DNA from: Eledone cirrhosa
Lineage: Eukaryota
DNA length: 64,000 nucleotides
Reading direction: 5' to 3'
Assembly (NCBI GenBank): GCA_964016885.1
Contig: OZ024745.1
Coordinates: 32,364,001 to 32,428,000 of the forward strand
In this document: positions 1 through 64,000 of the stretch, piece by piece
Layout of the letters: the number at the start of each line of letters is the position of its first letter
How positions within the stretch are numbered: position 1 is the first letter of the stretch
Notes under the pieces: model-generated
The model's input: the letters and a program-made list of their open reading frames with translations, nothing else
The model's database searches: none
Told to the model about the DNA's origin: nothing
Position numbers and translations under genes: made by a program

Positions 1-430
1 GTTTATTGCTCTTTTCTTCCATTTGTACACATAGATATATGAAATAAATGTTAAGACAGAAGTTACACAATCATGTTTATTATACGTATTTCTGTGCCAC
101 CAGCATGCAGCTGTTATACAATCATTACAACAGCAACCTGCACCAGTGTGATGTCATCAGATGTTAACATAAATATGTGGGTGGGTTGATATGTTGTTGG
201 CTAACACAACCATGTTTGTGAAAGCCTGGTGAACACGTGGGTGGGTGTGGGTGTCAGTGTGTGTGTGTGTGTGCATATATATTTGTGAGATCAAACAAAT
301 TCCCTATGTAAAAATGAAGAGCACTCAATATAATGACTATAGACTTAAATCATATTTTTACAGTTATGATGGTTACTACATGTCTGATGATTTGTCTTTG
401 ATATGATTTTCTAAAGCCTCCATAACTGTG

Positions 431-468
<38 letters not shown>

Positions 469-828
469 GTGCAGGGTGTGGTGGGGGTAAGTATATATAC
501 TGGACATGTGTATTGTTATTATTAGCTCATACATTTTTATCACCAGTACCAGACTAAGAAAGAAATTAAAAACATGATCATACTAACATAGAGTCAATAG
601 AAAATCAGTGTAGAAAAAACCAAAGCACAAGTATATTGAAATAAATTATTGGCAGGGCTTAAACCACAAAAGCCCCTTAGTGCTAGAAGGCTTGTGGTTT
701 GAGTTTAAATACTGTCAAAGTTTACGTTATCTTTCACTCTTCTGAGATTGATAAATAATATGGTTGGTGTAACAGCCCAATAATTTAAACCAGTAAAAGA
801 ATAAAAGAATATAGCCATGTAGTGGAAT

Positions 829-1526
829 AAAACATAGAGAACATAGCTCAAGTTGTTAGTGACAAAACATAGAGAACATAGCTCAAGTTGTTAGTGACAA
901 AACAGAGAACATAGCTCAAGTTGTTAGTGACAAAACATAGAGAACATAGCTCAAGTTGTTAGTGACAAAACAGAGAGAACATAGCTCAAGTTGTTAGTGA
1001 CAAAACATAGAGAACATAGCTCAAGTTGTTAGTGACAAAACATAGAGAACATAGCTCAAGTTGTTAGTGACAAAACAGAGAACATAGCTCAAGTTGTTAG
1101 TGACAAAACATAGAGAACATAGCTCAAGTTGTTAGTGACAAAACAGAGAATATAGCTCAAGTTGTTAGTGACAAAACATAGAGAACATAGCTCAAGTTGT
1201 TAGTGACAAAACATAGAGAATATAGCTCAAGTTGTTAGTGACAAAACATAGAGAACATAGCTCAAGTTGTTAGTGACAAAACATAGAGAATATAGCTCAA
1301 GTTGTTAGTGACAAAACATAGAGAACATAGCTCAAGTTGTTAGTGACAAAACAGAGAACATAGCTCAAGTTGTTAGTGACAAAACATAGAGAACATAGCT
1401 CAAGTTGTTAGTGACAAAACATAGAATATAGCTCAAGTTGTTAGTGACAAAACATAGAGAACATAGCTCAAGTTGTTAGTGACAAAACATAGAGAACATA
1501 GCTCAAGTTGTTAGTGACAAAACATA
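829..1526. repeat. 35-bp minisatellite, about 20 copies (AAAACATAGAGAACATAGCTCAAGTTGTTAGTGAC) with 33-bp variants
   Basis: Head-to-tail units read directly; period 35 (GAC ends at 863 and 898); no spacers. Confidence 0.97.
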
Positions 1527-1939
1527 AGAATTTGACTGCAAAGTTTCCAGTGCATTCTGAAGTTCTTGTCAGAGTTTGTTTAACTCCCCATCATGAATGA
1601 AATTGAGAAGAAACAGCCGCATAAATGGTGTATCTTAATTCATACAATGTGATGTAATTTGCATATTAGTATCAGTTTAGAAACCAATAAGGAATTATTT
1701 ATACATCAACCAACACAGCATGACAATGTTTAAAATTTCTTTGAAAGGAAAAGAAACAATTTGCTATTCTAAAATATCTAAAATATATTTTTCTTATGTT
1801 TAAAACATATTCAACCTTGTTATGGAATTACAACGGGCAAATACACCCCAAATTCCCAACACCGTAATGTTTATTTGTTATACCAAAGTATGATTGTATG
1901 TTACACACACACACCTTCCACACACACACATATATAAAT

Positions 1940-2252
1940 TGGCATTCCGTCAGTTTCGTTGATGAGTGTTCTAGTTGACACGATCAATGGAACAGCCTGC
2001 TCGTAAAATTAACATGCAAGCAGTTATGCATTCCACAGACACGCATACCCTTAACATAATTCTCAGGAAGATTCAGCAAGGAACAGAATATGACAAGGCT
2101 GACCCTTTGACAGGTACATCTCATTTTTTCCAGCTGAGTGGACTGGAGCAATATGAAATAAAGTGTCTTGCTCAAGGACACAACATGCCACTGTGAATTG
2201 CCCATATGATCTTATCATTGTGAGCTGAATACTCTAGTTACTAAGCCATGCA
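1940..2252 (-). mobile_element. tRNA-derived SINE (CORE/V-like central motif)
   Basis: Reverse complement contains GTTGTGTCCTTGAGCAAGACACTT; related copies at about 53430-53555 (+) and 61130-61275 (-). Confidence 0.7.
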
Positions 2253-2879
2253 TATAAATAAACCTTAGTATGGAATGAAACTCAAAGTTCACTGTAAGCA
2301 TAGTATTTCTTCCCAGAAGTATCAATATTTAGCTTCATTGGTGTCAGTTGGTCGTGTGTCGATGTGTTGATGTATAATTGAAGTTGGCAAAGCGATTTTC
2401 CCAAAGCATTTGAGTGAATCACTAACAAGGAAACGAAACTGCCAATGATATATTTATTTTTAGCCAGGGATTACTACAAAATCATGCTAACATATCAAAA
2501 TATAGAGTTCACAGAAAGGAAAGTATTTTCTTTGGAATGTAAATATTTGTGTAACATACAGGTCCTTGTAGGAGAGAGACCAGCTGAATGTGTGAATGCA
2601 GAGGTGCAATACTGTAAATGACATGACATTGTTATCTGACAGTGACCAAAATGACTACAGCTGCAAACAAAAGTCTGACGACACCTGAGAGTAAGAAACA
2701 AGTGTCTATGCTGTAAGATGGATATTACATTGATAAAAGCATAAGAGATACATAGGGGTACTGTATTAACTTAAAGTGTTTCTTGGGAATTTAAAAACCT
2801 GATGGAGTCCATCTCCTCTCTAGGTCTGAATACCGCAGATTTCTTTGAGAGAAGGATAGAGCATAGACAGTGAGAGAAT

Positions 2880-3055
2880 GGAAGTGAGAAAGAAATATCG
2901 AGAAATAGACTGGTACTTTTTTTTATCAACCTCAAATGGATGAAAAGTAAAGTTGACCTCAGTGGGATTTAAACTTAAAGAGCAAAGTGCCAAAACGAAT
3001 ACTACAAAGCATCCTATCCGATGTTCTAATGACTCTGTCAATTTGCCACCTATGG
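2880..3055 (-). mobile_element. tRNA-derived SINE (MetaSINE-like family)
   Basis: Diverged copy of the family best seen at 61828-62010 (GGTACTT..TTTATCAAC..GGATGAAA..AAAGTTGACCTC). Confidence 0.7.
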
Positions 3056-4469
3056 GTTGAATTACTGGGATTGAAATCTGGGCTGACTGAAAACATAAGA
3101 TGTAAGGTAACTGTATACAGTTTTATAGCCACATGTTTGAATAGGTCTGAACAGTCAAGAATAGTCTGTGAAGTGTAGTTGGAGCTATGGGGTGCACAAC
3201 CACATGAACAAGTAAGTCCAAAGTTCAGTGCTGTAATGTCAAAGTGGGTCTGGGTAGTTGAAACTAGTTTGTGAAGTATAGCTGTGGTTGTATAGTGTGT
3301 ATCTGTGTAAATAAATGTGTCTTAAGTGTAACTGTATGTCTAAGTTGGTCTTTACAATTGTATGGGGCAATATCAGATAGAGCATTCTTTACAAAAGCTA
3401 AAAAAAGAAGATAAAAAAAAATGAAAGAGAAGAATATCTCACAAATCTCATCTAAAACGTCACACAGAGAAGTTGTGCCTGTGTGTATGATATGTTGAAA
3501 TGTATGAGGGTGCATGTAAACATTTAAAACAGATAATTCAAGGGAAGAGAAAAAATAACATAGTGAGTGAGAGGAGGGGGGTATTTTAAACTGCAAAAAA
3601 GATTATGAAATTTACATGAAAAAGAAGTAACATATTATAAAAACGATACAATTATGAGTTCATTGTCAATATTTTTTAGAAAGAAAATAACTATCCAAAC
3701 AGTTGGAGTTCATAATATTTTGTATTTTTGTTTTTATGTGTGTATTTGCATTCTTTTTTTAAAGTTTCTATGGTGTTGAACGAATCTGCAGTCGTTGCAC
3801 ATGGGTCAACATTTTAAACCAGTGGTGTTGTAATAGTCGTAGCAGGAATTTATAGGCTGAGATCTCTGTGTGAAAAAAAAAATTGGTTGTCATGTTTTTT
3901 TTTTCTTATTTTATAAACAAAGTGTAATTTTGTCTTGGAAATATTTTCAACTTAAAGTCGTGTGATGATTGCTAAAGGCTCATCAATAAAATAATGTTGT
4001 CTGAATACTACCAACACAGTGTTGTGCTGAATGAAAGAAGACTGCAGACAGAGAACTGTGTGTTTGTTTGTTGTTGGGTCACCAGCAACCATAAAAGAAG
4101 GTTGTGTACAGAAAACTGTGTGTTTGTTGAAAGAAGGTTGTATGTTCAAACATTCAGTTGCTACTTCTTTAGCAGGATGTTTGTGTTCTGTTGGTCATTT
4201 ATTGAGGTGTGATTAAAGTTGGGGAAGCAATTTTCATAAAGCATTAGTATTTGAGGTATTGGCTCTTTCATATGAGTCAGTTAGCACCATGCTAAAATTG
4301 TATGATATATAAATATGGAGTAGTTTTGTAAAATAACCATAAGAACATGATTTTGCCTAATATGTATAATTGTTTTTATCAATGTATTGTTTTCTCTTAG
4401 AATTATTTGAAACTGAAAAAGAAATAGGCCTGGAAATGCTATTATGAGAGGTTGATGAATGTGAAGAAT

Positions 4470-5200
4470 AAGTAGGAGAAAGAGAGATTACTTGCAGCTC
4501 ATCCAACAGAGGGACCAGCTATCGAAATTGACAGTTATAGGGACAAAGAAGCAATCAAGGAGATGAAAAATAATAAAACCAATGGTCCATCAGAGATAGT
4601 CACTGAGAGGCTGAAATCTTCTGGGGAAGTAGAAGTTGAAATTATCACCTGCATAATCAATCAGGTAACACATGATATGGTCATACCAAATTACTAACAT
4701 AGCAGTACACTTATCAGTCATTACAAGGGAAAGATGATGTGCTAGGAAGGAACAACTACAAGGGTATAAAACTGATGGACCAAGTTATGAAAGTGACAGA
4801 AAGAATTTAGCACAGCTAATTAGGGAGAGAGATGCAGTTTGGTTTTATTCCAGGAAGGAACACCATAGATACCTTCTTACTAGTAAGACAACAACAGAAA
4901 TTCCTAGCTAAGTGTAAGCCACTATATCTAACTTTCATGGATCTAAAGAAGGCTTTTGACATAGTGCTAGAATCTGTCATCTGATGGTGCTTAAGGAAAC
5001 TAGGAATAAAAGAATGGCTTGTGAGAGCAGTGCAAGCCATGTGTAGAAGAGCAGTCAGTAAAGTGAAAGTAGTTAATAAGTTTTGTGAGGAATTTAATAT
5101 GTAATTAGTGAGGAATTTAATGTGTTCATTAAATTCCTCACTAAACTCATTACCTACTCTCACTTTATTTAATGTGTACTTAGGTGTTCATCATTGGGTT
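4470..5200 (+). mobile_element. Degenerate RTE LINE reverse-transcriptase fragment
   Basis: Translates with stops and frameshifts to NNYKGIKLMDQVMKV, MQFGFIPGRNT, DLKKAFD, WLVRAVQAM, homologous to the 23148-26018 ORF. Confidence 0.9.
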
Positions 5201-5664
5201 ATAATAATCCAAAGTGGGCTGAAGATTAAGTCTTGATGAATACATAACTACACACATTAAATTCTTCACTAGAGCATGGACAAGGTAATGTAAAACGATG
5301 ATGATGATGACATTTTGATGTTTTAAGGCCTCAATTTATTCACAGATAAAAACCATACAAATATTTATCTTTTGATTAGTAATTTGGCACTGTTGGAAGA
5401 TGTTAATATTATAAAATACCATGTATAATTTACAATTAGTGCATTTATTATAAGAGAGACAGCATTTCTTTACAACATTCATCAATTTAAATGTAAGATA
5501 TGATAATTTAAATAAGACATTCTACATTATATATTGAATAGAGATTGAATGTGATAAATTTCATTTTGATAAACCATTGTTATTTCAGTTTGACATTATC
5601 TCTTGGCATAAAACATGTAATCTGATTGTTTGACTGTTATATTCCTATATTTCATTTAACCATT

Positions 5665-6825
5665 AACCACACTCCAACCACTACCACCCTACCACTGCTA
5701 CTACTGATACTACTACCACCACCACAATCACCACCACCCTACCACTACTACTACTGATACTACTACCACCACCACCACAATCACCACCTCCCTACCACTG
5801 CTACTACTGATACTACTACCACCACCACCTTACCACTGCTACTACTGATACTACTACCACCACCACCACAATCACCACCACCCTACCACCACTACTACTA
5901 CTGATACTACTACCACCACCACCACAATCACCACCACCCTACCACTACTACTACTGATACTACTACCACAATCACCACCGCCCTACCACTGCTACTACTG
6001 ATACTACTACCACCACCACAATCACCACCACCTTACCACTGCTACTACTGATACTACTACCACCACCACAATCACCACCACCCTACCACTGTTACTACTA
6101 ATACTAGTACCACCACGACCATCACTACTACTACTATAACCACTACTACCACCACCACCATCACTACCACTACTATAACCACTACTACCACCACCACCAT
6201 CACTACCACTACTATAACCACTACTACCACCACCATCACTACCACTACTATAACCACTACTACCACCACCACCATCACTACCATCACCACCACTACCACT
6301 ACTATAACCACTACTACCACCACCACCATCACTACCACTACTATAACCACTACTACCACCACCACCATCACTACCACTACTATAACCACTACTACCACCA
6401 CCATCACTACCACTACTATAACCACTACTACCACCACCACCATCACTACCATCATCACCACTACCACTACTACCACCACCACCATCACTACCACTACTAT
6501 AACCACTACTACCACCACCACCATCACTACCACTACTATAACCACTACTACCACCACCGCCATCACTACCACTACTATAACCATCACTACCACTACTATA
6601 ACCACTACTACCACCACCACCATCACTACCACTACTATAACCACTACTACCACCACCGCCATCACTACCACTACTATAACCATCACTACCACTACTATAA
6701 CCACTACTACCACCACCACCATCACTACCACTACTATAACCACTACTACCACCACCGCCATCACTACCACTACTATAACCACTACTATCACCACCCACCA
6801 CCACTACTACTACTACTGCTGCCAA
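5665..6825. repeat. Compound (CCA)n/(CTA)n minisatellite with two successive higher-order units
   Basis: Repeated units such as CACTACTACTGATACTACTACCACCACC, then CCATCACTACCACTACTATAACCACTACTACCACC. Confidence 0.92.
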
Positions 6826-7669
6826 AAACATCAACACCCCCTTCCACCAACACCACTCTCCCCCAACCCTGCCATCAAGCATTATCATTAGCATCTTCTA
6901 CTTCTTCCTCTTCTTCTAATAACTGTTGTTGTTGTTGTTGTTGTTATCATCAGTGTTGTCATGGTAACCATCAGACACAATTTTATCAAGGTCACCTTTA
7001 TCTATTATCGTCATTATCATCACTTTCCTCGTTGGTGTTATTGTCAGTCATCTTCATCAACATCATCATCCATCATCATGATCATGAGGATTATCCATCA
7101 TTGTCACCAACACCCTCCTCCTCCTCCTTCTCATCATCATCATCATCATCTTTTTCATAGTTTCCCCCCCCCCCCCATCATCATAATCACCATCCATTAT
7201 CGTTATCACATTGTTAGTTGTCATTATTATCAGTTCCTGATCCATTTTATGCCATTCTGACATTAAAGATTGATTTCAATAATAATATTTCTATTTCTTT
7301 CTTTCTTTCCTTCCTTTTCTTTTTAATTATTACATCCAACAAAGGACAGCAGCTGATTGGCAGAATTGGTAGAGCAGTGAATTAAAAAACTCCCCCCAGA
7401 AATTGCCTTGTAATATTTAGTAATGTCTATTTATGCATGTTAAGTTCTAAGTTCAAATTCTGCAGATGTTCACTTCCTCCTTTTCATCATTAGAATGGGA
7501 GGAGGAAGAGCTGGTTAAATAAGAACATGTCAAGTAGTGGGAGGAGGTTGACAAAATAAAAACAACAAAGATTATCTCTCTTTCTCTCTCTACAAAACTT
7601 TGTAGCTTTTTGACTAAGTCAGAGATCACTACATACAATATTTAAAACAACCCTCACTAATCAACCTGC

Positions 7670-8740
7670 ATCATCATCATCACCACCATTTTACGTCTGT
7701 GTTCCACCCTAGCATGGGTTGGACGGGTTGTCACGTTAGTAAGGAGTGGACAGTGTGGAGTGAGGCAAAGCCAAGATTGGTGAGGGGAAACCTAAATGTT
7801 GTTACAAGTTCCATCCTGTTTGCTATTGACTTGCCAGTTGACTTTATCCTGTGTCATTTCTTCCATTAAGTTTAACTTTGAGGAGTGAGATTTCATCACA
7901 TCAGCCCATATTTTTCTAGGTCTTCCTCTTCCACAGGTTCCCTCAACTTTGCATGCTCTGTACTAATTTATGCAGCTCCCATCTTTCATATGCATCACAT
8001 AACGATACCAATGCTGTCTTATCTCTTGTATACTGCATCCAATCCCTCTTATACCTAGTTTTTCTTTCAACTCTCTAATGTTAGGATACATCCATCAGAG
8101 CATGCTGACCTCATTTCTTTCCAGTCTCCACAAATCCTCTGCACTCAAAGGCCAAGTCTTGCTTCTATGCAACATCACAGATCATATGCAGGCATCACAT
8201 CATATGCTTTTCAATCAGTGTGAGAACCCTTTTGTTGCCAGCAGAAGTAGTAGATCCCTGAACTTTTTCCAATTAGTTCTTACTTTAGTTACTGTGATCC
8301 TGGGACATCCACTTCCACAGTTAATTAGATCACCTAAGTAGCATAAGCTATTTACTAGGACTTTTGTCTTTGCTAGATTCACTCTGGGGCCTTTCAATTC
8401 CAGGTTGGTTTTACTGCCATGTCTGAAATTTCTTCTCAAATTCTACCACAGATTCAGTTATAAGAACTAAACCATCAGCATATAAGAGTTTTTTTATAGG
8501 CACCCAGTCTTAAACTCCTCCATTTAAGATAGAAGGGGACTGATGACTGAGTCTTGGGGATCTACTACCTGCTTGCATACTAAATTTGTCACTGCTTTCA
8601 TTGTTAACTTTAACCTTGATGACTACACCTTTGTATATGGCCTGTATGATTCTCACAAGCCATTCATCTACACACACTTTTCAAAGAGCCCACTAGATTA
8701 TCGAGTAGGGTATTCTTTCAAAGGCCTTTTCCAGGTCAAC
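7670..8740 (-). mobile_element. Degenerate, internally deleted RTE LINE 3' half with (GAT)n tail
   Basis: Minus-strand peptides VDLEKAF, YADG, VNLAKTKVL, CYLGDLI, VRTNWKKFRDLL; 3' UTR CCCATGCTAG...GACGTAAA then (GAT)n. Confidence 0.9.
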
Positions 8741-9459
8741 TATTGCTGGATGGGGTTGATGTTGCTGCAGATGTATCTGTCTCTGGTGTGGGTGTGGTTT
8801 TGGTGATGTTTTGTGGGAGAATGTATAGGGTTGAGAGATGCTGTTGTTTTTTTTGTTTTGTTTTTTGTTCTGGAGGTTGCTCCTTCACTTCACCACATCA
8901 GCAGAATTGGAATGGGGACAGGGGTGAATTTTTGTGTTTATGTGTTTATGTGTGTGTTTGAAAGAGAGGGAGAGGGAGAAAAGGCAGGAGAGAAGGTGGT
9001 ATGTTGGGAGATCCCCCAGGTGTTTTTTTTTTTTGTTGATGTTGTTCATGCAGTTGTTATTGGCATTATTGCTGTTGTTTTCATTGATGTTATTTAACAA
9101 AATTATCTTGTAGTAGAGCTGGTGGTGAGGTTGGCTGCAGTATCTTTTTGATCTTGGCTCATGTCTGAGGTGTTGGTAGTCGTGTGAACTCCACTTGATC
9201 TTTGTTTGATTTTGTGGATGTTGTGGCGAGGGGTTGTCTCTATTTCTTCTGCTAAAAAAATAGAGGTAAAATTGTATTTAAAATACAAATTTTACCTCTA
9301 AGGGTTTAATTTTCAGGGACGCTCTTTTTCCAGAGCAATGTAAAGCATACTGTTCACAATATTTAACAAAAATTCTAAGATAAAACACCCCAGATCAGGC
9401 AAACAAGTAACAAACTTACAGAGCATATGCATGGCAAGTATTCTGAAAACAAGTATAAT

Positions 9460-9630
9460 TGTTTCTACTTTTTGGCACAAGGCCAACAATTATCCCAGTG
9501 TATTACTGATACTTCATTTTATTGACCCTGTAAGGATGGAAGGCAAAGTTAACGTGGCAGGATTTGAACTTAGAACGTAAAGGGCCATCACTTTATGCTG
9601 CAAAGCATTGACTCTGATGCTCTACCAATA
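9460..9630 (-). mobile_element. tRNA-derived SINE (MetaSINE-like family)
   Basis: Alignable to 61828-62010. Confidence 0.75.
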
Positions 9631-9730
9631 GAGCACAACAAAAATCTACATATCAACAAAGACATGCTTATTTATTGCTTTTTTTGTTTGTTTGTCTTAT
9701 ACTTTCGAACATTCCATTTTCTACTTTCAG

Positions 9731-9867
9731 ATGTACCTTATATAGTATAGTTTGTGATAATGACTCCATCAGAAGCAACACAATAGCAACCATGTTGGAA
9801 CAGCAGATTTATTCATTCAGTTAATAGCCACCATTTACTTTTGATTGAGAAGAATAAATTCAAGAAT
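9731..9867 (+). other. Candidate spliced exon (non-coding/UTR or stop-containing)
   Basis: Strong acceptor ttttctactttcag and donor gtaagt; all three frames contain a stop. Confidence 0.35.
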
Positions 9868-10019
9868 GTAAGTAATTAATTTTTATTTCAATACATTGAA
9901 AGACATTCTGAAGAAATAATTCAATCTATTTGACTTATATTAAAAGAAATAATATTTCAATGGTTTTAAAAATCATTTTAATGTTTCACACAGAGTTCAT
10001 AAGAACACTGCACTATCTA

Positions 10020-10470
10020 GTCATCATCATCATTGTCACAATCATTTTTACATTCATTTTTCCACACTCGCATGGGTTGGATGGGTCCTTTTCAGCACAT
10101 CATCTCTCCCTTCATGGCATTTTTTCTCATCTCCTCATTGAGCTTCAGTGATTTGAGATCAGTTCTCACCACCTCAGCCTAGGTCTTTCCTGGTCTACCT
10201 CTACTGAGGCTTCCTTCAACTGGGATTTCTTAGCACTTCTTCACCCAATGATCATCATCCATGGACATCATATGTTGTCTTCGCTCTTGCACACCACCTT
10301 GGATTCCTCTTAAACCCAGTTTCTCCCTCCAAATTGCCTTTTTCACGCATTTACATTGCACATCCAATGAAGCATGGTTCTCTCCAGCCTACACATGTCC
10401 TCTGCAGTCACAGCCCATGTTTAGCTACCATGCACCATCCCACTTCATACACAGGTGTCATACAACCTTA
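10020..10470 (-). mobile_element. Degenerate RTE LINE 3' end
   Basis: Similar to the RTE C-terminus (HGS, GRPGKT) and the CCCATGC...(GAT)n tail. Confidence 0.75.
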
Positions 10471-11193
10471 TGTATCTATGTATGTGTGCATGTATGCATG
10501 TCTGCCTGTCTATCTGTCTGTATGTCTGTCTGTATGTATGCATGTATGTATGTGTGCCTGCAAGTGTATGTGTGTGTGTGTGTGTGTATGCTTTTCTGTG
10601 ATGTGATGTGATATTGGATTCCACCTGATGTTTAAAACAAAATGAGAGGTATTTGATCTGAGGAGATTTAACTGTAAGTTTTAAACATTCAAAACTTTGA
10701 TTTGAGAACTGCTTTTTGCAAATGTTGATAGTTTTGTTTTCAATAGTATGTGTAACGTGCAGCTTTTAATGGACCAATTATCAGGGATAAATGTGAGAGA
10801 TTGGAAAAAGTTTCCAGTGTATCAGAATGATTGGAAACATTCCATTAGGAAAGGATGCAACATGTTTTAAAGAAGGCAAGCTGAACATGCTGGGCTGAAA
10901 TATAAATGCTCTTCTTGAAACATTACATAAAAGCGCTTCTCCAAAACTACCTGGTAATCTGAAGAGATGGAAATGTGATCACTGTAGTTATGTTCTTTCA
11001 AAAGAGACTACACTAGTCACATAAAGTCACTTGATATTATGAAGTCCATTCTGTTTATATCAGTCTGATTAAGTGACCAAGGTTGTCAATCTCTTAATCC
11101 AATGTCCACAAAATACTTTAGTGTGCTGCAAAGTTTGTAAAGTATCCAAACTTGGATTGCAAAGACATATGTGCAAATGTGATATTACATTAA

Positions 11194-11414
11194 CCCTTTA
11201 ACATTTACATTATTCTACATTTACTATTATATTTTCACAGTAAATGCTTTAATTCACATAATTATCGCACATAATATCGAATCTATGAGATTTTGATATC
11301 ATTTATTTCGAGAACAATACCTTAACATCAGTATGAGTGGCCAGTTACTGCCGATTTGAACAGAAAGAGGTGAGAGAATTCTGGCCAGATACGGCCGGTT
11401 TAAATGCTGAAGGG
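11194..11414. mobile_element. piggyBac-like MITE
   Basis: TTAA on both sides (11190-11193, 11415-11418); imperfect TIRs CCCTTTAACATTTA / TAAATGCTGAAGGG; related copies at 13744-13905 and 39685-39896. Confidence 0.85.
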
Positions 11415-11758
11415 TTAACACATCCAACCAGAGATGCTGTGTTTTGCCTGTTATATTTGGTGTAAATCATGAAAAGCCTCAGCTGGTCTTTAGAAACATG
11501 GGCACATGAGAATAAATAAGATTTGATTGAACATTGAGCTAACAGAGAAACAAAGACTCATTGCTGAAATTCAGAGAAATGTTACATGTTAAACTAAAGA
11601 AATGACATTACCTTTTGAATCCAGCTAAAATTAGTTATACCTCTGTGTATAAATATTTATATAATACAAAAGCTGCAAGTAGAATTATTACTGAACTCTC
11701 TCTCTTTTCTCTCTCTATATATATATATATGGATTTTAGTCTTCACGTTTATTATTAT

Positions 11759-11794
<36 letters not shown>

Positions 11795-11967
11795 TTACTA
11801 GCAGGGAAAGTGGACATTATGATTATATATATAAACAGTTCTGTATGAGCAGGGCACGGTCACCTGACCCAACATTCCTCAAATGGGACAAACCGTCTAC
11901 CCATGCTAGCGTGGAAGTGGACATTAAACAACAACGATGATGATGATAATGATATATATATATATAT

Positions 11968-12134
11968 AAAAACAAAGAAGGTGTGGTAAGATACCAGGTG
12001 GACCATAATGCACCAGAGTATTCGATACTTAGGGCAGTAGAGTGGGTAATAGGAAAAGAGTGAGGACCTCGACAGCTGAGCTCCAGCCGTTTCAACAGCT
12101 AGATCCGAACTCGGGGTCCTGACTCTTTTCCTAT
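11968..12134 (-). mobile_element. TA-targeted short structured element (unclassified, possibly Penelope-like LTR derivative)
   Basis: Flanked by (TA)n; homologous to 26546-26698 in the opposite orientation; internal 23-bp imperfect inverted repeat at 12050-12072/12111-12133. Confidence 0.7.
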
Positions 12135-12819
12135 AATTATATATATATATTAATACATTTATAGAGATTTTTAATATTTTAATATTAAATATATCTATTT
12201 TTCTTCAAAGTACACCTTGATAAATCAATATTTTAAGCTTTTCAAAATCTCTCTATGTAGAAAGATATAAAATAACTAAATGCCGAAATAACTAAATGTA
12301 TATAAATAATTACAATCATATAGTTCAACAGGAATAAAATCAATTGCTACAGATAGGAGCTCATTTATTTTTAATATATTAAACTCTTACTGCCTTTCAT
12401 CCTTTCGCTGTCAATAAAATAACTGTTGCTTCCTTTTCCCAACCCAACTTTGAGACTTTATGCTTAAATTAGAAATCTAGTAGTAGTAGTAGTAGTAATG
12501 GTAGTAGTAGTAGTAGTAATGGTAGTAGTAGTAATGGTAGTAATGGTAGTAGTAGTAGCAGCAGTAGTTGTAATTGTTGCAGTTCTTGTTCTTGTTCCAA
12601 TTAGCCTTTTTGTTTTTTTTTAGGTAATGTGTAGTATACCCCCAGATTACATTGTCCAACATGTGCTTGGTTTTTTTTAAAAACTATAATATGGTATGAT
12701 TTAAGGGAAAATTAGCTGCTATTTCTTGTGAAGCATGCTACCTTGTAGATATTATCATGTTGGTTTTGTTGTTGTTTAGCTCTAGGTTTAGCCTTGATTG
12801 AGCAGACATATAATGGTTT

Positions 12820-12990
12820 CTGATTTAAACACAAGGCCAACAACTTTGAGGAAAGGGAAAGTCCATTAAATCGATCCCAGTGCATTACTGGTACTTTATT
12901 TGATCGACTCCGTAAGGATGAAAAGCAAAGCTAACCTCGGCAGAATAGAACCCAGAAGTAAAGGGTCGTAACTCTATGCCACAGAGACAG
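12820..12990 (-). mobile_element. tRNA-derived SINE (MetaSINE-like family)
   Basis: CCCAGTGCATTACTGGTACTTTATTTGATCGACTCCGTAAGGATGAAAAGCAAAG matches 61828-62010. Confidence 0.8.
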
Positions 12991-13410
12991 TCCAGCAATA
13001 ACCAACCTGTCTTTTGATGACACTGTTTTAGGGATATATAAACAGGATTGTTATTACAAAGTTTTACAGTTGACTGGCTCAGCATCTCTACCTCAGTGAT
13101 GCAGGCTTGGATGAAGTGGAGAAGTATTCTCAGCTGTGTCGGAAACCATGTGTATGCCACCTCATGGTCCCAGCAGACAGAATGGAGAAAATGTCACCAC
13201 AGGGGATGACGAAGGAGATGTGTTGGAATAGCTATTCCAATTCACAGGGCTCACTCCTGTGGATAGCAAACTCTGCCCCCGATAGTAGTGTCTTTTTGTA
13301 TTTCAGCAAATACATTGTAAAATGCATCCCCATTTCTTTAAAATAGTAGGGTGCGGGTCATAAAAGATACGGTTGCTATTCCCAGTAGACCAGATCTCTA
13401 TGTAATAGAG

Positions 13411-13617
13411 CAGGCATATCAAACATGTGGCTCTTTACAAGCACACCTGCATTCCACACAAAGGTTTATACAGTGCGAGCATGTTTTATCTTCGTAATAT
13501 AAAATAAAAAAGATTAGTTGTAATGTGCGCAATTACTTGTCGTGTGTGGCCCTCAGACAACACAGACAACATGTGTGACCCATGTGGCCCTTGGGGACCC
13601 TCAGTTTGACATGCCTG
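13411..13617. mobile_element. hAT-type MITE (207 bp)
   Basis: TIR CAGGCATATCAAAC / GTTTGACATGCCTG (13/14) and exact 8-bp TSD TAATAGAG (13403-13410, 13618-13625). Confidence 0.92.
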
Positions 13618-13743
13618 TAATAGAGGATTCTTCATTCACTAGTTAAACAGTAATAATGGCAACACAGGCAGTAAGTGGAATTGCTTTACATCCAATTTTG
13701 TAAATGTAGTGAAATCAGGAATACATTAAATATAAAGAAACAT

Positions 13744-13905
13744 TTAAGTCTTTAGCATTTAAACTGAGTGTACCTGGCCAGAATCCTCTCACCTCTTTCT
13801 GTTCAAACCGACCGTAACCTGCCACTCATACCAACGTTAAGGTATTGTTTTCAAAATCTCATAGATTCGATATTATGTGAGATAATTATGTGAGGTAAAG
13901 TATTT
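13744..13905. mobile_element. Partial piggyBac-like MITE, inverted relative to 11194-11414
   Basis: GGCCAGAATCCTCTCACCTCTTTCTGTTCAAA and CAAAATCTCATAGATTCGATATTATG are shared with the other copies. Confidence 0.8.
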
Positions 13906-15024
13906 ACCATGAAAATACTATAGCAGAGCAAACCAAAGCAGGGTTCATCAATAACAAGAACTTCATGAATTAATATTCCATTTTTTATTAATCCTACTGT
14001 ATATTGTGTATGTTTGTTGTTTGTATAAATCAGTAGGGACCTCACACACTATGCAAGTGTGTGTACACTATGTTTGACACCAATGGTTTAAGTGTAGGAT
14101 GCAAGAAGTGAGGATGGAAATCCCGAGAAATGCCTGAGAAGTGGTCAGAAGAAAATGTGGTACCTCCTCCGAGTGATAATGATAAATCTGGTTTAAAGAA
14201 AAATGTGGTAAGTATCAGAGAAATGAGAGTGAGGTGGGTGAGTAGCAAAAATAGGGTTGGTCAGAGAGTTTAGCAAAGAATTTATTTGAACAAAAGGTCA
14301 GGATGAAGTTAGGTGCATGTGAGTGTATAGTAGAAAGAATGGAGAATACAGAGTTGTGAAAGAACTGCTGGAGAGATATATATAGACCTGTAGTCTGGTC
14401 CAAGACAAAAGGTCAAGATGGAAGTGGGGGTTAAATGTGTGTGTGTGTGCATATCCATGTGTGTGTGTGTGTGTATATTTTTTTAAAAGTGAATTGTGTG
14501 TATGTCTGTTGTGTGTTAAAATGGGAATGTGTATTTTTGTAATAGTATGTGTGTGTAGTTCAGTCTATGTATGTGTTTGAGTGCATTGCCAATGAGATTG
14601 GGTGTATGTATGTGTGTATGTGTGTGTGTGTGTATATTTATGTGTGTATGTTCCTAGATGAACTGTGCCTGTGTACCAAGTGGTGAGTATGTGTTTTTAT
14701 TAGTGTGTGTGTGACTGTATGGGTATGTTTAATGCTAGAGAGAGTGCATGCATATGTATAAGTGTGTGTGTGTATGCATGTGTACTTGTCTAGATGTGTG
14801 TGTGTCTAAGTCCATATGAATGTATTCAAATGTAAGTCTGTGTGTGTGTTTACTTGATTATGAATGTGTGAGCAACAAGGTGTGTGTCTGTGACACTGTG
14901 TGCCAAGTATGCTATCATTTTCAAGTGCATGCTTGTCTGTGTGTGTTTGTCTATCTCAAGTTGGTGTGAAGTATTGAAGTGGGTCCATGGTTACATGTTG
15001 GATTAGAGTGTATACAGATGTATA

Positions 15025-16557
15025 GGACATGTGTGAACACTCATGTGGGACTGTGTAGGTGTGTAGCAGACATGTAGATGTGTGAACACTCATGTGGGAC
15101 TGTGTAGGTGTGTAGCAGACATGTAGATGTGTGTTGATCATGTGGAACTGTGTAGGTGTGTGTTGATCATGTGGGACTGTAGGTGTGTAGCAGACATGTG
15201 GGTGTGTGTTGATCATGTGGAACTGTGTAGGTGTGTAGCAGACATGTGGGTGTGTGTTGATCATGTGGGACTGTGTAGGTGTGTAGCAGACATGTGGGTG
15301 TGTGTTGATCATGTGGAACTGTGTAGGTGTGTAGCAGACATGTGGGTGTGTGTTGATCATGTGGGACTGTGTAGGTGTGTAGCAGACATGTAGATGTGTG
15401 TTGATCATGTGGAACTGTGTAGGTGTGTAGCAGACATGTGGGTGTGTGTTGATCATGTGGGACTGTGTAGGTGTGTAGCAGACATGTGGGTGTGTGTTGA
15501 TCATGTGGGACTGTGTAGGTGTGTAGCAGACATGTAGATGTGTGTTGATCATGTGGGACTGTGTAGGTGTGTAGCAGACATGTGGGTGTGTGTTGATCAT
15601 GAGGGACTGTAGGTGTGTAGCAGACATGTGGGTGTGTGTTGATCATGTGGGACTGTAGGTGTGTAGCAGACATGTGGGTGTGTGTTGATCATGTGGGACT
15701 GTGTAGGTGTGTAGCAGACATGTGGGTGTGTGTTGATCATGTGGGACTGTGTAGGTGTGTAGCAGACATGTGGGTGTGTGTTGATCATGTGGGACTGTGT
15801 AGGTGTGTAGCAGACATGTGGGTGTGTGTTGATCATGTGGGACTGTGTAGGTGTGTAGCAGACATGTGGGTGTGTGTTGATCATGTGGGACTGTGTAGGT
15901 GTGTAGCAGACATGTGGGTGTGTGTTGATCATGTGGGACTGTGTAGGTGTGTAGCAGACATGTGGGTGTGTGTTGATCATGTGGGACTGTGTAGGTGTGT
16001 AGCAGACATGTGGGTGTGTGTTGATCATGTGGAACTGTGTAGGTGTGTAGCAGACATGTGGGTGTGTGTTGATCATGTGGGACTGTGTAGGTGTGTAGCA
16101 GACATGTGGGTGTGTGTTGATCATGTGGGACTGTGTAGGTGTGTAGCAGACATGTGAGTGTGTGTTGATCATGTGGGACTGTGTAGGTGTGTAGCAGACA
16201 TGTGGGTGTGTGTTGATCATGTGGGACTGTGTAGGTGTGTAGCAGACATGTAGATGTGTGTTGATCATGTGGAACTGTGTAGTTGTGTAGCAGACATGTG
16301 GGTGTGTTGATCATGTGGGACTGTGTAGGTGTGTAGCAGACATGTGGGTGGGTGTTGATCATGTGGGACTGTGTAGGTGTGTAGCAGACATGTAGATGTG
16401 TGTTGATCATGTGGGACTGTGTAGGTGTGTAGCAGACATGTGGGTGTGTGTTGATCATGAGGGACTGTAGGTGTGTAGCAGACATGTGGGTGTGTGTTGA
16501 TCATGTGGGACTGTGTAGGTGTGTAGCAGACATGTGGGTGTGTGTTGATCATGTGGG
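15025..16557. repeat. 48-bp GT-rich minisatellite, about 32 copies
   Basis: Unit GTGTGTTGATCATGTGGGACTGTGTAGGTGTGTAGCAGACATGTGG(GT); 16-aa periodicity in the ORF track. Confidence 0.97.
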
Positions 16558-16906
16558 GGCATCTGCACAAGGGGATAGTAAGTGATTATGGGGTGTGTAG
16601 TGTGGTATGGTAAGGAAGTATATGCTAGAAGAATTGGGGTGGTGCGTGGATATGTTGTTATGGGTGTGTGGAGGTTTGGAAAGAGAGGATATAGATATAT
16701 ACATTTATACATACACACACATGAACATATATATATATATATATAGCTGGCTTTGTTGAAACATTAAAGCTATGTTGTAAGAAACTGAATATTCAAAATT
16801 ATATACACACTATTATAAATATTCACTTCTGCCCCCCCCCCCCCCCCTTGTGGACTATATAAATATATAGATCACTAGAACTGAACATAATATATATACA
16901 TATATA

Positions 16907-16941
<35 letters not shown>

Positions 16942-17026
16942 GTATGTATGTATGTATGTATGTATATGTATGTATGTATGTATATGTATGTATTATGTAT
17001 ATGTATGTATATATATATATATGTAT

Positions 17027-17493
17027 ACCTCTCCAAGACAATGTCACTGGACCGAGACCTTTGGCGGTACTCAGTAACAGAGAAGACCCGCCTTACCTAA
17101 ATACATAGTAAAACCTACTACAGCCAGTAGGCATCTCTAACAAAATACACCCTGTCCCACCACCACCACCCCCACCCCATCCACACCACCCCGTTCTATG
17201 TAAAGTTATGTTGGTGCCGCGCCATCCAGGCCGAAACAAATGAGATCGTGTAGGTTTCACAACAAAAAAACACACAGTCCACGCTGTAATGTGGCCGTGT
17301 AGGCAACACGGTAAAAACCTCCCAGACCCACACTGTAAATGTGGTTGGTGTTAGGAAGGGCATCCAACTGTAGAAAACCTGCCAGACAGTCCTATGCGAG
17401 CAAGACAATCACTCTTGCCTCAAGTGGGACTACCCCCGTCCAAACCCATGCAAGCGTGGAACACGGACGTTAGACGTTGATGATGATGATGAT
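17027..17493 (+). mobile_element. RTE LINE 3'-terminal fragment (ORF end, 3' UTR, (GAT)n tail)
   Basis: Encodes LSKTMSLDRDLWRYSVTEKTRLT*, identical to the C-terminus of ORF 23148-26018; near-identical 3' UTR. Confidence 0.95.
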
Positions 17494-17585
17494 GTATGTA
17501 TATGTATGTATATATATGTATGTAAGTCATCATCATCATCATTTCATTTTACGTCCGCTTTTCCCTGCTTGCAAGGGTATGTATG

Positions 17586-18541
17586 TCATCATCATCATCA
17601 TCATCGTTTAACGTCCATGTTCCACGCTTGCATGGGTTTGGACGGGAGTTTTCCCACTTGAGGCAAGAGTGGTTGTCTTGCTCGCATAGGACTGTCTGGC
17701 GGGTTTTCTACAGCTGGATGCCCTTCCTAACACCAACCACATTTACAGTGTGGGGCTGGGAGGTTTTTACCATGTTGCCTACACGGCCACATTACAGCGT
17801 GGACTGTGTGTTTTTTTGTTGTGACACCTACACGATCTCATTTGTTTCGGCCTGTGACATTGTCTTGGAGATGTGTAAGTGTGTGAGGTTGGAATTTATC
17901 AGGTCGTCCCAGGTTTTTCTGGGTCTGCCTACTCCGTGGCTACCGTCTATCTTTATTGCCCTGCACTTTGTTATACAGCTGTCGTCTTTCATGCGCATCA
18001 CGTGACCATACCAACGTAGCCTTCTCTCGAGTAAACATCTAATCCCTCTTATTTCTAATTTTTTCCTTAGTTCATTTATACTTTGCCGTTCACGTATATT
18101 ACTATTACACGTCCAGTGGAGCATGCAAGCTTCGTTCCTCTCTAGTCTGCGTATATCCTCTGCACACAATGCCCAGGTCTCACTGCCATGCAACATTGCT
18201 GTTCGTATGCAGGCATCGTACAACCTGCCTTTCATTTTTAGGGAGAACCCTTTAGCGGCTAATAGTGGTATAAGCTCTCTGAAATTTTTCCATCCAGTTC
18301 TGACTCTAGCTACTGTACTTTCAGAGCACCCTCCCCCACTGCTGATTTTGTCACCCAGGTAACGGAAGCTGTCCACTATTTCTATGGAACCCTCTGCGCA
18401 ATTGAAAGAGCTAGTATTTTGTGGGCACTTGCTGCTACTTATTGCACCAGAGCACCGGCCACATGTAAAATCTATGTTCTTAGTTAGCTTACCTGTGATC
18501 CCACTACATCTTTTATGCACCCATACTTTGCATTTGGGACA
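17586..18541 (-). mobile_element. 5'-truncated RTE LINE with an internal deletion over the ORF stop and proximal 3' UTR
   Basis: Peptide [12 protein letters not shown]...HLHISKTMS nearly identical to ORF 23148-26018; jumps into the 3' UTR at about 17853. Confidence 0.95.
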
Positions 18542-18563
18542 TATGTATATATATATGTATGTG

Positions 18564-18596
<33 letters not shown>

Positions 18597-18643
18597 GTAT
18601 ATATATATATGTATATGTATGTATGTATATATATATATGTATG

Positions 18644-18674
<31 letters not shown>

Positions 18675-18733
18675 ATATATATATATGTATGTATGTATAT
18701 ATATATATGTATGTATGTATATATATATGTATG

Positions 18734-18776
<43 letters not shown>

Positions 18777-19198
18777 ATATATATATATATGTATGTATAT
18801 ATATATATATATGTATGTATATATATATGTATGTATGTATATATATATATATGTATGTATATATATATATATGTATGTATATATATATATATGTATGTAT
18901 ATATATATATATGTATGTATATATATATATATGTATGTATGTATGTATGTATATATATATATATGTATGTATATATATATATATGTATGTATGTATGTAT
19001 GTATATATATATATATATGTATGTATATATATATATATGTATGTATATATATATATATGTATGTATATATATATATATGTATGTATGTATGTATATATAT
19101 ATATATGTATGTATGTATATATATATATATATGTATGTATGTATATATATATATATATGTATGTATGTATGTATGTATATATATATATATGTATGTAT
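18542..19198. repeat. (TA)n/(TATG)n compound microsatellite
   Basis: Read directly. Confidence 0.98.
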
Positions 19199-19736
19199 AC
19201 TAAACTGGCAACCCCACCAAGGTTTCTTGGTGAGGAGGGTGACTTTGGACATCCTGCAGGACTAAAAACAAAACCTGTCAAAGGGCAAAGGAGCTCTTAA
19301 GAGTCAATGGCCATCCAAAATCACTGGGAGAGATGACCCCTTAGCCTTTGTCAAGGCAGAATTCTAGGAGAAGGAAAACTCTGATATAACACCTGCAACC
19401 CTGATGGTATCCAATGATGTTGACTTGTTCTTCTTTTTGGTAAATATCATCTTGGTTAAGAGAGTGGGACTGGCTTTGTGCAGTGCCTTTGCTCACTATA
19501 AAAGCTTCACGGCACAGGCATTGCTTTATATCTGGAGATCTCTCTGCACTTGCCGTCACATGGTACCATGGGCCCAGCACTATGTGTCAATAATTGTCAC
19601 AAGTGTAGTGTTTGTACCAGAGTTTTCAAGTCGCTGGCTGGACTAAAAAGTCACACTCGTTCAGCGCATCGGTAGGGGTTCTCCTACATGGATATAAAGT
19701 AGTGGCCGTACTCGAAAACGAGTTGGCAGCCACCAT
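19199..19736 (+). mobile_element. Non-autonomous RTE-derived element (5' UTR joined to C2H2 zinc-finger 3' end), copy 1
   Basis: RTE-type 5' motif CTAGGAGAAGGAAAACTCTGA; ends in [23 protein letters not shown] and the 3' stem-loop ACTCG-AAAA-CGAGT; set in (TA)n. Confidence 0.7.
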
Positions 19737-19836
19737 ATATGTATGTATATATATATATATGTATGTATATATATATATATGTATGTATATATATATGTAT
19801 GTATATATATATATATGTATGTATATATATATGTAT

Positions 19837-20320
19837 AGGGCAAAGGAGCTCTTAAGAGTCAATGGCCATCCAAAATCACCGGGAGAGATGACCCCTTTAG
19901 CCTTAGTCAAGGCAGAATTCTAGGAGAAGGAAAACTCTGATATAACACCTGCAACCCTGATGGTATCCAATGATGTTGACTTGTTCTTCTTTTTGGTAAA
20001 TAGCATCTTGGTTAAGAGAGTGGGACTGGCTTTGTGCAGTGCCTTTGCTCACTATAAAAGCTTCACGGCACAGGCATTGCTTTATATCTGGAGATCTCTC
20101 TGCACTTGTCCTCACATGGGCCCAGCACTATGTGTCAATAATTGTCCTACCATGGGCCTAGCACTATGTGTCAATAATTGTCACAGGTGTAGTGTTTGTA
20201 CCAGAGGTTTCAAGTCGCTGGCTGGACTAAAAAGTCACACTCGTTCAGCGCTTCGGTAGGGGTTATCCTACATGGATGTAAAGTAGTGGCCGTACTCGAA
20301 AACGAGTTGGCAGCCACCAT
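19837..20320 (+). mobile_element. Non-autonomous RTE-derived element, copy 2 (5'-truncated)
   Basis: Near-identical to 19283-19736, with an internal ~35-bp duplication and the last zinc-finger His changed to Leu. Confidence 0.7.
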
Positions 20321-20847
20321 GTATATATATATATGTATGTATATATATATGTATGTATATATATATGTATGTATATATATATATGTATGTATATATATAT
20401 GTATGTATATATATATATGTATGTATATATATATGTATGTATATATATAAACGTTGATGATGATGATGATGATGTATGTATATATATATGTATGTATATA
20501 TATATGTATGTATATATATATGTATGTATATATATATGTATGTATATATATATGTATGTATATATATATGTATGCATATATATATATATGTATGTATATA
20601 TATATGTATGCATATATATATATATGTATATATATGTATGTATATATATGTATATATGTATGTATATATATATATGTATGTATATATATATATATATGTA
20701 TGTATATATATGTATATATGTATGTATATATATGTATATATGTATGTATATATATATATGTATGTATGTATATATATGTATATATGTATGTATATATATA
20801 TATGTATGTATATATATATATGTATATATATGTATATATATGTATGT

Positions 20848-20888
<41 letters not shown>

Positions 20889-20935
20889 TATGTATGTATA
20901 TATATATATATGTATGTATATATATATGTATGTAT

Positions 20936-20976
<41 letters not shown>

Positions 20977-21053
20977 TATATGTATGTATATATATATATA
21001 TGTATGTATATATATATATATGTATGCATATATATATATATATATATGTATGC

Positions 21054-21082
<29 letters not shown>
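20321..21082. repeat. (TA)n/(TATG)n microsatellite with an embedded RTE tail tip (AAACGTTGATGATG...)
   Basis: Read directly. Confidence 0.97.
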
Positions 21083-21084
<2 letters not shown>

Positions 21085-21424
21085 AAAACAAATAACGAAA
21101 CGAAATTAAATTTCGTTTCGTTTATATATGTATGCATATCTATATCAATCTATCTCTCTATCTCTCTAAATATACTTTCTAAATATACATTTAATTGGCG
21201 TGACACCCCCTCCTTCTGCTCACAGGTAAACAAAACCTGATAATTCTCACTGACTGACTCATCCATTCACTAATAACTCACTCTCACGCCATTCATCTAA
21301 TCCAATAATATTCCATAGAAGCAACACACTTTGCCTTTCTTCACAGATCTTCCATAAGACAAAGAAATGATACGGAGTTTAACTGGAAGGAAAAATAGAG
21401 ATGGACAAAAATTGTTATACCTTA

Positions 21425-22180
21425 CACTACCACCTCCACCTCTACCTGACTACACCACCACCACCGATTGCCTACACTTCCACCACTTGCTTATACCACC
21501 ATTACTACCACCTTCACAATCTTCCTACACCGCTACCACCACCACCTTCCTACACCGCTACCACAGACCACCTACACTACCATAATCTTTCTACACCATA
21601 ACAATGGCCTACCTACACCACCACCACCACCACCTGTCTACACCACCACCACCACCATCTTCCTACACCACCACCACCATCTTCCTACACCACCACCACA
21701 ATCTTCCTACACCACAACCACGGCCCACCTACACCTACACCACCACCACCTGTCTACACCACTAATTACCTACACCACCACCACTTGCCTATACCACCAC
21801 TACCACCACCACCACCAGCACCACCACAATCTTCGTACACCACAACCACGGCCCACCTACACCTCCACCACCATCACCACCACCACCACCACCATCTTCC
21901 TACACCACAACCACAGCCACCTACACCACCACCTGTCTACACCACAACCACCTACACCACAACCACCACCACAACCACCACCACCACCACTACCACCACT
22001 ACAACCACGGCCACCTACACCACCACCATCTTCCTACACTACAACCACGGCCCACCTACATGACCATCATTACCATTACCAACATCATCATCAGCACCAC
22101 AACCACGGCCACCTACACCACCATCATTACCATTACCAACATCACCACCACCACAACCACCTACACCATCCTCACCATCA
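21425..22180. repeat. Degenerate (CCA)n-based minisatellite
   Basis: Recurrent CCTACACCACCACC and CAACCACGGCCCACCTACA units. Confidence 0.85.
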
Positions 22181-22482
22181 GTCCCTTCACCTTCTTGTTC
22201 TATTCCTCATCAATCATTAATTTACTCATTGACATAATTATCTCCCATATCATATTCTTCTTTGTCTATATATTTCTACTTTTAAAATATTTATTTCTCT
22301 TTCTGTTTGCTTTAGATTTTTGGTGATTTAAAAAAAATTATTTTTTTAGCTTTAGCTATCCTTTTAAAGTTTGCTTCTTTTAATAAATTTTACATTTTCC
22401 TTTTGTTCACCTATATATAATAATGATAATAATAATAGGTATAAATTGAAGTTGTAGTCGCAATATAGCAGATACCAATCAA

Positions 22483-22513
<31 letters not shown>

Positions 22514-22560
22514 ACTATAACTAACTGTTGTGTTACCACTTCTATATATATATATATATA

Positions 22561-22703
22561 AGTGGTAACACAACAGTTAGTTCACCATACCGAGAACAAT
22601 TGTTTCACCTTAGCGGATCCTCAGCTCATAATGGTCATGGTTATAACCATGACCATTACAAGTTGAGGATCCGGTATGGTGAATTAACTGTTGTGTTACC
22701 ACT
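22561..22703. mobile_element. Fold-back element 1 (Penelope-like inverted pLTR derivative)
   Basis: Palindrome centred at 22643/22644; the right arm lacks about 23 nt; adjoins (TA)n; extra direct copy of the arm tip at 22522-22543. Confidence 0.8.
22592..22627 (-). ncRNA. Minimal type-I hammerhead ribozyme motif
   Basis: GAG-CUGAGGA-UCCGCUAAGGU-GAAAC-AAUU-GUU-CUC: 3-bp stem I, short stem II (U.U closing), palindromic stem/loop III. Confidence 0.72.
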
Positions 22704-22784
22704 TCTACCTAAATCGTCCCATGGACTGAGTGCTCTACCACTACGGATATTACCTTCCAGTGTTCTACCTCTCTCTCTCTATAT

Positions 22785-25700
22785 ATCATCATCATCATCA
22801 TCAACGTTTAACGTCCGTGTTCCACGCTTGCATGGGTTTGGACGGGGGTAGTCCCACTTGAGGCAAGAGTGATTGTCTTGCTCGCATAGGACTGTCTGGC
22901 AGGTTTTCTACAGTTGGATGCCCTTCCTAACACCAACCACATTTACAGTGTGGGTCTGGGAGGTTTTTACCGTGTTGCCTACACGGCCACATTACAGCGT
23001 GGACTGTGTGTTTTTTTGTCATGACACCTACACGATCTCATTTGTTTCGTGGCACCAACACAACTTTACATAGAACGGGGTGGTGGTGGGGGGGGGGGGG
23101 GATTTTGTTAGAGATGCCTACTGGCTGTAGTAGGTTTTACTATGTATTTAGGTAAGGCGGGTCTTCTCTGTTACTGAGTACCGCCAAAGGTCTCGGTCCA
23201 GTGACATTGTCTTGGAGAGGTGTAAGTGTGTGAGGTCGGAGTTTATCAGCTCGTCCCAGGTTTTTCTAGGTCTGCCTATTCCGTGGCTACCGTCTATCTT
23301 TATTGCCCTGCACTTTGTTATACAGCTATCGACTTTCATGCGCATCACATGTCCATACCAACGTAGCCTTCTCTCAAGTAAACAACATCTGATCCCTCTT
23401 ATTTCTAATTTTTTCCTTAGTTCGTTTATGCTTTGCCGTTCACGTATATTACTGTTACACATCCAGCGGAGCATGCAAGCTTCGTTCCTCTCTAGTCTGC
23501 GTATATCCTCTGCACACAATGCCCAGGTCTCACTGCCATGCAACATTGCTGTTCGTATGCAGGCATCGTACAACCTGCCTTTCATTTTTAGGGAGAACCC
23601 TTTAGCAGCTAATAGTGGTATAAGCTCTCTGAACTTTTTCCAACCAGTTCTGACTCTAGCTACTGTACTTTCAGAGCACCCTCCCCCACTGCTGATTTTA
23701 TCACCCAGGTAACGGAAACTGTCCACTATTTCTATAGAACCCTCTGCGCAATTGAAAGAGCTAGTATTTTGTGGGCACTTGCTGCTACTTATTGCACCAG
23801 AGCACCGGCCACATGTAAAATCTATGTTCTTAGTTAGCTTACCTGTGATCCCACTACATCTTTTATGCACCCATACTTTGCATTTAGGACATAAAATGGA
23901 GTTTCTACCTACGCCTTTCCTACACACCAAGCACGACCATTTCCCAGAAGGGACCGGCGCCTTATTTTCTTTCCTACAAACTAGAACTTTAGTCTTAGCC
24001 AGGTTAATTTTAAGGCCTTTTGATTCTAGGCCGTGCTTCCATGTTTGGAATTTCTTCTCTAGCTCGGCCATTGATTCCGCTATAAGTGTCAGGTCGTCTG
24101 CGTATAGGAGTTCCCATGGGCAGCCGGTCTTGAACTCCTCTGTTATAGCCTGAAGGACAATAATAAATATTAGGGGGCTGAGAACAGAGCCCTGATGGAC
24201 GCCAACTTTTACGCTAAACTCTTCACTATATTCGTTGTTAATTCTAACCTTGCTGACTGTTTCTTTATACATGGCTTGTATAGCTCTCACAAGCCATTCG
24301 TCAACGCCTAGTTTTCTAAGAGCCCACCAGATAATGGAGCGGGGGACTCTGTCGAAGGCTTCCTCCAAGTCGACAAAAGCTAAGTAGAGGGGTTTACCTT
24401 TAGCTAGGTACTTCTCCTGTAGTTGTCGTACAATGAAAAGAGCATCTGTGGTACTTTTGCCTGACACAAACCCGAACTGCATTTCATCTAGGTCAATTCT
24501 CTCTCTGATTAGTCGTGCTATTACTTTTTCCGTGACCTTCATGACCTGGTCGATTAATTTAATGCCTCTATAGTTACTCCTATCTAGGGCGTCTCCTTTA
24601 CCCTTATAACAGTTAACGATGATGCTGCTATGCCAGTCCTTCGGAACAACCCCATTCTGTACGACTTGGTTAACTATGCTGGTGACTATGGTGTGTCCCA
24701 CCGTGCCAGATGCCTTCAGCATCTCAGCAACTATTTCCGAAGGCCCAGCCGCCTTACCCGTCTTCATATCCTTGATTGCCTTACTTATTATACTCCCCTC
24801 GACTAACACTGCTGGTCCCTCTATTGGGTCGATATGGGGGAGACTGTCTTTCTCCCATTTATTCTCCTCATTTAGTAGCCTTTCATAGTGACACTTCCAA
24901 GCTACCTTCTTATCAGCGTCGGTGATGGCAAGTGTGCCATCGTCGTTTAGTACACACTTCTCCCCGACAATATCACGGTTTTCCTTGACGCATTGCCTAG
25001 CAATCCTGAACACCTCACGTTTTTGGTCATCGCGTTGTAGAACATGCTTGAACTTTCTTTCCTCAGCTTCCCTTCTTGCTAAGTACACTTGTCTCCTAGC
25101 TTCCCTCCTGGCCACTTGATAGTCTTCTCTACTTCCCCCATCCCGCCATACTTTCCAAGCCTGCTTTTTGGCCTTAATTGACCCCTCCACCTTACTGTTC
25201 CACCACCATGTTACTCTCCTCCTGCCTACAGGCCTGCTCCAGCCACAGACTTCGTCTGTCGCCAACAGCAGGTTTGCTTTCAGAAATTCCCACTCTCCCT
25301 CTATATTGTCCGACTCTAAATGTTCTTCCTTACTGTCGAAAGCATCAAGTAATATGCTTTGAAATTTATTCCTGGCTGTGGGGTCCTTTAGCTTCCATAT
25401 TTTTCTCCTGAGGATAGTCCTCTTCTGCTGTCGAGTACGTCTCGTCCTGACTATGAGGTCGCTAATTATCAGTCTATGTTGGGAGGTGCATTCTTCATGG
25501 GGGAGGGATTTAGTGTTTACATCAGACACTCTGTCACGTCTTCTGGTAAGGATATAATCTACCTGGCTTGTGTGTTCCCCGGATCTATAGGTGATCAGGT
25601 GATTGTCACGTTTTTTGAAGTTAGTGTTACAGATAGTTAGGTTATTTGCATCACAGAATTCCAGGATTCTGGAGCCTTCCTCATTTCTAGTACCAAACCC

Positions 25701-26033
25701 ATAGCCTCCATGGATTTCGTCGTAGCCGTCACAATGTTGTCCAACGTGACCATTTAGGTCGTCGCCTGCAATAATTATATAGTCACTGTCGGATATTTGG
25801 GAGGTAGTTAGCATCAGTGTCTCATAGAATCTGTCTTTTATAGCGCCGGGCAGTCCGGATTGGGGTGCGTACGCAGATATTACTGTCACCGTAGTTCTAT
25901 TGAGGACAAGTCGTATTTTAATTATTCTGTCGTTCACTCTATTTACGTCTATTATCTTATCTGCCCACTTTTCTGCTACCATGATTCCTACTCCACCCAG
26001 CCCATCGTCGTTTCCCACCCAGAAAAGCTTATA
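22785..26033 (-). mobile_element. RTE-clade LINE, 5'-truncated within the endonuclease
   Basis: Single long ORF, ~350-bp 3' UTR and (GAT)n tail; ends abut TA/TC microsatellites. Confidence 0.97.
23148..26018 (-). CDS. RTE LINE ORF: partial APE endonuclease, reverse transcriptase, PHD-like C4HC3 finger
   Basis: Motifs SAYAP, GDDLNGH, QVDYIL, SQHRL (APE); NYRGIKL, QFGF, DLEEAFD, GVHQGSVLSP, YADD, FRYLG (RT). The listed start is an internal GTG; the true N-terminus is missing. Confidence 0.95.
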   Translation of the reverse strand: MGNDDGLGGVGIMVAEKWADKIIDVNRVNDRIIKIRLVLNRTTVTVISAYAPQSGLPGAIKDRFYETLMLTTSQISDSDYIIIAGDDLNGHVGQHCDGYDEIHGGYGFGTRNEEGSRILEFCDANNLTICNTNFKKRDNHLITYRSGEHTSQVDYILTRRRDRVSDVNTKSLPHEECTSQHRLIISDLIVRTRRTRQQKRTILRRKIWKLKDPTARNKFQSILLDAFDSKEEHLESDNIEGEWEFLKANLLLATDEVCGWSRPVGRRRVTWWWNSKVEGSIKAKKQAWKVWRDGGSREDYQVARREARRQVYLARREAEERKFKHVLQRDDQKREVFRIARQCVKENRDIVGEKCVLNDDGTLAITDADKKVAWKCHYERLLNEENKWEKDSLPHIDPIEGPAVLVEGSIISKAIKDMKTGKAAGPSEIVAEMLKASGTVGHTIVTSIVNQVVQNGVVPKDWHSSIIVNCYKGKGDALDRSNYRGIKLIDQVMKVTEKVIARLIRERIDLDEMQFGFVSGKSTTDALFIVRQLQEKYLAKGKPLYLAFVDLEEAFDRVPRSIIWWALRKLGVDEWLVRAIQAMYKETVSKVRINNEYSEEFSVKVGVHQGSVLSPLIFIIVLQAITEEFKTGCPWELLYADDLTLIAESMAELEKKFQTWKHGLESKGLKINLAKTKVLVCRKENKAPVPSGKWSCLVCRKGVGRNSILCPKCKVWVHKRCSGITGKLTKNIDFTCGRCSGAISSSKCPQNTSSFNCAEGSIEIVDSFRYLGDKISSGGGCSESTVARVRTGWKKFRELIPLLAAKGFSLKMKGRLYDACIRTAMLHGSETWALCAEDIRRLERNEACMLRWMCNSNIRERQSINELRKKLEIRGIRCCLLERRLRWYGHVMRMKVDSCITKCRAIKIDGSHGIGRPRKTWDELINSDLTHLHLSKTMSLDRDLWRYSVTEKTRLT

Positions 26034-26545
26034 ACATCGTTTTATATATATATATATATATAATTCAAATTAAAAGCTTATAACATCGTTTTATATATAT
26101 ATATATATATATAATTCAAATTAAAAGATATATGTATTTATGATATATATAGAGAGAAAAAGTCATATGTTATTAGACAAACATAATATTTTGTACATAT
26201 ATATATATATGAAGCATATGATATTTAGGAAAAAGTACATACTTTAAGGTGGAAAAGTACTTATTTTCCTTATGGTGCTGTTCCATAGTTTGTAAATCAA
26301 AACAAAAATCAATCTAAGTAATCAATTATCGATTACCAACTGTTGACTTTGGTAAAACTATGGAAGACGTGAAACTGATCATCAGAGGAGTCATCTTTGG
26401 ATAACTTTATATCTGTCGGGATCTGGGAGTCAGTCAAAGCTGTAGACCACATGATGCAAAGAACGTTTTAACTGTGGCAGCAAATACGAATAGGTCTGGA
26501 CGTTGTATCCACTAGAAAGAGGTGGGAAGTACTACTCACACTATA

Positions 26546-26691
26546 TAGAACTCCAGTTCGGATCCAGCTGTCAAAATGGCCGGAGCTCAGCTGTTGGGGC
26601 CTTAACTCTTTTCCTATTACCCACTCTACTACCCTAAGTATTGAGTACTCTGGTGCGCTATGGTCCACCTGGTATCTTACCACACCCTCTT

Positions 26692-26698
<7 letters not shown>
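26546..26698 (+). mobile_element. TA-targeted short structured element, same family as 11968-12134
   Basis: CAGTTCGGATCCAGCTGTCAAAATGGCCGGAGCTCAGCTG...GGTCCACCTGGTATCTTACCACACC then (TA)n. Confidence 0.72.
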
Positions 26699-26727
<29 letters not shown>

Positions 26728-26761
26728 TAGGATGGATTCAATTTGAAACTGGTTAGACCAT

Positions 26762-26871
26762 TACTCAACAGAGTACTTGATATTTGGGGTAGAGTATGAT
26801 TATATTATAACTGAGTCTGGAACTAACTGTTGAAACAACAAGGGCTCAGCTGTTAGGGTCCCGACTCTATA
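26762..26871 (+). mobile_element. Diverged member of the same family with an inverted tail piece in front
   Basis: CTGAGTCTGGAACTAACTGTTGAAACAACAAGGGCTCAGCTGTTAGGGTCCCGACTC, preceded by the reverse complement of the family tail (GAGTACTTGATATTTGGGGTAGAGT). Confidence 0.6.
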
Positions 26872-26883
26872 ATATATATATAT

Positions 26884-27151
26884 AAGCAAATGTATGAGTG
26901 AATGAAGGAGTTACAAGCCATTAAAACAATTCTTTATATAGCTCTTACACGTGTTTCACCCAGAAGAGCTCTTCAGAGGCAGAAGTTCCTATGGTTTCAT
27001 TGGTAAGTATAAATACCGGTGTTTATACTTACCAATGAAACCATAGGAACTTCTGCCTCTGAAGAGCTCTTCTGGGTGAAACACGTGTAAGAGCTATATA
27101 AAGAATTGTTTTAATGGCTTGTAACTCCTTCATTCACTCATACATTTGCTT
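26884..27151. mobile_element. Fold-back element 2: loopless palindrome with 134-bp arms, in (TA)n
   Basis: Arms are exact reverse complements apart from one T/G pair (27014/27021); centre 27017/27018. Confidence 0.92.
27055..27094 (+). ncRNA. Minimal type-I hammerhead ribozyme motif (mirror copy on - strand at 26941-26980)
   Basis: GCCU-CUGAAGA-GCUC/UUCU/GGGU-GAAAC-ACGU-GUA-AGAGC; 4-bp stem II, palindromic ACACGUGU stem III, weak bulged stem I. Confidence 0.8.
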
Positions 27152-27450
27152 ATATATATATATATATTCTCTTTTCTCCTAGTTTATTTTACACCTAATT
27201 CTGTTTAATTGACTGTATCTGGGCGATTACGCTGTCGAAATATTCGATAAATATTCCGTCGTAGCCGACGCGAAGGGCTGGTTTCGGTTATTTGTTGGAG
27301 ATTTCTTCATAGAAGCCTTATTCTTATAGCCTGGTCTATTCGATTTTTTATATAGTTAATTATGCTAATTGGGAGAGGAAATGGTATATATTTTATCTGG
27401 TGATTCTATAGACATGTTTTATGATATATATATATATATATATATATATA

Positions 27451-27769
27451 TCAAAATGAAAATCCGAAGGCAAGGTAAAATTCCAATCATTTAATCACGA
27501 CACATGTTTCAATAAGAGATAGATCGATTGTGAAGCCATGATCGATTATCACTGATCTCATCAGGTGAAAATGAATTGTCTTCAAATTCTTGATATGAGG
27601 GAGAAAAAATAACGATGTTCTCTCACAGAATTCATTCCCTCATATTCATTTTCACCTGATGAGATCAGTGATAATCGATCATGGCTTCACAATCGATCTA
27701 TCTCTTATTGAAACATGTGTCGTGATTAAATGATTGGAATTTTACCTTGCCTTCGGATTTTCATTTTGA
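27451..27769. mobile_element. Fold-back element 3: 126-bp inverted arms, 67-bp spacer, unique tail to about 27910
   Basis: 27451-27576 is the reverse complement of 27644-27769; bounded by (TA)n at 27424-27450 and after 27910. Confidence 0.92.
27646..27733 (+). ncRNA. Type-I hammerhead ribozyme with extended stems I and II (mirror copy on - strand at 27487-27574)
   Basis: UCAUUU-UCAC-CUGAUGA-[47-nt stem-loop II]-GAAAC-AUGU-GUC-GUGA-UU-AAAUGA; canonical core and GUC cleavage triplet (27719-27721). Confidence 0.88.
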
Positions 27770-28132
27770 TACTTATACTCCATTTTACATCATCTGGCTG
27801 TTCCCTTGAATGGAATTGGAGATATACAAAAGCGTGGAGAACTTAATATTGCTAACAAAGTTATTGGAACATTTTACACAACCAATAATGCACCTTACTA
27901 TATAACAACTATATATATATATATATGTATATAAGAAAGAGGGTGAGGTAAGATACTAGGTGGACCACAGCTTAAACCACACGCTAAATATTAACTTCCT
28001 CTAATATTTAACCCTGCTAACCCAAGCATCAAGCGCACCACGCTTCGGCTTTTGGCATTTAGTATTATGTATCGCACCTCTTTGTACCTCTCTGCTTCAT
28101 CCTCTCTTATGATACCTTAACCCTATTATATA

Positions 28133-28167
<35 letters not shown>

Positions 28168-28994
28168 TGGCATATATGTATATATGAGTGAGTAGAAATA
28201 TTGTTTGTTTTTAACCTATTTATATCTCTTTACTGCCAACACCGTGCCACCCTCATCTCCTTCCCCGCCTAGTAGTATTTCTTCCATACTCTCTTGGTTG
28301 TGTCATCTTCTTTTACAAACATTACATAATGCTAATCCCATCACTAATATAACCAATAGTACCTCCTCCTACACCAATACTATCAACCATGACCAGCACT
28401 TCTATACAATACAAAATGTCTTCTCATTCTCCACTCCCTGCAGTACATTACATTAATTAATCTAAAAGTGTATATATGAGTGGCAGGGCTGTCATATCCT
28501 TTATGCCATCAGTGTCATCATTTTGTCTTTCTTTTTCTTTTTACTCTCCCATGCCATCTATTCCTCCCCGTTACATCGTTTCCACTCCTATATTACCACC
28601 TTCTACACACACTCACACACACTTTCTTGTTCCCTTATCTTACTCCCACCATCAATATATGTCTGTTGTCAGTTCCTGTTGATGTAAACAACAACAGAAA
28701 ATACTACTACTACTACCACCACTGCCACCACCACCACTATTACCACCACTACTACCAAAACCATCACCACAACCACCATTACTACCAACATCATCATAAC
28801 AACCACTACTACGAACATCATCATAACAACCACTACTACGACCAACACCACAATCATCTCCAACACTACTACTACTAAGGGTAGTTAGACCATTTGGTAA
28901 CCTGGAAAATGTACTTAGAACATAGATGAATAACAACCCATAACTACTATTATTATTGATGATGATAATGATGGTAACAATGTTGTTTATGCCA

Positions 28995-29155
28995 AGGTTT
29001 GCTGAAAATGAGTACCAGCAATAGCTGGGGGTTTAGCCCTGTGATGGATTGGTATCATGTTCAAGGGCTTGTCATGTATTCTCAGTTGTTTAATGCTGTG
29101 AAAACCAGGATAAGCACCAGCCTGATGAGCCTCTAGTCTTGAGACAGACTTTAGA
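28995..29155 (+). mobile_element. V-SINE-like body and 3' end
   Basis: AAATGAGTACCAGC..GGGGG..CCCTGTGATGGA..AAACCAGGATAAGC..CCTGATGAGCC..CAGACTTT resembles the V-domain SINE layout (recognised from memory, not aligned). Confidence 0.55.
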
Positions 29156-30660
29156 CTGTATTAGTTGGATCAGAGATTCATATCTCACTCATGTATTCCA
29201 TTTTGGTGTGGCTTCTATGGTTGAATGCCTTTCCTAACACCAATGATTTATTCAGAGTGGACTTGTGCATTTTATTGTGGCACCAGCATCAGAGAGGTTG
29301 TCAGGTCCTCAGCAAGACAAAATAGTCCTCTCTACCTTATGCTGTCTCTGTTAATTCCCCAACCACTTTACAGAATCTACTGGGTTGTGGTTTCAACATT
29401 CGTGACATTGCCTTATCTCCTGCAAGACTACAGTATCCTTTTTACTACATGTTGTCTCTGTTTATTGAAAATAAGCATGACCAAAACATGAATAGAGGAC
29501 AGCATGATGTCCAAGACAGTAAAAGAAGAGCGGGGAAGGCAACATAGTAATATGAGTAAAAGAGTAGCAGGGAGAATAATGGAAAAGAGACAGTGATAGG
29601 AAGCTATACATACACTCAAACATGCATGTACACACACATTGGATTAAAATAGTCTTACAATATATTTGAATGAAAAGTGAGATAGCCACTGAGCTAAACA
29701 GCATCAATAACTAATAACTCTAAGACTTTAACTTGTCCTTTCCCACCATTCCACTACCCAAAATAGAGAGAAATATGTAGACTTGTGAGTGGAATTTGGC
29801 TGTCGAAACCTGAGCCTGTAATTGCATCATTTTTGTTTGATTTAAAATAAGTACCAGAGCACCTATAAAAGGAAGTTACCTGTGATAAATTCGTTTTCTG
29901 TTCAGTTAAAAAATTATTTAGATGCCTGTTGCATAAAAAAAAAACTTAATAATAAAGTGAACACGAGTGTGCTTGGTGTAGTAAATCAAGAAATCTTGAT
30001 TAGTTAAAACTATGCCCTCAGCAATGAGAATACTCATTATTTAAATTACTAATTCTAGTAAACAAAAAGGCAAAAAAAGTGACATAATACTAAAATGTTA
30101 ATTAATCCAAATTAATTAAATATGGAATGTTGTTGGAAGATTGTCTGATCTTTGACAGTACAGTGACAATTTTTTTTTTAATGTTGTTTAGCTCTAATTG
30201 ATCAAATATATGATCAAAAATGTTCCAACCATTAAGTTCCTAATTTTTGGAGGCATCTGTCTAATGTATTCCTCATTTTTTAAAAGATAGTATGATGTGT
30301 GATTTAGTGGAAATTCTATTTTTATAATATATTATAAAATAATCTATATTTGAACTTGTTCTGTAGTTAGAATTATTTTACAAAACAATATTTTTAATGA
30401 AATATTTCCAACTCTTGACAACAAGAGAGTTTTAAAAATTGATATCTGTACCAATTTCATTAATTAGATTCCAACAGTTTTAAATATACAATAATTTTTA
30501 CCATAAAACAAAAATACAATTTCCATCTGAAAATTTAATTTAAAAAAAACGACAAACGAACTTAGAAAACTTCTACTTAGACCTACAGATCGCACATAAT
30601 TATTGAAATATTAATTGTATAATATATATTTTTGTCATTTGATTACTGCATTGTAATGTA

Positions 30661-30800
30661 CAAAGATCAGCTGAAAAGTTCATAGGCTGACCAAGATACT
30701 CTCATGGAATAACCAAATGGGGTATATATTTCAACATAGTCTCTAGAAAGAACCAATGCAACTATTAATAAGGAAAGTTGAAATTAATGCTTTAAAGCTT
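30661..30800. mobile_element. Partial mariner-type MITE
   Basis: TA followed by CAAAGATCAGCTGAAAAGTTCATAGGCTGACCAAGATACTCTCATGGAAT, matching 52938-53128. Confidence 0.8.
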
Positions 30801-30976
30801 TCTTACTGTTTTGTTTTTCAATTACATTTCAGATATAAAAACCTCTCTTATTTCATATTAGATATTATTCTATATTTACAAAATAAGGTTTTTATAAAAT
30901 AATTCTATGAGAAATTGTTTTGCTAAGAATTTGGTTCAATGACAAGTTATTCAGTGAAAAGTTCTTCTTGAATGTT

Positions 30977-32425
30977 CTAACTATATAGTCTGTCTGTACT
31001 AACTATATAGTCTGTCTGTACTAACTATATAGTCTGTCTGTACTAACTATATAGTCTGTCTGTACTAACTATATAGTCTGTCTATACTAACTATATAGTC
31101 TGTCTGTACTAACTATATAGTCTGTCTGTACTAACTATATAGTCTGTCTGTACTAACTATATAGTCTGTCTGTACTAACTATATAGTCTGTCTGTACTAA
31201 CTATATAGTCTGTCTGTACTAACTATATAGTCTGTCTGTACTAACTATATAGTCTGTCTGTACTAACTATATAGTCTGTCTGTACTAACTATACAATCTG
31301 TCTGTACTAACTACACAGTCCATCTGTACTAACTACACAGTCCATCTGTACTAACTACACAGTCCATCTGTACTAACTACACAGTCCATCTGTACTAACT
31401 ATATAGTCTGTCTATACTAACTATATAGTCTGTCTGTACTAACTATATAGTCTGTCTGTACTAACTATACAACGTGTCTGTACTAACTATATAGTCTGTC
31501 TGTACTAACTATATAGTCTGTCTGTACTAACTATATAGTCTGTCTGTACTAACTATATAGTCTGTCTGTACTAACTATATAGTCTGTCTGTACTAACTAT
31601 ATAGTCTGTCTGTACTAACTATATAGTCTGTCTGTACTAACTATACAATCTGTCTGTACTAACTATATAGTCTGTCTGTACTAACTATATAGTCTGTCTG
31701 TACTAACTATATAGTCTGTCTGTACTAACTATACAATCTGTCTATACTAACTATATAGTCTGTCTGTACTAACTATATAGTCTGTCTGTACTAACTATAT
31801 AGTCTGTCTGTACTAACTATATAGTCTGTCTGTACTAACTATATAGTCTGTCTGTACTAACTATATAGTCTGTCTGTACTAACTACACAGTCTGTCTGTA
31901 CTAACTACACAGTCTGTCTGTACTAACTACACAGTCCATCTGTACTAACTACACAGTCCATCTGTACTAACTACACAGTCCATCTGTACTAACTATATAG
32001 TCTGTCTATACTAACTATATAGTCTGTCTGTACTAACTATATAGTCTGTCTGTACTAACTATATAGTCTGTCTATACTACCTATATAGTCCATCTGTACT
32101 AACTACACAGTCCATCTGTACTAACTACACAGTCCATATGTACTAACTATATAGTCTGTCTGTACTAACTATATAGTCTGTCTGTACTAACTATATAGTC
32201 TGTCTGTACTAACTATACAATCTGTCTGTACTAACTATATAGTCTGTCTGTACTAACTATATAGTCTGTCTGTACTAACTATATAGTCTGTCTGTACTAA
32301 CTATACAATCTGTCTGTACTAACTATATAGTCTGTCTGTACTAACTATATAGTCTGTCTGTACTAACTATATAGTCTGTCTGTACTAACTATATAGTCTG
32401 TCTGTACTAACTATATAGTCTGTCT
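30977..32425. repeat. 22-bp minisatellite, about 65 copies (CTAACTATATAGTCTGTCTGTA)
   Basis: Period 22 read directly; clustered variant CTAACTACACAGTCCATCTGTA. Confidence 0.97.
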
Positions 32426-32555
32426 TTCCTTTTCATTTCACTCCCTTTTACAATTTTTCTATATTTTTTCTATTTTTCTATTAGTTTATTTTGAGCTTCA
32501 TTCTCTTTATCACTGTTCAAGAGAGTAAAAGATATACCAATATAGGGGAAGAGAT

Positions 32556-32608
<53 letters not shown>

Positions 32609-35600
32609 AACATAAAGAAAGAGAGAGGTGAACACAGAGAGAGAGTGAAACAGAAAGAAAGAGGGACAGAGAGAGAAAATAAAAACAGTTTAAAATACAC
32701 AAAAACTGTTTTGAAATTTAAATAAAAATAGATATGAGCCTATACAATCCCTCTAAAACTGTATATATCTACTTCATCATCATCATTGTCATTAACATCA
32801 GCATCATCGTCATTCTTTTCCTCCCCACTATCATCATCATCATCAGTATTTAATAATTTTATTTACCTTTCCATGATACCTTTCTCTTTAACCACCCAAC
32901 CTAAGACATCTTACTCCCTTCACACACACACAAACATATACAGACAGACACACACATGCACACAAACATATACAGACACACACAAACATATACAGACACA
33001 GACACACATATACATACAGTTTTTGTCCTGATCCTCATATGTCTCATTTCTCACATTAACCCCTAACCCACTTCTATTCCTCCAAAAAACAAGAGGGATT
33101 CCTGTAAACCTTCACTCTTTGAAAATAAACCTTATTTAATTTAATTTTCTTTTTCATTTTTTTTTTTTGTTTTGTTGTTTTTCTCCACATCTCATCTGAC
33201 AACCTTACCACTTTTTTACTTATCTTTTCTCCCCTCTAATCCCTCTCCTGGGCTCCATTGCACTACCACTCACTCACCCACACCTAGTATGCAGCATCAT
33301 CTTCCTGTTCAGCCCTCTTATACCTTCTCCCCCACAGCAGGGTTTTTGCGCATTTTTTCAACACAGATGGATCAGGTTTCCATCATTCCTTTATTCTCAC
33401 TTTTGTTGTTGGCATCATTTTTTTTTTACTGTTGTTGTTGTTGTTATTGTTGATTGCTGCTGCAATTTCTCTACTTGTTGTTGTTATTGCTGCTGCTGTT
33501 ATTGTTGATTGCTGCTGAAATTTCTCTTGTTGTTGTTGCTGATGTTATTGTTGATTCCTAATGCAATTTCTGTTGTAGTTGTTAATATGCTGTTGTTGTT
33601 ATTGTTGATAGCTGCTGTGACTTCTCTTGTTGTTGCTGTTGTTGTTAATGTTGTTATTGCTGTTATTGCTGTTGTAGTTTCTGTTGATGGTGCAGTTGGT
33701 ATGATTGCTGATGCAGTTTCTCTTGTTGCTGTTGATGTTGATTTTGTTATTGCACCATTGCTGTCATTGCTACTGCTAATGCTGTTATTATTGCTGTTGT
33801 TACTGTTACTGTGGCTGTTGATGTTGTTTATATTATGTAGCAGCAGTGGAATCTCACTAAATGATTTCCTTGATCCAATTGCACTAGATTTCATTTGAAA
33901 CTTCTTTGCTCTGTCCTAAGTTCTACACCTTTCGTTTTCCCCACAAAAGGTATTAACACCATACATTTCTATACCCTCTCTCTTCTAATACTTGCTATAT
34001 TGTCTATGTAAGAACCAATTTTAATCTATTTCTTGCGTATTTTTAAAGTATTTTGTAATTATTATTGGAGACCGTACATTAATCAAAAACACATTAGGCA
34101 AGAGTGAAATTGATCAAAATCATAATTGTAACAATTGTTTTGATCTGTGTGTACATGTGTGTATGTATGTGTGTGTGTATGTATGTGCATGTGTACATAT
34201 GTGTATGCGTGTCTGTATGTGTACACGCATGTGTGTGTGTGCATGTTCATTAGCTTATTGTCCGATAAAGCTTTAGTAGAAAATATCTAAAACTGGGTTT
34301 GTTAATTCAGATGTTTATATCTTTACTAATGCACAGATCTGTGAAAATTTACAGTAAACTAAAGACTTCAATTATTAATGTGATGCAGTTGTTGCTAACG
34401 AGGTTTCATGTGGTACAGAATGTTAGGGGTTAAGCAAAGTGTCCAAAGCAGAATAAATATTTAAATATTCCAACATCTTTACAGATAAGATCAATAATTA
34501 TGATTTCTAACACAGCTGCCTGATCACAAACTTTATAGATGAATTATAATCAATTAAATTTACTCAATAATTTTACTAATACTTATTCTATAAATCCACA
34601 AAGGATGACGGGCAAAGTTGACTATGGTAGGATTTGTCCATAGAAACTAAAGAGACAGAACTCAGTGCTGCAGATAATTTTGTTGAACACTCTGAGTTAA
34701 TCACCATGCTACTCATTGACTTTGTAATAATGAATTTTAACAGAGCCGTATGACTAGAACAATTACTACTTGAATAATACTTAAGCAGTCAACCATAATT
34801 AATTATCATGTGATCAGCATCATTTTCTCAAGAACGCTAATCATTTTCTTAGATAAATGTATATATTTGATGGTTATTGCATACAACTTCCTTAACATGA
34901 TGTCAATTTTGATATCTCTTGACTTTACCATCACAAGTATATTTACTTCAGAAAAATTCAGGTCAACTATCATTTAATTCCAGCTGATGAAGCTTATGGC
35001 TGTATTTTTATTTTTATTAAGTTAGCCAGTTTACAGAAACAGAATGTATCCCAGTGAAATATCATCATCATCATTTTTATGCTTGCTTTCCCATGCTTGT
35101 ATGGGTTGGACGGGTGCATATATATTTTATAACTATACACCCTAGTGTTGTAATGAAGTAGTGCTGGTGCTATAATAAAAAATGCATTCAGCCCACTCTG
35201 TAAAGTGAATGTTCTGGTACCGCATAAAATGCACCCAGTCCACCCTGAAAAGTGGTGGTGCTGGGATCACAAGTACATGCTGAGTACATGGTTTTTTACT
35301 GCTGTCCAGTTGTTCAAACAATTATATGCTTCCACCTGTGGATAGCATTGACTCGATGTAGATTTGTTTGCATTTAAGTTAAGGCAAATCTCATTTCCCT
35401 ATAAATATTTGAAAAAGAAAGAGAACCCACCCCAAAAGAACAAAAACTCATTATTGTTATGATATGAGCTGAAAGAAACATTCATTAATTCCAAACACAC
35501 AGATACTTAACCATATTTAATGAATTAACACTTTAATACCAGGAATGGTTTTAATTTGAAAGCTTTAATTAATTTGCTACAAAATATTTGTATTTTAATT

Positions 35601-35679
35601 TAAAGCATTAAAATATTTTAATCTTGTTATTGTATACATGCAAACAAATAAACATACACACACAAACACATTCACTTAT

Positions 35680-36226
35680 ATAACATTGACCTCCTGGAAA
35701 CTGTTCAGAGACGTGCAACCAAGTGAATACCCTCCATCAGGCATATACCATAGTCTGAACGCCTTGCTTCCCCTAGGCATGGATACTTTGAAGCTCTGAT
35801 GTCTGGCATCTGACTTAGTAAACACCCTCAAAATTGTTAACCATCTTGCCAACAACAACCCTGAGCACCTTTTTGAATTCCATGTGTCTAACACATGTGG
35901 GTATCCCTACAAAGTCAGAAAAACGTACAACTCTCATGACTTTCGGAAACATTTTTTCACATTCAGAGTTGCTGAAGCATGGAACAAACTCCCTGCATCA
36001 GTTGTTAGCTGTCGAGACGCTGCATCCTTTAAAACCTCCATGGTTCCTGAAATTCGCCAACACTACACCTGATATCCCGCCCTCCATACACATGCACACA
36101 TGTATATCATGACTCATACACTGTTCACTTTCCTGACATTTGTACATTATTCTATGTACTATACATGCACCTTTGATGAGTTGTAGTGCACCTGAGCACT
36201 GTACACAATAATTTCATTGTTATTAT
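35680..36226 (+). mobile_element. CR1-like LINE 3' end
   Basis: LETVQRRATK, SERLASLGM, FRKHFFTFRVAEAWNKLPASVV with stops; 3' UTR ends in an (ATT)-like tail. Confidence 0.88.
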
Positions 36227-36650
36227 ATGTTCAAAGTACACAGGCACACATACATACACAGACATGTTGTGTGTGAAGCTTGAATTTTCGAACTTACTAA
36301 GTGCTGAAGAAATAAATTTGTATGATGTAGGAAGCTGACGGACAGAAAATAACTGAAATTATAGTCAGTTGCTATAAAATAGCTTATAAAAATCAGGTAA
36401 AGACCCTTAGAGATGGAAAAATGTTGACAGCAGCTGCTACAATACCAGCTTTCACCATTGAGCTAAGGAGGCCAATGACAAAATCTTACCATCTAAATTA
36501 AAGAGCTGAATCAAACAACTTTTAAAAATATAATCATAAGTCATGTGTGAAGTATGAAAATTTGAGCTTACTAAGCACTGAGGAAATAAATTTATAAGAT
36601 GTAGGAAGCTCAGGGGCAGAACATTTGAGAGAGAGAGAGAAAGGGAGAAT

Positions 36651-36725
<75 letters not shown>

Positions 36726-37041
36726 CTATATAGATTTACACATGAAATGAATGCTAAATACCTCTGTGATGTAGAAAACAGACCTGTAATGCATAGCATG
36801 AAATAAAATAGCTTCTATGAAATTCAAGCTGCCAAGTGTTAACCCTTGCCAAATAACATGTTGAATTAAAGTAGTATTGTTTATATATATATATATATAC
36901 ATATATATATTTACAAGCAGGGAAAAGCGAATGTAAAATGACGATGATGATGATATATATATACATACGCATTTACATGTGTATGTATATATACATACAT
37001 ACACATTTACATATATATATATATATATACATACATACATA

Positions 37042-38514
37042 GGAGTAGATGAATGGCTTGTGAAAGCGGTACAAGCCATGTATAGGGGAGCAGTCAGCAA
37101 AGTTAGGATTGGCAATGAGTATAGCGAGGAATTTAGCGTACAGGTTGGGGTCCACCAGGGCTCTGTTCTTAGCCCTCTCCTGTTCATCATAGTCCTGCAG
37201 GCAATAACGGAGGAGTTTAAGACCGGATGCCCATGGGAACTCCTGTATGCTGATGACCTCGCACTCATAGCTGAATCTATGGTAGAACTAGAGAATAAAT
37301 TCCAAACCTGGAAGCAGGGACTAGAGAGAAAGGGCCTCAAAGTCAACATGACAAAGACTAAGGTCCTTATAAGTAGACGAGAAAACAGAACCCAGATCCC
37401 CTCAGGGAAATGGCCTTGCTCAGTATGTAGGAAAGGTGTAGGTAGGAACTCCATTCTCTGCCCCAAATGCAAACAATGGGTACACAAGAGATGTAGCGGG
37501 ATCTCAGGAAGCTTAATTAAGAATGTAGGATTCACATGCAGCAGCTGTGCTGAAACAGCAAGCAAACAGCCACAGGAAACAAGTACCACCAATCTCTGGG
37601 AGGGCCCTGTAGAAACAGTAGACAGCTTCTGCTACCTAGGTGACCGAATTAGCAACGGAGGTGGGTGCTCAGAAAGTACAATAACTAGGGTAAGAACGGG
37701 ATGGAAGAAGTTTAGGGAACTACTACCACTGCTAGCTGCAAAAGGCTTCTCCCTCAGAATGAAAGGCAGACTGTATGATGCGTGTATCCGAACAGCGATG
37801 TTGCATGGTAGTGAGACCTGGGCGCTGAAGGTGGAAGACTTACGTAGATTAGAGAGAAACGAAGCCTGCATGCTCCGATGGATGTGTAACAGTAATATAC
37901 GTGAACGACAAAGCATAAAGGAATTAAGAGAGAGACTGAGCATAAGAGGAATCAAATGCTGCGTGCAGGAGAGGCGGTTACGCTGGTATGGACATGTGAT
38001 GCGTATGAAGGATGACAGCTGCATAAAAAGGTGCAGAGCACTAGAAGTTGATGGAAACCGCGGAGTGGGGAGACCCAAGATGACTTGGGATGAGGTGATA
38101 AAAGCTGACCTTACCCAACTACACCTCTCAAAGTCAATGACACACGACCGTGACTTCTGGCATCACGCAGTAATACAGGGTACCCGACCTCCCATGGGTA
38201 CATGCTGAAGCATATAAACAATATGCCCCCACTCCCCCCACCGCAAGTTGGTCGTGGAGGTGCCACGGCAAAAAAGCACCCAGCCCACACTGTAAAGTGG
38301 ACGTGTAGGCGCCACGAAAAAGCACCCAGCACTCACTGTAAATGAGGTTGGTGTTAGGAAGGGCATCCAGCTGTAGAAATCAAGCCAGATCAGTTCCTGT
38401 ATGAGCAAGGCATGGTCAGCTGACCAGACACTGCCCACAACAGGACAACCCGTCTAACCCATGCTAGCGTGGAAGAACGGACGTAAAACGGTGATGATGA
38501 TGATGATGATGATG
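37042..38514 (+). mobile_element. 5'-truncated RTE LINE, second subfamily; open frame 37042-38208
   Basis: GVHQGSVLSP, YADD, PHD-like finger, FCYLG; 3' UTR and (GAT)n tail; C-terminus and 3' UTR diverge from the 23148-26018 copy. Confidence 0.96.
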
Positions 38515-38552
38515 ACACATTTCATGTGTATACATATATATACACATTTACA

Positions 38553-38594
<42 letters not shown>

Positions 38595-39684
38595 GAAACA
38601 TGATAAATTTAATGCTGTAACAATAAACCAATTTTTAGTTTCGCTTTGATTTTGTTAATTCCTTAATATTTGAAAAAGAAAATTAAATTTTATTTTTCAT
38701 CCTTGTACTTTGCTTGTTTGTTTATATAACAGAGATATTTAAATATAAATGGCAGCAAAATAACAGTTATTTTACTTAATATAATATATATTGTTCTTCA
38801 TTACCATATTTCTCATAAAAGACACTGCCTACGATTTTCAAATAATCAGAAATTTTGAAAGATTTAGTCATATAACTAACTTTCTTATCAATCTGGTGTT
38901 TGAAACATAACTTTATTTTTTTTAACATAAAATTATGATGGAATGCTTTTAGACAAATATAAACATTTTAAAGCTAATAGTTTATGTCATTGAACCAGGA
39001 GTAGTTTCAGACAGTTTGGTATCAAAAGTGTTAGCTCCAAGTCAACTTTGATTTGTTCTCATTAACTCCCACCTAATATGCTAATCTAGTCATATAAGCT
39101 TTCCACAATAGGAATGCTGTATTCAGTTTCCATTAACCCTTTCATGAATGTATTTCTAATGAAATACATTCTATTTTAATTAATTGATTAATTAATTAAT
39201 GGTTAATCCAGCCTTGCCTAAGCCCTGTCTACTATACAGAAGTAACAAACCATACTAATATTAATTTATATTTAAGATAAGAATATGAAGGTGTATAAAC
39301 ATTGATGGTGAATATAGAAAATTTACTGTTTGAAATAACCTCCGAGGAACTCCTATTAAAATTTTTTTTTAAATTCTTGATAAAACAGATAAAGCTAGAA
39401 AGCAGTTATGTTTACAATACATTTCTAAAACCATAAAAACCAGCACAAGAACTTATCATCCATACACTGAAAATGCATTGTGAAACCTTAGGTTTCATGG
39501 TCTGACAATCTTACTCAAAGACTATCGATATTTGTCAGTCATATCTTTAGAGGAATTTTTCATTCAACCCCCCCCCCCCCCCACACACACACATCTTATA
39601 TCTACATTTCTATGTTAGTGGGAGTAGGATAAATATTTGTGAACCTTGATATTTATTTAATGTTGGGAAAAACCTTTTCTTATG

Positions 39685-39896
39685 ATTTAAACTGGCTGTA
39701 TTCGGCCAGAATTCTCTCACCTCTTACTGTTCAAACCGACTGTAACTGGCCACTCATACTGACGTTAAGGCATTGTTCTCAAAATAAATAACATCAAAAT
39801 CTCATAGATTCGATATTATGTGAGATTATTATGTAAGATAAAGCCTTTACTACAAAAATACAATAGTATATATAGGGTAATGTAAATGCTAAAGGG
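39685..39896. mobile_element. piggyBac-like MITE, same family as 11194-11414
   Basis: Ends TAAATGCTAAAGGG followed by TTAA; internal sequence is shared. Confidence 0.82.
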
Positions 39897-42697
39897 TTAA
39901 TGCTAACCACTAAAACCATAAAAACCAGCACAGAACTTATCAACCTGCCAGATTGAAGCATGCAGAGTTGTGTTCCTAAGCTCAACATACTTTGGCCATA
40001 TTTACTACTTGCTCTTCAAAGGTTTTGAATATATTTGATATTATATTGAATAAACAGATATGCTTGATATCATCCATAAGGATGAAAGGTAAAGTTAACC
40101 TCAGCAGAATTTGAACTCAGATCGTAAAAGAGCATAACTCTATACCATAAAGCATATTGTCCAATGCTCTACCGATGCTGCCAATCCACCACCCTACTTT
40201 TTATCAAATATTGGTTTTTATTGGTACAAAACCACACATATTTTAGGAAGGTTACCATTGAGGTTACTTTTATCAAATATTACATGCAATTTCTTTGTCT
40301 TAGAAAACCATTTATTTACCTGTGGAATTCACTATTCTTTCATTTTTTTTTTTCGATAAAAAGTGTTCTATATATAATTCTAAAATCTACCATGTAGAGC
40401 ATTTGTAGGGATATATAAATGGTGCATACTTCCTAGATCTAGGAACTAACAGAAAACAGAAACCATACAAAAAAAATGGAGAAGAGGGTAGTATTGATTT
40501 CTTTTAATTAGGCTGTATTAAAAGTAACTCAAAGCACATCCTACAAGATCTTTAAAAAAATGGTGATTGATATTGTAATAGTCAGTTCTAGGAAAGAAAT
40601 AGCTCGAGATAGTGAGTCATAATTTATGTATTTGGAAGATCTTTTATGTTAAGACACAGAGAAATAAGATATAAGAAGATTTCTTTCCTTGAATAAAGTA
40701 ATATTTACATTTCTGTGACATTAAACATCATCAAAATGTCAGAACCCCTACTAGGGACTATGGTGAAGATGTTATTTAATGCCAGAAGTAAACGTCAGCT
40801 AAAAAAACTGATGTTAGTAGCAGTGGACAAGGTATTTGATTTAAAGGATGCCAGGAATGAAGATTTGTATCACCCTGAGTGAAAACTGTATGGGATGATG
40901 AGAATTGTTGGTATGTGTTGGTGGAAATGAGTTGAATGTTGTAGAAAAAGTGTTGGGAGATGAGAAGCATGATGAAGAGGGATGAAGGAAAAAATAAAGA
41001 TGATGATAGTATTGATTTTTATGTTAGTCTTGTTAGAATGAGAGAATCTTAATTCTCTGAGAGTTGCTATTTAGATAGCACAAATACATTTTTAAATTCC
41101 AATCCTCAAAATAATTGACTACATTTGGTTGGTACAACTTCTTTCTGCAACTATCTATGCTTTCTTGAGATTACTACATTCACGTTCAACTTTACATTAC
41201 AACAACTTAATCATTTTATAGCAGAAATACTGATGTTATAGTTTGGTTGTTGCTTCTTACTTGTTGGTTCTGATTCATATAAGCTGTTTATAACAGATTA
41301 AATGCCTAATCTCTGTTTGTTACATGCAAGCATAGCTATAATGAATTTATATTTGCTGCTCTTTAAAGTAACCTGCTGATTCAATATCTTAGATCTTAGT
41401 GAGTGCTGAGATCTGTGCCAGCCTAATGTGAGTTTTTATGAATTGACTTGTTGAAAAAAAAATGATGTGCATAACAAACAGAGATTTTCTATTATATATT
41501 TCTTCTAAGATGGTATTCCCACCTGCTGCTACAAATACCATTTCTACTTCCTTGACTTGATTATTTTCATAACCTTTAGTAACACCTCCTCTTATCCAAC
41601 TGTCTTCACCTTCACCTCTCTAACTCACTCTTACAATGATAAATATGAGTGGCTGTCATTGATTGATCAATCCTCGTCCTTGTATGCTGGAACTTCAAAA
41701 GTTTGTTGCAGCTAGCTTTACTGCATGCAACTAATACAGAATACAGATGTTTTAAAAAAAACGTTGCTTTATATTTCAAATGTAAAATATATGACAACTA
41801 TATATATATATATATATATAGTCTAATAATAAAATTATGGAGTAAACAGTTTAAAGAACAAGCATAACAAAAACAAAAAAGAAGCGAATATAGTTTTTGC
41901 CTGTGGACCTATAGAAAGAAAGAAAGACCTTTAATTTTACTGACATATGCTTGGGGAAATGTCTTCGGATACAACATAGTTCTGATATCCCCTGCAGCAG
42001 TAAATTGTTGTTAATAAATCTAGGAATGGAATGTTATATAGAAATGACTAATAAATGCTTTCTCTTCTTTCTTTCTTTTTTTTTTTGTCTTTGAATTATG
42101 TCTTATTTTCTCTATACCCTCCTCCTTTCTTTTGTTCTTCAATCATATATGATCTAAACACACACGATTGTTGTTGCTGTTTTTATATATTATCCATATA
42201 TAATCAATTCAAGCATAAACACCATGCCAAACGTTATAACAGAATTGCTTCTAAAATACCATTCTTCTCTGGTCCTGTTGTAGTCACTGATACATTTCAA
42301 CAAGATTTTTTTAAATACATTGAACAAATTTTGATTATTTGATTTTTTTGTTTATATTTTTCGTAGTTCTTGCTGTGTCTTTCATTATACAACCAAGAAT
42401 TCTGAATGAAAGCACAAAAACATTACTGCACATGGCATGTTTACTACTCAGTGAAGGTTACTCTTTATACATACAGACATAAACAACACACACATACACA
42501 CAACAGATATATATATCATCATCATTACTGTTTAACGTCTATTTTCCATGGTAGCATGAATTAGATGGGTTGTCCCATTGTGAGACAAGTCAGATCAGAT
42601 GACCATGTCTTGCTCACACACAGCCATTTCTGGCTTTGATTCTACAGCTGGATGTCCTTCCTAATGACAACCACATTTACAGCGTGGACTGGGTGCC

Positions 42698-42735
<38 letters not shown>

Positions 42736-43028
42736 AATGACGCTATCGGAAGAAGGATCTGAACAGCCCCAGCCGGTCCATTATTCACTCAATGAGATAC
42801 AAGATTTGAATATGAGAATGTACTAATCTATAGATCAGACTGCTCAATATATACGTTATTATAAATTTCTGAACTATGGAAAGCTTCTGATCAGACAGTT
42901 ACAGCTGCACCTATTATTTACAGTGACTGTGGTGTATTCTATGCAGATATTCCATAACACTTCATCAGCAGGTAAATTCCAACATTACAATAGAAAGCTT
43001 GTTTATGGCTATTTTATAGCAACTCCAA

Positions 43029-43077
<49 letters not shown>

Positions 43078-43300
43078 TCAATGAAAAATATGTGAAGGCC
43101 ATATTCCAATAACTTCTTTTATTATTGCATAATACATATTCCTGTGGCTAATTGATAACCTCATCAGACATTGACACAATTCAATCGGTGATGTCATCAG
43201 ATGACATGAACATAATAGATTTAGTTAAGTAATCATACCTGAGGTACAACAAAAATAAGAAAAACAAAGAAATAATGATATGGAAGCAGCCAAATTAGTG

Positions 43301-43747
43301 ACTAGACCTGAAAAATGCGCAAGCTCAAAAGAGCCACAGAATGTTATAATAAACCTTCAAAAGTGTGGGACTAGAGTTGTTACTCAAAAATATTGTAATC
43401 ATTATCTATCGTACACTCTGTGGCATCCTTTTATAAAAAAGAGACTCATAACGAACTCAAGACGACACAATAATTATTTAAGCTAATGTTCAATATCTCA
43501 TATTAGATGTTTAGTAATGATTAATATGAAATGCACTTAAACCGAATTCTATATTATAAATTCACTTAAATAATTATCGTGTCGTCTTGAGTTCGTTATG
43601 AGTCTCTTTTTTTATAAAAGGATGCCACAGAGTGTACGATAGATAATGATTACAATATTTTTGAGCAACAACTCTAGTCCCACACTTTTGATGGTTTATT
43701 ATAACATTCTGTGGCTCTTTTGAGCTTGCGCATTTTTCAGGTCTAGT
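43301..43747. mobile_element. Fold-back/MITE-like element with ~182-bp inverted arms and an 82-bp AT-rich spacer
   Basis: 43301-43482 is the reverse complement of 43565-43747 with few differences; termini ACTAGACC...GGTCTAGT; no TSD seen. Confidence 0.85.
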
Positions 43748-44199
43748 TTAATATTTGTTTAAGGCAACGCTTGTAATAACTCTAGTTAAACATGATATAT
43801 ATTAATAATAAATTATCGTTGTAATGTAATTAGATTATATAATTGTTATTTTATAAATGATCTTATAAATATTATTGTAAGATGTATAAAAATATTTTCA
43901 GACTTTTAATATAAACAACTACAAAAAACAATCAATATTAAATAAATATATTTTACATAATAATTGTTATAGTTGAATTAATAAAAATTAAATATTACAT
44001 ACAAATAGTCTAACATAATAATAAAAAAATAATCTAACATAATAATAATAAAATAATCTAATACAAAACGAACAATAATATGGACAAATATACAAGTAAA
44101 TATGATACAACCAATATTATAAGCATGTTATAACGAACTGAAAGAATCATATATAAATTAAATATATTACTTACCAAAACGAGAAAAATATTTTGATGA

Positions 44200-44620
44200 T
44201 AAACGACGAAATACAGGAGGAAGATTCGAAAGCGAAACGATAAATAAACATGCAAACAAAGTGGCAGATGCTTTTGAGCAACAATTACCCTCATTGGTTG
44301 ATTAGCCAATAAGACGATGAAATTAGCCAATAAGATGATACATTACAAAAGATGTTTGGCAGGGCTCACCACGGCCAGTGAAACCCCTTGAACTTTTTAT
44401 TCACAAGCTACGCATATATGTCAGACACGCAGACTTAAAACATTCTGTTGTTAGTGTCTAACAGATGTTACCACCAAGACAATCCACCTTCGCTAGCAGA
44501 TTACCATGGTAACTGATTGACCCATACTGCTATAAAACAACAACTGACCATCACAAATATACACTAGACCTTGTGGTACAACCAACGTCCCCCACTAGAC
44601 TATTTCTACTAGCTTAAATA
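44200..44620. promoter_or_regulatory. Candidate (bidirectional) promoter
   Basis: Unique sequence that appears to retain CpG; ATTGG at 44293 and CCAAT at 44306 and 44327; RFX X-box-like ATTACCATGGTAAC at 44500-44513. Confidence 0.5.
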
Positions 44621-44742
44621 ATTCAGCAGCTGAATTAATTGATTCTCAATTGTACTTTCAGTTTATATTTTACTTTTTCATAATTTTTTTTTTTTTTTAT
44701 ATATGTAAATTCTTACGCACACACACACACACATATATACAC

Positions 44743-44809
<67 letters not shown>

Positions 44810-46399
44810 AATTCTGACTCTGCATCCAACCACAAATGGCCATTGTTGTATTGGAATGTCAGGCAAGAAACCATATTTCTCTTAACCTATAATCTTTACC
44901 GATTTTCTTTCATGCTCCCCTCTCTTCCTTCCTTTCTTCCTTACTCTTCTTTAGTCTTATTTATTTCTTCATTTTCCTGCTATATTCTTCTCATGGTTTG
45001 GGGAGATTGTTGTTATACTGAGCAGCATATTGATTCAAAAATCACATCTGTTTTATATCGATCTGATGACATTACACAATTCTTTCAATTCAACTATAAA
45101 TAGTTATATAATTTCCAGTGTGTAAACACTACAACTGTGAGTAGGATTGTTACGGAAACGAATCATCATCATCGTTGTTGTCATCATCATGATCATCATT
45201 TAACGTTTGTCCCTCCTGCTAGCAATGATTGAACAGGCTATCACAAACCAAGTCAGTACTTAATCAGAGCTACTAACCTTTCAGAGAGGTTTGGGGGGAT
45301 AGGCATATCACACTTATATACATCCCTACACTCTCTCTCTCTCTCTCTACAGAATGTCCCAGGTACAGCCTTATGGTACAAGCACTAGAGCGGTTGTCAT
45401 GTCTCTGACACAATTGAAGAATCCCCTTGACCATTTTATTTGGCAAGTTTTCTATGGCTGGATGCCCATCCTATGACCAACCACTTTTCCGAGTGTACTG
45501 GGCATGTTTCATCAAGTCACCAGCACTAGAGAGTTCATGTTCTTGGTGCAACTTAAGAGACCTTCGGCCCATTGTTTGGCTTGGTTTCTATAACTAGATC
45601 CCTTTCCTACAGTATAGAAGGTGCATTTTTCATGGCACCAGCATTAGGGAGGTTTCCCTGTCAAGATTGAAGTGTCCTCTTAACCTAGCATTTGGGAGAT
45701 TGTTAGTCATTAACTCAACTGAAGATCTCTCCCCTACACTATGGGGGAAGGAGAGACAGGCTGTACACCATAAGAAAAGGGTAGTGGGTGGGAATGATAA
45801 GTATAATTTGATGGGTGTGGTGCTAAAGAAAGGGTGAATGATAGGTGTGGTAGGATTTGTCATGGTGATGAAAGAGAAAATTGAGGCTACAGTGGTGATG
45901 CAGAACAACTACTAAAGAATTGATAGGAGTAGGCGAAGAGAAAAAATGAGAGCATGGATAAAGTGGCTTTGTGGGGTGGGTAGTAATGGCCACAGTATGT
46001 TGTTCATTGAGGGGGGATGTTGAGAAAGTGAGGCCTTGAAAAGATGGAAAGTGATGATTGGAATCCCATGGCGTGGGAGGAAGGTAATAATATCTGCAGA
46101 TACATACAGGTGGTAATATAATTTTAGCTAGTTTTAATGATGGTGTTGGTAGTCATGGTTGTGATTCTATTATATTGTGGTATATTGTTGGTGACTTTGT
46201 TGGTTAGCTTTTTCTATGTATTGTTCAGCTTCATTGCTGCATTTTAATGAGGTCACCCTAGACTGTTGAGGAAATATATATAAATTTAACCACAAATGAA
46301 AAGGATATATAAAACTAAAAGAAAAATCATTTGCTGAAAAGTGAGAAATTATCAAGTCAGGTCTCTCTTCTACAGAAAACTGCATGCATTCATTTCAAA

Positions 46400-48250
46400 T
46401 AAGATGGTATAAACGAATTGATTATGTGGAAGTACATCAAAAGGAAAACTAAACTGTGGGCCATGTGTGTTTCTTTTACAACCCAAATCAGGTCAGTCTT
46501 GGACTGAATGCAATTAAAATAATTTTAAACATATTCTGAATGACTAGAAATATCATTCTAGATCTTTGAGTCATTTAAATAATTTCAACTGTTTAAAAAC
46601 ATTTCTAATTATTTTCACATAGCAACTGCTTTTAGCGAATCTGCCTTAAAATGAAGGAACATAAACTATTCAAAAGAATTACACAATATTTAAAGTATTT
46701 AGGAAATGCTGCATTTGTAACTTTAGAAACAAGAACTGGCATTGCCGGAACATAATGAAGATAACCTAAGAAATATTGCATTGCTAAATAGATAGCATCT
46801 TTGCACCAAGACTTTCTCCTAAAGAAGGATCAAAATATTTTCAGGAATTTCGAGTACAATCCCAAACAAGATTATATGTACAATTGATAACGTAATTGCT
46901 GATGTAATTCGAAATGAAGTTGGAAGTGCTGCTTTTATATCAGTGCAAGCAGTCAAAGCTACTGACTGTGCAGTGCTTACTCAGCTCTCTCTATTATTGT
47001 CAAGGTATGTAACTAGATGCAAAATAAATTTAAAAATTTTCAGGATTTTATGATGTAATTAAAGATTACAAGGCTAGCTGATGTAATAGAAAATGTCTTA
47101 AATTCCTTCAATGAAGCTAACATTATTAAATTCGTTAGCCTATGATAGGGCAGTTGTGATGGAAGTTGAAAGAAATGTGGTGCAAGCAACATTGAAGGGG
47201 AAAGGGTTTATATATATCAATCTCATTCATTGTTATATACGTAAACTTAATTTAGTTTAAATAGAAGAGTGGAGAATTAATGGAATTGAAATATATATAT
47301 ATATATAATATAATATATATAATATATATTGTTTTTTTTTGTTGTTTTTATGCAACTTTAATATCACTGTGTTGCACAAGACAGTGTTATGTATGTAGAA
47401 TTATGTTAGCCATAAAAGGGTTGTGTAGAAACTTGAAAAATCTATTTCAAAATATTTTTGACAATCATGAAAGCTGGAATGAAGATACACCTAGTGCATC
47501 TGATAATCTATCAACTAAATTTAATGACTCCTTCTTCAGGTTTCTCATAAACTGTTTTCATACAATACTGTCACTATCTCTCCAATATTCTGCAACATAA
47601 GCAGCTCAAGATAAAATAAATGGCTTTATTAAATATGTTGAAATGTATTGTAATGATAAACATTATAGAAACATTGTCCCCCCAAAAAGATGACAAGCAT
47701 AGAACTACTAGAAGAATTAAAACTATGCTCCCCACCTCCTCTACACACACACACACAAAATGAACCAGAGAGAGTGAAGGAACTATTAAGCAAAATATTG
47801 AAACACTTCAAAACATTTCATTATCATTGAAGGTGGGATTTGCTTATATTGAAGAATTATAATTATCAATTATTTGATGTGAAGATTGAAGTGTTTGTTA
47901 ATACATTCCTTATGCAAATATCTTCATATTTTTGAATCCTTAGTAAATGATATTTATACAATGACTTCAAAAAGTTTAAGTCAAGTAATACCATTTTAAA
48001 ATTATTTCACGAACTGGGTTTCTTGTCTGTTATACCTGAAACTGTTAGACTAATTCAACTTTTCCTGACCATCCCTACAATAAAAGACTCTTCTCAACCT
48101 TAGATAGAAAGCCATCATTCTTAAGATGGACAATAACTCAAAGATGGTTGTCTCTGATGCCTCATATTTCCATTGAGTAACAGATACATGTTGATTTAGA
48201 ATGACAAACTAAATTACACAAGATAAAAGAGGGTTTTGCCAGAAACCCAC
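46400..48250 (+). pseudogene. Decayed hAT transposase (ZMYM1/DUF4371-like, with hATC C-terminus)
   Basis: Fragments QELALPEHNE, IFSGISSTIPN, AFISVQAVKATDCAVLTQLSL, YDRAVVM, IHCYIRKLNLV, PETVRLIQLFLTIPT, FSTLDR..LR match family motifs in order; many stops and frameshifts. Confidence 0.85.
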
Positions 48251-48553
48251 TTTAAATTTATGTTTAAATACAGTGTTTATTATAAAAATTACACATTTTT
48301 ACTATTATATATATATAGGTACACACACACACACACATAAATATGTAAAGATGTGTGGGTATTATGACAAAAAGCACCCAGCACACACTGTAAATGTGGT
48401 TGGCATTACGAAGGGCATCCAACCATAGAAACCAAGCCAGAAACAGTTCTATATGAGCAAGACATGATTACCTGACTTGACTTGCCTCTAATGGGACAAC
48501 CCATCTAACCCATGCTAGTGTGGAAAATAGATGTTAAACAATGATGATGATGG

Positions 48554-48600
<47 letters not shown>

Positions 48601-49619
48601 ATGTATGAAAACTAAAAACTCCATTAATATAGTGAAAATAAATTCTTTAAATAGAATAACTGTACTTATTAAAGGAAGTGGTATTAAGTACTTTCAATAG
48701 CTTTTGTCTACTTTGAAAAACAAGCTTCTTCTTTCCACTTGGTCCTTTCTTTCTGCAGATATCCTTTATTATTTATAGCTTCTTTGATATTTTCTATTGT
48801 TGCATGCACACACAGTCAGGTGTACACTCAAACATATACTCACACATGGATATGCACACTCACATATTCAGGTATATACTCATAGACACATACACATGGA
48901 TACACATTCGTGAACATGTATAGAAAATACAATCAAACACACACATGCTCTCTTACACAAGTATGCACTCAGGTATTCACTCATATGATTTGAATTGCTG
49001 CTCCTGCCATCACATGACCACATGACCATGTGACTGTGCTGGTAATAAATTTCTTATTTTTCTTCTTCTTACTGCTGATGGTGATAGTGATGATGGATCA
49101 TTTAGGGGAGAGGGAGGTTCGCAATCACTGTTGACATCACCAACACATTTATAACTACCACCATCGTTATTATTACTCTCTATCATCATCATTTATACTA
49201 CCACCACCACCATAATTATTATTGCCACCAATTTACCGTAACTACTTTTACCACCACCATCCCTTCATCATTTCTACCACTACTACTACTCCACCACAAT
49301 TATTACTACCCTCAACTTACTGCCATTACCATGAACACCATCGTAAAAACTATCACCACCATCGCTATCATCAATTTCCTCCATTTTAAGTTCTTATCAT
49401 TGAAGCCTTCTTCCATTCTTTCTTCATTCAGCTAGTATACCACGTCTTTTCTTCCTCATTCTTCCTCATTCTATGTGAAGGTGCATGAATTCCTGAGTTT
49501 TCCTTGACCTTCATATTCTTCAATCTGCGACCTTCTTTTTTTGCTGCTTCTTATCTCCTTTCTTCTTTGTTCTTGTATTGTTCCCAATGTCTTGGAACTT
49601 TATGGTTAATAAAAGAAGT

Positions 49620-49913
49620 CATTAATATTATTTGACTATTTATTACGACCAGCTTTGATGTTTCTTTAGGTCAGTTATTTTAGGGAATACCAGGCTACAA
49701 CTAGTAACCTAGGGTAACTTTTTCATATCATTCCTTGTCATGTTACTATTGCTGGTAGTCCAGAACCTTTCTCAATATTTGGGCTGTTTCCAGTAGGCAT
49801 GTCTTCTGGAATGGTTCAATCCCTGGTGGAAAGTCTATGTTTGACAGGTAGTTTTCAAGGTTATTTGTTACTATGCCAAAAGCCCCAATCATCACTGGAA
49901 CAATGGTGACCTG
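49620..49913 (-). mobile_element. R4/Dong-like (restriction-like endonuclease) LINE 3' end
   Basis: VTIVPVMIGAFGIVTNNLENYL...FQKTCLLETAQILRKVLDYQQ*, followed by a TAA-rich tail. Confidence 0.82.
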
Positions 49914-49924
49914 TCTTCACTTCA

Positions 49925-50080
49925 TTACATTATTATTATTTCCATTATTTTTATTGCACATTATTACTGCTTTACCGAGCACAGTTCTGTGTGCCTGGGT
50001 ATGTGCAGTGTAGGTTTTGTTGATGTTGTTTCTATTGTATTGATAGTACTTTTCGTAATATGTGTGCAGTGCCTATATTA
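49925..50080 (-). mobile_element. Second R4/Dong-like LINE 3' tip
   Basis: GTAHILRKVLSIQ* plus short UTR and (TAA)n tail. Confidence 0.75.
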
Positions 50081-50112
50081 TTAATATTCATATCATTATT
50101 ATTGTTTTACAG

Positions 50113-50240
50113 ATAACAAGTTAGAGGCTCTTGGTACTATGGCAGCTGTCAAACGAATAAAGGTTTATATTACAATTCTAAAGAGTGGATATTTAACAAA
50201 GGTGAACCAAGGAAATCTGAGTTCCTTAAACCTTATATCG
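50113..50240 (+). CDS. Exon of a PH-domain protein (N-terminal strand; possible start ATG at 50139)
   Basis: ttttacag acceptor, gtaagt donor; open frame NKLEALGTMAAVKRIKVYITILKSGYLTKVNQGNLSSLNLIS with PH beta-1 motif LKSGYLTK; ends in phase 0. Confidence 0.85.
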
Positions 50241-51624
50241 GTAAGTAGTTTTATAGCTTTCTTTACAACCTTCTAACTAGTTTTTTAATGAAATGCCCTC
50301 TCTTTGTTTCAGTTAATTTAAAAAATAATCAAGAATTTAGATGTATTTGGTAAAATGACTGTTTCATTTGTGGGTTATTTAATTTCAAGTTAATACTGTT
50401 TGAGAAGATATAGAAACAAAGGCGTTCAAGCCATGACCATCATATTTGTTTCAATTTAACCCAGACAAAGCATTGTGAGATATGTAATAAAAGACATAAG
50501 TTTTAATCCGGTAGAAAAATATAAAGGGGAAATGATGACAAATAAAACAAAACAAAGTAATGTTTTACTCAGTGTATTTCAACATGATATTTCAGGGTAT
50601 AACCATTTTTCAAATGAACAGTTCAAAACAAAACAAACAAACGATCGATGTGTTCTTCCTTTAACTGGCCTACATGTGTTAAGATGGAGATTTGGCTGTT
50701 GTTTCTGACAATAAAAAGGCTTCCTTGTTAGCTCATTCTTTTATTCAAATATTAAGCTTGTGTTTGTAACCGCTGCTCACTGCTATCGGAGCAGAGTTGG
50801 CTGCCTGCAGGTGCTAGCACTGCAAAATGGAGTGACTGCTCCGATATGACTCCCTCACCATCCTCCAGGCCAGACCAGAACCTGGAGGCAAAAGGTATGA
50901 TAGGTGGAGGATACTCATTTTTGAGAACCTGGCCACCAATATACCCAGAAATGAGATCTGCTTTAAATCCTGAAAATTTTCCACTCCTATTAAGGACCTT
51001 GAAAGCTTAGAGACAGATTTAATGGACCCCATTTGAAAGGTAAAAGTTTTGGCGATATTCTAACCCTTTCTTAAACTATCAATCATACCACACACCTCAA
51101 AAAGATCCCAAACGTACACATGCTCACTGATCAAACAAAGAGTATATATGAAACAAACCACTACACACAAAATACTCCTGACTTACACCATCATCAACAC
51201 AAGAAAACCAACACTAAATATACAATGACTTAACTACTGAAGTGAAGGAGATAGCTATTCTACTCAAAATAGAAGATTGAGTGAATCACTTCACTACATT
51301 CTGTAAATTTCAGTTATATGCAAGCTGAACTTTTCACAGTGTTCTTACATTCTAACAACTTACTATCAGTTTGTCATAATATACACCTCATTATTCAATA
51401 TCTACCTTTCTGTTTTTTTTAATAGTGGAGTGTGATTTGTTAAATGAATAAAAATCTTTCTTGATGTCTTAGTACAATATCAACTACACTATGTATCGTC
51501 ATTGGAATTCTTCTCACCCAAATACCAACCCTTTGTGTTTTCTCGTTTTTGTTTAAAATAAAATAAGCATTCAGTTGTTCAACCTTCTGACATCCAACTT
51601 ATGAAATTAATGTGTATACAGATT

Positions 51625-52125
51625 CATATTTTAGAGAGACATGTACCTTTGATACATATTTTAGAGGCACATGTACCCTTGATATATATTTTAGAGAGTC
51701 ATGTACCTTTGATACATATTTTAGAGAGCCATGTATGTTTGATACATATTTTAGAGAGCCATGTACCTTTAATATATATTTTAGAGTCATGTACCTTTGA
51801 TATATATTTTAGAGTCATGTACTCTTGATACATATTTTATAGAGCCATGTACCCTTGATACATATTTTAGAGACATGTACCTTTGATACATATTTTAGAG
51901 AGCCATGTACCCTTGATACATACTTTAGAGAGACATGTACCCTTGATACATATTTTAGAGACATGTACCTTTGATACATATTTTAGAGAGCCATGTACCC
52001 TTGATACATAATTTAGAGTCACATGTACCCTTGATACATATTTTAGAGAGCCATGTATCCTTGGTACATATTTTAGAGAGACATGTACCCTTGGTACATA
52101 TTTTAGAGTCACATGTACCTTTTGA
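51625..52125. repeat. 30-bp minisatellite, about 17 copies (CATATTTTAGAGAGCCATGTACCCTTGATA)
   Basis: Period 30 read directly; intronic in the PH gene. Confidence 0.95.
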
Positions 52126-52937
52126 TACAATTTTCAAGCCAAATCTATATGACACAATTTTAAAAGGTTGGACCTTTGAATTACTGGTACAATTCAGCAA
52201 GAAAAAGAACAAGATCAGGTCGTCCAGCCCAGTTAAGTGGGCATTGACCTTTGAATAATATCAGATTCAAATTGTGACCCATTCAACTCATACCAGAATA
52301 GAAAGTGGATGAATGGATGATGATGGTGAGAATAAGGATGATGATGATGGTGGTGATGATGGAGATGATGATGATGATGCCAAGGAGGAGGAAGAGATGT
52401 ATGATGGTGATGATGAGCATGATTCTACCATTCAATCCAAATTAAATAACAACAAATTCAATTCAATAGAATCACATGTAAGCTATAAATCCCCTTTTGT
52501 TAAAATAGAGAAGTCTTTCATATAAAATTATTATGTGTCGTACACCATAATTTCCATTCATTTATATGGCTGCTATAGATTAAGTAAAAAAAAATGTACA
52601 TTTGTTATTCAAAGATTCTTGAAATGTACTTTTATGCTTGATATATTGAGCAGGTTGCAGTGAATGTGTTGAATGAAATATTGTATGGTATTTCTACCAA
52701 CTCTCTACATGTTGAGTTCAAATTCCACCAAAATCTTCAAGAAAGAGCCAATAAAGTGCCTATTGTGTATTGGGGTGAGGGTGACTATGTCTGAAAAGGT
52801 GTTGTCTCATAAAAACACCCACTGAAAGCAACCAAAAACCCTCTTTCTATTCTCCTATGAAAGGGTTTTTCATGGGAACTACCTGTTGTTACTTGTTGAC
52901 CAGATGGTGCAAAGAAGGATATTGCTCGGAGTAAATA

Positions 52938-53128
52938 CAAGGGTTGGCTAAAAATTTCATAGGCTGACCAAGATACTCTCATGGAATGACCAAATGAGGT
53001 TTATTTTTCAACATAGTCCCTGGAAAGAAACAAAGCAGTTATTAAAAATAGTTGAAATTAATGCATGCAAGACTTCACAGCTCTAGCAGCACTCTTTCAT
53101 AGCTAATGATCTTATCAGCTGACCCTTG
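52938..53128. mobile_element. Mariner-type MITE
   Basis: TA on both sides; TIRs CAAGGGTTGGCT / AGCTGACCCTTG. Confidence 0.85.
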
Positions 53129-53554
53129 TATTAGTCAAACCAATGATATTATAAGAATTATTTGAACATAAGATAGAATGCCTTGCTGCATTTATTTTAG
53201 ATTGCTGCACAGTTAGTTCTAAGGGTTAGAGACATTATTCAAATTTTGGCAGAATCGATAGAGTATCAGCCAAAATACATGTGACATTTTGTTACATTCC
53301 TTTACCTTCTAAGTTCAAATCCTACGTTGGTTGATTTGGATTTTTATCATTCTGATGTCAATAAAATAAATACCAGTCAAGAGTTGGGACTGATATTCAG
53401 TACATATATTAGTTTGGCCCTGATTAAGTGCGCAGCCGAGTGGTAAAGAGTGTTGGACTTACTATCATAGTTTCATGGATTCAATTCATTGACTGGGTTA
53501 TGTGTTGTGTTCTTGAGCAAAAAAACTTCATTTCACATTGCTTCAGTTTACTCA

Positions 53555-54360
53555 TGAGATGCAGTTTTGATTTGTGCCAGAAAGGAGTACTACAGACGGT
53601 CCCTTAATGAAATAACAAGAGAAGTTCCTAGCTAAGAATAAGCCACTATATCTAGCTTTTGTTGATCTAGAGGAGGCCTTTAACAGACAACCACGACCTG
53701 CCATCTGGTGGTCCTTAAGAAAACTGGCTATAGATAAGTGGCTTATGAGAGCCATGTATAGAGGTGCTATCAGGAAAATGAGAGTAGGTAATGAGTATGT
53801 GGAATTCAATGTGATGTTCATCAGGGCTCTGTCCTCAGCCCACTCTTGTTTATTATGCCCAGGAATAGCTATGAACAAGAACACCAGTGAAATAAACATT
53901 TTCCAATCTTTGGAAGGCATCATAGAAGTAGTTGATAGCTTCTGTTACCTAGGATACCTAATTAGCAATGGAGGAGTGTGCTCTAAAAGCAGAGTAGCTA
54001 CAATAAAAACTGGATGGAAAAGGTTCTGGGAGCTACTACTCTATTGATAACAAAAGTTTATTCTCTCTACAAACAAAAAGCTGGCTATATGTTGTCTGTG
54101 TGAAGTGCAATGGTGCATGAAGTGTAAGAAATGATGAAAGCAAGGTCCAATGGATGTGTGATGTTAATGTGTATGAATGGCAAAGCATGGCTGAGTTGAG
54201 AGCAAAACTAGAATATAAGAGGAATTAGATGAAGCATGCAAAGGAAAAGATTGCATTGAAATGGATACAGGATGCATATGGATGATAATCGTTGGGTGAA
54301 AAAAGTGATGAGAGATCCCAGTGGAAGGAGGCTGCAGTAGAGGAAGACCGAGGATACTTA
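53555..54360 (+). mobile_element. Degenerate RTE LINE fragment
   Basis: QEKFLAKNKPLYLAFVDLEEAF, MRVGNEY, VVDSFCYLG, TGWKRF with disablements. Confidence 0.88.
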
Positions 54361-54530
54361 ATACCTGTAGTAGGTTATATGTATTCATTAAATGCTAATG
54401 ATTCAGTTCTTCATTATTTCATCGATATTTGTGCTCATTTACCTGAATAAATGCATACAATCAGAAAATTCACGTTAGTGCCAGAGTGAATCATTAACTT
54501 TGAACGAATATAGTATATATATAGTATTTG

Positions 54531-54872
54531 CAAGGGTCAGCTGAAAAATCTATAGGCTAACTAAAATACTCTTTTGGAATGTGACCAAATGAGGTTTATT
54601 TTTCACCATAGTCACTTTTGTAGTCCACACACTTCTTCCATTGGTTTTGCAGTGCTTGGATCCCATTGATGAAGAAGCTTTCATATTGTTAGTCAAAAAA
54701 GTCATCAACAATAGATATAACATCATCATCATCATTGCAATACTGGTTCCCAGCCAAGTGTTTTTTTTTTTCATGATGGGGAACAGTTGATAGTTAGATG
54801 GGGCCAAATCAGGAGAATAGGGAGGGTGATCAACCAATTCAAAGCCACAGTCAACTTTTCAGCCGACACTCA
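54531..54872 (-). mobile_element. Internally deleted mariner element with transposase C-terminus
   Basis: HPPYSPDLAPS motif on - strand; both TIR-like ends match the MITE family. Confidence 0.88.
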
Positions 54873-55196
54873 TATATTCGGCAGATTTTCCTTTAATTGA
54901 GAGGATTTGAATGATGCAACTAAGGTGGTTTGTGGCACATTGTCAGGATGAGGGAAAGCAAGCATGGAAAATAGAGATAAATGACAGAAGACCTGTTGGA
55001 AGGCCAAGATAACCTTGGAATGATAACATAAAAGATCTCTCAAGTAAGAGATAGACACAAAAGAATGCTTTAGAAAGGGATAGCTGGAGAGAATGTATCA
55101 AATTACAAAGGCCAGGACCCAGCAACATTGCTAGATAAAGTGGATGATGATGAGATTGTCCTGTAGTTGGTTTCTAGCTATTAGGATTTCTGACTA

Positions 55197-55362
55197 GGAG
55201 GGTAGGCTGAAAAGTCCATAGGCTGACTATGATGGAGTAATGCTAGAGCTGTGAAATTTTACACTAATTTCAACTCTTATTAATAACTGCACTGCTTCTT
55301 TCCAGGAACTATATTGAAAAAATAAACCTTGGTCAGCTTATGAACTTTTCAGCCAACCCTCA
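55197..55362. mobile_element. Mariner-type MITE
   Basis: TA flanks; GAGGGTAGGCTGAAAAGT / ACTTTTCAGCCAACCCTC TIRs. Confidence 0.82.
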
Positions 55363-56279
55363 TATAATAAAGGATCCATTCTCTTTATGTACATGTTCAT
55401 AGGGAAATTAGTTAGGACTAGCTGTATTTTCTAACTACTGATGGATTGACATAACTAATTGTAGGCCTCCATGTTTACATTTGAAAAGGGTTAAGTTTAC
55501 TAAAATTATATTGAATGTCCATTGTAGAATGGAAATTTTGTATTTCCATACTTGTGACAAGGCTCTTCAAACAGTACCATTTATTTTGTAATATAATTAT
55601 TGACAAATCATTAATTTAGTATTGTTCTAATTAAAATTATAAGATTTATTCAAAAATTCAATACGTAACTTCGATTTTTTTTTTTTTTATCTAATAAAAT
55701 GAATTCTTTATGATTCACATAAAATTATTTCCTTTTCATTTAATAATTTCTATAGAAGTAAATTCCAAGAATTTTTCAATTTTCTTCTTTCTTTATTTTT
55801 ATCAAAACAAATTTTTTTTTAAACCTTTTTTTTTTCTAGTTTTACTTGTTTTCGATATTTGAATATAATTCATATTTTGAAAACTTTCATTTATGAATAA
55901 ACATTTAGTTTCATTTTGGGGAAAATTTGATGAATGAAAATCCCCAAATTTGAAATGATAATAATATTCATCATCATGATTATCACCATCATAATCAGTA
56001 GCAAAAGCAGCAAAATATTTTTGTTCACTTCTTTTATCATGTTGACATGTTTTGGACGAATGAAAGTAAAAATAAAAATACAAAGTGACTAAAATTCTGT
56101 TATATGACAATTTTGATTAAAAAAAAATATTAAATATAATAAAGTAATTTAGTTCTGGAATTCTTTAATAATCTAAATATAGATGAAGTAGAATTGAAGA
56201 AGAGAGTGAATTACTTCTTCATACACATAATCATACCAATATACTGTTATCAACAAGGATTAAGTGTAATTAACAGTAG

Positions 56280-56670
56280 GGTAGTGGGTAGACAGAATTG
56301 TTAGAGTGTCCAGTAGAATGTTTTACAGTATGTAGTTTACAGGTCTCTACATTCTGAGTTCAAATCGTACTGAGGTCAACTTTGTCTTTTATCCTTCTGG
56401 GATTGATAAAATAAAGTACCCCTCTTCTGAAAAGTGTTGGCCTTGTGCCTATGTTATAAACAATTATTATAACAGTGTAATGGTAATAGATTGGCAGAAT
56501 TGTCTGAGTGTCAAATAAAATACTTTGTGGTATTTTTTCTGGTTCTTTACATTCTGAGTTCAAATCCTGCCAAGGTCAATAAAATAAAGTAAAATTCTGG
56601 GGGGTCAGTTTAATCAAATTTTCCTTCTGTGAAAACTGCTGGCCTTGTGGCTAAATTAGAAATCATTATT
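56280..56670 (+). mobile_element. Two tandem tRNA-derived SINEs (MetaSINE-like family)
   Basis: Two heads with B-box GAGTTCAAATC and GATAAAATAAAGTACC / GGCCTTGTGC bodies. Confidence 0.78.
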
Positions 56671-57269
56671 TCTAATGGTGTAATCAGACCTAATAGTGTA
56701 ATGCACATGACCTTTTGTATAGCCTTCAAAAATAACAGAAGGAAATTCTTTCACACTGGATAGTTAGTTAATTTGAGGGTTTGCAGCTAATGTCAGTTGA
56801 TGGAGTTCAAGAAGATGATGGATTAATTATATATCACCTTACAGGCATAATATCATAAAAGCACTTTAGTAGTGAGATGATGCTGCTGGTATGACTACAT
56901 GATTCTCAAGATTTCAAACAAGAAATAATAGAAGAGCAGAGATGACCATGACTAGAAATTATGATCTAATAGCTAATTTGAATTTGATTGGCTACCTCTA
57001 GGTCATAAGTCTATTTAAGCATAAAGTTAACCAATGTTGCCCAATAACAAGAAATGGAAATTCTATATAATTGCTCAACCTGTTAGAAATAGCAGTCATA
57101 TCTCTCTCAAATTACTCTTATAGTAAGTCTTAAAAGAGAAAAAATACATTGGATAATGCAATCCTAGATGTTTAGAAAGAAAACAGTATGGCCATGGCTG
57201 AAATGCCTTTCATCATAACTCTGCCGAATATTCCCTTTTCTCATGTTAATCATCAACATCACATATTGT

Positions 57270-57720
57270 CTATTCTCAGCAGGTTCAATACCATGGAGTT
57301 TCATCTTAGTCTTTCTTTTTTCTTTATTGTTTATTGTACTGCCCTTATACATTGACTATTTTAAAATCTGTACCATTCACATTATTCATCTGTATGATTC
57401 TTGATTTTCCTTTTCCCCCATTCATTGTCTTCTATTAATAGTCACTGTAAAGATTTTTCTAATTAAGTGTCCAAATTATTAAAAATTTTCTCTTTGAGGA
57501 TGTCTTACAAAATGCTCTTAATCTTTGTCATTCTTAGTACTTTACCATTTGGTTTTTGTATTCTGTCCATGATATTCTCAGAATTCTTCTATCTGCCCAC
57601 ATCTCAAAGACTTTTTTAATCTATTTGAAAGTATTTTTGTAAAAACTCATGTTTCAGACCCTAATATTAGAATGAACTAATCTTTTTTTCTGGATTTGAT
57701 ATTAATATTTCTTGATGTGT
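57270..57720 (-). mobile_element. Old RTE (BovB-like) C-terminal fragment
   Basis: Minus-strand FEMWADRRILRISWTE motif. Confidence 0.7.
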
Positions 57721-57810
57721 CTAAATTAGGCATCAAAATATCTGATATAGAAGAATAATTTTAATAATAATATGCAAAATTTTCTTTTTTTTTTATCCAT
57801 ATAATTCTAG

Positions 57811-58034
57811 AACCGAACTGTTGTCCGATGGTTTATATTTGGTTTACGGAACAAAGTATTACCTTTCCTTGAAACTTACGACACATCTGAGAACTGGAAG
57901 AAGAAAAAGCCTCTTCATTATTATGACTTAGCTGAGTGTAAGCAAATCACATATAATGCAGGGAGTCACCTTACAAACTATTCCTTTTGTTTGTTGTTAC
58001 CAGACAAAGTTTTAGAATTAAAAGCAAAAAATAG
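57811..58034 (+). CDS. Exon of the PH-domain protein (beta-2 to beta-7)
   Basis: Pyrimidine tract plus ctag acceptor and AG|gtaatt donor; phase-0 start matches the upstream exon; NRTVVRWFIFGLRNKVLPFLETYDTSENWKKKKPLHYYDLAECKQITYNAGSHLTNYSFCLLLPDKVLELKAKN. Confidence 0.9.
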
Positions 58035-59519
58035 GTAATTATATAGTTTTCTACTTCTTAGTGAACTCAAATTTGTTTTATTTTGTTTTTAATATTTCAG
58101 TATGAAAACAGGAGCTGTGTCTATGGCTTTTGCAGGCCCTCTAACTGCTGTGATAGCAACATGGAGGATGTTCTTGAACAACTCTTTATTGATGGCTGCA
58201 ATGTGGGAAAAAAATGGGCGGGGATTGAATTCCAGAATGTTGATATTCTGGGAAAAAAGGGTTGGAGAAAAATGGTTTCTGGTGGGTTTAGTGAAAGAAA
58301 AGGTCACAATATGTATAACAAGAAAAGAGACAAATGAGTTGGATGTGCCTGATTTAAGGTGGCACAAAACCAGACAGTTCAGTGGTGAGTGTAGAGGAAG
58401 TAGAGGAAGTAGAGGAGTGTAATGATACAGTGCACTGTGAGGCCAGAAGCTGGAGTGATTTGGAGAGTAATTTCATGCCAGTCACTTTTTGTAAATTTAT
58501 CTAATGCAGTCTTGAATATCTGTTCTGTGTGTATCCAGTTTAGAATGAGTACACCAGAAGAGATGACTAAAGAGTTGGTATGACTAAAGGAAGGGCATCC
58601 AGCTGTAAAGATTTACCTCAATGATGAGTATGATTATATATGAACAAAGTCTATCCCATAACTCTAGTAGAGAAACCTGCTTCATGTCTCTTGTGGAGAC
58701 CAGTATATGAGGTTTGGAACAACGAATGCAGAGACTATGTATAAGTATAAAGTGTGTATGAAAGATGTTGCAGTTGGAGAGGATGATGAGCTGGATCTTG
58801 AAAATGGCATGAAGTTGAAAGGTGAGAAAATGTGTAGAATGGAGAAGGTAGATTAGACTCATTGATAGTAGCTAGAGTTAGATACACATGGAAGAAGTTC
58901 AAGGGAAATGAATAGCATCCTAATGAGGAGGGGAAAGTTGCTGAAATGTATGTTGTATATGTGAGAAGTGTTATGATTCATGGGAACAAGATGTGGGTGA
59001 TGAAAGTGGTGCAGCAGAGAATGAAATTGGGAATGATTTGGGAAATAAATAGATTATCCCCAGAAAGAGGAGGATAAAGAATGAATTGCAGGAGATGATG
59101 AAAAGAGAGCCAGTGATAAATGTTGTAAATAGAAAAGGAATGAAATGTTTGAGATGAAAAGGGCTGGGTGAGAGGAGTAATGGAAATATATATGTAAGGA
59201 AGTAGAGGAAGGAGACCAAGAAAGACATGGCTGAAGAGATTGGAGAAAGAAATGAAGAGTGATGCAGAAGATGGTGCAAAATTTAGAATCTTGTCATGGG
59301 GCCAGCTGAGTTAACTCCTGTTTATCAAGGAAAATAGCCATAAAACACAAGAGAGAATGTCTGTATGTCTAGTAGTAGCATTGTTCCAACTGTAGAATCA
59401 ATATTCATTGTAGGTTTCATAATATCCTATTGGAATGGTAATTATCTCCAGTATTTGTTTAAGGAAAAGAAATTCACATTAGCTAAATTCTACATTAGTG
59501 AGCTTAATACTCATCCCTA

Positions 59520-59705
59520 ATGGACCCCAACCTTGACTTCAAACTCGTCACTGTTCCTGTTCTTCATCCTTATAGCTGTGCATGCTCCCTCATATATTGT
59601 CATCACTACTGTAACCAACTACTCCGCCATTCCCATCTTTCTTAATATCTATATTCCGATTTCCTGTGGAACCCTATCAGAAACTTTCTGCAGATCAACA
59701 AACCC
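59520..59705 (-). mobile_element. RTE reverse-transcriptase fragment
   Basis: VDLQKVSDRVP...SDEFEVKVGVH on - strand, with stops. Confidence 0.8.
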
Positions 59706-60864
59706 CCAAAACAACTTTGTTTGTGACAGTTCATGATTATATAATCTTTTTACATATATTATCAAACCCACACTGTAAAGTGGTTGTGTAGGTGACATGA
59801 CAAAAAGAACTCAGCCCACACTGTAAATGTGGTTGGTGTTAGGAAGGGCATCCAGCCATAGAAACCAATCTCTCTAACCGACTCTAATGTGGAAAACGAT
59901 GATGATGAGGTCTGACTTGGCAATCCTCACCAAGTCTGCTCCCAGTTTGTTTTCTTTGTTTTTCTTAAGAGATGGTAGTGTGCAATTTTAGAGGTATTTC
60001 ATTACTATTTCTAGTAGGTCAGGCTTTTCTGGAGAAGTAGGCAGAGGATAAATTAAGAGAAAAATGAACAGTGTAACTTAGACATCAACTACAACTTTTA
60101 TTTGAAGAAAGAATATGTACATTAAAAGAACAAAATCTGTTTTGTATATTTGTATACTGAATGAAGGCTGTTTCTAATGTATTATATAGACTTTATTAGC
60201 ATATGCAATTCATCAATGTATTAGCCATTGTAAAGAAAGTACTTTTTTGTGTCATACTTGTTTTTTATCATCACCACACAACTACTATACTACAGCTGCT
60301 GCTGTTGTTGTTAGTTGTTTAGTACCAGAATGATGTTATGTCTTTTATCAACATTGCTACTAAAGTAAGCCACAGAATTTTTGGCACATGAAAGTAAAAC
60401 CAGAAAAATCTAGCCTTCCTTCCATTTGACATAGCACATTTTCTCTCTTCAGTTTAAATGAAAAAAAAAATATATTTTTGTAACTATAACCAATTTTTCA
60501 CTGTCTTTGCATTTATAAATGTAGTCCTTCTCTGTCTCACACACATGCATTCATAAATAAACAATCTCATATATAATAAATATATATATACATACATACA
60601 CACACACGTGTATATATAACCATACATATAGACATATACACACATATATGTAGATATATTTGTGTGTGTGTCTGTCCAATTTAGAATAAGTACATCTCTG
60701 CACAAAATAAGAGATGTGTATATATATATATTAGAAAGTCACGGCCCACCTACTGAGCTCTTGCCAGCAATGGCTCAGCTGTCAGGCTGTAATTCCTACT
60801 ATATTTACACTCTATTATCCCAAGTATCGAGTACTAGTTTAAACTGGTATAATCTTGATATATA

Positions 60865-61100
60865 TCATCATCATCATCATCATCAGCATTTCATTTTACG
60901 TCCACTTTTTCCCTGCTTGCAAGGGTGGGACGGGAACTGATTCTGGCTTGATTTCTACAGCTGGATCTCCTTCCTAACACCAACCTCATTTACAGTGAGT
61001 GCTGGGTGCTTTTTTACCGTGGCACCTCCACGACCATTTTACAGTGTGGGCTGGGTGGGGTTTTTTTTGCCGTGGCACCTCCACGACCACTTTGCAGTGG
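60865..61100 (-). mobile_element. RTE 3'-UTR-only insertion
   Basis: Reverse complement of the 38230-38400 UTR with a (CAT)n tail; similar tips at about 11835, 35065, 42520, 45165, 48360 and 59765. Confidence 0.8.
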
Positions 61101-61827
61101 AATGATAGGGACTGGGGTCCCAGACCCTATCATCTCATTTCTACAGCTGAGAAAACTGGAGCAATGTGAAATAAAGTGTCTTGCTCAAGGAAACAACACA
61201 TCACCTGGTCTGAGAATTGAACTCACAACCTTTCGATTGCAAGGCCAATGCTCTAACCACTAAGCCATGTGCCTCCATATATATATATATACACACACAC
61301 GCACACACACAGAGATATGCACGTGCGATACATGAAATACATGTAGGGAACTTCTGATTTGACCACCTTTTAACAACAACAAAATTTATATCTTGATAAG
61401 TTTCATGAAAGATGAAAGCACTAGGTTCAAATGTTAAACAATGCTTTATTATTATATACATTTGTCCAAGTGATAAGCAGTGTATTATAACTTCTGATAA
61501 TAATATTTTATATATATATCTCATCATTATCAATATTTAACATCTATTTCCCCGCTAGTAAAGGTTGGATGGGTCATGAGAGACTAATAAGTACTTAATT
61601 GGAAGCACTGATCTCTTAGATTGCTCAGAACCTTATCTCATTTACATAGGTCTTCACATTCTACAGAGTGTTCCATATATTCTGTCATGGCACCAGCACT
61701 AGAGAAGTCATCAAACCACCTATTTTAAAGAGTTTCAATTTAAATTAAAATCTTCCAGCATAATTTGACCTAAGAACCTTTTGTTAAATTATGTTATAAC
61801 ATATTAATAAAGATATAATTAATAATT

Positions 61828-62010
61828 GTTTCTACTTTAGGCACAAGGGCAGCAATTACCCAGTACATTACTGGTACTTTATTTTATCGACCCCGTAAGG
61901 ATGAAAGGCAAAGTCAACCTCGGCGGGATTTGAACTCAGATCGTAAAGGGACATAACTATGCTGGTAAGCATGGCGTCCGACCCTCTACTGATACTGCCA
62001 ATCCACTGCC
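61828..62010 (-). mobile_element. Young tRNA-derived SINE (MetaSINE-like), best-preserved copy
   Basis: Reverse complement reads GGCAGTGGATTGGCAG..., B-box GAGTTCAAATCCCGCC, then GCCTTTCATCCTTACGGGGTCGATAAAATAAAGTACCAG. Confidence 0.85.
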
Positions 62011-62760
62011 CATTAGATATAATTAATAATTTTCATAAATCATACCCAAATTATTCATTAATTGATTCAAATACAGTCTATTTTATTAGAACTACGGTCA
62101 CAAAAGGGTTAAGATAGATTTTATTCAATCAATTTACACCACCCAACATGATATCCATCACAGAGCAGCTAAATTTTTATTTCTATTCCAAACATAAAAA
62201 GAATAGCAGCAATCTCATTATTTTCTTCGGTGAGGGTTCACATTTTTTTATCCTTGCCTACCTAGCTATATATCCACCATCAATTGCACCACAACCAGCA
62301 CCACTACACCACCATCACTCATACCACCACCACCACCACCACCATTATCACTCATACCATCACCACCACTACCTCCACCACTACACTACCATCACTTATA
62401 CCACCACCACTACCACTATGATCACCACAATCAGTACCTTCACCCCCCCCCATCACCACCAACATCACCACTATCACCACCACCACCACAATCAGTACCC
62501 TCCACCACCACCGTCACCACTACCATTACTATAATCACACTATGCCACTCTTCTAGCAGAGAAACAATCTCACATGAGCAATCCCTTAATATTTCTTATC
62601 TCTTTGACATAGAAGTATATTTGAAGTGCTTCAGCAACAATAACAACAGCTACTACTACTACCACTACCACCACCACTATTACTACTACTACCACAACCA
62701 CAACTACTATTACTACTACTACCACACTACTACTACCACACTACTACCCCCACCACCACC

Positions 62761-62792
<32 letters not shown>

Positions 62793-62929
62793 CTCAATGC
62801 TACTCCCCCCACTACTTCCTCAATGTTACCACCAACAATGGTATCAACATTTACAACAGCAACTGTAGTAACAATCGTGATGACCACGATGACAACAGCA
62901 ACAATATTTCCTACAATTATAACAGGATG

Positions 62930-63090
62930 CAGACATGGCTGTGTGATGAAGAAGCTTGCTTCGTACACATGTAGTCCTAGGTTCAATCCCACAGTTTGGA
63001 ACCTTGGACAAATGTCTCCTCCCATTACAGCATGTGACCAATACCTTATGAAATGAATTTAGTAGATGGAAATAGTACAGAAACCCGTTG
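62930..63090 (+). mobile_element. tRNA-derived CORE-like SINE
   Basis: A-box-like CATGGCTGTGTG, B-box GGTTCAATCCC, then ACCTTGGACAAATGTCT; ends in a TG/TA repeat. Confidence 0.65.
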
Positions 63091-64000
63091 TGTATATATG
63101 TATAACATCTATCGATCCCATACCAGTAATTGGGGCAGGTTGGTTGTTTTACTAGGAGAGTGAAGGTATGGTTTTGGAGGAGGTGTTTGAATTTAATTTA
63201 TGTTGTGTAGTATGTGTCTGGTTTGTGGGGTCTGTTGCTGGATTATGGTTTGAGTTCATGGATAGCATGGGTTTGGTGTAAATTTGTTTAGGTTCAAGTT
63301 AAGGCAAATGACAGTTTTGGTGTCCTTGCTCCTAGGGCCATCTTCCTACTCACCATCAGCACACAGTTGGCTACCTGCAGGTGTGAGCCTTGTGAGCTGG
63401 AATGGATCTTCCAGTGTGCCACCCTTACCATCCTCCAGAGAAACACCTCTATTCTGCCTACCAGGGCCACAGGGCAGCCTACACATGGGCCTCCATTTTT
63501 TCATAATAATGAGAGATGGGGAAAGCAGGAGAGATGGAGGCAGTGACAGTGGGAGTTTGGTTCTTTTGTGTTCGGACCTGGTGTATATGTTTCATGGACA
63601 CATATGCTCCTGATATAAAGTTATACAAACAAACAAAAAAACACAATATGTGTATGGATGCAGGAATGGCTGAGTGGTTAAAAATTTCATTTTGGGATCA
63701 TAGGGACCTGGGTTTGATCCCACTGCATGATATCTTAGGTATCTTTCAACATAATCATTGAGAGGATTGTCTAACACATGCAGAAACGGAAAAAGATGTG
63801 AAAATGGTAATGATGGTGCTGATGATGATGATTAATTAAATTAATTACCATTGTCTAAAATACTGTTAATTCAAAACAAAATTAGATTTTGACTGTTTGC
63901 TTGCAAGCAAATTGAATATTTTAATTATTCGATATAAAACTCACAAATGCATTTACTGTTAATTCAAATTTTCCTTTTCATATCCATATTAATTGCTAAC

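Follow-up and report, generated by a model that had tools for sequence, protein, structure and literature searches.

A hammerhead motif of type I lies on both strands of the window, which is the whole 64,000-nt stretch of the Eledone cirrhosa genome analysed here. The core of the plus copy is exact, with CTGATGA at 27656-27662, GAAAC at 27710-27714 and GTC at 27719-27721, in the order CUGANGA, GAAA, NUH of a type I hammerhead ribozyme. The motif and the insertion that carries it consist of the following features.

27425-27450, no strand: left (TA)n target microsatellite
27449-27645, minus strand: inverted partner, 5'-truncated, reaching the short 3' end at about +55 from the cut, with (TA)n behind it; 98.5% identity to L031
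27487-27574, minus strand: second, identical hammerhead motif with the element's native upstream sequence
27593-27645, minus strand: hairpin upstream of the hammerhead, -16.3 kcal/mol; a hot spot of truncation and inversion junctions, the window junction included
27644-27910, plus strand: direct segment of the end of an element assigned to the Hydra PLEs, 5'-truncated, which extends as far as the long 3' end (about +195 from the cut in L031 numbering), where (TA)n follows; 95% identity to L031 and 92% to L328
27646-27733, plus strand: type I hammerhead motif comprising the core, stems I to III (47 nt in stem II) and the predicted cut
27646-27655 with 27722-27733, plus strand: stem I, UCAUUU-UCAC paired with GUGA-UU-AAAUGA, 10 bp with a UU bulge
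27663-27709, plus strand: stem II, 47 nt, with 15 pairs (3+2+4+6) predicted by folding
27713-27720, plus strand: stem III, ACAUGUGU, which is complementary to itself (two of the pairs being G-U) and is expected to pair between two monomers
27725-27730, plus strand: ATTAAA hexamer directly past the cut site
27910-27933: right (TA)n target microsatellite

In the predicted fold, mismatches (C-U and U-U) and a bulge of 1 nt interrupt stem II. Its distal helix joins AUCGAU at 27674-27679 to AUCGAU at 27692-27697 around a 12-nt loop (27680-27691). The minus-strand hammerhead has its core from 27564 and C17 at 27499. Both copies lie in inverted arms of 134 nt each (27443-27576 and 27644-27777), and since the arms differ only at two positions near the outer end, the two hammerheads are identical. 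The perfect core, the bulged 10-bp stem I, the 47-nt stem II with its AUCGAU:AUCGAU end and 12-nt loop, and the identical minus-strand copy are found as an earlier note on this DNA had placed them. The motif is of type I, and the predicted cut of the plus copy is after C27721, where that note had put it. Rfam covariance models gave no hammerhead among 88 matches at E<=1 in the 64-kb window. The motif is not a chance occurrence, because there are many near-identical copies in the genome and a relaxed pattern gives 3,626 matches against 93 in controls.

A 67-nt spacer separates the arms and represents, on the minus strand, native upstream sequence of the element; only the minus-strand hammerhead therefore stands in its natural context. 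A 161-nt query gave 1,374 first-look candidates in the 3.0-Gb genome of the species itself, and the 40 that were scored show 96-100% identity at their best match. A 21-nt anchor downstream of the cut has 440 exact matches, and the ends of the copies were read for the first 70 of these, which are all on contig C1, two of them from one locus. Direct segments end at +189 to +197 in 64 of these 70 copies. An adjacent inverted segment is found in 28, and 18 of these 28 end at +56. In the upstream hairpin, 18 of the 70 copies start (-148 to -105). None of the 70 has its 5' end at the cut site, the nearest starts being -17 and +15. The same layout as in the window is seen in L195. Inverted partners and a one-sided tail are known for PLE insertions (PMC8557442 Fig. 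2), and two internal RT start sites have been demonstrated for the element of the green anole (PMC11167929). The presence of the motif on both strands is the usual inverted insertion of a PLE, rather than two independent ribozymes.

Inverted ends of a further repeat (26657-26735 and 27893-27971) flank the cluster, and the sequence of this repeat also follows the element in L031. Both observations suggest that several families have inserted, one within another, into (TA)n tracts that they share. Further hammerhead-like sequences occur elsewhere in the window. A perfect palindrome of another repeat family (26872-27163, arms of 146 nt) holds a hammerhead core with a 12-nt stem II on both strands (27059 plus, 26976 minus); its stem III is perfectly palindromic, with a self-duplex of -10.3 kcal/mol. 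A small palindrome at 22595-22692 contains a hammerhead with an 11-nt stem II and its core at 22624 on the minus strand, which belongs to a very abundant short family dominating the 5-29-nt spacer class of the genome scan described below. At 2675 on the plus strand, a hammerhead-like core with a 13-nt stem II is found without stem I pairing. A tandem array of a 22-nt repeat occupies 30950-32300.

Upstream extension of the copies leads to a single-ORF element, in which tblastn and motif reading identify an RT followed by a GIY-YIG endonuclease at the C terminus. The full copy L328 consists of a hammerhead, 225 nt, a start codon, the ORF, a long 3' UTR and a second hammerhead, with 4,383 nt from core to core. 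The hammerhead is thus located about 1.35 kb past the RT/GIY-YIG ORF, and again 225 nt upstream of the start codon in tandem copies; in L328 and L031 this is the pLTR. Across the family, the core is intact in 101 of 129 hits. The ORF carries RWK, DKT, DITMGS, a CNCX5C linker, and CxxC and CxH in the nuclease, with no CCHH and no IFD. These motifs were read by eye in the translations against section 11 and the Fig. S1 text of PMC8557442, where RWK, DKT, the CxCX5C linker, the C-terminal GIY-YIG, CxxC and CxH are given as features of the Hydra clade. Insertion into (TA)n, another trait of this clade, is observed as well. The carrier is assigned to the Hydra-clade PLEs by motif comparison and unnamed homologues rather than by a tree with named references. 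Its nearest named protein relatives are in the octopod Argonauta hians (44-45%) and in cnidarians, among them corals. Pfam recognised none of eight ORF pieces at E below 0.09. An endonuclease tree of 43 rows, mostly unnamed homologues with no published Hydra sequence, and omitting partial endonuclease hits under 85 aa and homologues beyond P0045, does not recover the elements with long stems II as one clade, so that a single origin is neither shown nor excluded.

Other identities of the carrier were considered. A Naiad PLE needs an N-terminal GIY-YIG endonuclease, while that of the present ORF is C-terminal; Naiad and Nematis are both ruled out by this position and by motifs that are those of Hydra. 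A non-LTR retrozyme, which is a short non-coding tandem unit, is rejected since the parent is a 4.4-kb coding element. To be noted, in the ORFs of L175, L178 and L328 the RT is followed, and the CxCX5C linker preceded, by long insertions of low complexity; together with the 3' UTR of about 1.35 kb, these make the element much longer than published Hydras.

For the isolated RNA 27640-27740, the best fold is other than the hammerhead and no more stable than shuffled sequences (z +0.76). Stems I and II can form, stem III has two base pairs in the monomer, and the hammerhead fold is not the MFE. Its energy is -10.9 kcal/mol, the MFEs being -16.9 and -20.0; it lies 6.0 kcal/mol above the MFE for the plus copy and 9.1 kcal/mol above it for the copy in native context, with energies computed from models that leave out tertiary contacts and Mg2+. 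A competing hairpin, in which CUGAU of the core is paired with AUCAG at the opening of stem II, has a probability of 0.38-0.46. For stem III, the probability of the A15.1-U16.1 pair is 0.01-0.02 in the monomer, and the self-duplex of two molecules reaches -6.0 kcal/mol. The sequence ACAUGUGU of this stem is present in 113 of 123 family placements, and sister families also retain palindromic stem III centres. RNA read through both arms, in either direction, would form a duplex of about 134 bp (-237 or -244 kcal/mol) that buries both motifs. Owing to the weak monomer fold, the hairpin that sequesters the core and this read-through duplex, the window copy is predicted to be inactive unless transcription begins within the spacer. 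PLE hammerheads of the dimer type are reported to cleave weakly and in tandem only (PMC4209133), and for the anole element cleavage is described only in the presence of protein (PMC11167929). The window motif is real: a PLE hammerhead of the dimer type whose stem II is elongated, inside an inverted fragment that is predicted to be inactive. The view of the earlier note that it is the best candidate for an active ribozyme is not supported: its stem III is of the dimer type, its monomer fold is 6-9 kcal/mol above the MFE, and the hairpin at the start of stem II, the read-through duplex and the weak basal stem II also speak against it.

Within the family, stem II is mostly kept paired. In an alignment of 56 distinct copies, 96% of cells are paired; of the changes, 31 preserve a pair and 33 disrupt one, and paired columns carry 2.2 changes per column versus 3.7 in unpaired ones. 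In the two commonest variants, a pair is either retained as U-G or gained at the loop as C-G. No double-sided compensatory change is found among the 56 copies. Alignment of the family copies, which the earlier note had proposed as a check on stem II, thus yields no covariation. Support for the long stem II from sequence variation within the family is accordingly weak, as expected of a young family decaying after insertion, and the 47-nt helix rests on the folding prediction and on the analogy with sister families. The stem II insert of the window has a z of -2.6 against mononucleotide shuffles. Its basal helix has three contiguous pairs, placing it at the short and poorly paired end of the range in this genome.

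This range became apparent from a genome scan with the pattern CTGANGA-spacer-GAAACANNTGTH, counted against reversed-pattern controls. The figures below are matches and not loci, inverted and tandem copies being counted twice, and the 30-60 and 48-75-nt bins overlap.

Spacer 5-29 nt: 10,086 matches, 48 in controls
Spacer 30-60 nt: 3,626 matches, 93 in controls
Spacer 48-75 nt: 4,709 matches, 86 in controls
Spacer 76-105 nt: 13,599 matches, 68 in controls
Spacer 106-135 nt: 592 matches, 74 in controls

Spacers of 48-105 nt total 18,308 core matches (154 in controls), compared with the 10,086 short ones. By an eye count, the window family makes up about half of the first 100 matches listed at 30-60 nt. 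A basal helix of at least 6 bp next to the core is found in 20 of the first 30 matches at 76-105 nt versus 1 of the first 20 at 106-135 nt, and the basal helices of sister families have 6-10 bp. Of the 30 sampled motifs at 76-105 nt, 29 have a self-complementary stem III centre (counting ATGT), 20 have AATAAA or ATTAAA within 20 nt after the cut, and 7 have Hydra nuclease sequence at most 1.5 kb upstream. Full-length Hydra elements with such stems exist, since L323 and L327 carry stems II of 91 and 90 nt in both pLTRs. In sequence, the stems II of different families show little resemblance to each other. Hence the long stem II is real, yet not special to the window copy: it does exceed the minimal PLE type, as had been noticed from the window alone, while within this genome it is unremarkable next to sister families whose stems are longer and better paired. 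As a separate observation, L329 (194-1297) and L330 (185-1041) hold direct pairs of hammerheads with branched stems II of 95-96 nt, 989 and 743 nt apart; no Hydra protein hit was obtained for these pairs, which are possibly non-coding derivatives.

Covariation was analysed in an alignment (A1) of 35 hand-picked sister sequences with stems II of 56-63 nt. RNAalifold predicted no pairs on it, and a structure hand-drawn from single-sequence folds was therefore tested instead. In this structure, the paired share of cells is 84%, and a double-sided change occurs in 16 of 26 pairs, including 7 of the 8 basal pairs of stem II. The number of cells with such a change was reached by 0 of 500 shuffles and the number of pairs by 16 of 500, related rows being able to beat shuffles, and controls in which the structure was slid along the alignment were all far lower, a comparison biased by the hand drawing. 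An all-against-all scan of the columns was uninformative. For the 57-63-nt families no link to an ORF was found, as the upstream query led to an unrelated repeat with Hydra protein hits at 0 of 20 loci; the covariation result thus applies to sister motifs whose carrier is not demonstrably coding. The ORF beside L170, considered as their carrier, is that of a different family, whose stem II has 94 nt. L125, L136, L041 and related loci share a conserved internal-loop motif in their 56-63-nt stems II, GAGUC opposite GAGCU, and the distal GAUC hairpin of these families resembles the distal helix of the window stem II.

Taken together, we consider it quite probable that the motif is the hammerhead in the pLTR of a Hydra-clade PLE, that the window copy is an inactive head-to-head fragment of it, and that full-length elements cleave slowly and only as dimers, possibly with the help of a protein. 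Two hammerheads would pair through their self-complementary stems III. Uncleaved (or re-ligated) element RNA would serve as the template, reverse transcription starting at two internal sites and being primed from both nicked strands of the TA repeat, and the two cDNAs would be joined at the upstream hairpin. Two fixed 3' ends are observed about 140 nt apart, and the tail would have about this length. Stem II would be a tolerated and structurally maintained extension past a short basal helix, weaker here than in the sisters. A stronger proposal, which we put forward tentatively, is that stem II of the Hydra-type elements in this genome is a structured domain of 47-100 nt under selection, through which cleavage or RNP assembly is gated; it could, for example, bind the element protein or act as a dimer-docking arm.

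It is rather doubtful that the long stem II arose as a neutral insertion and reached its high copy number by drifting along with the element. The lack of covariation within the family and the unlike stem II sequences of different families would fit such drift; the sister alignment, with its paired cells and with double-sided changes in more cells than in any of 500 shuffles, and the contrast in basal helices between 76-105 and 106-135 nt would not. Loss of cleavage, with the hammerhead including its long stem II kept as a structural signal for protein binding, RNA dimerisation or 3'-end formation, appears unlikely. It would account for the absence of 5' ends at the cut in all 70 copies and for the ATTAAA or AATAAA past the cut site in many families, and in the anole element hammerhead mutants had no effect on in vitro insertion and no RNA-seq ends fell at the cut (PMC11167929). 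However, all catalytic nucleotides and an NUH site are kept in unrelated families, which selection for catalysis explains more easily, although part of this conservation is built into the search pattern. An efficient stand-alone ribozyme, in which the long stem II docks with the extended stem I and so stabilises the active fold, as in canonical fast hammerheads, is very improbable: the perfect core with GUC, its conservation in most family hits and the 10-bp stem I with its 2-nt bulge are outweighed by the 2-bp stem III, the unfavourable monomer fold with its competing core hairpin, the three contiguous basal pairs of stem II and the lack of copies starting at the cut. Equally improbable is a role of the upstream-pLTR hammerhead, by cleavage or by its fold and served by the long stem II, in cap-independent translation of the ORF, as driven by type I hammerheads in fungal RNA viruses (PMC13725137): the cut does lie 225 nt upstream of the start codon in L328, but three upstream ATGs stand between the cut and the ORF, and for some long-stem families no link to an ORF was found.

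The preferred reading, that of a dimer-type pLTR hammerhead of a Hydra-clade PLE, finds its closest relatives in the Hydra elements described in PMC8557442. They share the type I hammerhead near the 3' end with a stem III of the ACANNUGU kind, the C-terminal EN with RWK, DKT and CxCX5C, the (TA)n target, and the inverted truncated partner with a tail. Hammerheads in Hydra pLTRs are already published. Those listed in File S2 of that study have at most 24 nt between the core halves; the window copy has 47 nt, and sister families reach about 100 nt. Published Hydras are described as generally under 3 kb, in contrast to the 4,383-nt unit with its long 3' UTR. About 50 nt between core halves are seen in the same file for PLE-X1_sMoe and PLE-X1_sTam, marked as non-canonical; these are EN-minus, rDNA-targeting spike-moss elements with one short helix and a large loop instead of an extended helix. 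Minimal PLE hammerheads (PMC4209133) similarly have a pLTR location, a weak palindromic stem III, expected action as dimers and opposite-strand pairs 100-700 bp apart. Their helices II and I have 7-8 and 4-5 bp, whereas 15 predicted pairs and 10 pairs with a bulge are present here. Poseidon of the green anole (PMC11167929) resembles the present element in two internal RT start sites that define the tail, an AT-rich target and a pLTR hammerhead. It belongs to a different clade, its tail is 30-40 nt long rather than about 140 nt, and its ORF starts inside stem II, while the ORF here begins 225 nt past the cut. A literature search, which covered Lunse et al. 2017 and Arkhipova et al. 2017 (Terminons) through review passages, found no paper on a radiation of long stems II in cephalopod PLEs, although longer stems may be recorded in those two works or their supplements; the available text of bioRxiv 10.64898/2026.07.22.740005 and PMC3088659 holds no case of a long-stem-II PLE. 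The core-only descriptor search in PMC8557442 used a 7-17-nt spacer. Eight half-cores of Naiad, at 35-50 nt, are noted in the same paper.

In E. cirrhosa, descriptors with a 7-17-nt spacer miss most motifs of the scan pattern, and roughly 18,000 motifs have stems too long for published search patterns and outnumber the short ones. The window copy is a dead fragment, among the weaker examples, and matters mainly as a pointer to this genome-wide population. With stems II from 11 to about 100 nt on a fixed core and palindromic stem III, the population offers natural variants for testing what the ribozyme needs. If the long stem II is indeed a selected domain, PLE hammerheads would form a class far larger and more elaborate than the one catalogued so far.
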